Shown here: in pieces, positions 1 to 46,150 of the stretch
Numbering within the stretch: the first letter of the stretch is position 1
Layout of the letters: each line of letters begins with the position of its first letter
Assembly (NCBI GenBank): GCA_003697105.1
Contig: RFFQ01000134.1
Coordinates: 1-46,150, forward strand
Source of the DNA: Gemmatimonadota bacterium
GTDB taxonomy: Bacteria; 4572-55; J002
DNA length: 46,150 nt
Direction of reading: 5' to 3'
Position numbers and translations under genes: made by a program
The notes under the pieces: generated by a model
What the model was told of the DNA's origin: nothing
What the model saw: the letters and a program-made list of their open reading frames with translations, nothing else
Databases searched by the model: none

Positions 1-312
1 CTAAAACCACCCTCTAACACGGATACATAGGAGTCAAGCATCATAATCAACATCCTCATCAAAAATACAAAATAGGGTTCATACTCAAAAGGACACCATC
101 AATCAATAAAAAACCACTTTTCCAGAGTTTTCAGTGTCCATTATAGATTTTCCTCATTTGGTTGTATTAAAGCTAGAGCCGTCTGGAGTTGCCCATCTCC
201 CTGATGTTTTGGAAGCGGTTAAACCCATGCGGCGATTTCATTTTACCAAACCCCTTGCCCTACGGATTGTGTCCGCTAAATCCACAGGAACATGTTTTAC
301 AAGTGCGTAATA

Positions 313-2217
313 TTAGGATTGAACCAAAACCCGTTGATCCCCAATTCGGTATGTCAACCCGATCTTATCATAATATTCTAAAAATGGCACAGAATACTTG
401 CGGCTGGTTTCATCGAGCAAGGTTTTGGCATCGCTCATGGTCATCCTGTCATGCTGGGTTAAGTAATGTTCAATCCGTCGTTTCCCTTCTTCCACAACGT
501 CAGCGTGGGTGATCAGCTTGCTGGTAATCTTAATGAGCCGTCCGCTATCGATCAACGCTGTGAGGATTTCCGTTAGGTCTGGGTCATCGCCAAATTTGGC
601 ATACAGATGATCCTGTTCTGGGGGGGTGAAGCCGGCATCCCGGCAGAATTGTTCAAGGTGTTGGCGTAATTTTTCCTGCGTGGGCGAAAATGTAATCTGG
701 TGCGTTACCAATTGGATTTTATCCTCGTGGATGTTGATACTCCCTTGCTTCATCAGGGCTTTCAGGGCAAAATCCAGAATTTGGGGGCTGAGTGAGGCGG
801 GTAATGCTTTGCTGAGCGCCGCTTTGGGCATTCCCCAGCGCAACGCAAACTGCTGGTGAAACGTTTTGAGTTGGCTCAAGATGGTGCCGGTTACTTCCCG
901 GTAAAAGACAGAATGGAGCCAGATTTTCCCGATGGGTATGATAATGTTCTGGGTGATGAGTGTTTTGCCTTCCTGATGGACGACCGGCAGGTGTAATCCG
1001 AGTTCTCGTGCCACGTTTTCAGGGGTGATGCCGGCATATTTTGCCTGATATATTTTTTGTTCGATGATTTCTTGCGGATCGCCTTTTTCCAATGTTCGCA
1101 GTACGGAAAGGACGTGTTGGTCGGCAGATTTGTGTTTGCGTGGGTTGGGGTCGATAATCATTCCCCCGCCGATGGTGCGGAGCGGTGAATAACTGCGGAT
1201 GACATAGCGGTCACCTCTGGCGGCGATGACCGGGTTTTCCAGCCGGATTTGGACCAACGTATCCTCACCGGGGATCAGGGAGTCCCGCTCCAGCAATGAA
1301 ATCCGCCCCAGCACCTCATTTGTGCCCAGATGAAACCGGATGCGGGTGCGTTGTTTCAGTGCCCGTTCAACCGTTGGGAGCAATTTAAATCGCGCGTCCA
1401 GCATATAGGACATCTGAAACTGACCCGGTTGTACGAGCACACATCCGCGATGGATTTCCAGATGATCCACCCCGTGGATCGCTAAGGCCACGCGCTGGCC
1501 CGCAGCGGCAGATTCAACTTGTTCCCCATGCACTTGAATCGAACGAACGCGGACCTCTTTTTCTTTGGGGAGTAGGGTCAAGGTATCGCCCACATTTACT
1601 CGCCCCGACCAGCAGGTGCCGGTGACGACGGTTCCCGTACCGGTGACGGTAAAACTGCGGTCAATGGGCAACCGGAATGCCCCAGAATCCCGGCGGGGGA
1701 TAATCTCTTGAGCTTCGCGATCCAGTGCCGCCCGAAGTTCCTCAATCCCCATGCCGGTGACGGCACTTACGGCAATCACCGGACTGCGATTTAGAAATGT
1801 TCCTTGGGTGGCAATGTAAATATCATCTTTAATCAGTTCCAGCCAATCTGGATCATCGATCAAGTCCGATTTGGTCAGCACAACGATTCCCCGTTGGATT
1901 TCCAGTAAACGCAGAATATCCAGATGTTCGGTGGTTTGCGGCATCACACCTTCATCGGCGGCGACTACCAGCAAGACCAAATCGATACCGGTCGCTCCGG
2001 CGAGCATATTTTTGATGAAACGTTCGTGCCCCGGCATATCGACAATTCCGGCGTGGATGCCGGAAGGTAACTGTAGCCGGGCAAAACCAATATCAATGGA
2101 GATGCCCCGGTCTTGTTCTTCTTTGAGCCGGTCGGTATTGATGCCGGTCAGCCGGCGCACAAGTTCGGTTTTGCCGTGATCGATATGTCCAGCGGTGCCA
2201 ATAATGATGTGTTTCAT
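313..2217 (-). CDS. selB: Selenocysteine-specific translation elongation factor SelB
   Basis: GTPase motifs GHIDHGKT, RGISIDIGF, DMPGHERF, TKSD; EF-Tu-like barrels; C-terminal winged-helix end SRKYSVPFLEYYDKIGLTYRIGDQR typical of bacterial SelB; 634 aa. Confidence 0.96.
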   Translation of the reverse strand: MKHIIIGTAGHIDHGKTELVRRLTGINTDRLKEEQDRGISIDIGFARLQLPSGIHAGIVDMPGHERFIKNMLAGATGIDLVLLVVAADEGVMPQTTEHLDILRLLEIQRGIVVLTKSDLIDDPDWLELIKDDIYIATQGTFLNRSPVIAVSAVTGMGIEELRAALDREAQEIIPRRDSGAFRLPIDRSFTVTGTGTVVTGTCWSGRVNVGDTLTLLPKEKEVRVRSIQVHGEQVESAAAGQRVALAIHGVDHLEIHRGCVLVQPGQFQMSYMLDARFKLLPTVERALKQRTRIRFHLGTNEVLGRISLLERDSLIPGEDTLVQIRLENPVIAARGDRYVIRSYSPLRTIGGGMIIDPNPRKHKSADQHVLSVLRTLEKGDPQEIIEQKIYQAKYAGITPENVARELGLHLPVVHQEGKTLITQNIIIPIGKIWLHSVFYREVTGTILSQLKTFHQQFALRWGMPKAALSKALPASLSPQILDFALKALMKQGSINIHEDKIQLVTHQITFSPTQEKLRQHLEQFCRDAGFTPPEQDHLYAKFGDDPDLTEILTALIDSGRLIKITSKLITHADVVEEGKRRIEHYLTQHDRMTMSDAKTLLDETSRKYSVPFLEYYDKIGLTYRIGDQRVLVQS

Positions 2218-2226
2218 GGGTTGTTC

Positions 2227-3000
2227 CTAAGACTGAGAGTTCGGGGATTCTGTCCACGGGGATGCCGGAGTGTCAGGTTCCGGTTGGTCTATTTCCCGAG
2301 ATTTGGGGTAACTCCACTGGGCGACAAAGATGCTGATTTCGTACAACCCTAATAACGGGATTGCCATCAAGCACTGGCTGATGATATCCGGGGGGGTCAG
2401 TAATGCTCCCGTAATGAAAATAATAACGACCGCCATGCCGCGTTGCGCTCGCATCACCTGCGGGGATAAAATACCCATTTTTGCTAGAAAAAACGTGACG
2501 ACGGGGAGTTCAAAAATAACCCCGAACGCTAGCAGTAGGCGAGTGGCAAAATTGATGTATTCTCCAATAGCCCATACATCTTGAATGCTTTCAGTGGCGA
2601 ACGAGTGGAGGAAATCCAGCGCAAACGGCATCACCACAACGTAGGCAAAGGTACTGCCCGCCAGAAAAAAACCACCCCCGGCGATCAATACCGGGATGAC
2701 GTATTTTTTTTCGGATTCCAACAGCCCGGGGGCAACGAATTTCCAAATTTGGTAGATCACCGCCGGTAATGCCAGAAAAAATCCACCGGTAATCGCCAAT
2801 TTCAGACGCACGATGAACCCCTCGGTTGGTTTGAGCATTTGCAGTGTCAAATCCTTCGGGACAGGAGTCAGTAAGGCGGAGAGCATCTCTTCCGAGATGA
2901 ACCAGCAGAGTACGGCGCCGATAGCAATTGCACCCAGTGCATAAAATAGCCGCCAGCGCAACTCTTCCAAATGTTCGAGGAGGGTCATTCCTTCAGCCAT
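2227..3000 (-). CDS. tatC: Twin-arginine translocase subunit TatC
   Basis: MTLLEHLEELRWRL, YQIWKFVAPGLLESEKK, FGVIFELP, LTPPD..SQ...AIP...LYEISI; about 6 TM segments. Confidence 0.96.
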   Translation of the reverse strand: MAEGMTLLEHLEELRWRLFYALGAIAIGAVLCWFISEEMLSALLTPVPKDLTLQMLKPTEGFIVRLKLAITGGFFLALPAVIYQIWKFVAPGLLESEKKYVIPVLIAGGGFFLAGSTFAYVVVMPFALDFLHSFATESIQDVWAIGEYINFATRLLLAFGVIFELPVVTFFLAKMGILSPQVMRAQRGMAVVIIFITGALLTPPDIISQCLMAIPLLGLYEISIFVAQWSYPKSREIDQPEPDTPASPWTESPNSQS

Positions 3001-3175
3001 AATCTATATTTATCCTACTAAAAAAATAGCGGTTAAGAAAGCCATGTTCTCACCGCCTGTTGAATACCGTGTAAAATAGGTTTCGTCATTTGGTTGGGGT
3101 TGGTATCCTGAAGAATACTGAAACGTTATTTATGCGGTATTGAATCGGTTTCGTTCTTTGTGTTACGTTGTTTTT

Positions 3176-4246
3176 TTACGACCAAATTCCCGGAATGGGA
3201 GTGCCACAGTGGGGGCAATTTCCATCTGTACCCAACCGGTTTTGTAAGATGTAAAACCCCTGCCGTTCGATCAACAGGGTCTGGCACTGCGGGCAGTACG
3301 TATTTTCCCGGTGATTCACTTGACCGGGTAGGTTACCGGCATAGACAAAATGGAGTCCCGCTTCTTCGCCGGTAGCGACCGCCCGGAGCAACGTTTCCCG
3401 GGGGGTTCTCGTGGGACCGGTCATTTTATAATCCGGATGAAACGCCGTCACATGCCACGGGATGTCCGGGGATAAATCTGCTAAAAATTGAGCAATCTCC
3501 CGCAATTCTTCCGGGGAATCATTAAAATTCGGTACGATGAGGGTCACAATTTCCACCCAAAATTGTTTTTCTACTAACTGTTGGATGGTTGTCAAGACGG
3601 CGTCCAATGTACCGCCGAGCTTGCGATACTGCCGGTCTTGGAACGTTTTCAAATCAACTTTGTACGCCACGACGTACGGGCGAATGTAGTCCAACACCTC
3701 TTCGGTCGCATTACCGTTAGAAACATAGGTACACTTCAAGCCGTGAGGTTGGGCACGTTTGAAAATTTCCACCGCCCATTCACTGGTAATCAGGGGTTCA
3801 TTGTAGGTGCTGGTTAGGATGGGTGCATTGTGTTGAAGGGCAATATCAACGATAGCTTCGGCGGATATTTGCCGGTAATACCCACTGGCGTTTTCATCGC
3901 GTAAGGTCTGGGATGTCAACCAATTTTGGCAGTAACTACAATGCAGATCGCACCCTAACATGCCGAAACTGAGGGCTTTTGAGCCGGGCAACACATGGAA
4001 AAACGGTTTTTTTTCAACCGGATCGACTTGTAACCCGGCAACGTAGCCGTGGGGGACTTTGAGTACCCCTCCCGCATTGAATCGGACTTTGCAAATACCG
4101 GGTCGATGGGGAGGGATTTTACAGCAGTGCCCGCAGGCAACACAGCGCACCCAATCTGGCTGGTCCGGTATGGGCGCCCATAGCTCCCCTACAACGGTCT
4201 GCTGGGCAAGACGTTGAAAGAGGGTTGGGTTGGCGGTGGTTGGCAT
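3176..4246 (-). CDS. amrS: AmmeMemoRadiSam system radical SAM enzyme (PflA-like)
   Basis: CxxxCxxC (CDLHCSYCQN), DPVEKKPFFH, TYNEP, AFHPDYKM, N- and C-terminal Cys pairs (CVACGHCC, CPQC..CPHC). Confidence 0.9.
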   Translation of the reverse strand: MPTTANPTLFQRLAQQTVVGELWAPIPDQPDWVRCVACGHCCKIPPHRPGICKVRFNAGGVLKVPHGYVAGLQVDPVEKKPFFHVLPGSKALSFGMLGCDLHCSYCQNWLTSQTLRDENASGYYRQISAEAIVDIALQHNAPILTSTYNEPLITSEWAVEIFKRAQPHGLKCTYVSNGNATEEVLDYIRPYVVAYKVDLKTFQDRQYRKLGGTLDAVLTTIQQLVEKQFWVEIVTLIVPNFNDSPEELREIAQFLADLSPDIPWHVTAFHPDYKMTGPTRTPRETLLRAVATGEEAGLHFVYAGNLPGQVNHRENTYCPQCQTLLIERQGFYILQNRLGTDGNCPHCGTPIPGIWS

Positions 4247-4266
4247 GTTTCACCTTTTGCCATCAA

Positions 4267-4746
4267 TCAATTAAATACTTTTTCGATATTCATTACAATA
4301 AATTCTTCTTCGCCGGCGGGGACTTTTATAGTTACCACTTCACCCCGCTGTTTGGTCATCAGGGATTTGGCAATCGGGGCGGAATAGGCAATGATGTTTT
4401 TCTCCAGATCGTAATCCCCTTCGCCCAAAATGGTATAGGTGATTTCCTCACCGGTATGCAGATTTAGCAGGTGCGCCCGGGTTCCGATACTAATCGTTGT
4501 CCCGGAGATACTGAGGGTTTCGATGAGTTGGGCGCGATTCATTCGCATCATCACATTTTGCAATTTGGTAGCGAAGGTGCGTTGTTTATCCTTGGCGGCA
4601 TCGTATTCTGCATTTTCGCTCAAATCTCCCAAGGCAGCCGCTTTTGAAATCTCTTCTGCGATGGTCGTTTTGAGTTCGCGCTCTAGGTATTGCGCTTCAT
4701 CTTTTAGGCGATTTAGTGTCGCGCGGGTCATGTAGATAGGTTCCAT
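4267..4746 (-). CDS. greA: Transcription elongation factor GreA
   Basis: GDLSENAEYDAAK acidic tip, C-terminal SAPIAKSL..GEVV domain; GGAGG SD upstream. Confidence 0.95.
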   Translation of the reverse strand: MEPIYMTRATLNRLKDEAQYLERELKTTIAEEISKAAALGDLSENAEYDAAKDKQRTFATKLQNVMMRMNRAQLIETLSISGTTISIGTRAHLLNLHTGEEITYTILGEGDYDLEKNIIAYSAPIAKSLMTKQRGEVVTIKVPAGEEEFIVMNIEKVFN

Positions 4747-4770
4747 GATGATCCTCCGGTTTTTCTAGGG

Positions 4771-6426
4771 TTACGATGATTGGATTTCACTCATGCGGAG
4801 CATCTCTCGGACTCGCTGGATTTGGGTCAAGAGAAATCGCTGTTTATCCCACAAGGTGAGATAGTGGGAGTCTTTGGTACCTTTTTCTTCGCGGGCGGCG
4901 GCCATTTCGCGGGTAATTTTGGGCAATTCTTCCATCAGGAGCATTTCAAACCGGTCTTCCATCTCTTTGTATTCGGCGGCGGTGACTTTTTGCTTTTCCA
5001 TACTTTTACGGGAGTGGAGCGCATCCTCAAAATAGTGGGAGAGGGTTTCCAGAATATGCACCCGATTTTGCATTTCGAGGATATCCATCACCTGTTCCTG
5101 ATCGTGGATCCGAATGGAACTGGAGGTAAGGTAGGTTTCCAAGAACTTCTCGACGACGTTATCATCAAATTCCCCAATGAACCGGTTGAGGATGTTTCTA
5201 TTGACCACGAGGGTATAGACGTTCTCACGGGATTTACCGGCGGGTATCCAATCGAGCATATTCACGAGTTTGTAGAGGATCAACTTCATATCCATGTTGT
5301 GGATATGATTTTTTAGGTGCTGGGTTAGGAGTTCCGTTGCCAACCATGTAAACGTATTGGGGTTTTCGGTCACTTGTTCGGCGTACATTTCCAGAGCCAT
5401 GTTGATCTCTTCCCATTTGCCGGCCCGGACGAGTTCTTTCAGCGCCATTCGGCGGATTCGCACCGCGGAAGCCTCTAATGCCGTTAGATAGACATCTGCC
5501 CAGTTGGGCTTTTCCCGCACCAATGTTAGTACTCGTTCCGCATCTGCCGTATAGAGAAGTTTTGAGACATCTACGGCGCCTTCAAACAAGGCTTCACCGG
5601 CTTCGGGTACTCCATGTTGGGGGGATTTTTGGGCGAGTTTTTCTGCTAGAAAATAGGCTTGGATGCGGAGTGCTTTTTCCTCCTCCGTATTCATAATTTG
5701 GTCGGCAAGATAGGTATGACATTGCGCGCGTATTTTATCATCTAGATCGTCAAAATGGTCTTCAATCAACGTTTTGATGATGCGGAGTTTATTCTCAATT
5801 TGATCTTGTTGGAGAAAGCGCTCATAAATTTCTTCGTGGAGGGGCTTCGGAGCTTCGCGGAGGGCGTAGATTTGGCGTTGGCTTTGGGACGTATCAAAGT
5901 GGGGGTCTTCCCGAAGTAAGGGGGTGACGGATCTCCACCATTTGTCCCACTGCTGAGGTTTGAGCAGTTTTTGTTGCACCAACAGCCGCTTAATGTCATC
6001 GGTGCGAGCTTGCCGGTTGAAATCCATCAAGACCAAAGCGACAATATCGGTTGGTTTTTCCTTGACCATCTGTTTGATTTTGTCCGGGTCATCCAGCAAA
6101 GCGGCTCGCAGCCCGTCTGCCGGTATGGGTTCTAGTTTTTCGGCGATTTTCCACGCCATGCCGGTGATGGTCTCCCGTTGGAATTTGACATCGACCGACG
6201 TTTCTGTTGTTCGGAGCACTTTGCCGACACCCCGAATGGTGTGGTACACATAGTCTCCCTCTTTCACGTGTTGGTAAGGCTGAATTTTATCATTTACGAC
6301 ATTCCACGTCAGATAATAGCCTTTTTGGGATGGGAAATCGATAGTGATGCCTTTGCGGTCTGTTTTTACGACCCAACCCTTCCCCAAATCGGGGTGTTCC
6401 ACCCGGTCCCCCGCATGGTATTTCAT
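4771..6426 (-). CDS. GreA-associated-domain protein with tandem Tudor-like N-terminus and degenerate C-terminal GreA coiled coil
   Basis: Two GDxVxH..G.G.V repeats, WDKWW...L..DP.F motif recalling long GreA of chlamydiae/spirochaetes; C-terminal VTAAEYKEME...DKQR aligns by eye with the adjacent GreA N-domain; GGAGGAG SD. Confidence 0.72.
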   Translation of the reverse strand: MKYHAGDRVEHPDLGKGWVVKTDRKGITIDFPSQKGYYLTWNVVNDKIQPYQHVKEGDYVYHTIRGVGKVLRTTETSVDVKFQRETITGMAWKIAEKLEPIPADGLRAALLDDPDKIKQMVKEKPTDIVALVLMDFNRQARTDDIKRLLVQQKLLKPQQWDKWWRSVTPLLREDPHFDTSQSQRQIYALREAPKPLHEEIYERFLQQDQIENKLRIIKTLIEDHFDDLDDKIRAQCHTYLADQIMNTEEEKALRIQAYFLAEKLAQKSPQHGVPEAGEALFEGAVDVSKLLYTADAERVLTLVREKPNWADVYLTALEASAVRIRRMALKELVRAGKWEEINMALEMYAEQVTENPNTFTWLATELLTQHLKNHIHNMDMKLILYKLVNMLDWIPAGKSRENVYTLVVNRNILNRFIGEFDDNVVEKFLETYLTSSSIRIHDQEQVMDILEMQNRVHILETLSHYFEDALHSRKSMEKQKVTAAEYKEMEDRFEMLLMEELPKITREMAAAREEKGTKDSHYLTLWDKQRFLLTQIQRVREMLRMSEIQSS

Positions 6427-6552
6427 AACTCCTCCAAAAATATATCGCGGTTTAGTACACTGTAAACAGGGTTATGTTAGCCCGACATGCTTTATTTTTG
6501 GCACATTCAAGCTCGAAAACCCTAACGTTACACGGTAATTGAGTTTGTTAAA

Positions 6553-6581
6553 ACGGTAGTATATGAACGATAGACTGTCAA
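6553..6581 (-). promoter_or_regulatory. Possible sigma70 promoter for the greA-like/greA/amrS cluster
   Basis: Minus strand TTGACA-17 nt-TACCGT; weak -10. Confidence 0.35.
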
Positions 6582-6672
6582 GTGATTTTTATCCGCCGGA
6601 TGTTCGCCGGTGCGCTGTACTTTGGCAGTGTGTCACGCTGATGTGCATCAAAACTTGGTCTTGTGGGCAACA

Positions 6673-7206
6673 TTATTTCCCGGCGGATTTTGAGTGTTGG
6701 GTTTGTTGTTGGTATGTACGGTAGATGTCCATTCGTTCTTTCATGGTTTTTAATAGCAGTAAAATGAGAGTCCGGTCACTGCTTTCCACGTTATGGATGT
6801 AATCACGCAGATATTCATCTTTAATGGGATGCTCACGCTGATATTGGCGCACTAAACATTCATGCCGTAAATAACGCATTACGCTAATTGCCGCATGATA
6901 CATCACTGAAATATGATCCACCGCGGAGAGTTCATAGGGGGTGATAAAATCCGGAGGGTTAGTCGGATCCCCGCCTAACCCTCGAAAACCAAAATAACGC
7001 GCCTCTTTCAAATGCCCGACCAGTGTTTTTGCCAACTCTAAGAGCTGTTCTGGACCATCCGGTGTGGCATGGAGCTTTTCAAAATGGTGCAGGAGATATT
7101 CAATTTCCTGAGAGGCTTGCTCCAAAAAGTTATCCCGATCCCGTAAAAACGCCGCTCGGTTTTGAAATTGGATGGATGGTATTGCCTGAGGTTCCATATG
7201 GTTCAA
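6673..7206 (-). CDS. Hypothetical helical protein (start may be ATG 7197)
   Basis: 177-aa ORF overlapping the upstream stop; no motif recognised. Confidence 0.65.
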   Translation of the reverse strand: MNHMEPQAIPSIQFQNRAAFLRDRDNFLEQASQEIEYLLHHFEKLHATPDGPEQLLELAKTLVGHLKEARYFGFRGLGGDPTNPPDFITPYELSAVDHISVMYHAAISVMRYLRHECLVRQYQREHPIKDEYLRDYIHNVESSDRTLILLLLKTMKERMDIYRTYQQQTQHSKSAGK

Positions 7207-7547
7207 TCCAGTAGTTCTTCTTTGAGTTCTTGGAGGTGTTTTGACCGCCGTTGGGCACTCATTCCCAGATTGTGACGGGGATAGGCGTTTGCCAGTGTGG
7301 TAAATGTTTCAATTGCATCATCATATCGTTCGAGCTTGGCGAGGGATTCCCCTTTCCAATACATGGCGCGGATTTTGGTTTCGGTATCCAGATTTTCGGT
7401 TGCCAGTGTGGCTTCAAAGCCTTCAAGAGCTTCCCCGTAGGCTTCGTTATAATAATGTTCATTAGCGGTAACAAACACCGGGATCGCTTTTGATTTCGCC
7501 GGTGCTTCCACGGGATGGTTTTCGAGAGGTGTTTCTTTTTCCGTCAT
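7203..7547 (-). CDS. Small TPR protein (CpoB/YfiO-like TPR)
   Basis: AMYWKGESLAKLERYDDAIETFTTLANAYP TPR pattern; AAGGA SD. Confidence 0.75.
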   Translation of the reverse strand: MTEKETPLENHPVEAPAKSKAIPVFVTANEHYYNEAYGEALEGFEATLATENLDTETKIRAMYWKGESLAKLERYDDAIETFTTLANAYPRHNLGMSAQRRSKHLQELKEELLD

Positions 7548-7594
7548 GGTACATCCTTTCTATAGGGTGTGAAATAAAATTTGATTAACTTAAT

Positions 7595-8989
7595 TTAGAA
7601 TTCAGCAGAATTGGGTACTCGCGGGAACGGAATCACATCGCGGATGTTTTTCATTCCGGTGAGATACATCACGGCGCGCTCAAAACCGAGTCCGAAACCT
7701 GCATGGGGTACAGTGCCATATCGCCGTAAATCTAGGTACCACCAATAATCCGGTTGGTGCAACCCCAATTCATCAATGCGTTGGCAGAGGACATCGTAGC
7801 GCTCTTCACGTTGGCTCCCGCCGATGAGTTCTCCCACGCCGGGTACCAGTAAATCCATAGCGGCGACGGTGTTGTTGTCATCGTTGACCCGCATATAAAA
7901 GGCTTTGATGGCTTTTGGATAATTCATTACAAAGACCGGTTTTTTCAACGCAACTTCCGTGAGATAGCGTTCGTGTTCGGTTTGGAGGTCAATACCCCAT
8001 GTGACGGGATAGTCAAATTTCTGGTTAGCTTTTTCCAGCAATTGGATGGCATCGGAATAGTCTAGCCGTTCAAAGCCGCTGTTGAGCATGTGTTCCAGCC
8101 GTTCGATCAGCCCGTTATCAATGAATTTATTGAAAAATTCCATTTCTTCAGGGGCTTTTTCCATCACGTCTTTGACAATATAGCGCACCATGTCCTCTGC
8201 CAGATCGGCATCATCATATAGATCGGCGAAAGCGATTTCTGGCTCAATCATCCACAATTCGGAAATATGGCGGGGCGTGTTGGAGTTTTCTGCCCGAAAA
8301 GCGGGTCCGAAGGTGTACACGTTGGCGAAATTCATACAGAAGGTTTCAACTTCCAGTTGCCCACTCACCGTCAAATTAGTTTCCTTACCGAAAAAATCTT
8401 TAGAGAAATCCACTTCTCCTTTTTCGGTGCGGGGCACGTTCAGCAGATCGAATGTGGTTACCCGGAACATTTCACCGGCGCCTTCGCAATCACTTCCGGT
8501 GATGAGCGGGGTATGCACATAAACAAACCCGCGATCTTGAAAAAAGGAGTGAATGGCGTGGGCAAGTAAACTTCGGACACGAAACACCGCGGTAAAGGTG
8601 TTGGTGCGGGGGCGTAGATGGGCAATGGTTCGTAAAAACTCAAATGAATGGCGCTTTTTCTGTAAAGGGTAGTCCGCATCCGCCAACCCGACGATGGTAA
8701 TTTCGTGAGCTTTAATTTCAAACGCTTGTTTGGCGCCGGGAGATTCGACGACTTCCCCGGTAACTATCAGCGATGAGCCGAGGGTAATTTTAGAGACCGC
8801 TTCAAAATTAGCCAGAGATTCATCAAATACAATTTGGATATTTTTAAAGAAAGAACCGTCGTTGAGTTCAATAAATCCAAACGTTTTGGATAACCGGCTG
8901 GTACGTACCCAACCTTTCAACTGTACGGATTCTCCGATGAGTTTGGTATAAGCTCCTCTAAAAAGCTCTTTTACGGTAATGGGTTTCAC
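7595..8989 (-). CDS. asnS: Asparagine--tRNA ligase
   Basis: GWVRT OB-fold, [58 protein letters not shown]. Confidence 0.97.
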
Positions 8990-9004
8990 GCTTCTCCTCC
9001 TGAA

Positions 9005-12000
9005 TTAAATCAAAACAGTTTTATCGTCTGCTTCCATTTTTGCCAATGCTTCTTCAGCGACTTCCCGAATTAAGGGGTCACTATCCCGTAACGCGGCTTG
9101 GAGTGCCGCGATTTTCTCCCGGCGTTGAAGTTCCCCGATAGCAAAGATGGCACATGCTTTTAGCCAATTATCATTCCCATGCAGCATCAGATCGAGAATT
9201 TCGTCGGTAGAGGGTTGCTTTAATTCCCATCGATTGGCGACGGTGCGTTGCAACTCCTGCGGTGACATTTGGTCGTAAAGCGGGAGCATTAACCGGATGA
9301 GGTCTTGTTCACCGACATTACCAAGGGCTTCCAGTGCATTCGCGCGGGTGCGGCTATCGACATCTCGTCGTTTGAGGAATCGTTCCACGAGCCGCAAAAC
9401 TTGACTGTTCCCCATGGATTCTAAAATCCGCATGACCAACGTTTTGATCTCTTCATTACGGTCTCGCAAGGCTTTGATCAACAGCACAACCGCGCGTTTT
9501 TCGGGTACGCGTTGTAAGGCGGAGATGTACATCACATTTTGGTACGCTTGACGGAGTTCCGTTTGGGCGAACAGCAAAAGAAATTCCTCATTCTCTTTGG
9601 AGCCAATTTTGTTTAGCGCCATAATCACGAATTCTTTAGTACGAACCGGAACGTTCACATCTTTCAGCACATCGACCAATGGGGCGACACTGACTTCACC
9701 CATTGCCGCTAAGGCGTCAATGGCGTTATTTCGGATTTTGGGCGAATCATTTAAGGCATGGATCAAATGGGGGATGGTCTTTGGATTTTGGATCTTCTTC
9801 AAGGCACTGACTGCCACTCGACGGACATCCCGGGACGAATCTTTCAGCATCATTACAAAATCATTTGTGAGTGTGGGGTCCTGGTTTTGGCAGAGCTTTT
9901 CCAAGGCAGAAACGGCTTCATAACGAACTTCCGCCGATACATCCTTGAGGAAGTGCTGTAATAACGGGATGTGCTCCGCATTTTCCGTCTCGCCAATGGC
10001 GTTTACTGCCAACGCGCGGACGGTTGGGTCTGTAGAGGAGTACATCTGTTGCAAGACCTGAAAGGCGTGATCCCGTACGGACTTAATTTTGGACTGCAAC
10101 AAGATTGAGATCACCCGGGACCGGACCACCGGATCCGGGTCTTCTAATAAGCCGAGGAGATAGGTTTCCACGGGTCCACCCAATTTTCCGATAGCAACTG
10201 CCGCTGCCGCCCGAACTTTTTCGGACGGGCTTTTTAAGTATGGCAATAATTGAGGGGAAAGTTCATTAAATCCAAAATTACCCAGCACCTCCAGAATTTT
10301 TTCCTCGATACGGTAACTTTTCTTTTCCATCACATTCAGCAAGGTATCGGCAATCTTGCGGTCTCCCACCTGTCCCAGTACTTCTACGGCGAAAATGCAC
10401 ATTTCTTCGTCTTCTTCATCAAGGGTTTGCACCAGCCGTTTCAGTTCTGCGCCACTAATTTTTGCCACCTCATCGGTATTTACGGAAGTCAAATCTACAT
10501 TTCGATCTTGTAATAACGTGATCAACGAATTCACATACTCCCGTTTTTGGCGCCAACTGAAAAAGCAATACATGATGGCAATGCCCAAACCAAAATAGGT
10601 GATACCTTGCCACGGGAGGGTATTTGCCAGCGCGATATTTTCATTACCGACGGAGAAAATACCGAAAATCAAAATGATAACTCCTGCCGTAATACCCCCA
10701 ATGCGCGAAATCATCTCGATGAATGCCCGCGAACGTCCCCGTAGATTTTGCGGCACGGCGTTGTAAATCATAGATGCCACCGTTGTTTCAATCGCCTTGC
10801 GCAGATTCACCTTGACGAACCGCCCCCAAGCACCTGCAAAGAACAAAGCGGGTACGATTGAAGCCACTTCCGGAGTGACATTATACCACTCAAACACAAA
10901 ACCAAACGGGGCAAATAACTCGGGTGGGGCAAATGGTGCCGCTAGAATTAACAGAAAACAGGACACGGTGACGACCGGATAGATCAGTTTCACCGTCCCC
11001 ACGCCGAACAGCGTCAACAAGCGCGGTACCACAAACAACGGGATGAGGATGGTGAGTAGCTCCGCAAAAGCGGCAAATTGACCCAAAAAACCGGTCAAAG
11101 AGTCCGAATCCCCAAAAGAGGCATCAAACACTTCATTATATTGGTAGCGCAAAATTTCCAGACCCAGTACCATTGCAAAGGTCGCTCCGGCAGTGACTCG
11201 CAACAACGGGGATTTGATGACAAACCGAAACCCCTGCTTGAAGCTTTCCATATTGGAAATTTGGTTGCGTTTACTGGTGCGGCGCTTTTTGGGTGTTTCA
11301 AACCCTTCCAGCGTGGGAAAGACCTGACTGACAAACATCACCAACATCATGTTGGCTATCGTTAAGGCAATACAGAGGAAGTTAAGGTTGCTGGTGCCGC
11401 CCACCGCCGTCACAATAAAAGGCAGACCGAATCCACCCAAAATCATCCCAAAACGTTGACCGGTGGAGACAATGGGAATCAACCGTTTAAACTGGAGGGT
11501 ATCAAAATAAGCAGAGGAATATTTTTCCAGATGTACATCTTGGATGTTGATCATCATCATGATGGCCGCATAGGCGCAGGCATACGCCCCTAAGCGGATT
11601 GCTGTAGAAATTGACGGGTCTAGCTCAGCCGAAATATAGACAAACAGGAGCGTACCAATCGTGCCGGTGAATACAATCAGAAACATACGATGGCTGCGGA
11701 TGGAGTCCGCCAGCGCCGTATAAGGCATCATCCCCACAATCTGAAAAAGTGCCTGAAACATCATCACGTAGGGTAAATTCTTTGCCCCAAATTCCTTCAA
11801 AAAGACGGATTGGATGCTACTGTTGACAAAAACAAACACTAACCCAATCAAAAAATTGATTAGGAAAAAACTAAATACGCGCCCTTCTTCTCCAGCGCGT
11901 ATTTTGAACCATCGATTGAGTAGGTCTGTAATGAGTTTCATCCCAAGAACGGCTTTATTAAGCTCCAAAATGGAATCCAGACATGCCGGCTTTTCAAAAT

Positions 12001-12007
12001 TTGACAC
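9005..12007 (-). CDS. Npt1/TLC-like (MFS) membrane transporter fused to HEAT repeats (start may be ATG 11941)
   Basis: N-terminal about 12 TM region (FKIRAGEEGRV, FLKEFGAKNLPY, KRLIPIV..G, RGRSRAFIE) then many HEAT/PBS-lyase repeats (LEDPDPVVR, LKDVSAEVR, LRDSDPLIRE). Confidence 0.78.
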   Translation of the reverse strand: MSNFEKPACLDSILELNKAVLGMKLITDLLNRWFKIRAGEEGRVFSFFLINFLIGLVFVFVNSSIQSVFLKEFGAKNLPYVMMFQALFQIVGMMPYTALADSIRSHRMFLIVFTGTIGTLLFVYISAELDPSISTAIRLGAYACAYAAIMMMINIQDVHLEKYSSAYFDTLQFKRLIPIVSTGQRFGMILGGFGLPFIVTAVGGTSNLNFLCIALTIANMMLVMFVSQVFPTLEGFETPKKRRTSKRNQISNMESFKQGFRFVIKSPLLRVTAGATFAMVLGLEILRYQYNEVFDASFGDSDSLTGFLGQFAAFAELLTILIPLFVVPRLLTLFGVGTVKLIYPVVTVSCFLLILAAPFAPPELFAPFGFVFEWYNVTPEVASIVPALFFAGAWGRFVKVNLRKAIETTVASMIYNAVPQNLRGRSRAFIEMISRIGGITAGVIILIFGIFSVGNENIALANTLPWQGITYFGLGIAIMYCFFSWRQKREYVNSLITLLQDRNVDLTSVNTDEVAKISGAELKRLVQTLDEEDEEMCIFAVEVLGQVGDRKIADTLLNVMEKKSYRIEEKILEVLGNFGFNELSPQLLPYLKSPSEKVRAAAAVAIGKLGGPVETYLLGLLEDPDPVVRSRVISILLQSKIKSVRDHAFQVLQQMYSSTDPTVRALAVNAIGETENAEHIPLLQHFLKDVSAEVRYEAVSALEKLCQNQDPTLTNDFVMMLKDSSRDVRRVAVSALKKIQNPKTIPHLIHALNDSPKIRNNAIDALAAMGEVSVAPLVDVLKDVNVPVRTKEFVIMALNKIGSKENEEFLLLFAQTELRQAYQNVMYISALQRVPEKRAVVLLIKALRDRNEEIKTLVMRILESMGNSQVLRLVERFLKRRDVDSRTRANALEALGNVGEQDLIRLMLPLYDQMSPQELQRTVANRWELKQPSTDEILDLMLHGNDNWLKACAIFAIGELQRREKIAALQAALRDSDPLIREVAEEALAKMEADDKTVLI

Positions 12008-12057
12008 GTCTGGAGTAGCGGCTTATGCTAAAAACTATTTAGGCAGAATTAGTTGCG

Positions 12058-12086
12058 AATATACCATGTTACCCAAGGGTTGTCAA
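12058..12086 (-). promoter_or_regulatory. Sigma70-type promoter upstream of NTT-HEAT/asnS cluster
   Basis: Minus strand TTGACA-17 nt-TATATT with TGn extended -10. Confidence 0.6.
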
Positions 12087-12241
12087 CAAGATAAACCATT
12101 GGCAATTTTAATTTAAACCTTCTCAAAATGGCAGGGTCTGAACAAATACATCGCGAACATGGCGGTAATTCACTGTTCATCACTATTTATCACCGGGCAT
12201 TTTTGCTCTCTCAATTCCTAACTTTAACAAGGAGGTGTTTC

Positions 12242-13111
12242 ATGCGTAATCTGTTTTATCTTTCGTTGGTGACGCTTTTAGCGCTGGTACTGTGGAGCTG
12301 TGATCAAAGTGATTCCACATCAACGGTACTTGGCGCGACAGACACCGATCTGGCGGCAGATAATGCCGCAATTGAAACTCTGATCGCAGAAGATGTGGAC
12401 TTGCCGACGGAATTTCGGGATTTTGACGGCGCGATGGCAACCCGCACAGACGGCAAAATCGAACTGAGCGAAATCGCTACAGCTATTAATCCCGTCCGGT
12501 TCGGGCGCCAGATCACACACCGTACCGTTACGTACGAGATTGAATACGCAGACCGGAATCATGCCCATGTCGTCCAGACTATCACCGTGGAAGGGATTTT
12601 CCACATCCTCACGGCGGATTCCCTGCATATTGAAAAGCCCTTTATGGATACGGGTCATCGCCAATTTGATGTGGTGCGTGCTGGACAAGCCGGTGACCAC
12701 CGGCGGGGCTGGCGTATCACCGCTTTTAGCGGGATGGAATTTACGACTCCAGACGGTGCGGTTGACATCGTGCAAATGCATCTAGTCGCCGGTGACATTG
12801 ATACCACCCTCACGGGTGTTTCAGACCTCGTGGCGCGGCAGGACATCCTAACATTACCGCCGGATACGGAGGTCACTTTGACGGTTTCCACCACCCACCT
12901 AAATGACCTGCTCTTCCTCCACCATCGTTGGTGGCACCGCCGCGCTTTTGAAACCAACGACGATGGTACATATTCCTTAACATGGCGTACTCCACGCCGG
13001 GCGGGTGTGTACCATTTTACGTTGGATGCCATATCCAACGGAACACTCCTAGATGACCAATTACCGTATGCGGCAAACGGCTGGGGAATTCCATACCGAA
13101 TTTTGCCGTAA
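12242..13111 (+). CDS. Hypothetical lipoprotein
   Basis: AAGGAGGT SD at 12229-12236 before ATG 12242; signal peptide with lipobox LWSC; beta-rich mature part. Confidence 0.75.
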   Translation: MRNLFYLSLVTLLALVLWSCDQSDSTSTVLGATDTDLAADNAAIETLIAEDVDLPTEFRDFDGAMATRTDGKIELSEIATAINPVRFGRQITHRTVTYEIEYADRNHAHVVQTITVEGIFHILTADSLHIEKPFMDTGHRQFDVVRAGQAGDHRRGWRITAFSGMEFTTPDGAVDIVQMHLVAGDIDTTLTGVSDLVARQDILTLPPDTEVTLTVSTTHLNDLLFLHHRWWHRRAFETNDDGTYSLTWRTPRRAGVYHFTLDAISNGTLLDDQLPYAANGWGIPYRILP

Positions 13112-13142
13112 TGTCTCCGGTGACATTGTCTGAAAGAAAAAG

Positions 13143-13175
13143 AACCCTGTCATTCAGAAAAATGGCAGGGTTTTT
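13143..13175 (+). terminator. Rho-independent terminator
   Basis: AACCCTGTCATT / AATGGCAGGGTT stem followed by a T run just after the lipoprotein gene. Confidence 0.7.
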
Positions 13176-13262
13176 CGCTTGTCATGAGGGGTTAGATCGT
13201 TTATTTTAGCCCATTATGGAGATTACCTCAACGAGTTTGGTCTGATAAATGGGAGAAATGAT

Positions 13263-13988
13263 ATGGTCCAGCGTATTTTTGTCTTTATCCTCTGTATTTT
13301 TATTGCGTTGATTATACTCCCATCCAGCAATAGCACTCTGAAAGTGACTGTAGGCATACTTTCTTTGGTGGTGCTAATCGTGGTTGCTTCCACCGGAAAA
13401 CCAATAGATAAGTGGGCGGGGGGGTTACTGTTCCTTCTGATCGTCTGTTTAACGGTGTTTATCCTGTGGAAAGTACTCTTCCAGAATGGCCGGCAGGCGA
13501 TATTCACAACCGCTGAATTTGCCGACTATCAACTAGAATATCTTTCCCGTGTCCCCGAGGCGAAGGCGTACATCTCCATTAAAGCGAACACCCGTCCGGC
13601 TCGACGCCGGACGGTGATTTGGTTGCCGCTGTGGTTTCATCAGTATAAAGCCTTAAAACAGGTTTTCCACAAAGAAGAATTAGACCGCGGTTACAACATC
13701 TTAATGGAAAAAAAAGCGGAATGGACGTGGAAACGAGGGTTGTTAATCCTTATCTCGTTGGTTTTGCTGATATTTCTCAATGGAACTCGTTACTACGAGC
13801 GCATCCGCCGGAGTGGGTCTCGTATCCTACTGTTGATGAGTATTTTTATTGTGGAATTTGGCTTGATGCTGTTTCTGATCGGATATGATTTGATGACGCC
13901 CATGCGATGGGTCTTATTTTTCCATTCCTTACTGGCAATCGGAATTATCGCCTTGGGTATCAAACAGATGCGACGAGACACAGCTTAA
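13263..13988 (+). CDS. Hypothetical integral membrane protein
   Basis: About 3 N-terminal and 3 C-terminal hydrophobic segments around a basic soluble loop; GGAG SD. Confidence 0.65.
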   Translation: MVQRIFVFILCIFIALIILPSSNSTLKVTVGILSLVVLIVVASTGKPIDKWAGGLLFLLIVCLTVFILWKVLFQNGRQAIFTTAEFADYQLEYLSRVPEAKAYISIKANTRPARRRTVIWLPLWFHQYKALKQVFHKEELDRGYNILMEKKAEWTWKRGLLILISLVLLIFLNGTRYYERIRRSGSRILLLMSIFIVEFGLMLFLIGYDLMTPMRWVLFFHSLLAIGIIALGIKQMRRDTA

Positions 13989-15139
13989 TGGGTGGAGAGG
14001 GTCATTCGCGTACTTTTCCCCAGCACGATCCGATCCCCATTCATCAACGGTACCGCACCTTGACATGCTTCCTCATTGACAAACGTTCCGTTACGACTGT
14101 TATTGTCACAAATCCAGAACCCCCCTTTCTCATGCCGGATTTTTGCATGAACTCGCGAAACCAATCGATCCACAATCTGAATTGGATTTGTTGCTTCCCG
14201 GCCGAGCGTACATTCATTACGGATGATTAAATAAGTACGGTTCTGCGGTTTTCCCGTCCGGATCGTAATTTTGGCGACAGGCAACTGATCTGCCGGATGG
14301 GTCAACAGGGTAACGTTTAGTGCCACAAATTCCGGTGTTCCCAATTTTCCTAAGCGGATTTCATCTCCATCGTGGATTGGGGTTGGCTGGTTGACGAGAA
14401 TATTTTCCGCATTTCGTACCACCCAAACATAATGCTCGGTTTCCCCTCGTGAGACCTCAAACACTTGCTCCTCCAAAAGATAGTGTAACGTCGCGTGAAG
14501 CGGGCTTAAATACGCTTTATCATGGTCTCCCCGAACAAAAATATCGCTCTCCCGGCCCCCCTGATCATTTTTACCGATAGTGACCTGATCTTTTGCAAGG
14601 ATACAAAACTCGGTAGAATGGTTTTCTACCTGAAGCGTGATCTGGCGGGTCACAAATCCTTTTAACCCCAACAATTGGTGCGGATTTTTCTGGCGAATAC
14701 TCGGACGCTCGGTAAATAATCGATCTGAAATCTGCTGCAGATGATTTTTGATCGCGGAAACAAAATCAAACTGTTGCCGGCGGCTACGCAGCAGTCGCCC
14801 GCAGGTTTCGAGTTGTTTAATGTGATGGTTAACCGGCTCTACATCGTAGTGTCCTTTTCCTTCTTCCACTTGGCGGCAATAGCGGATTGCTTCGGTATAA
14901 TCCCGTGCAATTTTCTCAAAAATACGGGCATCAAAATCCCGGTCGTGTTCTGCCAAAATCCGTTTTTCATCCAATCGCTTGGCGACATCATCTTCTGGAT
15001 CGGCGCAGTACTGGACTGCCTGCTGATAGCAAAACCACCGGTCAAATAAGGAACGGCTGGCATCCCCGGCACGTTCAATTTCTAACGGATTCCAGGATGC
15101 CAACGCCGGATGTACCTGAATTGTTTCGGTCAACCTCAT
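13985..15139 (-). CDS. Protein with two FHA domains
   Basis: C-terminal canonical FHA (LGRE..VSRVHA..SRNGTFVN..GDRIVLG) and a degenerate FHA (IGKN..LSPLHA..GDEIRLG); GAGGGT SD before ATG 15139 (ORF track starts at 15172). Confidence 0.8.
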   Translation of the reverse strand: MRLTETIQVHPALASWNPLEIERAGDASRSLFDRWFCYQQAVQYCADPEDDVAKRLDEKRILAEHDRDFDARIFEKIARDYTEAIRYCRQVEEGKGHYDVEPVNHHIKQLETCGRLLRSRRQQFDFVSAIKNHLQQISDRLFTERPSIRQKNPHQLLGLKGFVTRQITLQVENHSTEFCILAKDQVTIGKNDQGGRESDIFVRGDHDKAYLSPLHATLHYLLEEQVFEVSRGETEHYVWVVRNAENILVNQPTPIHDGDEIRLGKLGTPEFVALNVTLLTHPADQLPVAKITIRTGKPQNRTYLIIRNECTLGREATNPIQIVDRLVSRVHAKIRHEKGGFWICDNNSRNGTFVNEEACQGAVPLMNGDRIVLGKSTRMTLSTH

Positions 15140-15239
15140 GGCTATTACCCTCAATAACACATAAGAAATCAATTTGTTACAGATAAATTTTAATCTAATA
15201 CAATCTCAATCAGGGAGCAAGCCATAAATTGAAAAGAGC

Positions 15240-15268
15240 TTGATTTTATCAGGGGGATCGGGTAATAT
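15240..15268 (+). promoter_or_regulatory. Possible sigma70 promoter of malQ
   Basis: TTGATT-17 nt-TAATAT. Confidence 0.4.
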
Positions 15269-15321
15269 ACCTCAAGTGTAAATGGGTATTTTTAGTTGAT
15301 GACACTTAATTTGGAGCGATT

Positions 15322-16818
15322 ATGGAATTTCCGCGAGCCTGTGGGATTCTGCTACATCCCACCTCTCTGCCCTCCCGGTTTGGGATCGGTGATTTGGGTC
15401 AAGCGGCGTATGCGTTTGTTGATTTTTTGGAAGAGAGTGGGGCTAAACTGTGGCAAGTACTCCCTTTGGGGCACACCAGTTATGGGGATTCACCTTACTT
15501 TTGCGTATCCGCATTTGCGGGCAATCCTTTGTTGGTCAGCCCGGAGATGTTAGTCGAAGATGGCTTATTGGATGAGGCTGACCTGACAGATGTTCCTGAT
15601 TTTCCGGTGAATCGGGTTGATTACGGATGGGTGATCGACTATAAATTTAAATTATTGCGTAAATCATTCGATTATTTCCAGAAACAGGGGGAAAGCCGGT
15701 TGAGAGATCAGTTCTTCCGCTTTACAGAAGACCCGGCAACCCACTGGTGGATGGATGATTTTACGCTGTTTATGGCGATTAAAGCGAAACATGATGGCAA
15801 AAGCTGGTTGGAATGGGAGGACAAATACCGGAGACGAGACCCCCGTACCATGGAGCATATCCGCCAAGCGGAAGAAGAGACTATCGAATTCCAAAAATAT
15901 ATGCAGTATCTATTTTTCCGCCAATGGACGGCTGTCCGAAATTATGCCCATGAAAAAGGGATTCAAATCATTGGGGATATTCCCATTTTTGTTGCCATGG
16001 ATAGTGCTGATACGTGGGCAAATCCCGACCTGTTCTATTTTGACTCAGACCTGCATCCCACGGTGGTTGCCGGTGTTCCACCGGATTATTTCAGCCAAAC
16101 GGGGCAGTTGTGGGGCAATCCACTTTACCGCTGGGATGTAAATGAGCAACATGGTTACTACTGGTGGATCGAGCGCTTTAAAATGGCATTTGCCATGTAC
16201 GACCGTATCCGGATCGATCACTTTCGGGGATTTGAGGCGTACTGGGAAATCCCCGCCGGCGCAGAAACTGCCGTTAAAGGACGCTGGGTGAAGGGACCCA
16301 ATGAGCGGCTCTTCTTCGCCGTGCAGCAGGTGTTAGGAGATTTACCCATTATTGCGGAAGATTTAGGAGTTATCACGCCCGAAGTGGAGTGCCTGCGCGA
16401 TATGTTTGACTTCCCCGGCATGAAAATCTTACAATTTGCGTTTGATGGCGACCCCCACAACGCCTATCTCCCTCATAACCATGTGCAAAATTGTGTGGTT
16501 TACACCGGCACACATGACAACGAGACCATGATGGGGTGGTTTAAATCATTACCGGCATCCGACCAGCAATACGTGCTGGAATATCTGAATCCGAAAACGA
16601 AAAAAGACTTACATTGGCATTTTGTACGAAGCGCGCTGGCTTCCGTCGCGGATACAGTGATTATCCCGTTACAAGACCTGTTGGGCTTAGGTAGTTCTGC
16701 CCGCATGAACACGCCTTCTATTGAAAAAGGGAATTGGCGCTGGCGGTTCACCGAAGATAAGCTTACAAAGCCCCTTGCCACCCGGCTGAAAAAGCTGGTT
16801 ACGTTGTATGGGCGTTAA
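15322..16818 (+). CDS. malQ: 4-alpha-glucanotransferase (amylomaltase, GH77)
   Basis: GILLHPTSLP, WQVLPL, GVPPDYFS.TGQLWGNP, RIDHFRG, IAEDLG, YTGTHDN, RMNTP. Confidence 0.97.
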   Translation: MEFPRACGILLHPTSLPSRFGIGDLGQAAYAFVDFLEESGAKLWQVLPLGHTSYGDSPYFCVSAFAGNPLLVSPEMLVEDGLLDEADLTDVPDFPVNRVDYGWVIDYKFKLLRKSFDYFQKQGESRLRDQFFRFTEDPATHWWMDDFTLFMAIKAKHDGKSWLEWEDKYRRRDPRTMEHIRQAEEETIEFQKYMQYLFFRQWTAVRNYAHEKGIQIIGDIPIFVAMDSADTWANPDLFYFDSDLHPTVVAGVPPDYFSQTGQLWGNPLYRWDVNEQHGYYWWIERFKMAFAMYDRIRIDHFRGFEAYWEIPAGAETAVKGRWVKGPNERLFFAVQQVLGDLPIIAEDLGVITPEVECLRDMFDFPGMKILQFAFDGDPHNAYLPHNHVQNCVVYTGTHDNETMMGWFKSLPASDQQYVLEYLNPKTKKDLHWHFVRSALASVADTVIIPLQDLLGLGSSARMNTPSIEKGNWRWRFTEDKLTKPLATRLKKLVTLYGR

Positions 16819-16893
16819 GGGTGTACATCACTTACCATCCACATTTTTTTCTAACCCACATATCCCAATACCCTCACCATTGGAGGAAAATCG

Positions 16894-18162
16894 ATGTCAA
16901 ATCAACCTTCCTCATTAAAAGGGTTGGTCCAAAGCCTTGGACCCGGCTTAATTATGGCGGGTGCGGCAATTGGCGTCTCGCATTTAGTCCAATCGACGCG
17001 CGCCGGTGCTAGTTTTGGGTTTGCGCTAGTTTGGGCGATTGTACTGGCGAATATCTTTAAATACCCGTCGTTTGAGTTTGGCCCCCGTTACGCCGCAGGT
17101 ACCGGTAAAAACTTGTTGCACGGTTATCAAAAAGTGGGAACATGGGCATTAGCGATTTATCTGCTATTTACGTTTTGCACCATGTTTATTGTGGAAGCGG
17201 CATTGGTGGTGGTCACGGCCGGATTAACCAGCCAACTATTTGGCATTACCACCAATCATTTGGTCTGGAGTGGCATTATTTTGCTGGTTTGCCTGTTGAT
17301 TTTAATGTTGGGGCGCTATCCGTTGCTAGACAAACTCATGAAAATTATGGTGGTTTTTCTCTCAATTTCCACCCTTTTTGCCGTGATCGTGCTGGTAGTA
17401 CGGGGCGAGCATCAATTGGCAAGTGCCCCACCGGCAACATATCTGACCCCGGCCGGAATCGCATTTATTGTGGCATTGATGGGCTGGATGCCCTCCATTG
17501 TGGATATTTCTGTTTGGCATTCGGTCTGGACGATTGAACGGGCAAAAGAAACCGGACACCAGCCTCTCTTACGGGAGGCGTTATTCGATTTTAATCTGGG
17601 GTATATTTCCACGGCGATTTTGGCGCTCTTATTTCTTTCCTTGGGTGCCCTGTTGATGTACAACAGCGGGATCGAATTCTCCAATAGTAGTGCCGTATTT
17701 GCCGGACAACTGGTGGAACTTTTCCGGCAAAGTTTGGGCGCCTGGATTACCCCCATCATCAGCGTGACCGCCTTGGTAACGATGTTCAGTACCACCTTGA
17801 CCGTCACCGATGCGTATCCTCGCGTATTAACCCGTGCCTTGGAAATCACAGCGCCAACCACTTATCAGAAAGTCGGCGAAACACGCTCGTATTTCTTCAT
17901 TATGTTGGTGTTGATAACGGCAGGATTGTTGGTTGTAGCCTTTTTGGCAAAAGGTATCAAAACGATGGTTGACATTGCCACGACCGTCTCATTTTTAACC
18001 ACGCCGGTACTGGCGTACATCAATCACCGCGTGGTGACCTCCCCGGATATGCCTACCGAATCGGCGCCGCCACGATGGTTGCGGCTTTGGAGTTGGCTCG
18101 GGATTTTCTTTTGGGCAGGTTTTGCCGTATTTTTCTTGTATGTGCGGTTTGGTTTCCGTTAA
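16894..18162 (+). CDS. NRAMP-related divalent metal/APC-fold transporter
   Basis: LGPGLIMAGAAIGVSHLVQSTRAGA, KYPSFEFGPRY, ALMGWMP; about 11 TM; GGAGG SD. Confidence 0.75.
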   Translation: MSNQPSSLKGLVQSLGPGLIMAGAAIGVSHLVQSTRAGASFGFALVWAIVLANIFKYPSFEFGPRYAAGTGKNLLHGYQKVGTWALAIYLLFTFCTMFIVEAALVVVTAGLTSQLFGITTNHLVWSGIILLVCLLILMLGRYPLLDKLMKIMVVFLSISTLFAVIVLVVRGEHQLASAPPATYLTPAGIAFIVALMGWMPSIVDISVWHSVWTIERAKETGHQPLLREALFDFNLGYISTAILALLFLSLGALLMYNSGIEFSNSSAVFAGQLVELFRQSLGAWITPIISVTALVTMFSTTLTVTDAYPRVLTRALEITAPTTYQKVGETRSYFFIMLVLITAGLLVVAFLAKGIKTMVDIATTVSFLTTPVLAYINHRVVTSPDMPTESAPPRWLRLWSWLGIFFWAGFAVFFLYVRFGFR

Positions 18163-19350
18163 TCACGCCAGCGGGGGTTCTAAGAGAGCGCGAAAACTCT
18201 GTCCAGAAAGACCTGCCGGGACACATTGAAAATAATCAGCGATGGTCTGACCGACATCAGCAAACGTAGATCGCACCCCTAAATTGACCGCTTGTCGCCC
18301 GTACACCAGAAGGGGCACATATTCCCGGCTGTGATCCGTGCTGGGGGTCGTGGGGTCGTTGCCATGATCCGCGGTGATGATCAGCAAGGTCTGGTCATCT
18401 ATTTGATCAAGAATGGCGGGCAAAGATCGATCAAATTCTTGCAAGGCGCCATAAAAGCCTACCGGGTCATTCCGGTGCCCGAATTCGGTATCAAAATCAA
18501 CCAGATTGGTCATGATAAAGCCGTGTGACATTGTTTTAAGCTGGTGTAATGTCTGCTGGATACCGTCCTGATTGCTTTTCGTCGGGTAATGGTGATCGAT
18601 GCCCCGTTGGGCAAACAGATCGCCGATTTTCCCGATGGCAATTGTGGGAATGCCCGCCTCATGCAACCGGTCAAATAGGGTTTGACCGGTGGGGGGTAGC
18701 GAAAAATCATGCCGGTGTTCGGCAACTCGCTGGTAAGTACCGGAGGTGCCCACAAAGGGACGGGCGATGACACGCCCGACGGCATGTTCCCCAACACAAA
18801 TTTCCTCCCGGACGATGCGGCACATCTCGTAAAGCCGTTCCAAGGGGATGACCTCCTCATGCGCCGCAATCTGAAAGACACTATCCGCACTGGTATAAAC
18901 AATGGGTTTGCCAGTGCGGACGTGCTCATCTCCGAGTTCCAAAATAATGGCGGTTCCAGACGCCGTTGTATTACCAATTAGGTCAAGCCCTGTTTTTTCC
19001 CGAAACGCCGCGATCACCTCTGGTGGAAATCCCTTGGGGTAGGTGGGGAACGGTTGGTTAAGGATCAAACCACAGATTTCCCAATGTCCGGTGGTACTAT
19101 CCTTCCCTGCCGCTTGCTCCTGCATTTTACCGTAAGCCGCCGCGGGTGATTCCACCGGAGCGACACCCAGAATCGGGTGAATATTGCCTAACCCCATCTG
19201 TTGCAAGTTGGGTAACTGAAATCCGCCGACGGCTTGGGCACAATTTGCCAAGGTATCACTGCCTTCGTCGTGGTAATGGGCGGCATCGGGCAGTTCACCG
19301 CACCCGACACCATCCAAAATAATACAACAGACCCGTTGAATGATTGACAT
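18163..19350 (-). CDS. deoB: Phosphopentomutase
   Basis: LDGVGCGELPDA, GKDSTTGHWE, YTSADSVFQIAAHE, NLVDFD..GHRND, ADHGNDPT...TDHSREYVP. Confidence 0.96.
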   Translation of the reverse strand: MSIIQRVCCIILDGVGCGELPDAAHYHDEGSDTLANCAQAVGGFQLPNLQQMGLGNIHPILGVAPVESPAAAYGKMQEQAAGKDSTTGHWEICGLILNQPFPTYPKGFPPEVIAAFREKTGLDLIGNTTASGTAIILELGDEHVRTGKPIVYTSADSVFQIAAHEEVIPLERLYEMCRIVREEICVGEHAVGRVIARPFVGTSGTYQRVAEHRHDFSLPPTGQTLFDRLHEAGIPTIAIGKIGDLFAQRGIDHHYPTKSNQDGIQQTLHQLKTMSHGFIMTNLVDFDTEFGHRNDPVGFYGALQEFDRSLPAILDQIDDQTLLIITADHGNDPTTPSTDHSREYVPLLVYGRQAVNLGVRSTFADVGQTIADYFQCVPAGLSGQSFRALLEPPLA

Positions 19351-19375
19351 TGCTGGTTCCTTTTTCGACGTGTTT

Positions 19376-19406
19376 AAAACCCCGGTCGCGCTACACTGGC
19401 CGGGGT
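19376..19406 (-). terminator. Probable terminator after the LysM-FecR gene
   Basis: Minus strand ACCCCGGCC-loop-GACCGGGGT (one mismatch) followed by TTT. Confidence 0.55.
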
Positions 19407-19429
19407 ATTTTCATTAAGATGTGGCTGGT

Positions 19430-21730
19430 TTAAAACGTGAATTCTTGCCGGTTACCCAGATAATCTTCTAAGATGATCTGCTTAAAATCGATTCGCCCTT
19501 GCACTGTGTTGGGGATGGTGACGGTTGCTTGGTACAATCCTTCTTGTTGCGAGCGGCGCGTGAGGACGCCGGAATATTGAAAATTATCTGGACCTTTTAG
19601 GGTATAGGTCACGGTTTGATGTAGCCCTGTGCCGGTATCTCTGGCATATACTCGTAATTCAATGGTTTCACCGCCATAAACGGTGCTAGGAGAGACGGAA
19701 TGCGAGAGCAACTCTGGGGGTTGGGTATCACAAAAAATGGATTCTGTTTTGTGGAATTCGTTCCCCACGGCATCCACTGCCACAAAGATGAGTTCATTTT
19801 CGCCTTCTTCCAACCGTACCGTTTTTTCAAACATGCCGGAGGTAAGCGGAATTTCTTCTCCATTCAGCATTAATATTTCTGCTTCGTCCACCCGTCCGGA
19901 AAAGGTAATGATATTCTGGTTGGTTGGATTGCTGTTCGTTGATTTACGCAGGCTGAGGCGCGGTGGTTGGCTGTCCAACGTGATCCGTTTGATGAGTTGG
20001 GTCTCTTGACCGGCACGGTCTCGAGCGGTTAGCACAATGGTATTGATGCCTTCACTCAACACGACCGTGGTATTAAATTTTCCGTTGCTATCGGTGGGTA
20101 TGGGACGTTTGTTGATGGTCAAGGTGGCGTCTGTATCCACATAGCCATTAAGAGGATACACTTTGAGGTTTGTCGCGATTTCGGTTTCCGGCAATTCGGG
20201 TATCCGGATCGTGGGCGGGGTTGTATCCAGATAGACGGTGCGAGTTTGGCGGTTTTCCAAGCCCAATTTATCCACTGCTAAAATTTCGATTTGATTTTCC
20301 CCTTCATTCAGTTCATAAGGATAGCTAAAACTTCCATCCGCCGCAGGTTGCACCGTATATTTTCGGTTAATGGTAACCACAACTTCTGGTTCGGTTTTCC
20401 CTTCCAAAACGATCTCCGGTGTCAACACCAACTGGTGTTGCTGGGGTTTATAAATAATGAGCGCGGGCGGTGTTTCATCAAAAAAGATTGTAAATTTTTG
20501 GGCGGGGCAATAAATCCCCGGAAAATCGTCCTGATCCACTGCTTGAACCCGCCAGTAGTAGGTGCCATTTTGCAACAAGGGGGTTTCAAATTCCAAAACG
20601 GTCAACCCGTCGGCATTAATGACTAGATTTCGGAGTAAGGGGTCTTTGCCGATTTGGATATTGTATTCTTTGGCGTCTTCAACCGCTTCCCATTTGAGGA
20701 GTGACCGTTTCCCAAAAATGCGTTCTCCCGATTCGGGTGCCACCGGTTGGGGGGCGGGAAGCAGATCCCGGGGGGGTTCGGGAGGCGTGTTAGGCATCAC
20801 TTTTGTTCCTTGAAACTGTTTGAGTTGCACCGTTTCTCCCCCGCTAGAAACATCGATTTTGCCGCCCTCATCATAGACCACTACCCGGGTAGCGGCATCT
20901 TCTTTTGCCACATCCACTTGAAATTCTTTGGATTTACTATCGATGGTCACTCCGGTACCCGTGACCACCTCTACTTCGTCCTGAGCGCCTAAACCCTGAA
21001 GTTGCGCCGACAGGTCGCCTTCTAACAAGACCACTTGCGCTTTTGCCGCTCGTTTGCGGACATCCATTTGTAATTTGCGGATAACTGCCAGTGAATTCTC
21101 ATCAATTCGGAGTACATTGCCTTTCAGAAAGACCACATCGGCATGGGAGCGCTCAAATGTGCGGATTTTCTCGTCCGTAAACAACTTTTGATTCAATTCC
21201 GCGTCCACCCAATCTAAATCTTCTTCTTTTTTTGTCTCAACCGAGCCGCGCATATCGGCAATGACAGCTTCAATCCCTTTTGTGGTCATGGATTGGGAAA
21301 GTTCGTTGGCATAATCCCCTTTTTGCGCCGCCCCCACAGCAAACAAACGTGCGGAGTAATATTGTCCTTTACGAAAGGCATCTTGTGCTTTATTCAGGAG
21401 TTCCTGAGCCGCGATTAGGGCATCTGGCGCAAAAATTTGAGCCCCATTTTCAATGGCTTTATCTACCGACTGCGCGGCAGAAGCAATCTGTTCCCGTGCC
21501 CGTGAAACGGAATTAGCCGGAATACGGAGTTTTTGCCCCACGCGCAACTGGGTTGTTTTCAGGTCATTAAACTTGACTAAATCTTCCCACTGATCGGCAT
21601 CTCCAAGGTACTCTTCAGCGATTTTGCGCCAAGTATCGCCCTCTTTTACGGTGACAAGTACCACATTTTCTTCCGCCAATACCGGTATGGAAATGATGCT
21701 GATGAGCCATATTATCAAGAGTTTTTGCAT
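19430..21730 (-). CDS. Secreted LysM / DUF4398-like / FecR / FN3 / Ig-repeat protein
   Basis: Signal peptide; LysM VTVKEGDTWRKIA..N....LRVGQKLRIP; FecR-like GSV...W......DEKIRT...S; YYWRVQAVD FN3; repeated L.EG.N.I...A.D..G Ig units. Confidence 0.78.
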   Translation of the reverse strand: MQKLLIIWLISIISIPVLAEENVVLVTVKEGDTWRKIAEEYLGDADQWEDLVKFNDLKTTQLRVGQKLRIPANSVSRAREQIASAAQSVDKAIENGAQIFAPDALIAAQELLNKAQDAFRKGQYYSARLFAVGAAQKGDYANELSQSMTTKGIEAVIADMRGSVETKKEEDLDWVDAELNQKLFTDEKIRTFERSHADVVFLKGNVLRIDENSLAVIRKLQMDVRKRAAKAQVVLLEGDLSAQLQGLGAQDEVEVVTGTGVTIDSKSKEFQVDVAKEDAATRVVVYDEGGKIDVSSGGETVQLKQFQGTKVMPNTPPEPPRDLLPAPQPVAPESGERIFGKRSLLKWEAVEDAKEYNIQIGKDPLLRNLVINADGLTVLEFETPLLQNGTYYWRVQAVDQDDFPGIYCPAQKFTIFFDETPPALIIYKPQQHQLVLTPEIVLEGKTEPEVVVTINRKYTVQPAADGSFSYPYELNEGENQIEILAVDKLGLENRQTRTVYLDTTPPTIRIPELPETEIATNLKVYPLNGYVDTDATLTINKRPIPTDSNGKFNTTVVLSEGINTIVLTARDRAGQETQLIKRITLDSQPPRLSLRKSTNSNPTNQNIITFSGRVDEAEILMLNGEEIPLTSGMFEKTVRLEEGENELIFVAVDAVGNEFHKTESIFCDTQPPELLSHSVSPSTVYGGETIELRVYARDTGTGLHQTVTYTLKGPDNFQYSGVLTRRSQQEGLYQATVTIPNTVQGRIDFKQIILEDYLGNRQEFTF

Positions 21731-21786
21731 ACTACCAACCTCATTAACGCGCTCTTAGCCATCCCTGCCGGTTCGCTTGAAACGCG

Positions 21787-21815
21787 TTGCATTTTCTATG
21801 GATTCCTATTATATT
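21787..21815 (+). promoter_or_regulatory. Possible sigma70 promoter for the ABC permease gene
   Basis: TTGCAT-17 nt-TATATT. Confidence 0.45.
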
Positions 21816-21822
21816 TTTCAGT

Positions 21823-21851
21823 ACTATACAGCGAATAAAAATTAAAGTCAA
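21823..21851 (-). promoter_or_regulatory. Sigma70-type promoter for the LysM-FecR gene
   Basis: Minus strand TTGACT-17 nt-TATAGT. Confidence 0.6.
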
Positions 21852-21874
21852 GCTGAAATCAGGTAGGAAGCCGT

Positions 21875-22618
21875 ATGAGCAAGAAGTTGATCGACCTGCG
21901 ACAATCTGGTATTTTAGCCGATCGTTATTTTGATGTTATGATGGGAGATTTCAAAAGTCTTTTGTTGATGGTGGCTCAAGCGGTTTTTCTTGCAGGGTTG
22001 GTTTCGCTGGTGTGGGAAAACATCGGGCGGGCAACGGATACGCTCTATTTTGTGCTGGTTCTGATCGCCATTTGGCTTGGTTGTACCAATGCGTGCCGGG
22101 AGATTGTCAAAGAGCAAGCCATTTTTTTCCGCGAACGGATGGTCAACCTGAACATTGGAGCGTATGTCTTCTCCAAAATTCGGGTACTGGCGATGATTGG
22201 TTTTGTGCAGTGCCTGTTGCTCCTGATGATTGTCCATTATTACGTGCATCTGAGTGGCAATAAATTGCTTATTTTCCTAACACTTTATCTCAGTGCGTTG
22301 GTTGCTTCCTTGCTGGGATTAGTCCTCTCCGCAATTACCGACAGCGAAGCGGCGGCGGTCTTTTTAGTGCCGCTGGTGGTCATCCCACAGATTTTGCTCT
22401 CCGAAATCATCTTACCACCCGCTTTACAAAGCGGCATCACCGCTTGGTTGGAAAAATTGATGATCCTAAAATGGGGGTATCACAGCTTGACTGAAATTAC
22501 AGATACCTCCGTGCGTTATCTGCTTATTTTACGTGATTTTGCAATTTTGGCAGGTTTTGGTCTCAGCTTATTTGCCTTAGCGACCATCCTGCTGACATTC
22601 AAACCGAACCGGTTATAG
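21875..22618 (+). CDS. ABC-2/ABCG-type transporter permease (stand-alone)
   Basis: WLGCTNACREIVKEQAIFFRERMVNL...Y..SK and P..IPQILLS motifs; about 6 TM. Confidence 0.8.
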   Translation: MSKKLIDLRQSGILADRYFDVMMGDFKSLLLMVAQAVFLAGLVSLVWENIGRATDTLYFVLVLIAIWLGCTNACREIVKEQAIFFRERMVNLNIGAYVFSKIRVLAMIGFVQCLLLLMIVHYYVHLSGNKLLIFLTLYLSALVASLLGLVLSAITDSEAAAVFLVPLVVIPQILLSEIILPPALQSGITAWLEKLMILKWGYHSLTEITDTSVRYLLILRDFAILAGFGLSLFALATILLTFKPNRL

Positions 22619-22626
22619 GGGCAATT

Positions 22627-23091
22627 ATGCGGAAAACAGTACTCTTTTTTATCATGTTGGTGGTCATTGGTGGGGGGATTTACCTATTTACAGGCAAATT
22701 TAGTGGCGTTGATCTGGGCTTACTACAATTTGTCTTTAGTGAGGATAAAAAAGTATTAGCGGAATTAACCGAGCAGTTTTTTGAGGATATCCGTTTTAAG
22801 GATTTTGAAAAAGCGGCTTCGTACCATTCCCAAGAAGACCAAGAACGGGTGAATATCCCGAAATTGATTGAACGGATGTTTAAAATCAAACCAGAAGTGC
22901 TGGACATTATGCACTATGAAGTGACGGATGTCGAGCTGGATAAATCCGGTTATCGGGCACGGGTACACGTGATTAGCACGGTTAAAATGCTAAATACAGA
23001 TAATGTGAAAGAGCCGGAAGTGATTATCTACTGGCAAAAAGATGATCAGGGAACATGGCATATGAAGCTAGAGTCCTCCCTCAAGCCATAA
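22627..23091 (+). CDS. Membrane-anchored hypothetical protein (NTF2/SnoaL-like pattern possible)
   Basis: N-terminal TM anchor; FFEDIRFKDFEKAASY helix followed by beta strands ending YWQK...WHM. Confidence 0.7.
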   Translation: MRKTVLFFIMLVVIGGGIYLFTGKFSGVDLGLLQFVFSEDKKVLAELTEQFFEDIRFKDFEKAASYHSQEDQERVNIPKLIERMFKIKPEVLDIMHYEVTDVELDKSGYRARVHVISTVKMLNTDNVKEPEVIIYWQKDDQGTWHMKLESSLKP

Positions 23092-23094
23092 CGG

Positions 23095-23124
23095 GCGGGT
23101 GTGAATCCAACACCTGCTTCTTAT
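23095..23124 (+). terminator. Possible terminator between convergent genes
   Basis: GCGGGTGT / ACACCTGC stem followed by TTCTTAT. Confidence 0.4.
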
Positions 23125-23180
23125 CCCAAAACGTATCCTGATTTGTCTCACCTGCTACATCCCCCGCCGTAACCCGCTTG

Positions 23181-24053
23181 TTAATAGGTGCGTGCCATTG
23201 CTCCGGCAAGGTAGCCCGCTTTCATGTGTTTCTGGGTGAAAAAGATAAAGATAATAACCGGAATCATCATGATGACAGAGACGGTACTGGCTTGTAACGG
23301 ATTTTTGTTGGCGCCAAGTAACATACTGGAGGCTAACGTCACGATGGTTTGGGTTTCGGTGCCACCTAAATACATTGTCAACACGAATTCATCCCATGAA
23401 CGCAAAAAGGCGAAAATGGAGGCGACGGCAACTCCCGGCAGTGCCATCGGTATTGTGACCCGTACGAGGGTTTGGAAGCGATTGCAACCGAGCGTATATG
23501 CCGCTTCTTCGAGCGTGGTGGGGATCGATTGAAAAATACCGTAAAGGACAAACAGCACATACGGTATTGCCCGCATGGAGTGGATGAAAATCAAGCCATG
23601 ATAGGTGTTGAGCAGGTTGAGATCAAAGTACATTTTATACAGGGCATTCGCATAGAGCAAATCCGGGAGCATGATAAAGAACGTGAAACTCCACCAGAAA
23701 AACATCCGCCCGCGGAATTTAAATCGGGAGAAACCAAATGCTGCCGGTGCAGCAATGACCAAACTCAGAAACGTCGTGGCAATGGCGATGATGATGCTGT
23801 TTTTTAGCGTATGCAACACTTGGGGTTTCGACTCAAATAAATCCTTAAAATGGTAAAATAGACTCCCATTTTGTCCCCATTCTGGCGGTACCAATCGATG
23901 ATTTTCTCGGGGGAAATTTTTCTCATTAGAAAAAGGATAAACCGTAACCGTGTACACCGGAAAAAGAAAGCCAAAAATGGTGAAGATCACCAGTAAGACG
24001 GCGATGGTTCGGGTGGCATATTTCCACAAGCGGTCCATAAATTCATTTGGCAT
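23181..24053 (-). CDS. Carbohydrate ABC transporter permease (MalG-like)
   Basis: NSIIIA, AAFGFSRFKFRGR, EAA loop IPTTLEEAAYTLGC, WDEF. Confidence 0.88.
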   Translation of the reverse strand: MPNEFMDRLWKYATRTIAVLLVIFTIFGFLFPVYTVTVYPFSNEKNFPRENHRLVPPEWGQNGSLFYHFKDLFESKPQVLHTLKNSIIIAIATTFLSLVIAAPAAFGFSRFKFRGRMFFWWSFTFFIMLPDLLYANALYKMYFDLNLLNTYHGLIFIHSMRAIPYVLFVLYGIFQSIPTTLEEAAYTLGCNRFQTLVRVTIPMALPGVAVASIFAFLRSWDEFVLTMYLGGTETQTIVTLASSMLLGANKNPLQASTVSVIMMIPVIIFIFFTQKHMKAGYLAGAMARTY

Positions 24054-24948
24054 GAGTTAGCCCTCCTTGGGCGCGTTTCCGCACCCAGTGGTAGGATATG
24101 TACATTGCACCCACCAGCATCACAAAGCCGAGGGCAAGCATCACCATTGATAACCCGTATGCTGACGAAATGGATTCCGGGCGCATGGCATTCGCCGCAC
24201 GATTATGCTCGTCCCATGAGAGTTTGCTGAGAACATCTCCCATCGTGCCCGTTCCAACCAGCACCGGAAACGCAAACATTTTGAAGGCTTCCGCCAGGCG
24301 TAGGATGAACGCCACAAAAACTGAGGGCCACGCCAGCGGTAATGTGATTCGCCAGAATTGTTGCCACTTATTTGCCCCCATTGTCCGGGCGGCTTCATAG
24401 ACGCTGTCCGGGATACCCTCCAAACCCGCTAAAATCACCAACACCGCCAGAGGTGTATTTTTCCAGACCTCCGCATAAATGATCGGGATCGTCGTCGTCA
24501 TGTAGGGAATGTCTTTATCCACCCAGCCCAGCGTATCGGTGATTAATCCGTTCAATGTGCCCATATTGCCAAACATGGTCACGATACCAATTGCAGAGAC
24601 TAGCAGAGGGATCGACATCGGTAAGATCACAATTGTACGCAACACCCCGCGCCCTTTAAATTTCATGTTGAGCAAAATGGCGATGAATAACCCTAACACC
24701 GTCTGGATGGTGATTGTGGTCAGGACGTAATACGTCGTTAAGCGGGCGGATTTCCAGAACCGCTGACCATCTTCGATCAGCACCCATTTCCAAGTGTCCA
24801 ATGTTGGAAATACGCCTTCGGTAAACGGGGCAGAAAAGGAGAGTTTCACTGCCAATAATGAGGGAATCAGCAGGAAGAACGCCATGTATAAATAGGCGGG
24901 ACCTACATAAATGTAAGGTAATAGTTTGTCCGGTACACGAAATTTCAT
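24043..24948 (-). CDS. Carbohydrate ABC transporter permease (MalF-like)
   Basis: LLNMKFKGRG..R...LP, EVWKNTP, EAA loop IPDSVYEAARTMGANKWQQFWRITLP. Confidence 0.88.
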   Translation of the reverse strand: MKFRVPDKLLPYIYVGPAYLYMAFFLLIPSLLAVKLSFSAPFTEGVFPTLDTWKWVLIEDGQRFWKSARLTTYYVLTTITIQTVLGLFIAILLNMKFKGRGVLRTIVILPMSIPLLVSAIGIVTMFGNMGTLNGLITDTLGWVDKDIPYMTTTIPIIYAEVWKNTPLAVLVILAGLEGIPDSVYEAARTMGANKWQQFWRITLPLAWPSVFVAFILRLAEAFKMFAFPVLVGTGTMGDVLSKLSWDEHNRAANAMRPESISSAYGLSMVMLALGFVMLVGAMYISYHWVRKRAQGGLTHAK

Positions 24949-24997
24949 CCGGTGTATGCCTCCTCCCTAAAGGTTAGCGGATGATCGATTGGCGTCT

Positions 24998-27049
24998 TTA
25001 CGGTGCCACGGGGGGGCGGTTGGGTTGTGAACGCCGGTCGAGGGGCAGATCATCCAGATTTTCGATGCGAACAGAATCTGGCAAGTCATCCATCACCGGG
25101 GTATCAAGCTGTTGTTCTTCCGTGGTGGTGTCTGGCGTTGCCGCTTCCCATGTATTTAAGCGTCCATGTTGGGATTCCTCCGGCGGGCGGGGCGATATTG
25201 AATCCGCAATTGCCGGTACTGGCGGCACGTTTCCCAAGGGTTCTGGCGGGGATTCTGAGGTCAACTTGACGGCGGCAATCTTTTTCCGGGCAGTTCGCCC
25301 GTATTCCGTATTGGGGAAGCTGTCTTGAATCGCCTGGTACAAATTCACCGCGATTTCTGGCTCCTTTTTGTAGTGCTCGTAAATATAGGCGCGTGCATAC
25401 CACGCTTGAGGCACATAAACGGAAGTGGGATAGTCTTCGATGACTTTTAAATAAAGGTCAAGAGCTTGATCATAATTCCCTTGATCCAGTTGAGCCTCGG
25501 CATTCTGAAACAGCACTTTATCGGGCTTTTCTTCGATTTCGGTCTTTTCGAGTGGTAATCCAAGGGCTTCTCGGGCGGGATTGGCATACCGGGTTTGCGG
25601 GTAATCCGTTATGATTCGACGGTACATCTGTTGAGAACGCACACTGTCGCGGTACGCCGGTTCGGGATCATGGGCGTAAATCCAGCCGAGCGCATAGAGT
25701 GCTTGGGGGGCGAATTCGCTTTCAGGGAACTCTGTTACAACACTTTGATATTGTGCCAACGCGGAATCCTTTTCTCCCACTTGAAAATAATAGGTTTCCG
25801 CTAAGAGAAAGCGGGTTCGAGCTTGTTGATCGGCTTCGGGATGGGTGGTGGTGCTATCCCCACTCGTCGGGCGGAATTCCGAGAGCTTTGTAATGCTGTT
25901 GCTCCGACGCAAAGCATCTTCTATAATGGCATCCGGGGTGGCGCGTTTACCTCGCACGGCGTCGTATGCCTTACGGGCGCTTTCCAGATCGCCTAAATCT
26001 TCCTGATAAATCAAGCCTAATTGGTACTGGGCTTCACCGTGGGCGGTCTGCATGGTGTTATCTTCCAACAACTGCTTTAGCAGGTCAATTGCCACTTGCG
26101 GGCTTTCTAAATAGCGCAGGCACTGCGCTATTTTGAGTTGGCAACGGGCGATATTTTCCGTTTCATTCCGGTTTTGAGCCTCGCGGAGCAACCGTTCGTA
26201 GATCGTCATGGCGGAGGAATACTCTTTTAACTGCAAATGGCACTCACCTAGTCGAAATCGAGCTTCAAAGGCGACTTCCCGATCCGGTTTGTACCGGAGT
26301 ACCTGCCCGTAGGCAAATTTTGCTTTGTCAAACTGCCCGGTTACAAATGCCGCCTCTCCTGCTTTGAACTGGGCTTCTGCCCGTAATGGACTTTTGCGAT
26401 ACTGTGCTGCCACCCGGCGATAGGCTTGTTCCGCTTCGGCGTAGCGTTCTAGGGCAAAATACGCATCCCCCATCGTGTAAAACGCATCATCCGTCCAGAT
26501 ACTCTCTGGAAATTGGGTTTCAAAGATAAGCAATGTGTTAATTGCCCCTTCATAATCTTTCTTCAAAAAGCGGGTGAGTCCGATCCCATACTCCGTATCA
26601 TCGCGGAAATCACTATTCGGGTAATAAATACGGATTTCTTCATATTTCCGTAGAGCTTCATCATATTCACCTTTGTGGCGGTAGGATTCGGCGATCATAA
26701 AAATGGCATCATCCACCAGATCGCTTTGGGGGTATTTGGTAATCAGTTTAAAGCCTTTCTGAATCACGTAATCGAAACCCGTTTTGGGTGCGTTGCGGCG
26801 GTTCGTGGTGGGGGTGTTATTTCGGCGATTGTAGGATGTGGCGGATCGGTTGGGAGTAAAGCGAGAATCTCCGGTTATGTTTGATGTTTCCTTGTCCACA
26901 TAGAGTTGCCGTTCCTGACGTGCTTGTGCCTCATTGACGGCTTTTTCAAATGCTTCTTTCATGTTATGAAAGGTATTAAAACGGGCACAACCGGCGAATC
27001 CCATCAGCAAAACGAGTAAACTGAGGGCAAAAAGAAGGCGTTGATTCAT
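24998..27049 (-). CDS. TPR lipoprotein (BamD/YfiO-type repeats; SprE/PorW-like)
   Basis: Lipobox FAGC then FNTFHN; many TPRs with YP.S...DDA, FPESEFAPQALY; Pro/Thr-rich tail. Confidence 0.78.
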   Translation of the reverse strand: MNQRLLFALSLLVLLMGFAGCARFNTFHNMKEAFEKAVNEAQARQERQLYVDKETSNITGDSRFTPNRSATSYNRRNNTPTTNRRNAPKTGFDYVIQKGFKLITKYPQSDLVDDAIFMIAESYRHKGEYDEALRKYEEIRIYYPNSDFRDDTEYGIGLTRFLKKDYEGAINTLLIFETQFPESIWTDDAFYTMGDAYFALERYAEAEQAYRRVAAQYRKSPLRAEAQFKAGEAAFVTGQFDKAKFAYGQVLRYKPDREVAFEARFRLGECHLQLKEYSSAMTIYERLLREAQNRNETENIARCQLKIAQCLRYLESPQVAIDLLKQLLEDNTMQTAHGEAQYQLGLIYQEDLGDLESARKAYDAVRGKRATPDAIIEDALRRSNSITKLSEFRPTSGDSTTTHPEADQQARTRFLLAETYYFQVGEKDSALAQYQSVVTEFPESEFAPQALYALGWIYAHDPEPAYRDSVRSQQMYRRIITDYPQTRYANPAREALGLPLEKTEIEEKPDKVLFQNAEAQLDQGNYDQALDLYLKVIEDYPTSVYVPQAWYARAYIYEHYKKEPEIAVNLYQAIQDSFPNTEYGRTARKKIAAVKLTSESPPEPLGNVPPVPAIADSISPRPPEESQHGRLNTWEAATPDTTTEEQQLDTPVMDDLPDSVRIENLDDLPLDRRSQPNRPPVAP

Positions 27050-27052
27050 GGG

Positions 27053-28126
27053 TTACTCATTGGATTCATTGGAATTGAGTTTAGCTTTCAGCTCGGCGAT
27101 TTCGCGTTGGAGGTTTTTGATGGTGGCGCTTAGTTCTGGCAGATGGCGGTAAGCGATCCAAGACCGCTTTTCTTGGGAGAGTTCCTGTACCGGTGTCCCC
27201 CAATAGATACCTTTTTTGGGGAGACTCTTAGAGACCCCCGCTTGCGCCGCCAAAATCACTTGATCCCCAATGGTCACATGATCGGCAATACCCACCTGAC
27301 CTGCTACCACGCAGTATTTACCGAGTGTGACACTGCCAGATATTCCAGCTTGCCCGCTGATCGTGGTGTGCTCTCCGATCACATCATTATGACCGATTTG
27401 AACTAAGTTATCAATTTTTGTGCCCTGTTTGATGCGGGTTTCGCCGATAGCGCCGCGATCAATGGCGGTGTTGGCGCCGATCTCGACATCGTCCTCAATA
27501 ATGACAGTGCCAATTTGTGGGATTTTATAGTATCTGCCTGTGTTTTCATCCATAACATAGCCGAAGCCGTCACTGCCGACTACCGTACCGCTATGGATAA
27601 TCACCCGGTTGCCAATTTCAATTTGGTCATATAGTGTCACGTTTGCCCGGATGGTACAATTGTTGCCGATTTTCACACCGTTGCCGATCACCACATTGGG
27701 ATAGACCACGGTCTGGTCACCAATCTGTACCTTTTCTCCGATCACCACACCCGCCATAAGGGTCACCTCTTTACCGATTTGGGCGGATTCACTAACCCTT
27801 GCGGTTGGATCAATGCCGGGGGTGATTTTTGTGGCTGGATGTAATAGATGGATCAACTGGGCAAATGCGAAACGGGGGTTGGGATGGAAGATTAAATTTC
27901 TGCCGGTAGATGTCTCTTTGAATGGAAGCGGGACAATAATCGCAGAGGCACCGGTCTGGAGTGCTTTTTTAAACTTGATGTTATCTAGGGCGAAAATGAT
28001 CTGGCCGGGGGTGGCATGTTCAAGGCTGCCCACCCCGGTAATAGCTTGGGTTGCATCGCCGGTGAACTCTGCATGGAGAAAATCGGCGATTTGTTGAATG
28101 GTTTTCATGGTGAATACCCTTAGCAT
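27053..28126 (-). CDS. lpxD: UDP-3-O-acylglucosamine N-acyltransferase (start may be ATG 28108)
   Basis: NPRFAFA, hexapeptide repeats, GSDGFGY, KIPQIG.V.IEDDVEIGAN..IDRG, KIDNLVQIGHN. Confidence 0.96.
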   Translation of the reverse strand: MLRVFTMKTIQQIADFLHAEFTGDATQAITGVGSLEHATPGQIIFALDNIKFKKALQTGASAIIVPLPFKETSTGRNLIFHPNPRFAFAQLIHLLHPATKITPGIDPTARVSESAQIGKEVTLMAGVVIGEKVQIGDQTVVYPNVVIGNGVKIGNNCTIRANVTLYDQIEIGNRVIIHSGTVVGSDGFGYVMDENTGRYYKIPQIGTVIIEDDVEIGANTAIDRGAIGETRIKQGTKIDNLVQIGHNDVIGEHTTISGQAGISGSVTLGKYCVVAGQVGIADHVTIGDQVILAAQAGVSKSLPKKGIYWGTPVQELSQEKRSWIAYRHLPELSATIKNLQREIAELKAKLNSNESNE

Positions 28127-29598
28127 TACTCATAGGATTTGCGCATTCGGGAAGGCAATATCTTTAATTGTTCACGATATTTTGCAACCGTACGGCGAGC
28201 GATGTTGATGCCCCGTTTTTGCATCTCTTGGGCAATTTTTTTATCACTGAGGGGTTTACGCGGGTTTTCTTTGGCGATCAGCTCTTTGATGATATTTTTG
28301 GCTGTGGTGGCGGAGACATCTTCGCCGGAATCGGTGCCAAGCCCACTATCAAAAAAATACTTCAGTTCAAAAACACCATGCGGGGTTTGGACATATTTCC
28401 CATTGGTTACCCGGCTAACGGTAGATTCGTGGACGCCGATTTTTTCAGCGACTTCCAGCAAATTCATGGGTTTGAGTTTGGAAATCCCATGATCAAAGAA
28501 CTCTCGCTGAGATTCCACAATACATTCCATGGTGCGTACCATCGTTTTCCGGCGCTGGTCAATGGTCTTAATCAACCATTTGGCGGAACTTAGTTTATCG
28601 GCAACATATTCTTTGGTTTTTTCAGAGCCGTTTTTATCCCGCAGGATGCTACGGTAGGCACGACTGACCCGCAAGCGGGGGATGTTGCGGTCATTGACAT
28701 ACACCACATAGTCATCACCCACCCGGTCCACGATCAAATCGGGGGTAACATGTTCGCTACCAACACCCGAAGAGAAGGCTAAGCCCGGCTTCGGATTCAA
28801 TTTGGCAATAGCTTGCGCGTAGCGTTCCACATCTTTCGGGGAGGACAGACCCAGACGCTTTGCAATTTGGGGATAGCGCTTGTGTATAAAATCATCCCAA
28901 TGCTTATCAATGATTTGTTCGGCAATATCGTCCTCAAATTCCAATTCGCGTGCCCGGACTTGTATCAGCAGACATTCCCGAATATCACGAGCGCCGACAC
29001 CGAGCGGGTCGAAGGTTTGAATCATTTGGAGGGCTATCTGGACATTTTCGACGGTTTCACCGAGTTCTTCGGCTAATTCTTCCACAGATGCCATCAAATA
29101 GCCATAGTCATCGAGGTTACCAATAATGTACTCCCCAATGTCCTGCATTTTCTGGGAACTGGCCCGGATATGGAGTTGCCGCCGCAGGTGCTCATGGAGG
29201 TTCGTCCGGGTACCGGGTTCGGGGCGGTATGGCTCTTCGTCGTTCTTGCTGTAGTCGCGCACCATGTAGTCTGATTCATACGGATCGCCTAGAATTTCAT
29301 CAATTTGGCTATCAATATTGGTATCTTCTACCGGTTCGGCGGTTTCTTCGCGTTCTTTTTCCGTATCCAAATTGAGTTCTTCGTCGATGGTATCTTCTTG
29401 CTCTTCCTGGGCTTTTTCGTCCAGTTCCTCTTCTGTTTCCTCGATCTCTTCCAATAAGGGATTTTCCATCAATTCCTGCCGGATCATCTGTTCCAGTTGG
29501 AGGGTCGGAACTTGCAAAATTTTAAGCGCCTGCTGGAGCTTTGGTGTCATCACCAATTTTTGTGTCTGTTTGAGTTGTAAGCCGGTGCGCAACTCCAT
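28126..29598 (-). CDS. rpoN: RNA polymerase sigma-54 factor
   Basis: Region I QKLVMTPKLQQALKILQ, HESTVSR HTH, RpoN box ARRTVAKYRE; GAGGA SD before ATG 29598. Confidence 0.97.
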   Translation of the reverse strand: MELRTGLQLKQTQKLVMTPKLQQALKILQVPTLQLEQMIRQELMENPLLEEIEETEEELDEKAQEEQEDTIDEELNLDTEKEREETAEPVEDTNIDSQIDEILGDPYESDYMVRDYSKNDEEPYRPEPGTRTNLHEHLRRQLHIRASSQKMQDIGEYIIGNLDDYGYLMASVEELAEELGETVENVQIALQMIQTFDPLGVGARDIRECLLIQVRARELEFEDDIAEQIIDKHWDDFIHKRYPQIAKRLGLSSPKDVERYAQAIAKLNPKPGLAFSSGVGSEHVTPDLIVDRVGDDYVVYVNDRNIPRLRVSRAYRSILRDKNGSEKTKEYVADKLSSAKWLIKTIDQRRKTMVRTMECIVESQREFFDHGISKLKPMNLLEVAEKIGVHESTVSRVTNGKYVQTPHGVFELKYFFDSGLGTDSGEDVSATTAKNIIKELIAKENPRKPLSDKKIAQEMQKRGINIARRTVAKYREQLKILPSRMRKSYE

Positions 29599-29690
29599 TA
29601 TAGATTCCTCATTCAATAACCCGTAAAAAAATTGAGATGGGGGTCAATCTGCGGTGCAATGCCTTATTAGGGGGCATGGCAACGTTCCAA

Positions 29691-29720
29691 ACTATAACCT
29701 CAATTCAAGAAATATGTCAA
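29691..29720 (-). promoter_or_regulatory. Sigma70-type promoter upstream of rpoN
   Basis: Minus strand TTGACA-18 nt-TATAGT. Confidence 0.6.
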
Positions 29721-29787
29721 GTAAATCTTTCAACATCTGGACTAAATTTACCGGTTGAACCCGTTGATAACGTTTCAACATCTTGAT

Positions 29788-29823
29788 AATAAAACCCTTA
29801 GGCTATGAAAACACCTAAGGGTT
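29788..29823 (-). terminator. Rho-independent terminator of aspS
   Basis: Perfect 10-bp stem AACCCTTAGG / CCTAAGGGTT, followed on the minus strand by TTATT. Confidence 0.7.
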
Positions 29824-29863
29824 GAGTCCGCCCAAATACGTGACAATGTTTTTGGAATGACCC

Positions 29864-31666
29864 TTATTTTTCGGGTGTTTTGTTTTTTACATCTAATTTG
29901 ATATGCAACTCGGACAATAATGCCGGATCCGCCGGAGCGGGCGAGTCAGACATTAATTCCACTGCTTTGAGCGTTTTCGGGAAGGCAATGGTTTCGCGGA
30001 TGCTCTTTTTACCGAGCAACAACATCACAATCCGGTCAATACCGGTTGCCAAGCCACCGTGGGGGGGTGCGCCATATTCAAATGCTTTGAGCATAAAACC
30101 AAATTTTTGTTCGGCTTCTTCCTCACTCAGTCCGATGATGTTCATCACCCGTTGTTGAATGTCTCGCCGGTGGATTCGGATACTGCCCGAGCCAAGTTCC
30201 ACCCCGTTACAAACAAGGTCATATAGTTGGGCGCGCACACGTCCGGGGTCATCTTCCATCCAATCAAGGCAGTCATAGTGAGGCATGGTAAACATGTGGT
30301 GGGCGGGTGCCCACGTGTTGGTTTCTTCATCGTGCTCAAACAACGGAAAGTCGGTTACCCACAGAAAATTATATTGGCTGGAGTCGATTAAGCCCAATTC
30401 CTCTCCTAATTTCAAGCGTAAATTCGCCAAGGATTGGTAAACTACTTTCGGTTTATCGGCAACAAAAAAGAGCATGTCACCTTCTTCTGCCTGCGCCAGG
30501 GTGATGATCTGGGCCTGTTCCGCCTCATTAAAAAATTTGGAGATACCGCCACTGAGAGCACCCCCCGTCACCTTCATCCAAGCTAACCCTTTTGCACCGT
30601 AATGTTCGACAAAGCGGGTCAGTTCATCAATTTTTTTGCGGGAGATGTCCGGTGCGGCGCCTTTTGCGTTCAGCCCGCGCACCAACCCGCCATTTTCAAT
30701 TGTACTCCGAAAGACCTTGAATTCACATACGCGGGCAACGTCTGCATAATCGATGATTTCCATGCCAAAGCGGGTATCCGGTTTATCGCTCCCATAACGG
30801 CGCATGGCTTCATCATAGGTCAGACGCGGTACTTCTCCGATTTCATAATCGATGGTGGCTTTAAACATCGCCCGAAAAACCCCTTCGACCACCCGAAACA
30901 CGTCTTCTTGGTGGACAAAGCTCATTTCAAGGTCGATTTGGGTATGCTCCGGTTGGCGGTCTCCACGCGAATCCTCATCCCGGAAACAGCGGGCAATTTG
31001 GTAGTATTTATCACAGCCGGAGACCATCAAAATCTGCTTGTAAATCTGAGGTGACTGCGGGAGCGCGTAAAATTTACCCGGATAAAGCCGGCTAGGGACA
31101 ATGTAATCTCGGGCGCCTTCTGGTGTGGGACGGATAAGGCAGGGAGTTTCGATCTCCAAAAAGCCCTCGTTGTTGAGGAACTGCCGGGCGGCATTCACCG
31201 CTTCGTGCCGGATACGCAACATTTTTTGCATCTCTGCCCGACGCAAGTCCAGATAACGATACTCTAAGCGCAGTTCTTCCGATGCGCGGGGGTCATCTTC
31301 GATTAAAAATGGCGGGGTTTGGGAATCATTGAGGATATATATTTCATGGGCTTTTACTTCAATGTCGCCGGTTGGCATGTTGGGGTTTGCCATGCCTTCG
31401 GGGCGGGCTTCCACGACACCTTTTACCGCAATCACAAATTCCCGCGCCAGATTACCGGCTTTTTCGTGGGCTTCCGGCTGAATATCCGGGTTGAAATTGA
31501 TCTGGGTGATGCCGTACCGGTCTCGCAAATCGATAAAAATAATCTGTCCCAAGTCGCGACGGCGATGCACCCAGCCCATCAGGGTGATGGTCTCGCCGAT
31601 GTTTTTGGTGGTTAATGCCCCACAATTATACTGGCGGTGGAGGTTCGCCATTGTGTCCAAAACCAT
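29864..31666 (-). CDS. aspS: Aspartate--tRNA ligase
   Basis: GWVHRRRDLG, RYLDLRR, TPEGARDY, FYALPQSPQ, RCFRDED, GAD insert, GSIRIH, GAPPHGG. Confidence 0.97.
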   Translation of the reverse strand: MVLDTMANLHRQYNCGALTTKNIGETITLMGWVHRRRDLGQIIFIDLRDRYGITQINFNPDIQPEAHEKAGNLAREFVIAVKGVVEARPEGMANPNMPTGDIEVKAHEIYILNDSQTPPFLIEDDPRASEELRLEYRYLDLRRAEMQKMLRIRHEAVNAARQFLNNEGFLEIETPCLIRPTPEGARDYIVPSRLYPGKFYALPQSPQIYKQILMVSGCDKYYQIARCFRDEDSRGDRQPEHTQIDLEMSFVHQEDVFRVVEGVFRAMFKATIDYEIGEVPRLTYDEAMRRYGSDKPDTRFGMEIIDYADVARVCEFKVFRSTIENGGLVRGLNAKGAAPDISRKKIDELTRFVEHYGAKGLAWMKVTGGALSGGISKFFNEAEQAQIITLAQAEEGDMLFFVADKPKVVYQSLANLRLKLGEELGLIDSSQYNFLWVTDFPLFEHDEETNTWAPAHHMFTMPHYDCLDWMEDDPGRVRAQLYDLVCNGVELGSGSIRIHRRDIQQRVMNIIGLSEEEAEQKFGFMLKAFEYGAPPHGGLATGIDRIVMLLLGKKSIRETIAFPKTLKAVELMSDSPAPADPALLSELHIKLDVKNKTPEK

Positions 31667-31718
31667 AACATACTCCTCAATTGATGCACAAAAGGTTTAG
31701 TTGGGTCGAATTCTGCTG

Positions 31719-32567
31719 TTAATTTTGGGTTTCCGTATATCTCAAACCGTGGGGTGTTTGTTTGATTTTGCCATTTTTCATCAATCGTCCCACTGCTCGT
31801 TTGAACGCTTTTTTACTCATGTTTAAAGTCTGTTTGATTTCCGCCGGCGAGCTTTTATCGTGCAATGGCAAAAATCCGCCGTTTTGCTGGAGTTCCTTCA
31901 AAATCCGCTCACTGTCAATGTTCATTTGTTGGGGGATGTCTTTTGTGGGGGAGAGGTCTAGTTTACCATCCTGCCGGACATTGATCACCCGTGCCTCGAT
32001 CACTTCGCCCGGTAGATACACCCGGAACTGTTGCGTGGCAGGAATCAAACCAGAATAGCGGTTATCCACAGCGACAAACACGCCCACACCGTTTTTAACA
32101 AGATAAACCGTGCCGTTTACAATTTGATGTTTGTGATAAGGACTATCCGGTTGCAGATATTTCTCGATATAGGTTGTCGCGCATAGCCGTCCGGAGGCGT
32201 CTTCGTACACCGCCACCAGATAGCTTTTGCCGGGGTGAACGGGATAGCGCTGTTCCTTAAACGGCAGAAGCAAATCCTTGGGTAAGCCCCAATCCAAAAA
32301 CGCTCCGATCCGCGTATTCTGAACCACTTTTAGCCGGGCTAATTGCCCGACCATTACCCGTGGGATTTCGGTGGTTGCCGTTAAGCGGTCTTCGGAGTCG
32401 CGGTAGAGGAAGACTTGCACGTTTGTTCCCCGTCGCATGGAGGGCGTCAAATAGCGGCGTGGCATGAAGACTGGCACCGGTTTATCCAGAGATGTATCAA
32501 TAAGATATGCTCCGTTAGCAGTCAGTCGGTCAATTTTAAGAGTGTGTATTTTACCAATTTCGAGCAT
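31719..32567 (-). CDS. cvfB: CvfB/YitL family S1 RNA-binding protein
   Basis: FLYRDSEDRL.AT, GAFLDWGLPKDLL.P, DGKLDLS, WH end DKSSP..I.....MSKKAFKRAVG.L.K. Confidence 0.9.
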   Translation of the reverse strand: MLEIGKIHTLKIDRLTANGAYLIDTSLDKPVPVFMPRRYLTPSMRRGTNVQVFLYRDSEDRLTATTEIPRVMVGQLARLKVVQNTRIGAFLDWGLPKDLLLPFKEQRYPVHPGKSYLVAVYEDASGRLCATTYIEKYLQPDSPYHKHQIVNGTVYLVKNGVGVFVAVDNRYSGLIPATQQFRVYLPGEVIEARVINVRQDGKLDLSPTKDIPQQMNIDSERILKELQQNGGFLPLHDKSSPAEIKQTLNMSKKAFKRAVGRLMKNGKIKQTPHGLRYTETQN

Positions 32568-32577
32568 CGTATCCTGT

Positions 32578-32713
32578 CAGCTCTGAAGAATACTATTTGA
32601 TCCGAAATCGCTTATATTAAGGGCAAAAGATCAAAATAGCGCGAAAACATTTTTTTCATACCTGCGTGAGACACTTGATATAGCACACGTTTCATAGGTA
32701 TTCTTCAGGGCTG
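32578..32713. mobile_element. 136-bp non-autonomous MITE
   Basis: TIRs CAGCTCTGAAGAATAC (32578-32593) and GTATTCTTCAGGGCTG (32698-32713; reverse complement matches 15/16), flanked by 8-bp direct repeat TATCCTGT (32570-32577 and 32714-32721). Confidence 0.85.
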
Positions 32714-32789
32714 TATCCTGTAGGGGTTAATGGTAATATTAATGGCAAATGCACGGGTTCATGTTCCATATACCGTTGACCCGGCACGG

Positions 32790-32876
32790 TTTATCTTTCA
32801 TCCTTCATCCTTCATCCTTCCGCCTTCATCCTTCCGCCTTCATCCTTCATCCTTCCAATGCCTTCCGCCTTCATCC
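32790..32876. repeat. Heptamer tandem repeat (TTCATCC/TTCCGCC), about 12 units
   Basis: TTTATCT, TTCATCC x3, TTCCGCC, TTCATCC, TTCCGCC, TTCATCC x2, TTCCAATGCC, TTCCGCC, TTCATCC, ending at the dinG stop codon. Confidence 0.92.
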
Positions 32877-35750
32877 TTAATAGACCGTCAACCATTGTTT
32901 AATTTCTTCCCCGATTTGGCGCGCCGTGCGGAACTCCCGGTGGCGTACTGGCAGGGAATTCAAAAACTCCCGCCCGTAACGCGTTTGGAGAACACGATTA
33001 TCCATAATAAAGACTATTCCTTTGTCGTTCTTGGTGCGAATCACACGCCCGAAGCCCTGCCGGAAGCGGATCACCGCTAGCGGTACGGCGTATTCCATAA
33101 ACGAATTTCGTCCTTGGCGCTCAATTGCCTCCGTGCGGGCTTGGATGATTGGTTCGGAGGGGAGGGCAAAGGGCAATTTGGTGAGGTACAACAGTTGTAA
33201 GCTCTCCCCTGGGACATCCACCCCTTCCCAAAAGCTATCGGTGCCTAATAAAATCGATTCGTTTACCATCTTAAATTCGTTGAGCACTTGCGAAGGGTTG
33301 CCATCAATGCCTTGCCCGAGGACGAGAATATCGCTTTCTTCCAATTCCTCCTTGATGTTTTCGTACACCTGATGGAGCATGCTGTAGGAGGTAAACAGCG
33401 CCAATGCTCCCCGCCGGGCATACCGGGTCACGCGCTTGATAAAATCGATAGTGGCGGCGGTATATTCCTCAAATTGTTTCGGGGAGGGGAAATAGGAGAG
33501 GGCGCATACTTGTACCTGCTTATCAAAATTAAAGGGCGACCCGATGTTGTAGGTGGTCACCCGCTCGGCTTGATCACTCTCTTTCAACCCGAGACGTTCA
33601 CGCATAAAATCAAATTTACCATTGACTTGCAACGTAGCAGAGGTCATAACAATGGCGTGCATGTGGTCATAAAGCAAGGTGTTGATCGCATTGGATATAT
33701 CGATTGGTGCGGCTAGCAGGCGCACATCATCACTGCCTTCTTTTTTCGGGGCTTCCGCCCAATACACATATTGTGGGTCGTATCCCTCCATCAAGATGCT
33801 GGTCTTGTTTTGTAATAGTTCGAGATCGACCACCTTGCTTTTTAATTCTTCGCTCAAGTCATCCACACCGGGCAAATCTTGCACGGAAATATCACTTAAG
33901 ACGACGGCAAAACTGTCGAGGTCATTTTTAAGGGTATCGATCTCATCCATAAAGTCCATGAAAGGCGTGGATGCCGCTTTTAACAGATGGTGCCCCGCGG
34001 CATAACGTAATTTTTTGAGCGGGTAATCATCCCGATCCGAGAGCTTGCTCATAAATGTGGAAAGTGCCCGGAAGAAGGAATTGGCGGCTTTATGTACCTG
34101 ATTAATTTCTTCAATGATCTTTTCATTGCGTTCGGAAAGTTGTCGTTGGATACTACGCCGTAGGGTGGATTTCGCCAGCATCCGCCGGACATCGGTGAGT
34201 AAACCAAAATCGGTGCGGTCTTTTTGATAGAGGTAATTCAGCAGATTTTTAACTTCCCACGGGTTGAGTTCATAGCCCAAATAGCTGGTTGCCACGGCTT
34301 CCAGATTGTGGGCTTCATCAAACACAATATAATTGTATTTCCCTAAAATCCCGTGTTCGGTAGCAAGGTCAGAGAAGAGCAAGGAGTGATTGATCACCAC
34401 AATATGCGCTTCCTGGGCGGCACGGCGGGCTTTAGTGACCCAGCATTTGTCTGTTTTGTGGCACTCGTCCTTGTGGGTGCAATAGAAGCTATCGGAACAC
34501 AACTTTGCCCACAAACCCCGGTTTCGGGAAAGGTTGAACCCGTTATTTTCGTTAATATCCCCAGTTTGGGTATATTGTGACCAAAGTACGATGGGCAGAA
34601 TTGCTGATTTTTCGTAATCCGTCAGACGCCCATCATCGACGTACATGGCATGTTCCCATTTAAACGGGCAAAGATAATTAGAGCGCCCTTTGAGCAACAC
34701 GGCTCGAAAATCGACATCTAACACGCGTTGAACGAGGGGGATGTCCTTGTAAAACAGTTGATCCTGTAAATTTTTGGTATTGGTGGAAATCACCACCCGC
34801 TGGTTGTTCTGTACCGCCCATAGCACTGCCGGAATGAGATACGCCATCGATTTGCCCGTCCCCGTTCCGGCTTCAATCAGGCTAATCGTGCCTTCATTAA
34901 AGGTTTCCGCAACGGCGCGAGCCATCTCGATTTGCGGCTTGCGGACTTCATATTTGGGGAATTTTTGAGCAAATACACCATGTTGTTGGAACATTTTAGC
35001 GATCTCTACCGGATCCAGCGGCTTAACCGGCGTGTCTTCCTGTTCCCGGTCCAGGGCGACCTGCGTGCCGTACTGGTTCGGCGGAAATTTCATCTTTCCC
35101 GCCAATTTGGAGGTTTTTCCTAACGGTGCCGGTTTTAGCACTGCCTCACGATGTTTCTCTACGATTAAATAGCGAAGACCCTCATCCGAATGGTTCAGTA
35201 CACTCAACAGTCGCTCTAACTCTTTTCGATCCAATTGATCCAGTTCATCGAGGAGTTTCAGGTATATTTCCGCCAATACTTGGGCGTCATCATACGCGCG
35301 GTGGGCATGTTGGGTCTCGATTCCAAAATATGCCGCTATCGTTCCCTGCTTGTGATTTGGCAGGTGGGGGAGAATCGAACGGGCTAACGGGAGGGTATCC
35401 AGGATTAGATTTGGGGGATAGTAGCCGTTTGCTTTCAAAAATCCTAAATCAAACGAGGCATTTTGGATGACAATCGGGTCGTTGTCCCCCACAAATTCGA
35501 TCAGGTGGGGTAGAATTTCATCAATTTTGGGCTTATCCCGTACTTGCGCTTGGGTGATGCCTGTCAATTTCGTGATGAACAACGGTATTTCCCGTTCGGG
35601 ATTGATCAGGGCGTAATAGCGGTCGGCATAGCGACCCTCGACATAGCGCACCGCACCGACTTCGATGATCCGTTCGCGTTGGGGATCCAGTCCTGTCGTT
35701 TCTAAGTCGAGCGTCACAAATGAGGTATAAAAGGGACCTTCCTTTGACAC
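32877..35750 (-). CDS. dinG: DnaQ-like 3'-5' exonuclease fused to DinG-family helicase
   Basis: DEDDh motifs DLETTG, NASFD, HRAYDDA; Walker A EAGTGTGKS, KGRSNYLC, Cys cluster, DEAH, TSATL, FWEGVD, QGFGRVIR. Confidence 0.92.
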   Translation of the reverse strand: MSKEGPFYTSFVTLDLETTGLDPQRERIIEVGAVRYVEGRYADRYYALINPEREIPLFITKLTGITQAQVRDKPKIDEILPHLIEFVGDNDPIVIQNASFDLGFLKANGYYPPNLILDTLPLARSILPHLPNHKQGTIAAYFGIETQHAHRAYDDAQVLAEIYLKLLDELDQLDRKELERLLSVLNHSDEGLRYLIVEKHREAVLKPAPLGKTSKLAGKMKFPPNQYGTQVALDREQEDTPVKPLDPVEIAKMFQQHGVFAQKFPKYEVRKPQIEMARAVAETFNEGTISLIEAGTGTGKSMAYLIPAVLWAVQNNQRVVISTNTKNLQDQLFYKDIPLVQRVLDVDFRAVLLKGRSNYLCPFKWEHAMYVDDGRLTDYEKSAILPIVLWSQYTQTGDINENNGFNLSRNRGLWAKLCSDSFYCTHKDECHKTDKCWVTKARRAAQEAHIVVINHSLLFSDLATEHGILGKYNYIVFDEAHNLEAVATSYLGYELNPWEVKNLLNYLYQKDRTDFGLLTDVRRMLAKSTLRRSIQRQLSERNEKIIEEINQVHKAANSFFRALSTFMSKLSDRDDYPLKKLRYAAGHHLLKAASTPFMDFMDEIDTLKNDLDSFAVVLSDISVQDLPGVDDLSEELKSKVVDLELLQNKTSILMEGYDPQYVYWAEAPKKEGSDDVRLLAAPIDISNAINTLLYDHMHAIVMTSATLQVNGKFDFMRERLGLKESDQAERVTTYNIGSPFNFDKQVQVCALSYFPSPKQFEEYTAATIDFIKRVTRYARRGALALFTSYSMLHQVYENIKEELEESDILVLGQGIDGNPSQVLNEFKMVNESILLGTDSFWEGVDVPGESLQLLYLTKLPFALPSEPIIQARTEAIERQGRNSFMEYAVPLAVIRFRQGFGRVIRTKNDKGIVFIMDNRVLQTRYGREFLNSLPVRHREFRTARQIGEEIKQWLTVY

Positions 35751-35843
35751 AGCTTGCGTTTCCTGCCTCAGGGTATCGCGGGTATTTGGTTAAAATTCGC
35801 TGAAAAATAGTACATACCTTAAAAAAAGTCTATACTTTTCCCG

Positions 35844-36788
35844 CTATCGGGGTGGGGGCAGGGTTATATCTGGTGAACCACCTCCATCTGAGCGTACTTG
35901 GTAGCTTCGGAATTCGTATTGAATTACCATCGAGGGAGTTGCTGCCGCGCAAGAGGTGTGTAATTGGAGCTTATCCGGCTGGGAGCGAAGCTCCACGACA
36001 TGGAGCGTACCGCTCTCATCACAAAAGGTGACGTGATGCTGTTCACCGGTCTGTTGGTACTCGTGCAATTGGAATTGGTTCAAACCGCGTTGATTGGCGT
36101 GTTTCCGTACCCAGTAATCCGCAACTTGAACCGGCGCTTCATCGGCACATCGTCCCCGGTATGTTTCCAAATGGATGCGATGGTGCCGGTATTCGGCGAT
36201 GACTTCGACGGCTGTTTCTGGGGTCAACCGCCCAAAACTGAGCGCGTGGGGAAAGACCAACATTGTGGGCGCAAACCGGTGACCGCCAATATGGGTGGAT
36301 TGCCAAACCGGCTCATCCCCGTGCGCTTTCAATGCACGGTACACCGGTAATCCCCACTTGGCACAGCATTTGTCGTGCTTGCCATGGGTACAGACTAAAA
36401 TGAGCGGGTCAAAATGTGCCGGATGCCCCGATGTGCCGGTGACCAGATCGACCAAATTGACGCTCAATAAATCCTCGTAACGGGTCAAGGTCAACGGGTA
36501 GATAGCGGCTTTTCCGCGTTGGCTGTTGATCGCGTAAAACTGCAATCGATCCGGTTGAGGCGTATCATTTTTGATCAGCATCAGTCGAGCGTTAGGCAAC
36601 TTTGCCATTGCTTGTTGGAGGTGCTCCAACATCGCCGGCGGCAGATCGTTATCCTTGGCGGCTTTCTCCCGCCACGGCAGGTGATATTCTATGATAAACC
36701 AGAATTGGTAATGAGGCGCCGTACCGTACAAGTGTTCTTTTGCGGCAGTGGATGCGGCGGAACAGTAAAAATTTGATGTTGCTGGCAT
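35844..36788 (-). CDS. Sucrase/ferredoxin-like (thioredoxin-like 2Fe-2S) protein
   Basis: LVCTHGKHDKCCA, WQSTHIGGHRFAP, FGRL, YRGR; AAGGAG SD before ATG 36788. Confidence 0.88.
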   Translation of the reverse strand: MPATSNFYCSAASTAAKEHLYGTAPHYQFWFIIEYHLPWREKAAKDNDLPPAMLEHLQQAMAKLPNARLMLIKNDTPQPDRLQFYAINSQRGKAAIYPLTLTRYEDLLSVNLVDLVTGTSGHPAHFDPLILVCTHGKHDKCCAKWGLPVYRALKAHGDEPVWQSTHIGGHRFAPTMLVFPHALSFGRLTPETAVEVIAEYRHHRIHLETYRGRCADEAPVQVADYWVRKHANQRGLNQFQLHEYQQTGEQHHVTFCDESGTLHVVELRSQPDKLQLHTSCAAATPSMVIQYEFRSYQVRSDGGGSPDITLPPPR

Positions 36789-36929
36789 AGTTTCTCCTTG
36801 AGGTGATAAGGAACGAAACACACCCTTAATTTAGATGGAGGTGTCGCACGTTGGTTCTCGCGGTGCGAGAAATAACAACAAAATCTACCCGCTGTCAACT
36901 TGAAAATATGCGCGAAAGTGAATCACGGC

Positions 36930-36958
36930 TTGACGAATAATGAATTTTTTGGTATCAT
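36930..36958 (+). promoter_or_regulatory. Possible sigma70 promoter of the cyclophilin-signalling cluster
   Basis: TTGACG-17 nt-TATCAT with TGn extended -10. Confidence 0.5.
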
Positions 36959-37248
36959 TCCAGACAAATTTCCAATAGATTTTACAAAAAATTTTTTGGA
37001 AAACGGGATACGCGACCACGTTTTGAACTTGCGCCAACAGCAATACATCAAAATGACCCGCACACTCCGTACTTTAGTAAGTTACGTTAAGGACTGGGAG
37101 TCAGGTAACGCTGGTATAAAATGACCTATTTTAACGCGGGCATAGGCGTCTTGACACCTTGAGGAATGGGATATACTCCACTCAGAACGATTACACCCAA
37201 TTGAACTTTCGTTATTCACCTCATTTTAATGGATTAAAGGAGACCGGT

Positions 37249-38256
37249 ATGTATCGTATTATCTGGTTACTCACTATCAGTCTATTTTTAACTTTTCAAA
37301 GCATTTGGGCAACAGAGATTACCCTGGCTCACATTGAGACGAATAAGGGTACGATTACCTGCCAACTCTATACGAAAGCCGCCCCGCTTCATAGCCAGAA
37401 TTTTATCAAATTGGCAAACGAGGGGTTTTACAAAGGGTTGACGTTCCACCGTGTGGTACAAGGTTTTGTGATTCAGGGAGGAGACCCAGAAGGCACCGGT
37501 ATGGGCGGTCCGGGTTATACCATCCCTGCGGAAATCATGTTACCCCACAAAAAGGGCGGTTTGGCGATGGCGCGTACGGGGGATGAAGTCAACCCAGATC
37601 GGGAATCCAGCGGCAGCCAATTTTACATCGATCTGAACGATTTACCCCAACTTGATGGCGGTTACACTGTTTTTGGCCAGACAGTTGACGGCATGGATGT
37701 AGTCGAAACGATCGCCCGCCGCGATAAAATCATCGATGTGACTATCGAAACTAAAGAAGTTCCAGACGATCAGTTGAAACCCATTGAATTGACTGTTGCC
37801 GTCATTGAGACCAATAAAGGTACGATTGAGTGCGAACTCGCGGAAGAGTACGCCCCCCAACATTGTCAAAATTTCATCAAATTAGCAAAGGAAGGCTTTT
37901 ATGACGGGTTGACCTTTCACCGGGTGGTACCGGATTTTGTGATTCAAGGGGGCGACCCAGAGGGTACGGGTCGGGGGGGTCCCGGTTACACCATTCCGGC
38001 GGAGATCGGCTTGATTCATCATCGGGGTGCTTTAGCGGCAGCGCGCACCAGCGATCAGGTCAATCCCGAACGACGCTCCAGCGGAAGCCAATATTACATT
38101 TGCCATAAACCATTGCCGCAATTGGATGGAAAATATTCGGTCTTCGGGTTTACCATCAAGGGGCTGGATGTGGTAGATAAAATTGCCGTTGGAGATGTAA
38201 TGAAATCGGTAAAAATTGAAAAGCGCATTGTGGATTATCAGTGGGTAACCGAATAA
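37249..38256 (+). CDS. Exported tandem two-domain cyclophilin-type PPIase
   Basis: AAGGAG SD then signal peptide; two copies of FY.GLTFHRVV..FVIQGGDP.G.G.GGPGY.....SSGSQ.YI. Confidence 0.92.
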   Translation: MYRIIWLLTISLFLTFQSIWATEITLAHIETNKGTITCQLYTKAAPLHSQNFIKLANEGFYKGLTFHRVVQGFVIQGGDPEGTGMGGPGYTIPAEIMLPHKKGGLAMARTGDEVNPDRESSGSQFYIDLNDLPQLDGGYTVFGQTVDGMDVVETIARRDKIIDVTIETKEVPDDQLKPIELTVAVIETNKGTIECELAEEYAPQHCQNFIKLAKEGFYDGLTFHRVVPDFVIQGGDPEGTGRGGPGYTIPAEIGLIHHRGALAAARTSDQVNPERRSSGSQYYICHKPLPQLDGKYSVFGFTIKGLDVVDKIAVGDVMKSVKIEKRIVDYQWVTE

Positions 38257-38257
38257 G

Positions 38258-38776
38258 ATGAAACATTCTATCCTATTGATACTATTTAGCTGGATGTTGA
38301 TCAGTTGTGGCAAAAGCAATCAAATAACCATCGCCAAAATCGAGACCGAAAAAGGGACAATGACCGCGGTGCTCTACACGGAAAATGCCCCGAAGCACTG
38401 CAAAAACTTTATCAAATTGGCGGAAGAGGGGTTTTACAACGGCTTGACCTTTCATCGGGTCGAGCCGGGTTTTGTGATTCAAGGCGGTGATCCCGCTGGA
38501 GATGGAACGGGAGGTCCCGGCTATACCATTCCGCCGGAATTTGGGTTGCGGCACGAAAAAGGAGCATTGGCAATGGCTCGTAAGCCAGACTTTGTGAATC
38601 CGAAACAAGAATCCAGCGGAAGCCAGTTTTATATCTGTTTAGAACCCGCGCACCAACTGGACGGTCAATATTCTGTCTTCGGCAGAGTTTATGACGGCAT
38701 GGATGTGGCACAAAACATCCGGGTTGGCGATAAAATTCTATCAATTACTATTGAGAAACAAGATAAAGTCAAATAA
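38258..38776 (+). CDS. Cyclophilin-type PPIase lipoprotein
   Basis: Lipobox LISC; FHRVEPGFVIQGGDP, AMAR, SSGSQFYI, LDGQYSVFG. Confidence 0.92.
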   Translation: MKHSILLILFSWMLISCGKSNQITIAKIETEKGTMTAVLYTENAPKHCKNFIKLAEEGFYNGLTFHRVEPGFVIQGGDPAGDGTGGPGYTIPPEFGLRHEKGALAMARKPDFVNPKQESSGSQFYICLEPAHQLDGQYSVFGRVYDGMDVAQNIRVGDKILSITIEKQDKVK

Positions 38777-38807
38777 ATCCATCACTTTGTAAGAGAGGTT
38801 CTCGATT

Positions 38808-39173
38808 GTGGCAAAGCGAGTACTCATAGCAGACGATGAACTTCATATTCAGGCATCGGTGAGTTACATCGTCAAACAAGCGGGTTACGAGGTTATCACA
38901 GCGGATAATGGGCAAGAAGCCGTTGACCGCGCCATTTCCGAATTACCAGATTTAGTTATTTCGGACATTATGATGCCCAAAAAAAATGGTTTTGAAGTCT
39001 GTGAAGCTTTGCGCCAACATCCCGCCTTGAAAGATACGTACATCATTTTGTTGACCGCCCGTGGTCAGGATTCCGATGTGGAGCAGGGACTAAAAGTCGG
39101 TGCCAATGAATATGTGACCAAACCCTTTAGCCCGATTAAATTACAACAAAAAATCAAAGAGTTGCTTGGTTAA
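38808..39173 (+). CDS. Single-domain response regulator (REC)
   Basis: LIADDE, ISDIMMP (phospho-Asp), LLTA, YVTKPF. Confidence 0.93.
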   Translation: MAKRVLIADDELHIQASVSYIVKQAGYEVITADNGQEAVDRAISELPDLVISDIMMPKKNGFEVCEALRQHPALKDTYIILLTARGQDSDVEQGLKVGANEYVTKPFSPIKLQQKIKELLG

Positions 39174-39187
39174 GGAGGAATTCAAAC

Positions 39188-39811
39188 ATGCCCCCAACCA
39201 TTGAAGAGCTAGAAGCTAAAATTGCCCGGTTGGACCAAGAAAAAGAGAGCTTAGTGGCGGAGCTACTCCAAAATTATGAAGAGTTGAATTTGGTTTACGA
39301 AACGGCAGAACTGTTTAGTAATGTGTTCCGGTTAAATCATATTGCGGATATGCTGTTGGATAAAGCGACTGAGATTGCTCACGCCCAATTATGCTGGATG
39401 GTGGTACAACCGATCCAACCGCAAGATGGCATCCGGGTGATGGCAACTCGTCCAGAACACCAAAAAACATCCCCGTTGATCCCGTGGATCAATACTCACA
39501 TCGTCAACCCCGTGTTGAAAAGCGGGCGCAAACAGATCATCAACAACATTTCGGAACATTTTGATACCATTCCGGCAGAGTTCACCGCCGAGCAGGCATC
39601 GGTTGCGGTCATGGCAATTCCACTAAGTGTTGCCGGCAATGTTCATGGCGTGGCATGCCTCTGCCGTACCGGAGCCGACCAAATATTTACCGCGCGGGAA
39701 TCCAAAATGGTCTCGGTGCTCTGCTCCCAAGCGGCTCCTACGTTCAAAAATGCCGCCTTTTTAAATCAGATTAAACGCCGTCTGTCTTCGGATGATATCC
39801 CCACTTATTGA
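39188..39811 (+). CDS. Coiled-coil + GAF-only protein
   Basis: N-terminal coiled coil ...[13 protein letters not shown] end [10 protein letters not shown]...GV.......[26 protein letters not shown]. Confidence 0.75.
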
Positions 39812-41691
39812 CCCCTGAGAATCCGATGGAACATCCATCTTACACCCAATTACAGCAGGAAAACGATTTGCTCCGGCAACAATTGGTAGATTTACAGCGC
39901 CGGGTTGATACCCGTACCCGCGATCTCGAAGCGGCGATCCGGCGGGTCAACCGGTTATTAACCGGCATTGTGGCGCTGGAGGAGATGGCATCGGCATTAT
40001 TACAGACCGGTCCCGCAACCACAGACCAACTGCCTGAGCTATTGCGGCAACTGGGGCTGTTACTGAATGCAAAGGGGTGTGTCCTGCAATTGGTGACCCA
40101 CAATGATGAATTGAAATTAGAAGCACTTGTTGGGTTTGGTGATGCGTTTCGCCATGCCTTTGAAACGCGCCCGATGAAACCGGGCTACGGACCGGATGGG
40201 TTGGTGGTGAAATACCGTCAAATTGTGGTGATCAGCAATGTCTTCACCGATGAACGCTATCTCTGGAAAGACCTCGCCGAAAAAGAAGGGTATAAAGCTG
40301 TCATTGGGGCGCCACTCCTTTCTCAGGGGAAATTGATCGGTATTGTCCAGTTATATTATGCCGGTGAACTCACTGTAGATGAGGATGAATACCGAATTTT
40401 GCGGATTGCCACAAATCAAGTGGGCAGTGCTATTCATAGCCACCAGTTATACCGCTATCTGGCAGAAGAAAAAGCCAAATTGGAACATACCTACCGGGAA
40501 TTAGTGGAGTTGGACGAACTCAAAACGGATTTTTTATCCACGGTGACCCATGAACTCCGTACCCCGCTAACCTCGATCAAAGCGTTTGTGGAAATTCTGA
40601 TGGCAAATCCGCAGGAAACCCCTGAAAATCGGGCAGATTTTCTACAAATCATTCGCCAAGAGACTGACCGCCTGACCGCTCTGGTCAATGACCTGCTTGA
40701 CCTTTCTAAGATCACCGCCGGAAAAATGACTTGGAACAAAGAGTTAGTTTCTATCCCCACATTGATCGAAGGGGCGGTGACCGTCATCCGCCCCCTATCG
40801 GATTCCAAAAATATTACACTGGATATTCAGATTTCCGATGACTTGCCCGGTACCTTTGCCGATAAAAATCGCTTGATTCAGGTGCTCACTAACCTGCTCT
40901 CTAATGCGATCAAATTTACGGAACCGGGCGGACGCATCCGGGTACGAGCTTACCAAACCGTTGATGTGCAAGGACTCGGCGACCGTGAAGACCACTATGA
41001 TAAGCGTATCGTTATCAGTGTGATCGATGATGGGATTGGCATCCCCCCCCCATACCGTACCGCCATCTTTGAGAAATTTAAGCAAGTGAAAGAACACATC
41101 AATGATCGGGTTCAGGGCACCGGTTTGGGGTTACCCATCTGCAAAGAAATTGTGGAGCATCACGGCGGGCACATTTGGGTTGAGAGCGAGGAAGGCAAAG
41201 GGAGTACATTCTCCTTCACCTTACCCATCCTTACCCAACTGGATGAAACCCCGACCGAACCGGATTCCGGGGTCTATGAAATGATTACCCCGGTGATCCA
41301 AAATCGACCGGTGGAAAATTGTACCGTGTTAGTGGCAGATGACGAACCCAACGTGCGACGGTTTATGGTGCATGTACTTCGACAACATGGCTATCACTGT
41401 TTGGAAGCCGAAAATGGCACGCACTGTTTAGAACTTGCCCGGCAGCATCAGCCCCACCTCATCGTGTTGGATGTGCTCATGCCGGGGCAAAATGGGTTTG
41501 ATGTCGCGGCAGAACTCAAACAGGATGACTCAACCGCCCATATCCCAATTTTAATCACATCGATTGTGCAAGATTATACCCGGGCATTTCATATCGGGGT
41601 GGAAGGTTATCTCACAAAACCGATTTCGTATCAGGATTTAATCCAGTGGGTGTATCGCCTCACCCAACTTCAGCAGGATTCTACACCATGA
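39808..41691 (+). CDS. GAF-HisKA-HATPase-REC hybrid histidine kinase
   Basis: GAF; H-box [10 protein letters not shown]-box [26 protein letters not shown]-terminal REC ADDE..LDVLMP..KP; no TM. Confidence 0.93.
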
Positions 41692-42752
41692 CAGACCCAC
41701 TCCCTCTCATTAATGTTGAATCGGCGGGACAGATTCTCTCGCCAGAAGAACAAGTACGGGTGTTTTCGACCCTGTATGACGTCGGGAATGCCATTTTGGG
41801 CACGTTGAATGTTGCGGAAGTGCTACAACTGGTGGTTGACCGGGTTTGTGAGTTTATGGGTTTGAAAAAAGGCTTCCTTATTCTACTGGATGAGGAGCGA
41901 CCGATTGTTGTCACACCGCTGAACTCCTCGTTAACCCCCGCCGAAATTGATAGCATTAAGAAGATGTTTGCCGAAGACCCGTTTATTGAGCCACTAACCG
42001 ACTCCACTATTATTCATCTGCGGGATTTCCCCCACACGGAACTGCAACACCAACTCCACTTGACTGCGGGGTTGATCTGTCCCCTCGTCGCCGCGGAGAA
42101 ACTACTTGGGGTGCTGGTCTTAGGAGACCGTACCTCTGGTGCGCCATACTCCCGGCAAGATATAGTGGTTGCCGGTTTGTTTTGCCAGCAAGCATCGATT
42201 GCGCTCCACAGTGCCAAACAGTACGAACACGTGGAAAAGCTGGCTCGTACGGATGGTCTGACCGGCGTGAGTAATCATCGCTATTTCAAACAGCGTTTTG
42301 CCGTGGAGATTGAGCGTGCCGACCGCTATGAACATGAACTTTCGCTGTTGGTGATTGATATTGACCGGTTCAAACAGATCAATGATACCTTTGGACATCT
42401 GACCGGCGACCTTTTGCTAAAGATGGTTGCCAATCTATTAAAGCGAGTCACCCGCAACACCGACCTTTTAGCCCGTTATGGGGGAGATGAGTTTATGGTG
42501 CTACTGGTGGAAACTCCCAAAGTCGGAGCAATGCGTGTCGTCGAACGCATCTTAGATGGCATCCACCAAATGGATTTTGAAGCCGTCGGGTTACAGAACC
42601 AAACGTTGACGCTCAGTATCGGAGTGGCAACCTTCCCCGAAGATGCGCAAAGTATGCTGGATTTAATCGAACATGCTGACCAAGCCCTTTATACCGCCAA
42701 AGCACAAGGGCGTGATGGCTTTGTCCTCTATGACCCAACCCACAATTCATAA
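41688..42752 (+). CDS. GAF-GGDEF diguanylate cyclase
   Basis: ATGA overlap with kinase stop; [21 protein letters not shown]-site RNTD, active site RYGGDEF, ADQALY.AK. Confidence 0.93.
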
Positions 42753-42767
42753 AGACATTTACCGGCG

Positions 42768-42804
42768 GCTAACTGCCAACCGCTAACGGTTCACTGCCAA
42801 CCGC
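42768..42804. repeat. Degenerate heptamer repeat (GCYAACY-like), 5 units
   Basis: GCTAACT GCCAACC GCTAACG GTTCACT GCCAACC GC directly before ATG 42805. Confidence 0.65.
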
Positions 42805-45630
42805 ATGAATATTTTTCAAAAAATCGGTGAAATCATTGATGATGTGCTTCTTCCTGATGAAGCCTTACAAGCGTTGCGCCGCGGAGAAAAAGCACTGGTT
42901 GCCCAGCAATTGGAACAGGCAATCCAACATTTCTACCAAGCCATTTCCATCAAGTCCGACCATCCCGAACCGTACTACAAACTTGGTTTGGCGTATTATT
43001 ATGCCGGGCAGTATGATGCGGCAAAGAAAGCCGCCCGGCAAGCCCTTATCTACCGTGAGGAATTCCCGCAGGTTTACAATTTAATGGGGTTAATCGCGCT
43101 AAAGGAAAATGACCCCAAGTTGGCACTACGTCTGTTCAAAAAGACGATGCAGTTAAACCCCGACTTGCCGGAAACCCATGAGTATATGGGACGAGCATAC
43201 GCCGCACGAAACCAACATCCGCAGGCATTAACCGCCTTCCGTAAAGCGTTGCGTTTGCAACCGGATGCGCTTTCTACGCAGTTGGGGCTCGCCGAAAGTG
43301 CCTTAGAAGTAGGAGACCACCCCACTGCCCGGCAGACACTTCAGACCATCCTGCAAAAAAAGCCCCAGCATAGCCGGGCGCTTTTTTTATTGGGCCGGTT
43401 AGAACTGGCGGAAGGCAACGCTGCCGAAGCGGTGCTGTACTTGCAAGGCGCTGTCGCCACTAGCCAACGCCAGCATACGCTGGAAGTGCAACAGATGCTT
43501 GCCCGGGCGTATCTTTACCATGATAAGCTGGATTCTGCACAGGAACTGCTGGAAGGGTTGATTACCCGCTATCCCCAATCAGTTGAAACCCATTTGTTGT
43601 TGGCAGACGTTTATTTGAGGGGCAAACATCCGGATCAGGTGCTGGACCAACTTCAACCGTTTTTAGATGCCGATCTGCCGGAATCTCAGCGCCAAAATAT
43701 CCATCTGCTTTGGGGTCGAGCCGCCTTACAACTCAATAAACCGGAGCAAGCAAAAGCCGCTTTTGAACACGTTACCACCGCAAATCCGGATCAAATAGAA
43801 GGGTGGGAATTGCTGGCACAAGCGGAAATGCGGTTGCACCAGTTTTCTGCCGCTATCCAGACTCTGCAAAAAGCATTATCACTGGCACCGGATAATCCGC
43901 ACCTGTATCTGGCACTAGCGGAATGCCAACTGAGCCTAAAACAGTACCCCGCCGCCATTGAATCCGCGAAAATTGTCCTCAAATTTGATCCGGAAAATCT
44001 CAACGCCAAAAAAATTATCGAAATATCACACAGTCACCGCACCCATGACCAAACAGATTCCCTGGCGGAACATGCCAGTAATGCTCCCGCTGAATTCGTA
44101 TTCATTTTAGATAAGCTCTATCGAACCTTGGATTTTTGTACCCATGTGGCGGATTTCCACCCCTTCCAAACCGATCTTTTTGAGCTGATTTCGACCGTGC
44201 GCCACCTGCGGGAATCGCTTGACCTACCGTTGCTGGTCACGATTATGGGTGAGTTTAATACTGGTAAGTCCACCTTTATCAACAGCTTTATCGGTGAGAA
44301 CGTCGCCCCCATGGGTATTCGCCCCACCACAGCGACAATTAACTACCTGAAATTTGGAACCATGAAAAAATTGCGGATCGTCTGGCAGAGTGGGGAAGTG
44401 GAGGAAGCCGAAATCACCCGTTTAGCGGAATATGTAGATGAACGGCAAGCAGATACAGAAAATATTCGCCAAATTCAGTGGGTGGAAATTCTGTATCCCC
44501 TAGAAATATTAAAAGAGGTTAATATTGTGGATACGCCGGGCTTGAATGTCTCCTTGACCGAACATGAAGCCCTCACCAAAAATTTTGTGGAACGCGCCGA
44601 TGCGGTGATCTGGCTCTTTGCGGTTGATCAGGCTGGAAAACAGACCGAAAAAGAGGCACTCGCGTTCCTAAAATCACATGCGAAAAAGACGGTGGGGGTT
44701 GTCAACAAGATCGATGTGGTTTCGCCAGAGGAGACACAGTGGGTGATCGATGAGGTACAACAAGAACTTGCAGAGTATGTGGCGGGCGTCGTTGGGATTT
44801 CCGCTAAACAGGCACTCCGGGGGCAGATCGAGGGTAAGCCGGATCAGGTGGCACAAAGCGGTTTTCACCAGTTAGATGACTTTTTGAATGAGACCATTTT
44901 TCAGCATTCCCGGCAGATCAAATATCAGAGTATTATCCATCAATTGACCGGTGTTTTGAGGCAAATGGATTCCATCGAACAGCGGTTGAAATCGGCGGCA
45001 GCAGAGCGGGTGACCCAGTTAGAGCAAGCCCAAAACCGGTTGAATGACTTACAACAAACATTTCAACGGCGCTGGATACCGGATCAGATGGAACGGTTCA
45101 AAAAGGGGCTAAATAAAATGTATCTGGAATTGGCGCAATATCTTGTGGATAGCACGGTTTATCGCGGCTTTTTTGAGGGAGAGGTGTTGAGCCCTGAAGA
45201 CCAACAGTATCTGCGAACACAAATTGAAAGCGGTTTTCAACAGGTGATTCAACAGTGCGAAACCGCTTTACGGGCAGAATGTACCGCCGCCGGTATCTCT
45301 GAAGATTCGGTACAAACCGTATATCGAGAGTTGGAAGCCTATTTTGCCGGAGTATTGGATGCTGGAACCTTGGCAGAGGCACTCAAACCCACGCAAGATT
45401 TTAACGAAGCCATTGAACAGTTCCGCGCATTTCATCCGCCGGCGGCAAAAATCCGCTTGCAACAGGGGCTTAACCGGTGGCAAGAGCGCTTTTTTGTTGC
45501 CCAAAAGCATGAATACTCCGACCGGCTCCGGGCACATCACGCCCAACAACTCGAAATTGAATGGACGGTCTTCCAGCCGTTAGCAGAATTGCGGCAATCG
45601 TTGCAATCCCTTTCCGACCAATTGAATTAG
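42805..45630 (+). CDS. TPR-repeat protein fused to dynamin-like GTPase
   Basis: About 400 aa of TPRs; G1 GEFNTGKS, G2 PTTA, G3 DTPG, G4 NKID, ISAKQAL; helical C-terminus. Confidence 0.87.
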   Translation: MNIFQKIGEIIDDVLLPDEALQALRRGEKALVAQQLEQAIQHFYQAISIKSDHPEPYYKLGLAYYYAGQYDAAKKAARQALIYREEFPQVYNLMGLIALKENDPKLALRLFKKTMQLNPDLPETHEYMGRAYAARNQHPQALTAFRKALRLQPDALSTQLGLAESALEVGDHPTARQTLQTILQKKPQHSRALFLLGRLELAEGNAAEAVLYLQGAVATSQRQHTLEVQQMLARAYLYHDKLDSAQELLEGLITRYPQSVETHLLLADVYLRGKHPDQVLDQLQPFLDADLPESQRQNIHLLWGRAALQLNKPEQAKAAFEHVTTANPDQIEGWELLAQAEMRLHQFSAAIQTLQKALSLAPDNPHLYLALAECQLSLKQYPAAIESAKIVLKFDPENLNAKKIIEISHSHRTHDQTDSLAEHASNAPAEFVFILDKLYRTLDFCTHVADFHPFQTDLFELISTVRHLRESLDLPLLVTIMGEFNTGKSTFINSFIGENVAPMGIRPTTATINYLKFGTMKKLRIVWQSGEVEEAEITRLAEYVDERQADTENIRQIQWVEILYPLEILKEVNIVDTPGLNVSLTEHEALTKNFVERADAVIWLFAVDQAGKQTEKEALAFLKSHAKKTVGVVNKIDVVSPEETQWVIDEVQQELAEYVAGVVGISAKQALRGQIEGKPDQVAQSGFHQLDDFLNETIFQHSRQIKYQSIIHQLTGVLRQMDSIEQRLKSAAAERVTQLEQAQNRLNDLQQTFQRRWIPDQMERFKKGLNKMYLELAQYLVDSTVYRGFFEGEVLSPEDQQYLRTQIESGFQQVIQQCETALRAECTAAGISEDSVQTVYRELEAYFAGVLDAGTLAEALKPTQDFNEAIEQFRAFHPPAAKIRLQQGLNRWQERFFVAQKHEYSDRLRAHHAQQLEIEWTVFQPLAELRQSLQSLSDQLN

Positions 45631-45641
45631 TGGAGAAGAAG

Positions 45642-46037
45642 ATGTCTCATCCGAAAGTTGAACAGCAAATTACGTTTTTGTACACTCGCAATCTGGCTGG
45701 TACGGCAGATTTTTATGAAAAAATAGTCGGCTTGCCTTTGGTGGTGGATCAAGGCTTGTGCCGGATTTATAAGGTTACCAAAGAGAGCTATATCGGCTTT
45801 TGTGAACGGGAATCCGCCCCGAAAGTGCCTCAAGGCGTGATTTTTACGCTGGTGACCCCGGATGTTGACTTGTGGTACGATCAGTTTGTGAAAAATGGAA
45901 TCACTCCAGAAGATAAACCAAAAGATAATCCCGATTACGAAATTTATCATTTTTTTGTAAAAGACCCCAACGGCTATCTGGTAGAAGTTCAACGCTTTTG
46001 GGATGAACAATGGAATACGGAATTAACAAATATTTAA
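45642..46037 (+). CDS. VOC/glyoxalase family protein
   Basis: TFLYT..L.....FYE...GL, FFVKDPNGYLVEVQ; GGAG SD before ATG 45642. Confidence 0.87.
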   Translation: MSHPKVEQQITFLYTRNLAGTADFYEKIVGLPLVVDQGLCRIYKVTKESYIGFCERESAPKVPQGVIFTLVTPDVDLWYDQFVKNGITPEDKPKDNPDYEIYHFFVKDPNGYLVEVQRFWDEQWNTELTNI

Positions 46038-46057
46038 ACCCTTCAGAAAGAGTAAAT

Positions 46058-46150
46058 ATGAAACTGAAAGATTCCAAGATTTTACTGACCGGCGGTAGCT
46101 TAGGGCTGGGCAAAGATGCGGCAAAAGTGTTGGTAGAGAGCGGAGCACAG
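46058..46150 (+). CDS. SDR-family oxidoreductase, N-terminal fragment running off the window
   Basis: Manual translation MKLKDSKILLTGGSLGLGKDAAKVLVESGAQ with TGxxxGxG Rossmann motif. Confidence 0.8.
   Translation, partial: MKLKDSKILLTGGSLGLGKDAAKVLVESGAQ

What the first reader, a model, noticed from the sequence alone, without database searches (positions are those of the whole stretch)
4267..6426. Two-gene Gre module: catalytically altered long Gre-like factor upstream of canonical greA
Seen: the 551-aa ORF ends in an approximately 70-aa segment (4771-4989) that aligns with the neighbouring GreA N-domain (ITREMAAAREE-KGTKDSHY-LTLWDKQR vs IAEEISKAAAL-GDLSENAEY-DAAKDKQR). The tip is one residue shorter, lacks the DxxE acidic pair, and no Gre C-terminal domain follows. 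Known: the two tip acids (E. coli D41/E44) are needed for transcript cleavage, and Gre paralogs with altered tips (Gfh1, Rnk) are non-cleaving or inhibitory; chlamydial and spirochaete GreA carry a long N-terminal extension. Inference: duplication or fission of a long GreA produced a dedicated RNAP secondary-channel modulator or GreA partner, possibly an undescribed transcription control system.
Basis: partly seen in the sequence, partly recalled or inferred. Interest (0 to 1): 0.75.

Follow-up and report, generated by a model that had tools for sequence, protein, structure and literature searches.

The report
Needle-only, acid-less Gre paralogue beside greA
Next to an ordinary greA gene this uncultured bacterium encodes a conserved 551-residue relative of the oversized "long GreA" factors that keeps the needle-like coiled coil but has lost both its catalytic acidic tip and the usual docking domain, so it is probably an RNA-polymerase-bound factor that cannot itself trigger RNA cleavage.

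Summary
Window 4771-6426 (-) encodes a 551-aa protein. Its last ~75 residues are a true Gre N-terminal hairpin: hhalign E 8.3e-6, and E. coli GreA is the top structural match (Z 10.9, rmsd 1.3 A). The protein stops at the N/C-domain border. It lacks the D41/E44 acid pair, with Lys at both positions. A canonical 159-aa GreA follows 24 nt downstream.

The rest of the protein is the N-terminal module of the catalogued long GreA family: two Tudor barrels, a winged helix (Pfam HTH_GRAD) and a helical solenoid.

The truncated form is conserved, not decayed. All 3 genomes of this candidate class have it (27-31% identity, intact frames), each beside exactly one canonical GreA. Of 94 aligned family members, only this clade (4 rows) lacks both the acid pair and the C domain.

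The "two-gene module" is not conserved: the genes are adjacent in only 1 of the 3 genomes. Origin by fission of a long GreA is neither shown nor excluded, because the trees and AU tests conflict.

The best reading is a non-cleaving, polymerase-associated Gre derivative, possibly a secondary-channel occupant. Polymerase binding and channel entry are inferred, not shown. I rate it a new variant of a known kind, of moderate interest.

This scan had already noted a related C-domain-less long Gre with an intact tip on other DNA (e1-4394543).

The parts
4771..6426 (-). Gene for the 551-aa truncated long-Gre paralogue (P0001), stop codon TAA at 4771-4773
   Evidence: ORF list and translation. NF011309 long GreA positions 307-817 of 906, E 7.1e-32, 110 bits, far below the 714 cut-off. 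AF2 mean pLDDT 92.1, pTM 0.76.
6271..6426 (-). Tudor-like barrel 1 (residues 1-52)
   Evidence: Four strands E8-40 in the model. UvrD C-terminal domain 7egt_D Z 8.3, rmsd 1.4 A, 47 of 47 residues, 28% identity. PcrA_UvrD_tudor 18.4 bits, below the 23.9 cut-off. Shared only with P0003, P0005, P0154 and P0006 among the aligned relatives.
6121..6270 (-). Tudor-like barrel 2 (residues 53-102), the barrel common to all long GreAs
   Evidence: Strands E59-91. CarD_TRCF_RID scores 15.7 bits here (cut-off 23) but passes in relatives: P0003 29.3, P0005 27.1, P0154 31.7, P0006 38.0. H62, G66 and G68 are invariant in 9 aligned members.
5848..6120 (-). Winged-helix domain (residues 103-193), Pfam HTH_GRAD
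   Evidence: PF27167.1 is precomputed for this protein and named HTH_GRAD by the Atlas listing. It is the most conserved part across the class, 44-46% identity between families. W160, W163 and W164 are invariant. Structural matches are a 92-residue chain of a B. subtilis RNAP complex (7f75_L, Z 9.2) and 8x6g_E (Z 8.6). The local Pfam copy gives no family.
4999..5847 (-). Helical-repeat solenoid (residues 194-476), GRAD_C-type arm
   Evidence: About 17 helices, H196-474. Only HEAT/ARM-type solenoid matches by Foldseek, best E 4.9e-4. The Atlas structure rows name PF27371 GRAD_C for the aligned part.
4774..4998 (-). Gre N-domain-type hairpin (residues 477-551): strand 479-481, helix 483-515, loop, helix 520-545
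   Evidence: It is as conserved as the rest of the protein: 73% against 63% overall for P0001/P0003, and 45% against 48% overall for P0005/P0154.
4864..4896 (-). Hairpin tip (residues 511-521, A-R-E-E-K-G-T-K-D-S-H) before the invariant Tyr522; Lys515 and Lys518 sit where D41 and E44 sit in GreA
   Evidence: Sequence read directly. G40, D41, L42, E44, N45, A46 and Y48 are invariant in 34 of 34 short GreAs. Tip identity is 73% to P0003 but 0-9% to the other family of the class.
4747..4770 (-). 24-nt spacer between the two genes, with GGAGG at 4753-4757. greA is in the same reading frame as the upstream gene, and a second in-frame stop (TAG, 4765-4767) follows the TAA
   Evidence: Sequence read directly. 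No terminator-like site on the minus strand between the genes.
4267..4746 (-). Canonical greA (P0002, 159 aa) with an intact G40-D41-L42-S43-E44-N45-A46-E47-Y48 tip and a C domain
   Evidence: It is the only PF01272 match in this genome.
6439..6466 (-). Promoter-like site (TTTACA, 16 nt, TATATT; 10 of 12 matches), 13 nt upstream of the start codon
   Evidence: Consensus scan only: 10 sites found against 6.1 +/- 2.6 in shuffles over the region. Not evidence of function.

Best explanation
The 551-aa protein is a functional, conserved offshoot of the long GreA family (GRAD module fused to GreA). It keeps the whole N-terminal module: two Tudor barrels, the HTH_GRAD winged helix and a helical solenoid arm. 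It also keeps the Gre coiled-coil 'needle'. It has lost the Gre C-terminal docking domain and the two tip acids that Gre factors need to stimulate RNA cleavage. In this lineage both positions are lysines. Transcript cleavage is therefore left to the separate canonical GreA, which in this genome is encoded 24 nt downstream and is probably co-transcribed.

Most likely the protein rides on RNA polymerase through its Tudor/winged-helix module, as inferred from the folds that UvrD/PcrA, CarD and Mfd use to hold the polymerase. From there it would present a chemically inert needle to the secondary channel. It would then act as a non-cleaving occupant or gatekeeper that can compete with GreA and DksA-type factors, not as a cleavage factor.

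Shown here: homology, fold, domain loss, tip loss, conservation, and coexistence with one true GreA. Inferred: polymerase binding, channel entry, competition.
For: Family membership of the N-terminal part and hairpin: NF011309 E 7.1e-32 and NF004969 E 1.1e-21; 543 relatives at E<=0.001 in the representative library. The model is confident (pLDDT 92.1; the G002 homologue gives 95.1 with the same architecture). Gre fold of the C-terminus. Loss is clade-specific. Of 94 aligned family rows, 81 have the D-x-x-E pair plus a C domain, 1 (P0132) has the pair but no C domain, 4 (this clade) have neither, 2 are aberrant and 6 lack the region. Conservation: homologues of 535-553 aa ending at the same border occur in 3 of 3 genomes of the class plus one metagenomic protein, at 27-63% identity with no stops. 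The hairpin is as conserved as the rest. Each of the 3 genomes has exactly one PF01272 (Gre C domain) match, the short GreA. Tudor evidence: CarD_TRCF_RID passes its cut-off in 4 close relatives, and the UvrD C-terminal domain matches at Z 8.3. Gene order, same strand, Shine-Dalgarno-like GGAGG and no terminator-like site between the genes. Precedent from review passages: non-cleaving Gre-fold paralogues (Gfh1, Rv3788, Rnk) bind the polymerase and compete with Gre factors (PMC4598747).
Against: No result here shows polymerase binding or channel entry. According to the review passages, the domain responsible for polymerase binding in known secondary-channel factors is the C-terminal domain, which is missing here. 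The tip is the least conserved part across the class (0-9% identity), and helix 1 is 4-5 residues shorter in the other family. That fits relaxed constraint on the tip as well as it fits a plug. The two members of that other family keep an Asp at the E44-equivalent position, so 'acid-less' holds strictly only for the window's protein and P0003. Adjacency to greA is seen in only 1 of 3 genomes. The AF2 hairpin leans on an alignment dominated by canonical long GreAs. P0001 itself scores below the Pfam cut-offs for the Tudor families.
Confidence: 0.55

Rival explanations
1. The GRAD module (Tudor, winged helix, solenoid) is the working part and acts independently of the secondary channel. The hairpin would be only a retained structural cap of the solenoid with no contact to the active-site channel. 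The protein would then work like the Gre-less GRAD-only proteins of other phyla.
For: The Atlas lists clusters with HTH_GRAD but no Gre domains: 474 aa with 50 members, 494 aa with 142 members, and others of 302-370 aa. The 474- and 494-aa clusters align to query residues 1-469 and 42-469 (scores below 0.9, so leads only). The same Tudor plus winged-helix module is joined to GrpE-like C-termini in 21 of 153 held relatives, and to other unknown C-termini, so the module is autonomous. The tip is unconserved in sequence and length across the class.
Against: The hairpin is as conserved as the rest of the protein within each family of the class. It keeps the invariant Tyr and Gln of Gre needles. 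It ends exactly at the Gre domain border in all 4 members. A mere cap would not need to keep a 70-residue Gre-shaped hairpin over this divergence.
Confidence: 0.25
2. The protein is a partner of GreA. After a split of a long GreA, the N-terminal protein and the short GreA still assemble non-covalently, and the module recruits or positions GreA on the polymerase.
For: Adjacency in the same frame with a 24-nt spacer in this genome. Long-GreA carriers among the genomes searched (G029, G030, G032) each have only the fused gene as their GreA match, so the module and GreA normally act together. The class's GreA groups with GreA modules of a long-GreA clade (100/91).
Against: The genes are unlinked in 2 of 3 genomes. 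A retained second needle is not explained by this reading. The phylogenetic signal for a split is not robust (AU p 0.29 and 0.040). No interaction test was run on this pair.
Confidence: 0.1
3. It is a decaying remnant of a long GreA (local truncation) with no function.
For: Loss of the catalytic residues and of the C domain is what decay would produce first.
Against: Intact frames of 535-553 aa are found in 4 lineages down to 27% identity, all ending at the same border. There are 96 invariant columns in the 4-way alignment. Both AF2 models are very confident. No C-domain remnant follows the stop in any of the three loci.
Confidence: 0.03

Closest known systems
Long GreA fusion proteins (NCBIfam NF011309/PRK14720, about 906 aa, spirochaete type; NF004969/PRK06330, about 718 aa, 'transcript cleavage factor/unknown domain fusion protein'; Pfam HTH_GRAD PF27167 + GRAD_C PF27371 + PF03449 + PF01272)
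   Same: Tudor barrel, winged helix, helical solenoid and Gre N-domain hairpin in the same order. Alignable over residues 55-545.
   Different: No Gre C domain and no D-x-x-E tip. An extra N-terminal Tudor barrel. Scores of 110 and 77 bits against cut-offs of 714 and 697. Coexists with a separate short GreA, whereas the 3 long-GreA carriers seen here had only the fused gene.
P0006, a 641-aa metagenomic long GreA (closest fused relative)
   Same: Same double Tudor, winged helix and solenoid. 26% identity over residues 4-548, E 7.6e-50. Sister of the truncated clade in the N-terminal-module tree (92/85).
   Different: Has the canonical F-G-D-L-S-E-N-A-E-Y tip and a full C domain (PF01272, 80.1 bits).
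C-domain-less long Gre with an intact tip (P0132, 512 aa; compare the earlier scan note e1-4394543 on other DNA)
   Same: GRAD-type module followed by a needle that ends at the N/C-domain border. The C-terminal motif resembles that of P0005 and P0154.
   Different: P0132 keeps the G-D-L-S-E-N-A-E-Y tip (PF03449, 67.2 bits) and has one Tudor barrel. It does not group with this clade in the tree.
Gfh1 (Thermus/Deinococcus), Rv3788 (M. tuberculosis), Rnk (E. coli): non-cleaving Gre-fold factors
   Same: Gre-type coiled-coil paralogues that do not stimulate cleavage, exist beside a true GreA and can compete with it (review passages, PMC4598747). Gfh1 2etn_A matches the hairpin at Z 9.5.
   Different: All three keep the C-terminal polymerase-binding domain and are about 160 aa. 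Gfh1 and Rv3788 keep acidic tip residues, and Rnk has a short coiled coil. None has a Tudor/GRAD module.
Gre-less GRAD-only proteins (Atlas clusters of 474 and 494 aa, mostly Verrucomicrobiota)
   Same: Same N-terminal module as a free-standing protein.
   Different: They lack the hairpin altogether. Seen only as cluster listings with scores below 0.9, and not examined further.

Membership tests
GreA/GreB transcript cleavage factors | N-terminal antiparallel coiled-coil hairpin (PF03449) | tested here: met
   hhalign E 8.3e-6. 1grj_A Z 10.9, rmsd 1.3 A. PF03449 scores 21.5 bits on the protein and 25.5 bits in the genome search, against a cut-off of 24.5.
GreA/GreB transcript cleavage factors | Two acidic residues at the tip (D41, E44 in GreA numbering) | tested here: not met
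   Lys515 and Lys518 occupy these positions, counted from the invariant Tyr. D41 and E44 are invariant in 34 of 34 short GreAs and present in 82 of the 88 family rows of A2 that have tip residues.
GreA/GreB transcript cleavage factors | C-terminal globular domain (PF01272) that binds the polymerase | tested here: not met
   No PF01272 hit. The protein ends at the domain border. The only PF01272 match in the genome is the neighbouring greA.
GreA/GreB transcript cleavage factors | Stimulates endonucleolytic cleavage of backtracked RNA | not testable with these tools
   Needs a biochemical assay.
Long GreA (NF011309 / NF004969) | N-terminal Tudor, winged-helix and solenoid module homologous over its length | tested here: met
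   Aligned to model positions 307-817 of 906, E 7.1e-32. 543 relatives. Alignments A1 and A2.
Long GreA (NF011309 / NF004969) | Complete GreA module at the C-terminus; score over the equivalog cut-off | tested here: not met
   110.4 bits against 714, and 77.2 against 697. C domain absent.
GRAD-domain proteins (Pfam PF27167 HTH_GRAD) | Match to PF27167 | tested here: inconclusive
   PF27167.1 is listed as a precomputed domain of this very protein, and the Atlas neighbours carry it. The local Pfam copy does not hold the model, so no score was obtained here.
CarD/TRCF-RID and PcrA/UvrD Tudor domains | Tudor barrel matching PF02559 or PF21196 | tested here: inconclusive
   P0001 is below the cut-offs (15.7 against 23; 18.4 against 23.9). 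The close relatives P0003, P0005, P0154 and P0006 pass PF02559. UvrD C-terminal domain Z 8.3, rmsd 1.4 A.
CarD/TRCF-RID and PcrA/UvrD Tudor domains | Binds the RNA polymerase beta subunit | not testable with these tools
   Needs a binding experiment or a structure.
Anti-Gre factors of the Gfh1/Rnk type | Two-domain Gre fold (coiled coil plus C domain) of about 160 aa | tested here: not met
   C domain absent. 551 aa with a 476-residue unrelated N-terminal module.

The most novel reading that the evidence does not exclude
The clade defines a new way of addressing the polymerase secondary channel. A Gre needle stripped of its chemistry and of its usual docking domain is delivered by a Tudor/winged-helix/solenoid arm anchored elsewhere on the enzyme. 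It would work as a dedicated gate or anti-Gre regulator that sets when the neighbouring true GreA may act. Together with needle-only forms that keep an intact tip, and with GRAD-only proteins, this would make GRAD a general, modular polymerase-tethering platform that has not been described in print (searches).
Probability: 0.3. Interest if true: 0.7.

Novelty: new variant of a known kind. Interest (0 to 1): 0.5.

Why it matters
Gre factors are the textbook example of proteins that reach the polymerase active site through the secondary channel, and all characterised members dock through their C-terminal domain. A conserved protein that keeps only the needle, with lysines in place of the catalytic acids, raises two questions. 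One is whether a needle can be delivered by another anchor. The other is what a chemically inert needle does. The protein hangs on the still unexplained N-terminal module of the long GreAs of chlamydiae, spirochaetes and many uncultured phyla. It is therefore a natural separation-of-function variant: studying it could show what that module does without the confounding cleavage activity. If the hairpin turns out to be only structural, the finding is a modest case of domain loss in a catalogued family.

Tried and rejected
1. Complex prediction of the own beta subunit (residues 1-530) with P0001 residues 1-200 returned 'no answer' (score 0.00, mark 0.32). This is neither for nor against binding. 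The pair P0001 with GreA, and the needle with the full polymerase core, were not folded: one job only, and a size limit.

2. Expression: no RNA run is listed as a holder of the stretch.

3. Metagenome contig scan with the family alignment found no further loci. The genome-contig scan found only the two class relatives. Adjacency could therefore not be checked for P0003/P0157, which sit on separate short contigs.

4. Whole-model Foldseek gave only generic solenoid matches. The profile search against PDB sequences gave nothing below E 0.1.

5. Idea that the upstream ORFs (114-aa TPR protein, 177-aa protein) are further split-off pieces of the TPR-bearing N-terminus of 900-aa long GreAs: phmmer found nothing (all E above 1). 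No profile-profile test was done.

6. Read-through joining the two genes: rejected, because two in-frame stops (TAA, then TAG one codon later) separate them.

7. dN/dS: not computed. No DNA is held for P0003, and the other pairs (27-48% identity) are saturated.

8. Fission test by trees. The results conflict, so no origin is claimed. The groups 'long48' and 'short13' were named after seeing the tree, so the AU tests on them are post hoc. Rows were thinned for speed. In one search, 31 earlier long rows were dropped. In one search, the sample was 24 of 48 long-clade rows, 18 of the other short rows and 10 other long rows, and four long-branch rows were left out. In some searches, every second row was used.

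9. Literature: eight searches found no paper on the long-GreA N-terminal module, on GRAD, or on C-domain-less forms. One search ('7F75') did not identify the chain matched by the winged helix. From recall only, I take it to be the delta subunit N-terminal domain. Supplementary files were not consulted.
Full report
**The observation.** Two same-strand ORFs are present as described: 4771-6426 (-), 551 aa (P0001), and 4267-4746 (-), 159 aa (P0002). They are separated by 24 nt that contain a GGAGG. The two genes are in the same frame, but TAA is followed one codon later by an in-frame TAG, so read-through is not an option. P0002 is an ordinary GreA, with both Pfam domains and 136.3 bits to TIGR01462. 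Its tip residues G40, D41, L42, E44, N45, A46 and Y48 are invariant in 34 of 34 aligned short GreAs.

**The C-terminal hairpin.** The C-terminal ~75 residues of P0001 are homologous to the Gre N domain.
- On its own the signal is weak: Pfam gives E 2.6e-4 and 21.5 bits, under the cut-off, and 25.5 bits in the six-frame genome search. BLASTP against the neighbour gives E 0.47.
- With relatives it becomes firm. hhalign of the 4-member family against 34 GreAs gives E 8.3e-6, probability 83.5%, over 68 columns mapping to GreA residues 4-76.
- The full-length alignment to fused long GreAs runs through the hairpin.
- In the AF2 model (pLDDT 92.1) residues 477-549 superpose on E. coli GreA at rmsd 1.3 A. 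That match (Z 10.9) is the best of 48,161 chains, followed by GreB (Z 10.6) and Gfh1 (Z 9.5). Helical hairpins are common, and many unrelated ones score Z 8-9 in the same list. The model also leans on an alignment of canonical members.

**What the rest is.** NCBIfam aligns residues 55-545 to positions 307-817 of the 906-position spirochaete long GreA model (E 7.1e-32), and also to the chlamydial 'transcript cleavage factor/unknown domain fusion protein'. An exhaustive HMMER search found 543 relatives at E<=0.001, mostly 700-940-aa long GreAs. The model shows the following parts:
- Two small barrels (residues 1-52 and 53-102). The first matches the UvrD C-terminal Tudor domain (Z 8.3, rmsd 1.4 A, 28% identity).
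- A winged helix (103-193). It resembles a roughly 90-residue chain present in two Gram-positive polymerase structures.
- A helical solenoid (194-476).
- The hairpin.

CarD_TRCF_RID passes its Pfam cut-off in the four closest relatives, though not in P0001 itself. Newer Pfam names, seen only through precomputed listings, call the winged helix HTH_GRAD (PF27167) and part of the solenoid GRAD_C (PF27371).

**Decay or design.** The genome belongs to a lineage with only two other species-level genomes in the held collection (same class, another family). Their records are titled as uncultured MAGs. Both carry a homologue of 535-541 aa (27-31% identity) that also ends right after the hairpin, with unrelated genes following. 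A fourth member (P0003, 62% identity, 553 aa) comes from a metagenome.

In a 94-row family alignment:
- 81 rows have the D-x-x-E pair and a C domain;
- one (P0132, 512 aa) has the pair but ends at the domain border;
- four (this clade) have neither;
- two are aberrant;
- six lack the region.

The hairpin is as conserved as the rest of the protein within each family of the class (73% and 45%). The 11-residue tip is conserved only between close relatives (73%) and not across families (0-9%). Counting back from the invariant Tyr, the window's protein and P0003 have Lys at both acid positions. P0005 and P0154 have Asp at the E44-equivalent position and Gly or Ala at the D41-equivalent position, and a helix 1 that is 4-5 residues shorter. 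Each of the three genomes has exactly one Gre C-domain match, the short GreA, and no full long GreA. This is a conserved, specialised protein and not a local truncation.

**The 'module'.** In the two relatives, greA sits on another contig with other neighbours. The adjacency is therefore seen in 1 of 3 genomes. In the window, a promoter-like site lies just upstream of P0001, and no terminator-like site separates the genes. Co-transcription here is plausible but untested, and no RNA run is available.

**Origin.** GreA-module trees place the class's short GreAs next to the modules of one large clade of roughly 900-aa long GreAs. Support is SH-aLRT 98 and 84 in the quick trees and UFBoot 100 / SH-aLRT 91 in a careful 70-row tree. 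An all-short-GreA clade is rejected (AU p 0.015). However, a sister relation to the nearest short GreAs is not rejected (p 0.29).

The N-terminal module of the truncated clade is sister to that of P0006, a 641-aa fused protein with the same double Tudor (92/85). Yet a clade of the class's GreA with P0006's GreA module is borderline rejected (p 0.040). The same-frame 24-nt junction would fit a split of an ORF with a duplicated needle, but one in three junctions would be in frame by chance. I therefore leave fission against independent paralogy open.

**Mechanism.** According to the review passages read (PMC4598747), known secondary-channel factors bind the polymerase through their C domain and insert the coiled coil, whose two acidic residues matter for function. 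Non-cleaving paralogues (Gfh1, Rv3788, Rnk) compete with Gre factors.

P0001 lacks both the anchor and the acids, so it cannot be a cleavage factor of the known kind. It does carry Tudor domains of the type that UvrD/PcrA, CarD and Mfd use on the polymerase. That use is established knowledge, recalled here and echoed by earlier notes of this scan on long GreAs. The most economical reading is a polymerase-tethered protein presenting an inert needle, acting as a possible gate or competitor in the channel.

The main rival is that the GRAD module is the functional unit and the hairpin only a structural remnant. Two observations favour that rival: Gre-less GRAD proteins exist, and the same module is fused to GrpE-like and other C-termini. 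The one complex prediction run gave no answer (see Tried and rejected).

**Novelty.** The long GreA family is catalogued in NCBIfam and Pfam. This scan had already noted its Tudor domain and, on other DNA, a C-domain-less form that keeps the needle. No paper on any of this was found in eight searches.

What is new here is the combination: no C domain, no acid pair, a double Tudor, and a canonical GreA alongside. It is conserved across a candidate class. I rate it a new variant of a known kind, with interest 0.5.

Noticed in passing
Proteins P0029, P0031 and 19 others (663-734 aa) among the relatives: The same Tudor plus winged-helix module (P0001 residues ~54-206, 30-37% identity) is fused to a GrpE-like C-terminus (Pfam GrpE 33.7 and 32.2 bits, cut-off 25.8). 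This applies to 21 of 153 held relatives by phmmer. It is an oversized GrpE-type protein carrying a presumed polymerase-binding module.
   Followed up: partly
Proteins P0020, P0030, P0039, P0064 and others (612-784 aa): A further group shares only the N-terminal Tudor/winged-helix module and has a long C-terminal part with no Pfam family.
   Followed up: no
L043:1486-5634 (rpoB of the window's genome): The beta subunit is 1382 aa, against frames of 1258 and 1262 aa in the two class relatives. By eye, the extra ~120 residues lie in the lobe region (about residues 385-500) and look like a small beta-sandwich insertion. Not tested.
   Followed up: no
window 4744-4773: The stop of the 551-aa gene and the ATG of greA are in the same reading frame, 24 nt apart, with a second in-frame stop (TAG) one codon after the TAA.
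   Followed up: partly
window 6673-7547 (-): Two small same-strand ORFs lie upstream: 114 aa with TPR hits just below the Pfam cut-offs, and 177 aa with no family. The 900-aa long GreAs carry TPR-like repeats at their extreme N-terminus, but phmmer found no similarity.
   Followed up: partly
window 3176-4246 (-): A radical SAM gene (PF04055, 66.7 bits) starts 20 nt after the greA stop on the same strand, followed by tatC (2227-3000). asnS lies upstream at 7595-8989.
   Followed up: no
Atlas clusters: Free-standing GRAD proteins without any Gre domain appear as clusters of 474 aa (50 members), 494 aa (142 members) and 302-370 aa, mostly Verrucomicrobiota. These are leads only, with scores below 0.9.
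   Followed up: no
G000 contigs C140, C34, C124: Three DksA/TraR-type zinc-finger matches in this genome, one in G001 and none found in G002 (93% complete). Other secondary-channel factors may therefore coexist.
   Followed up: no
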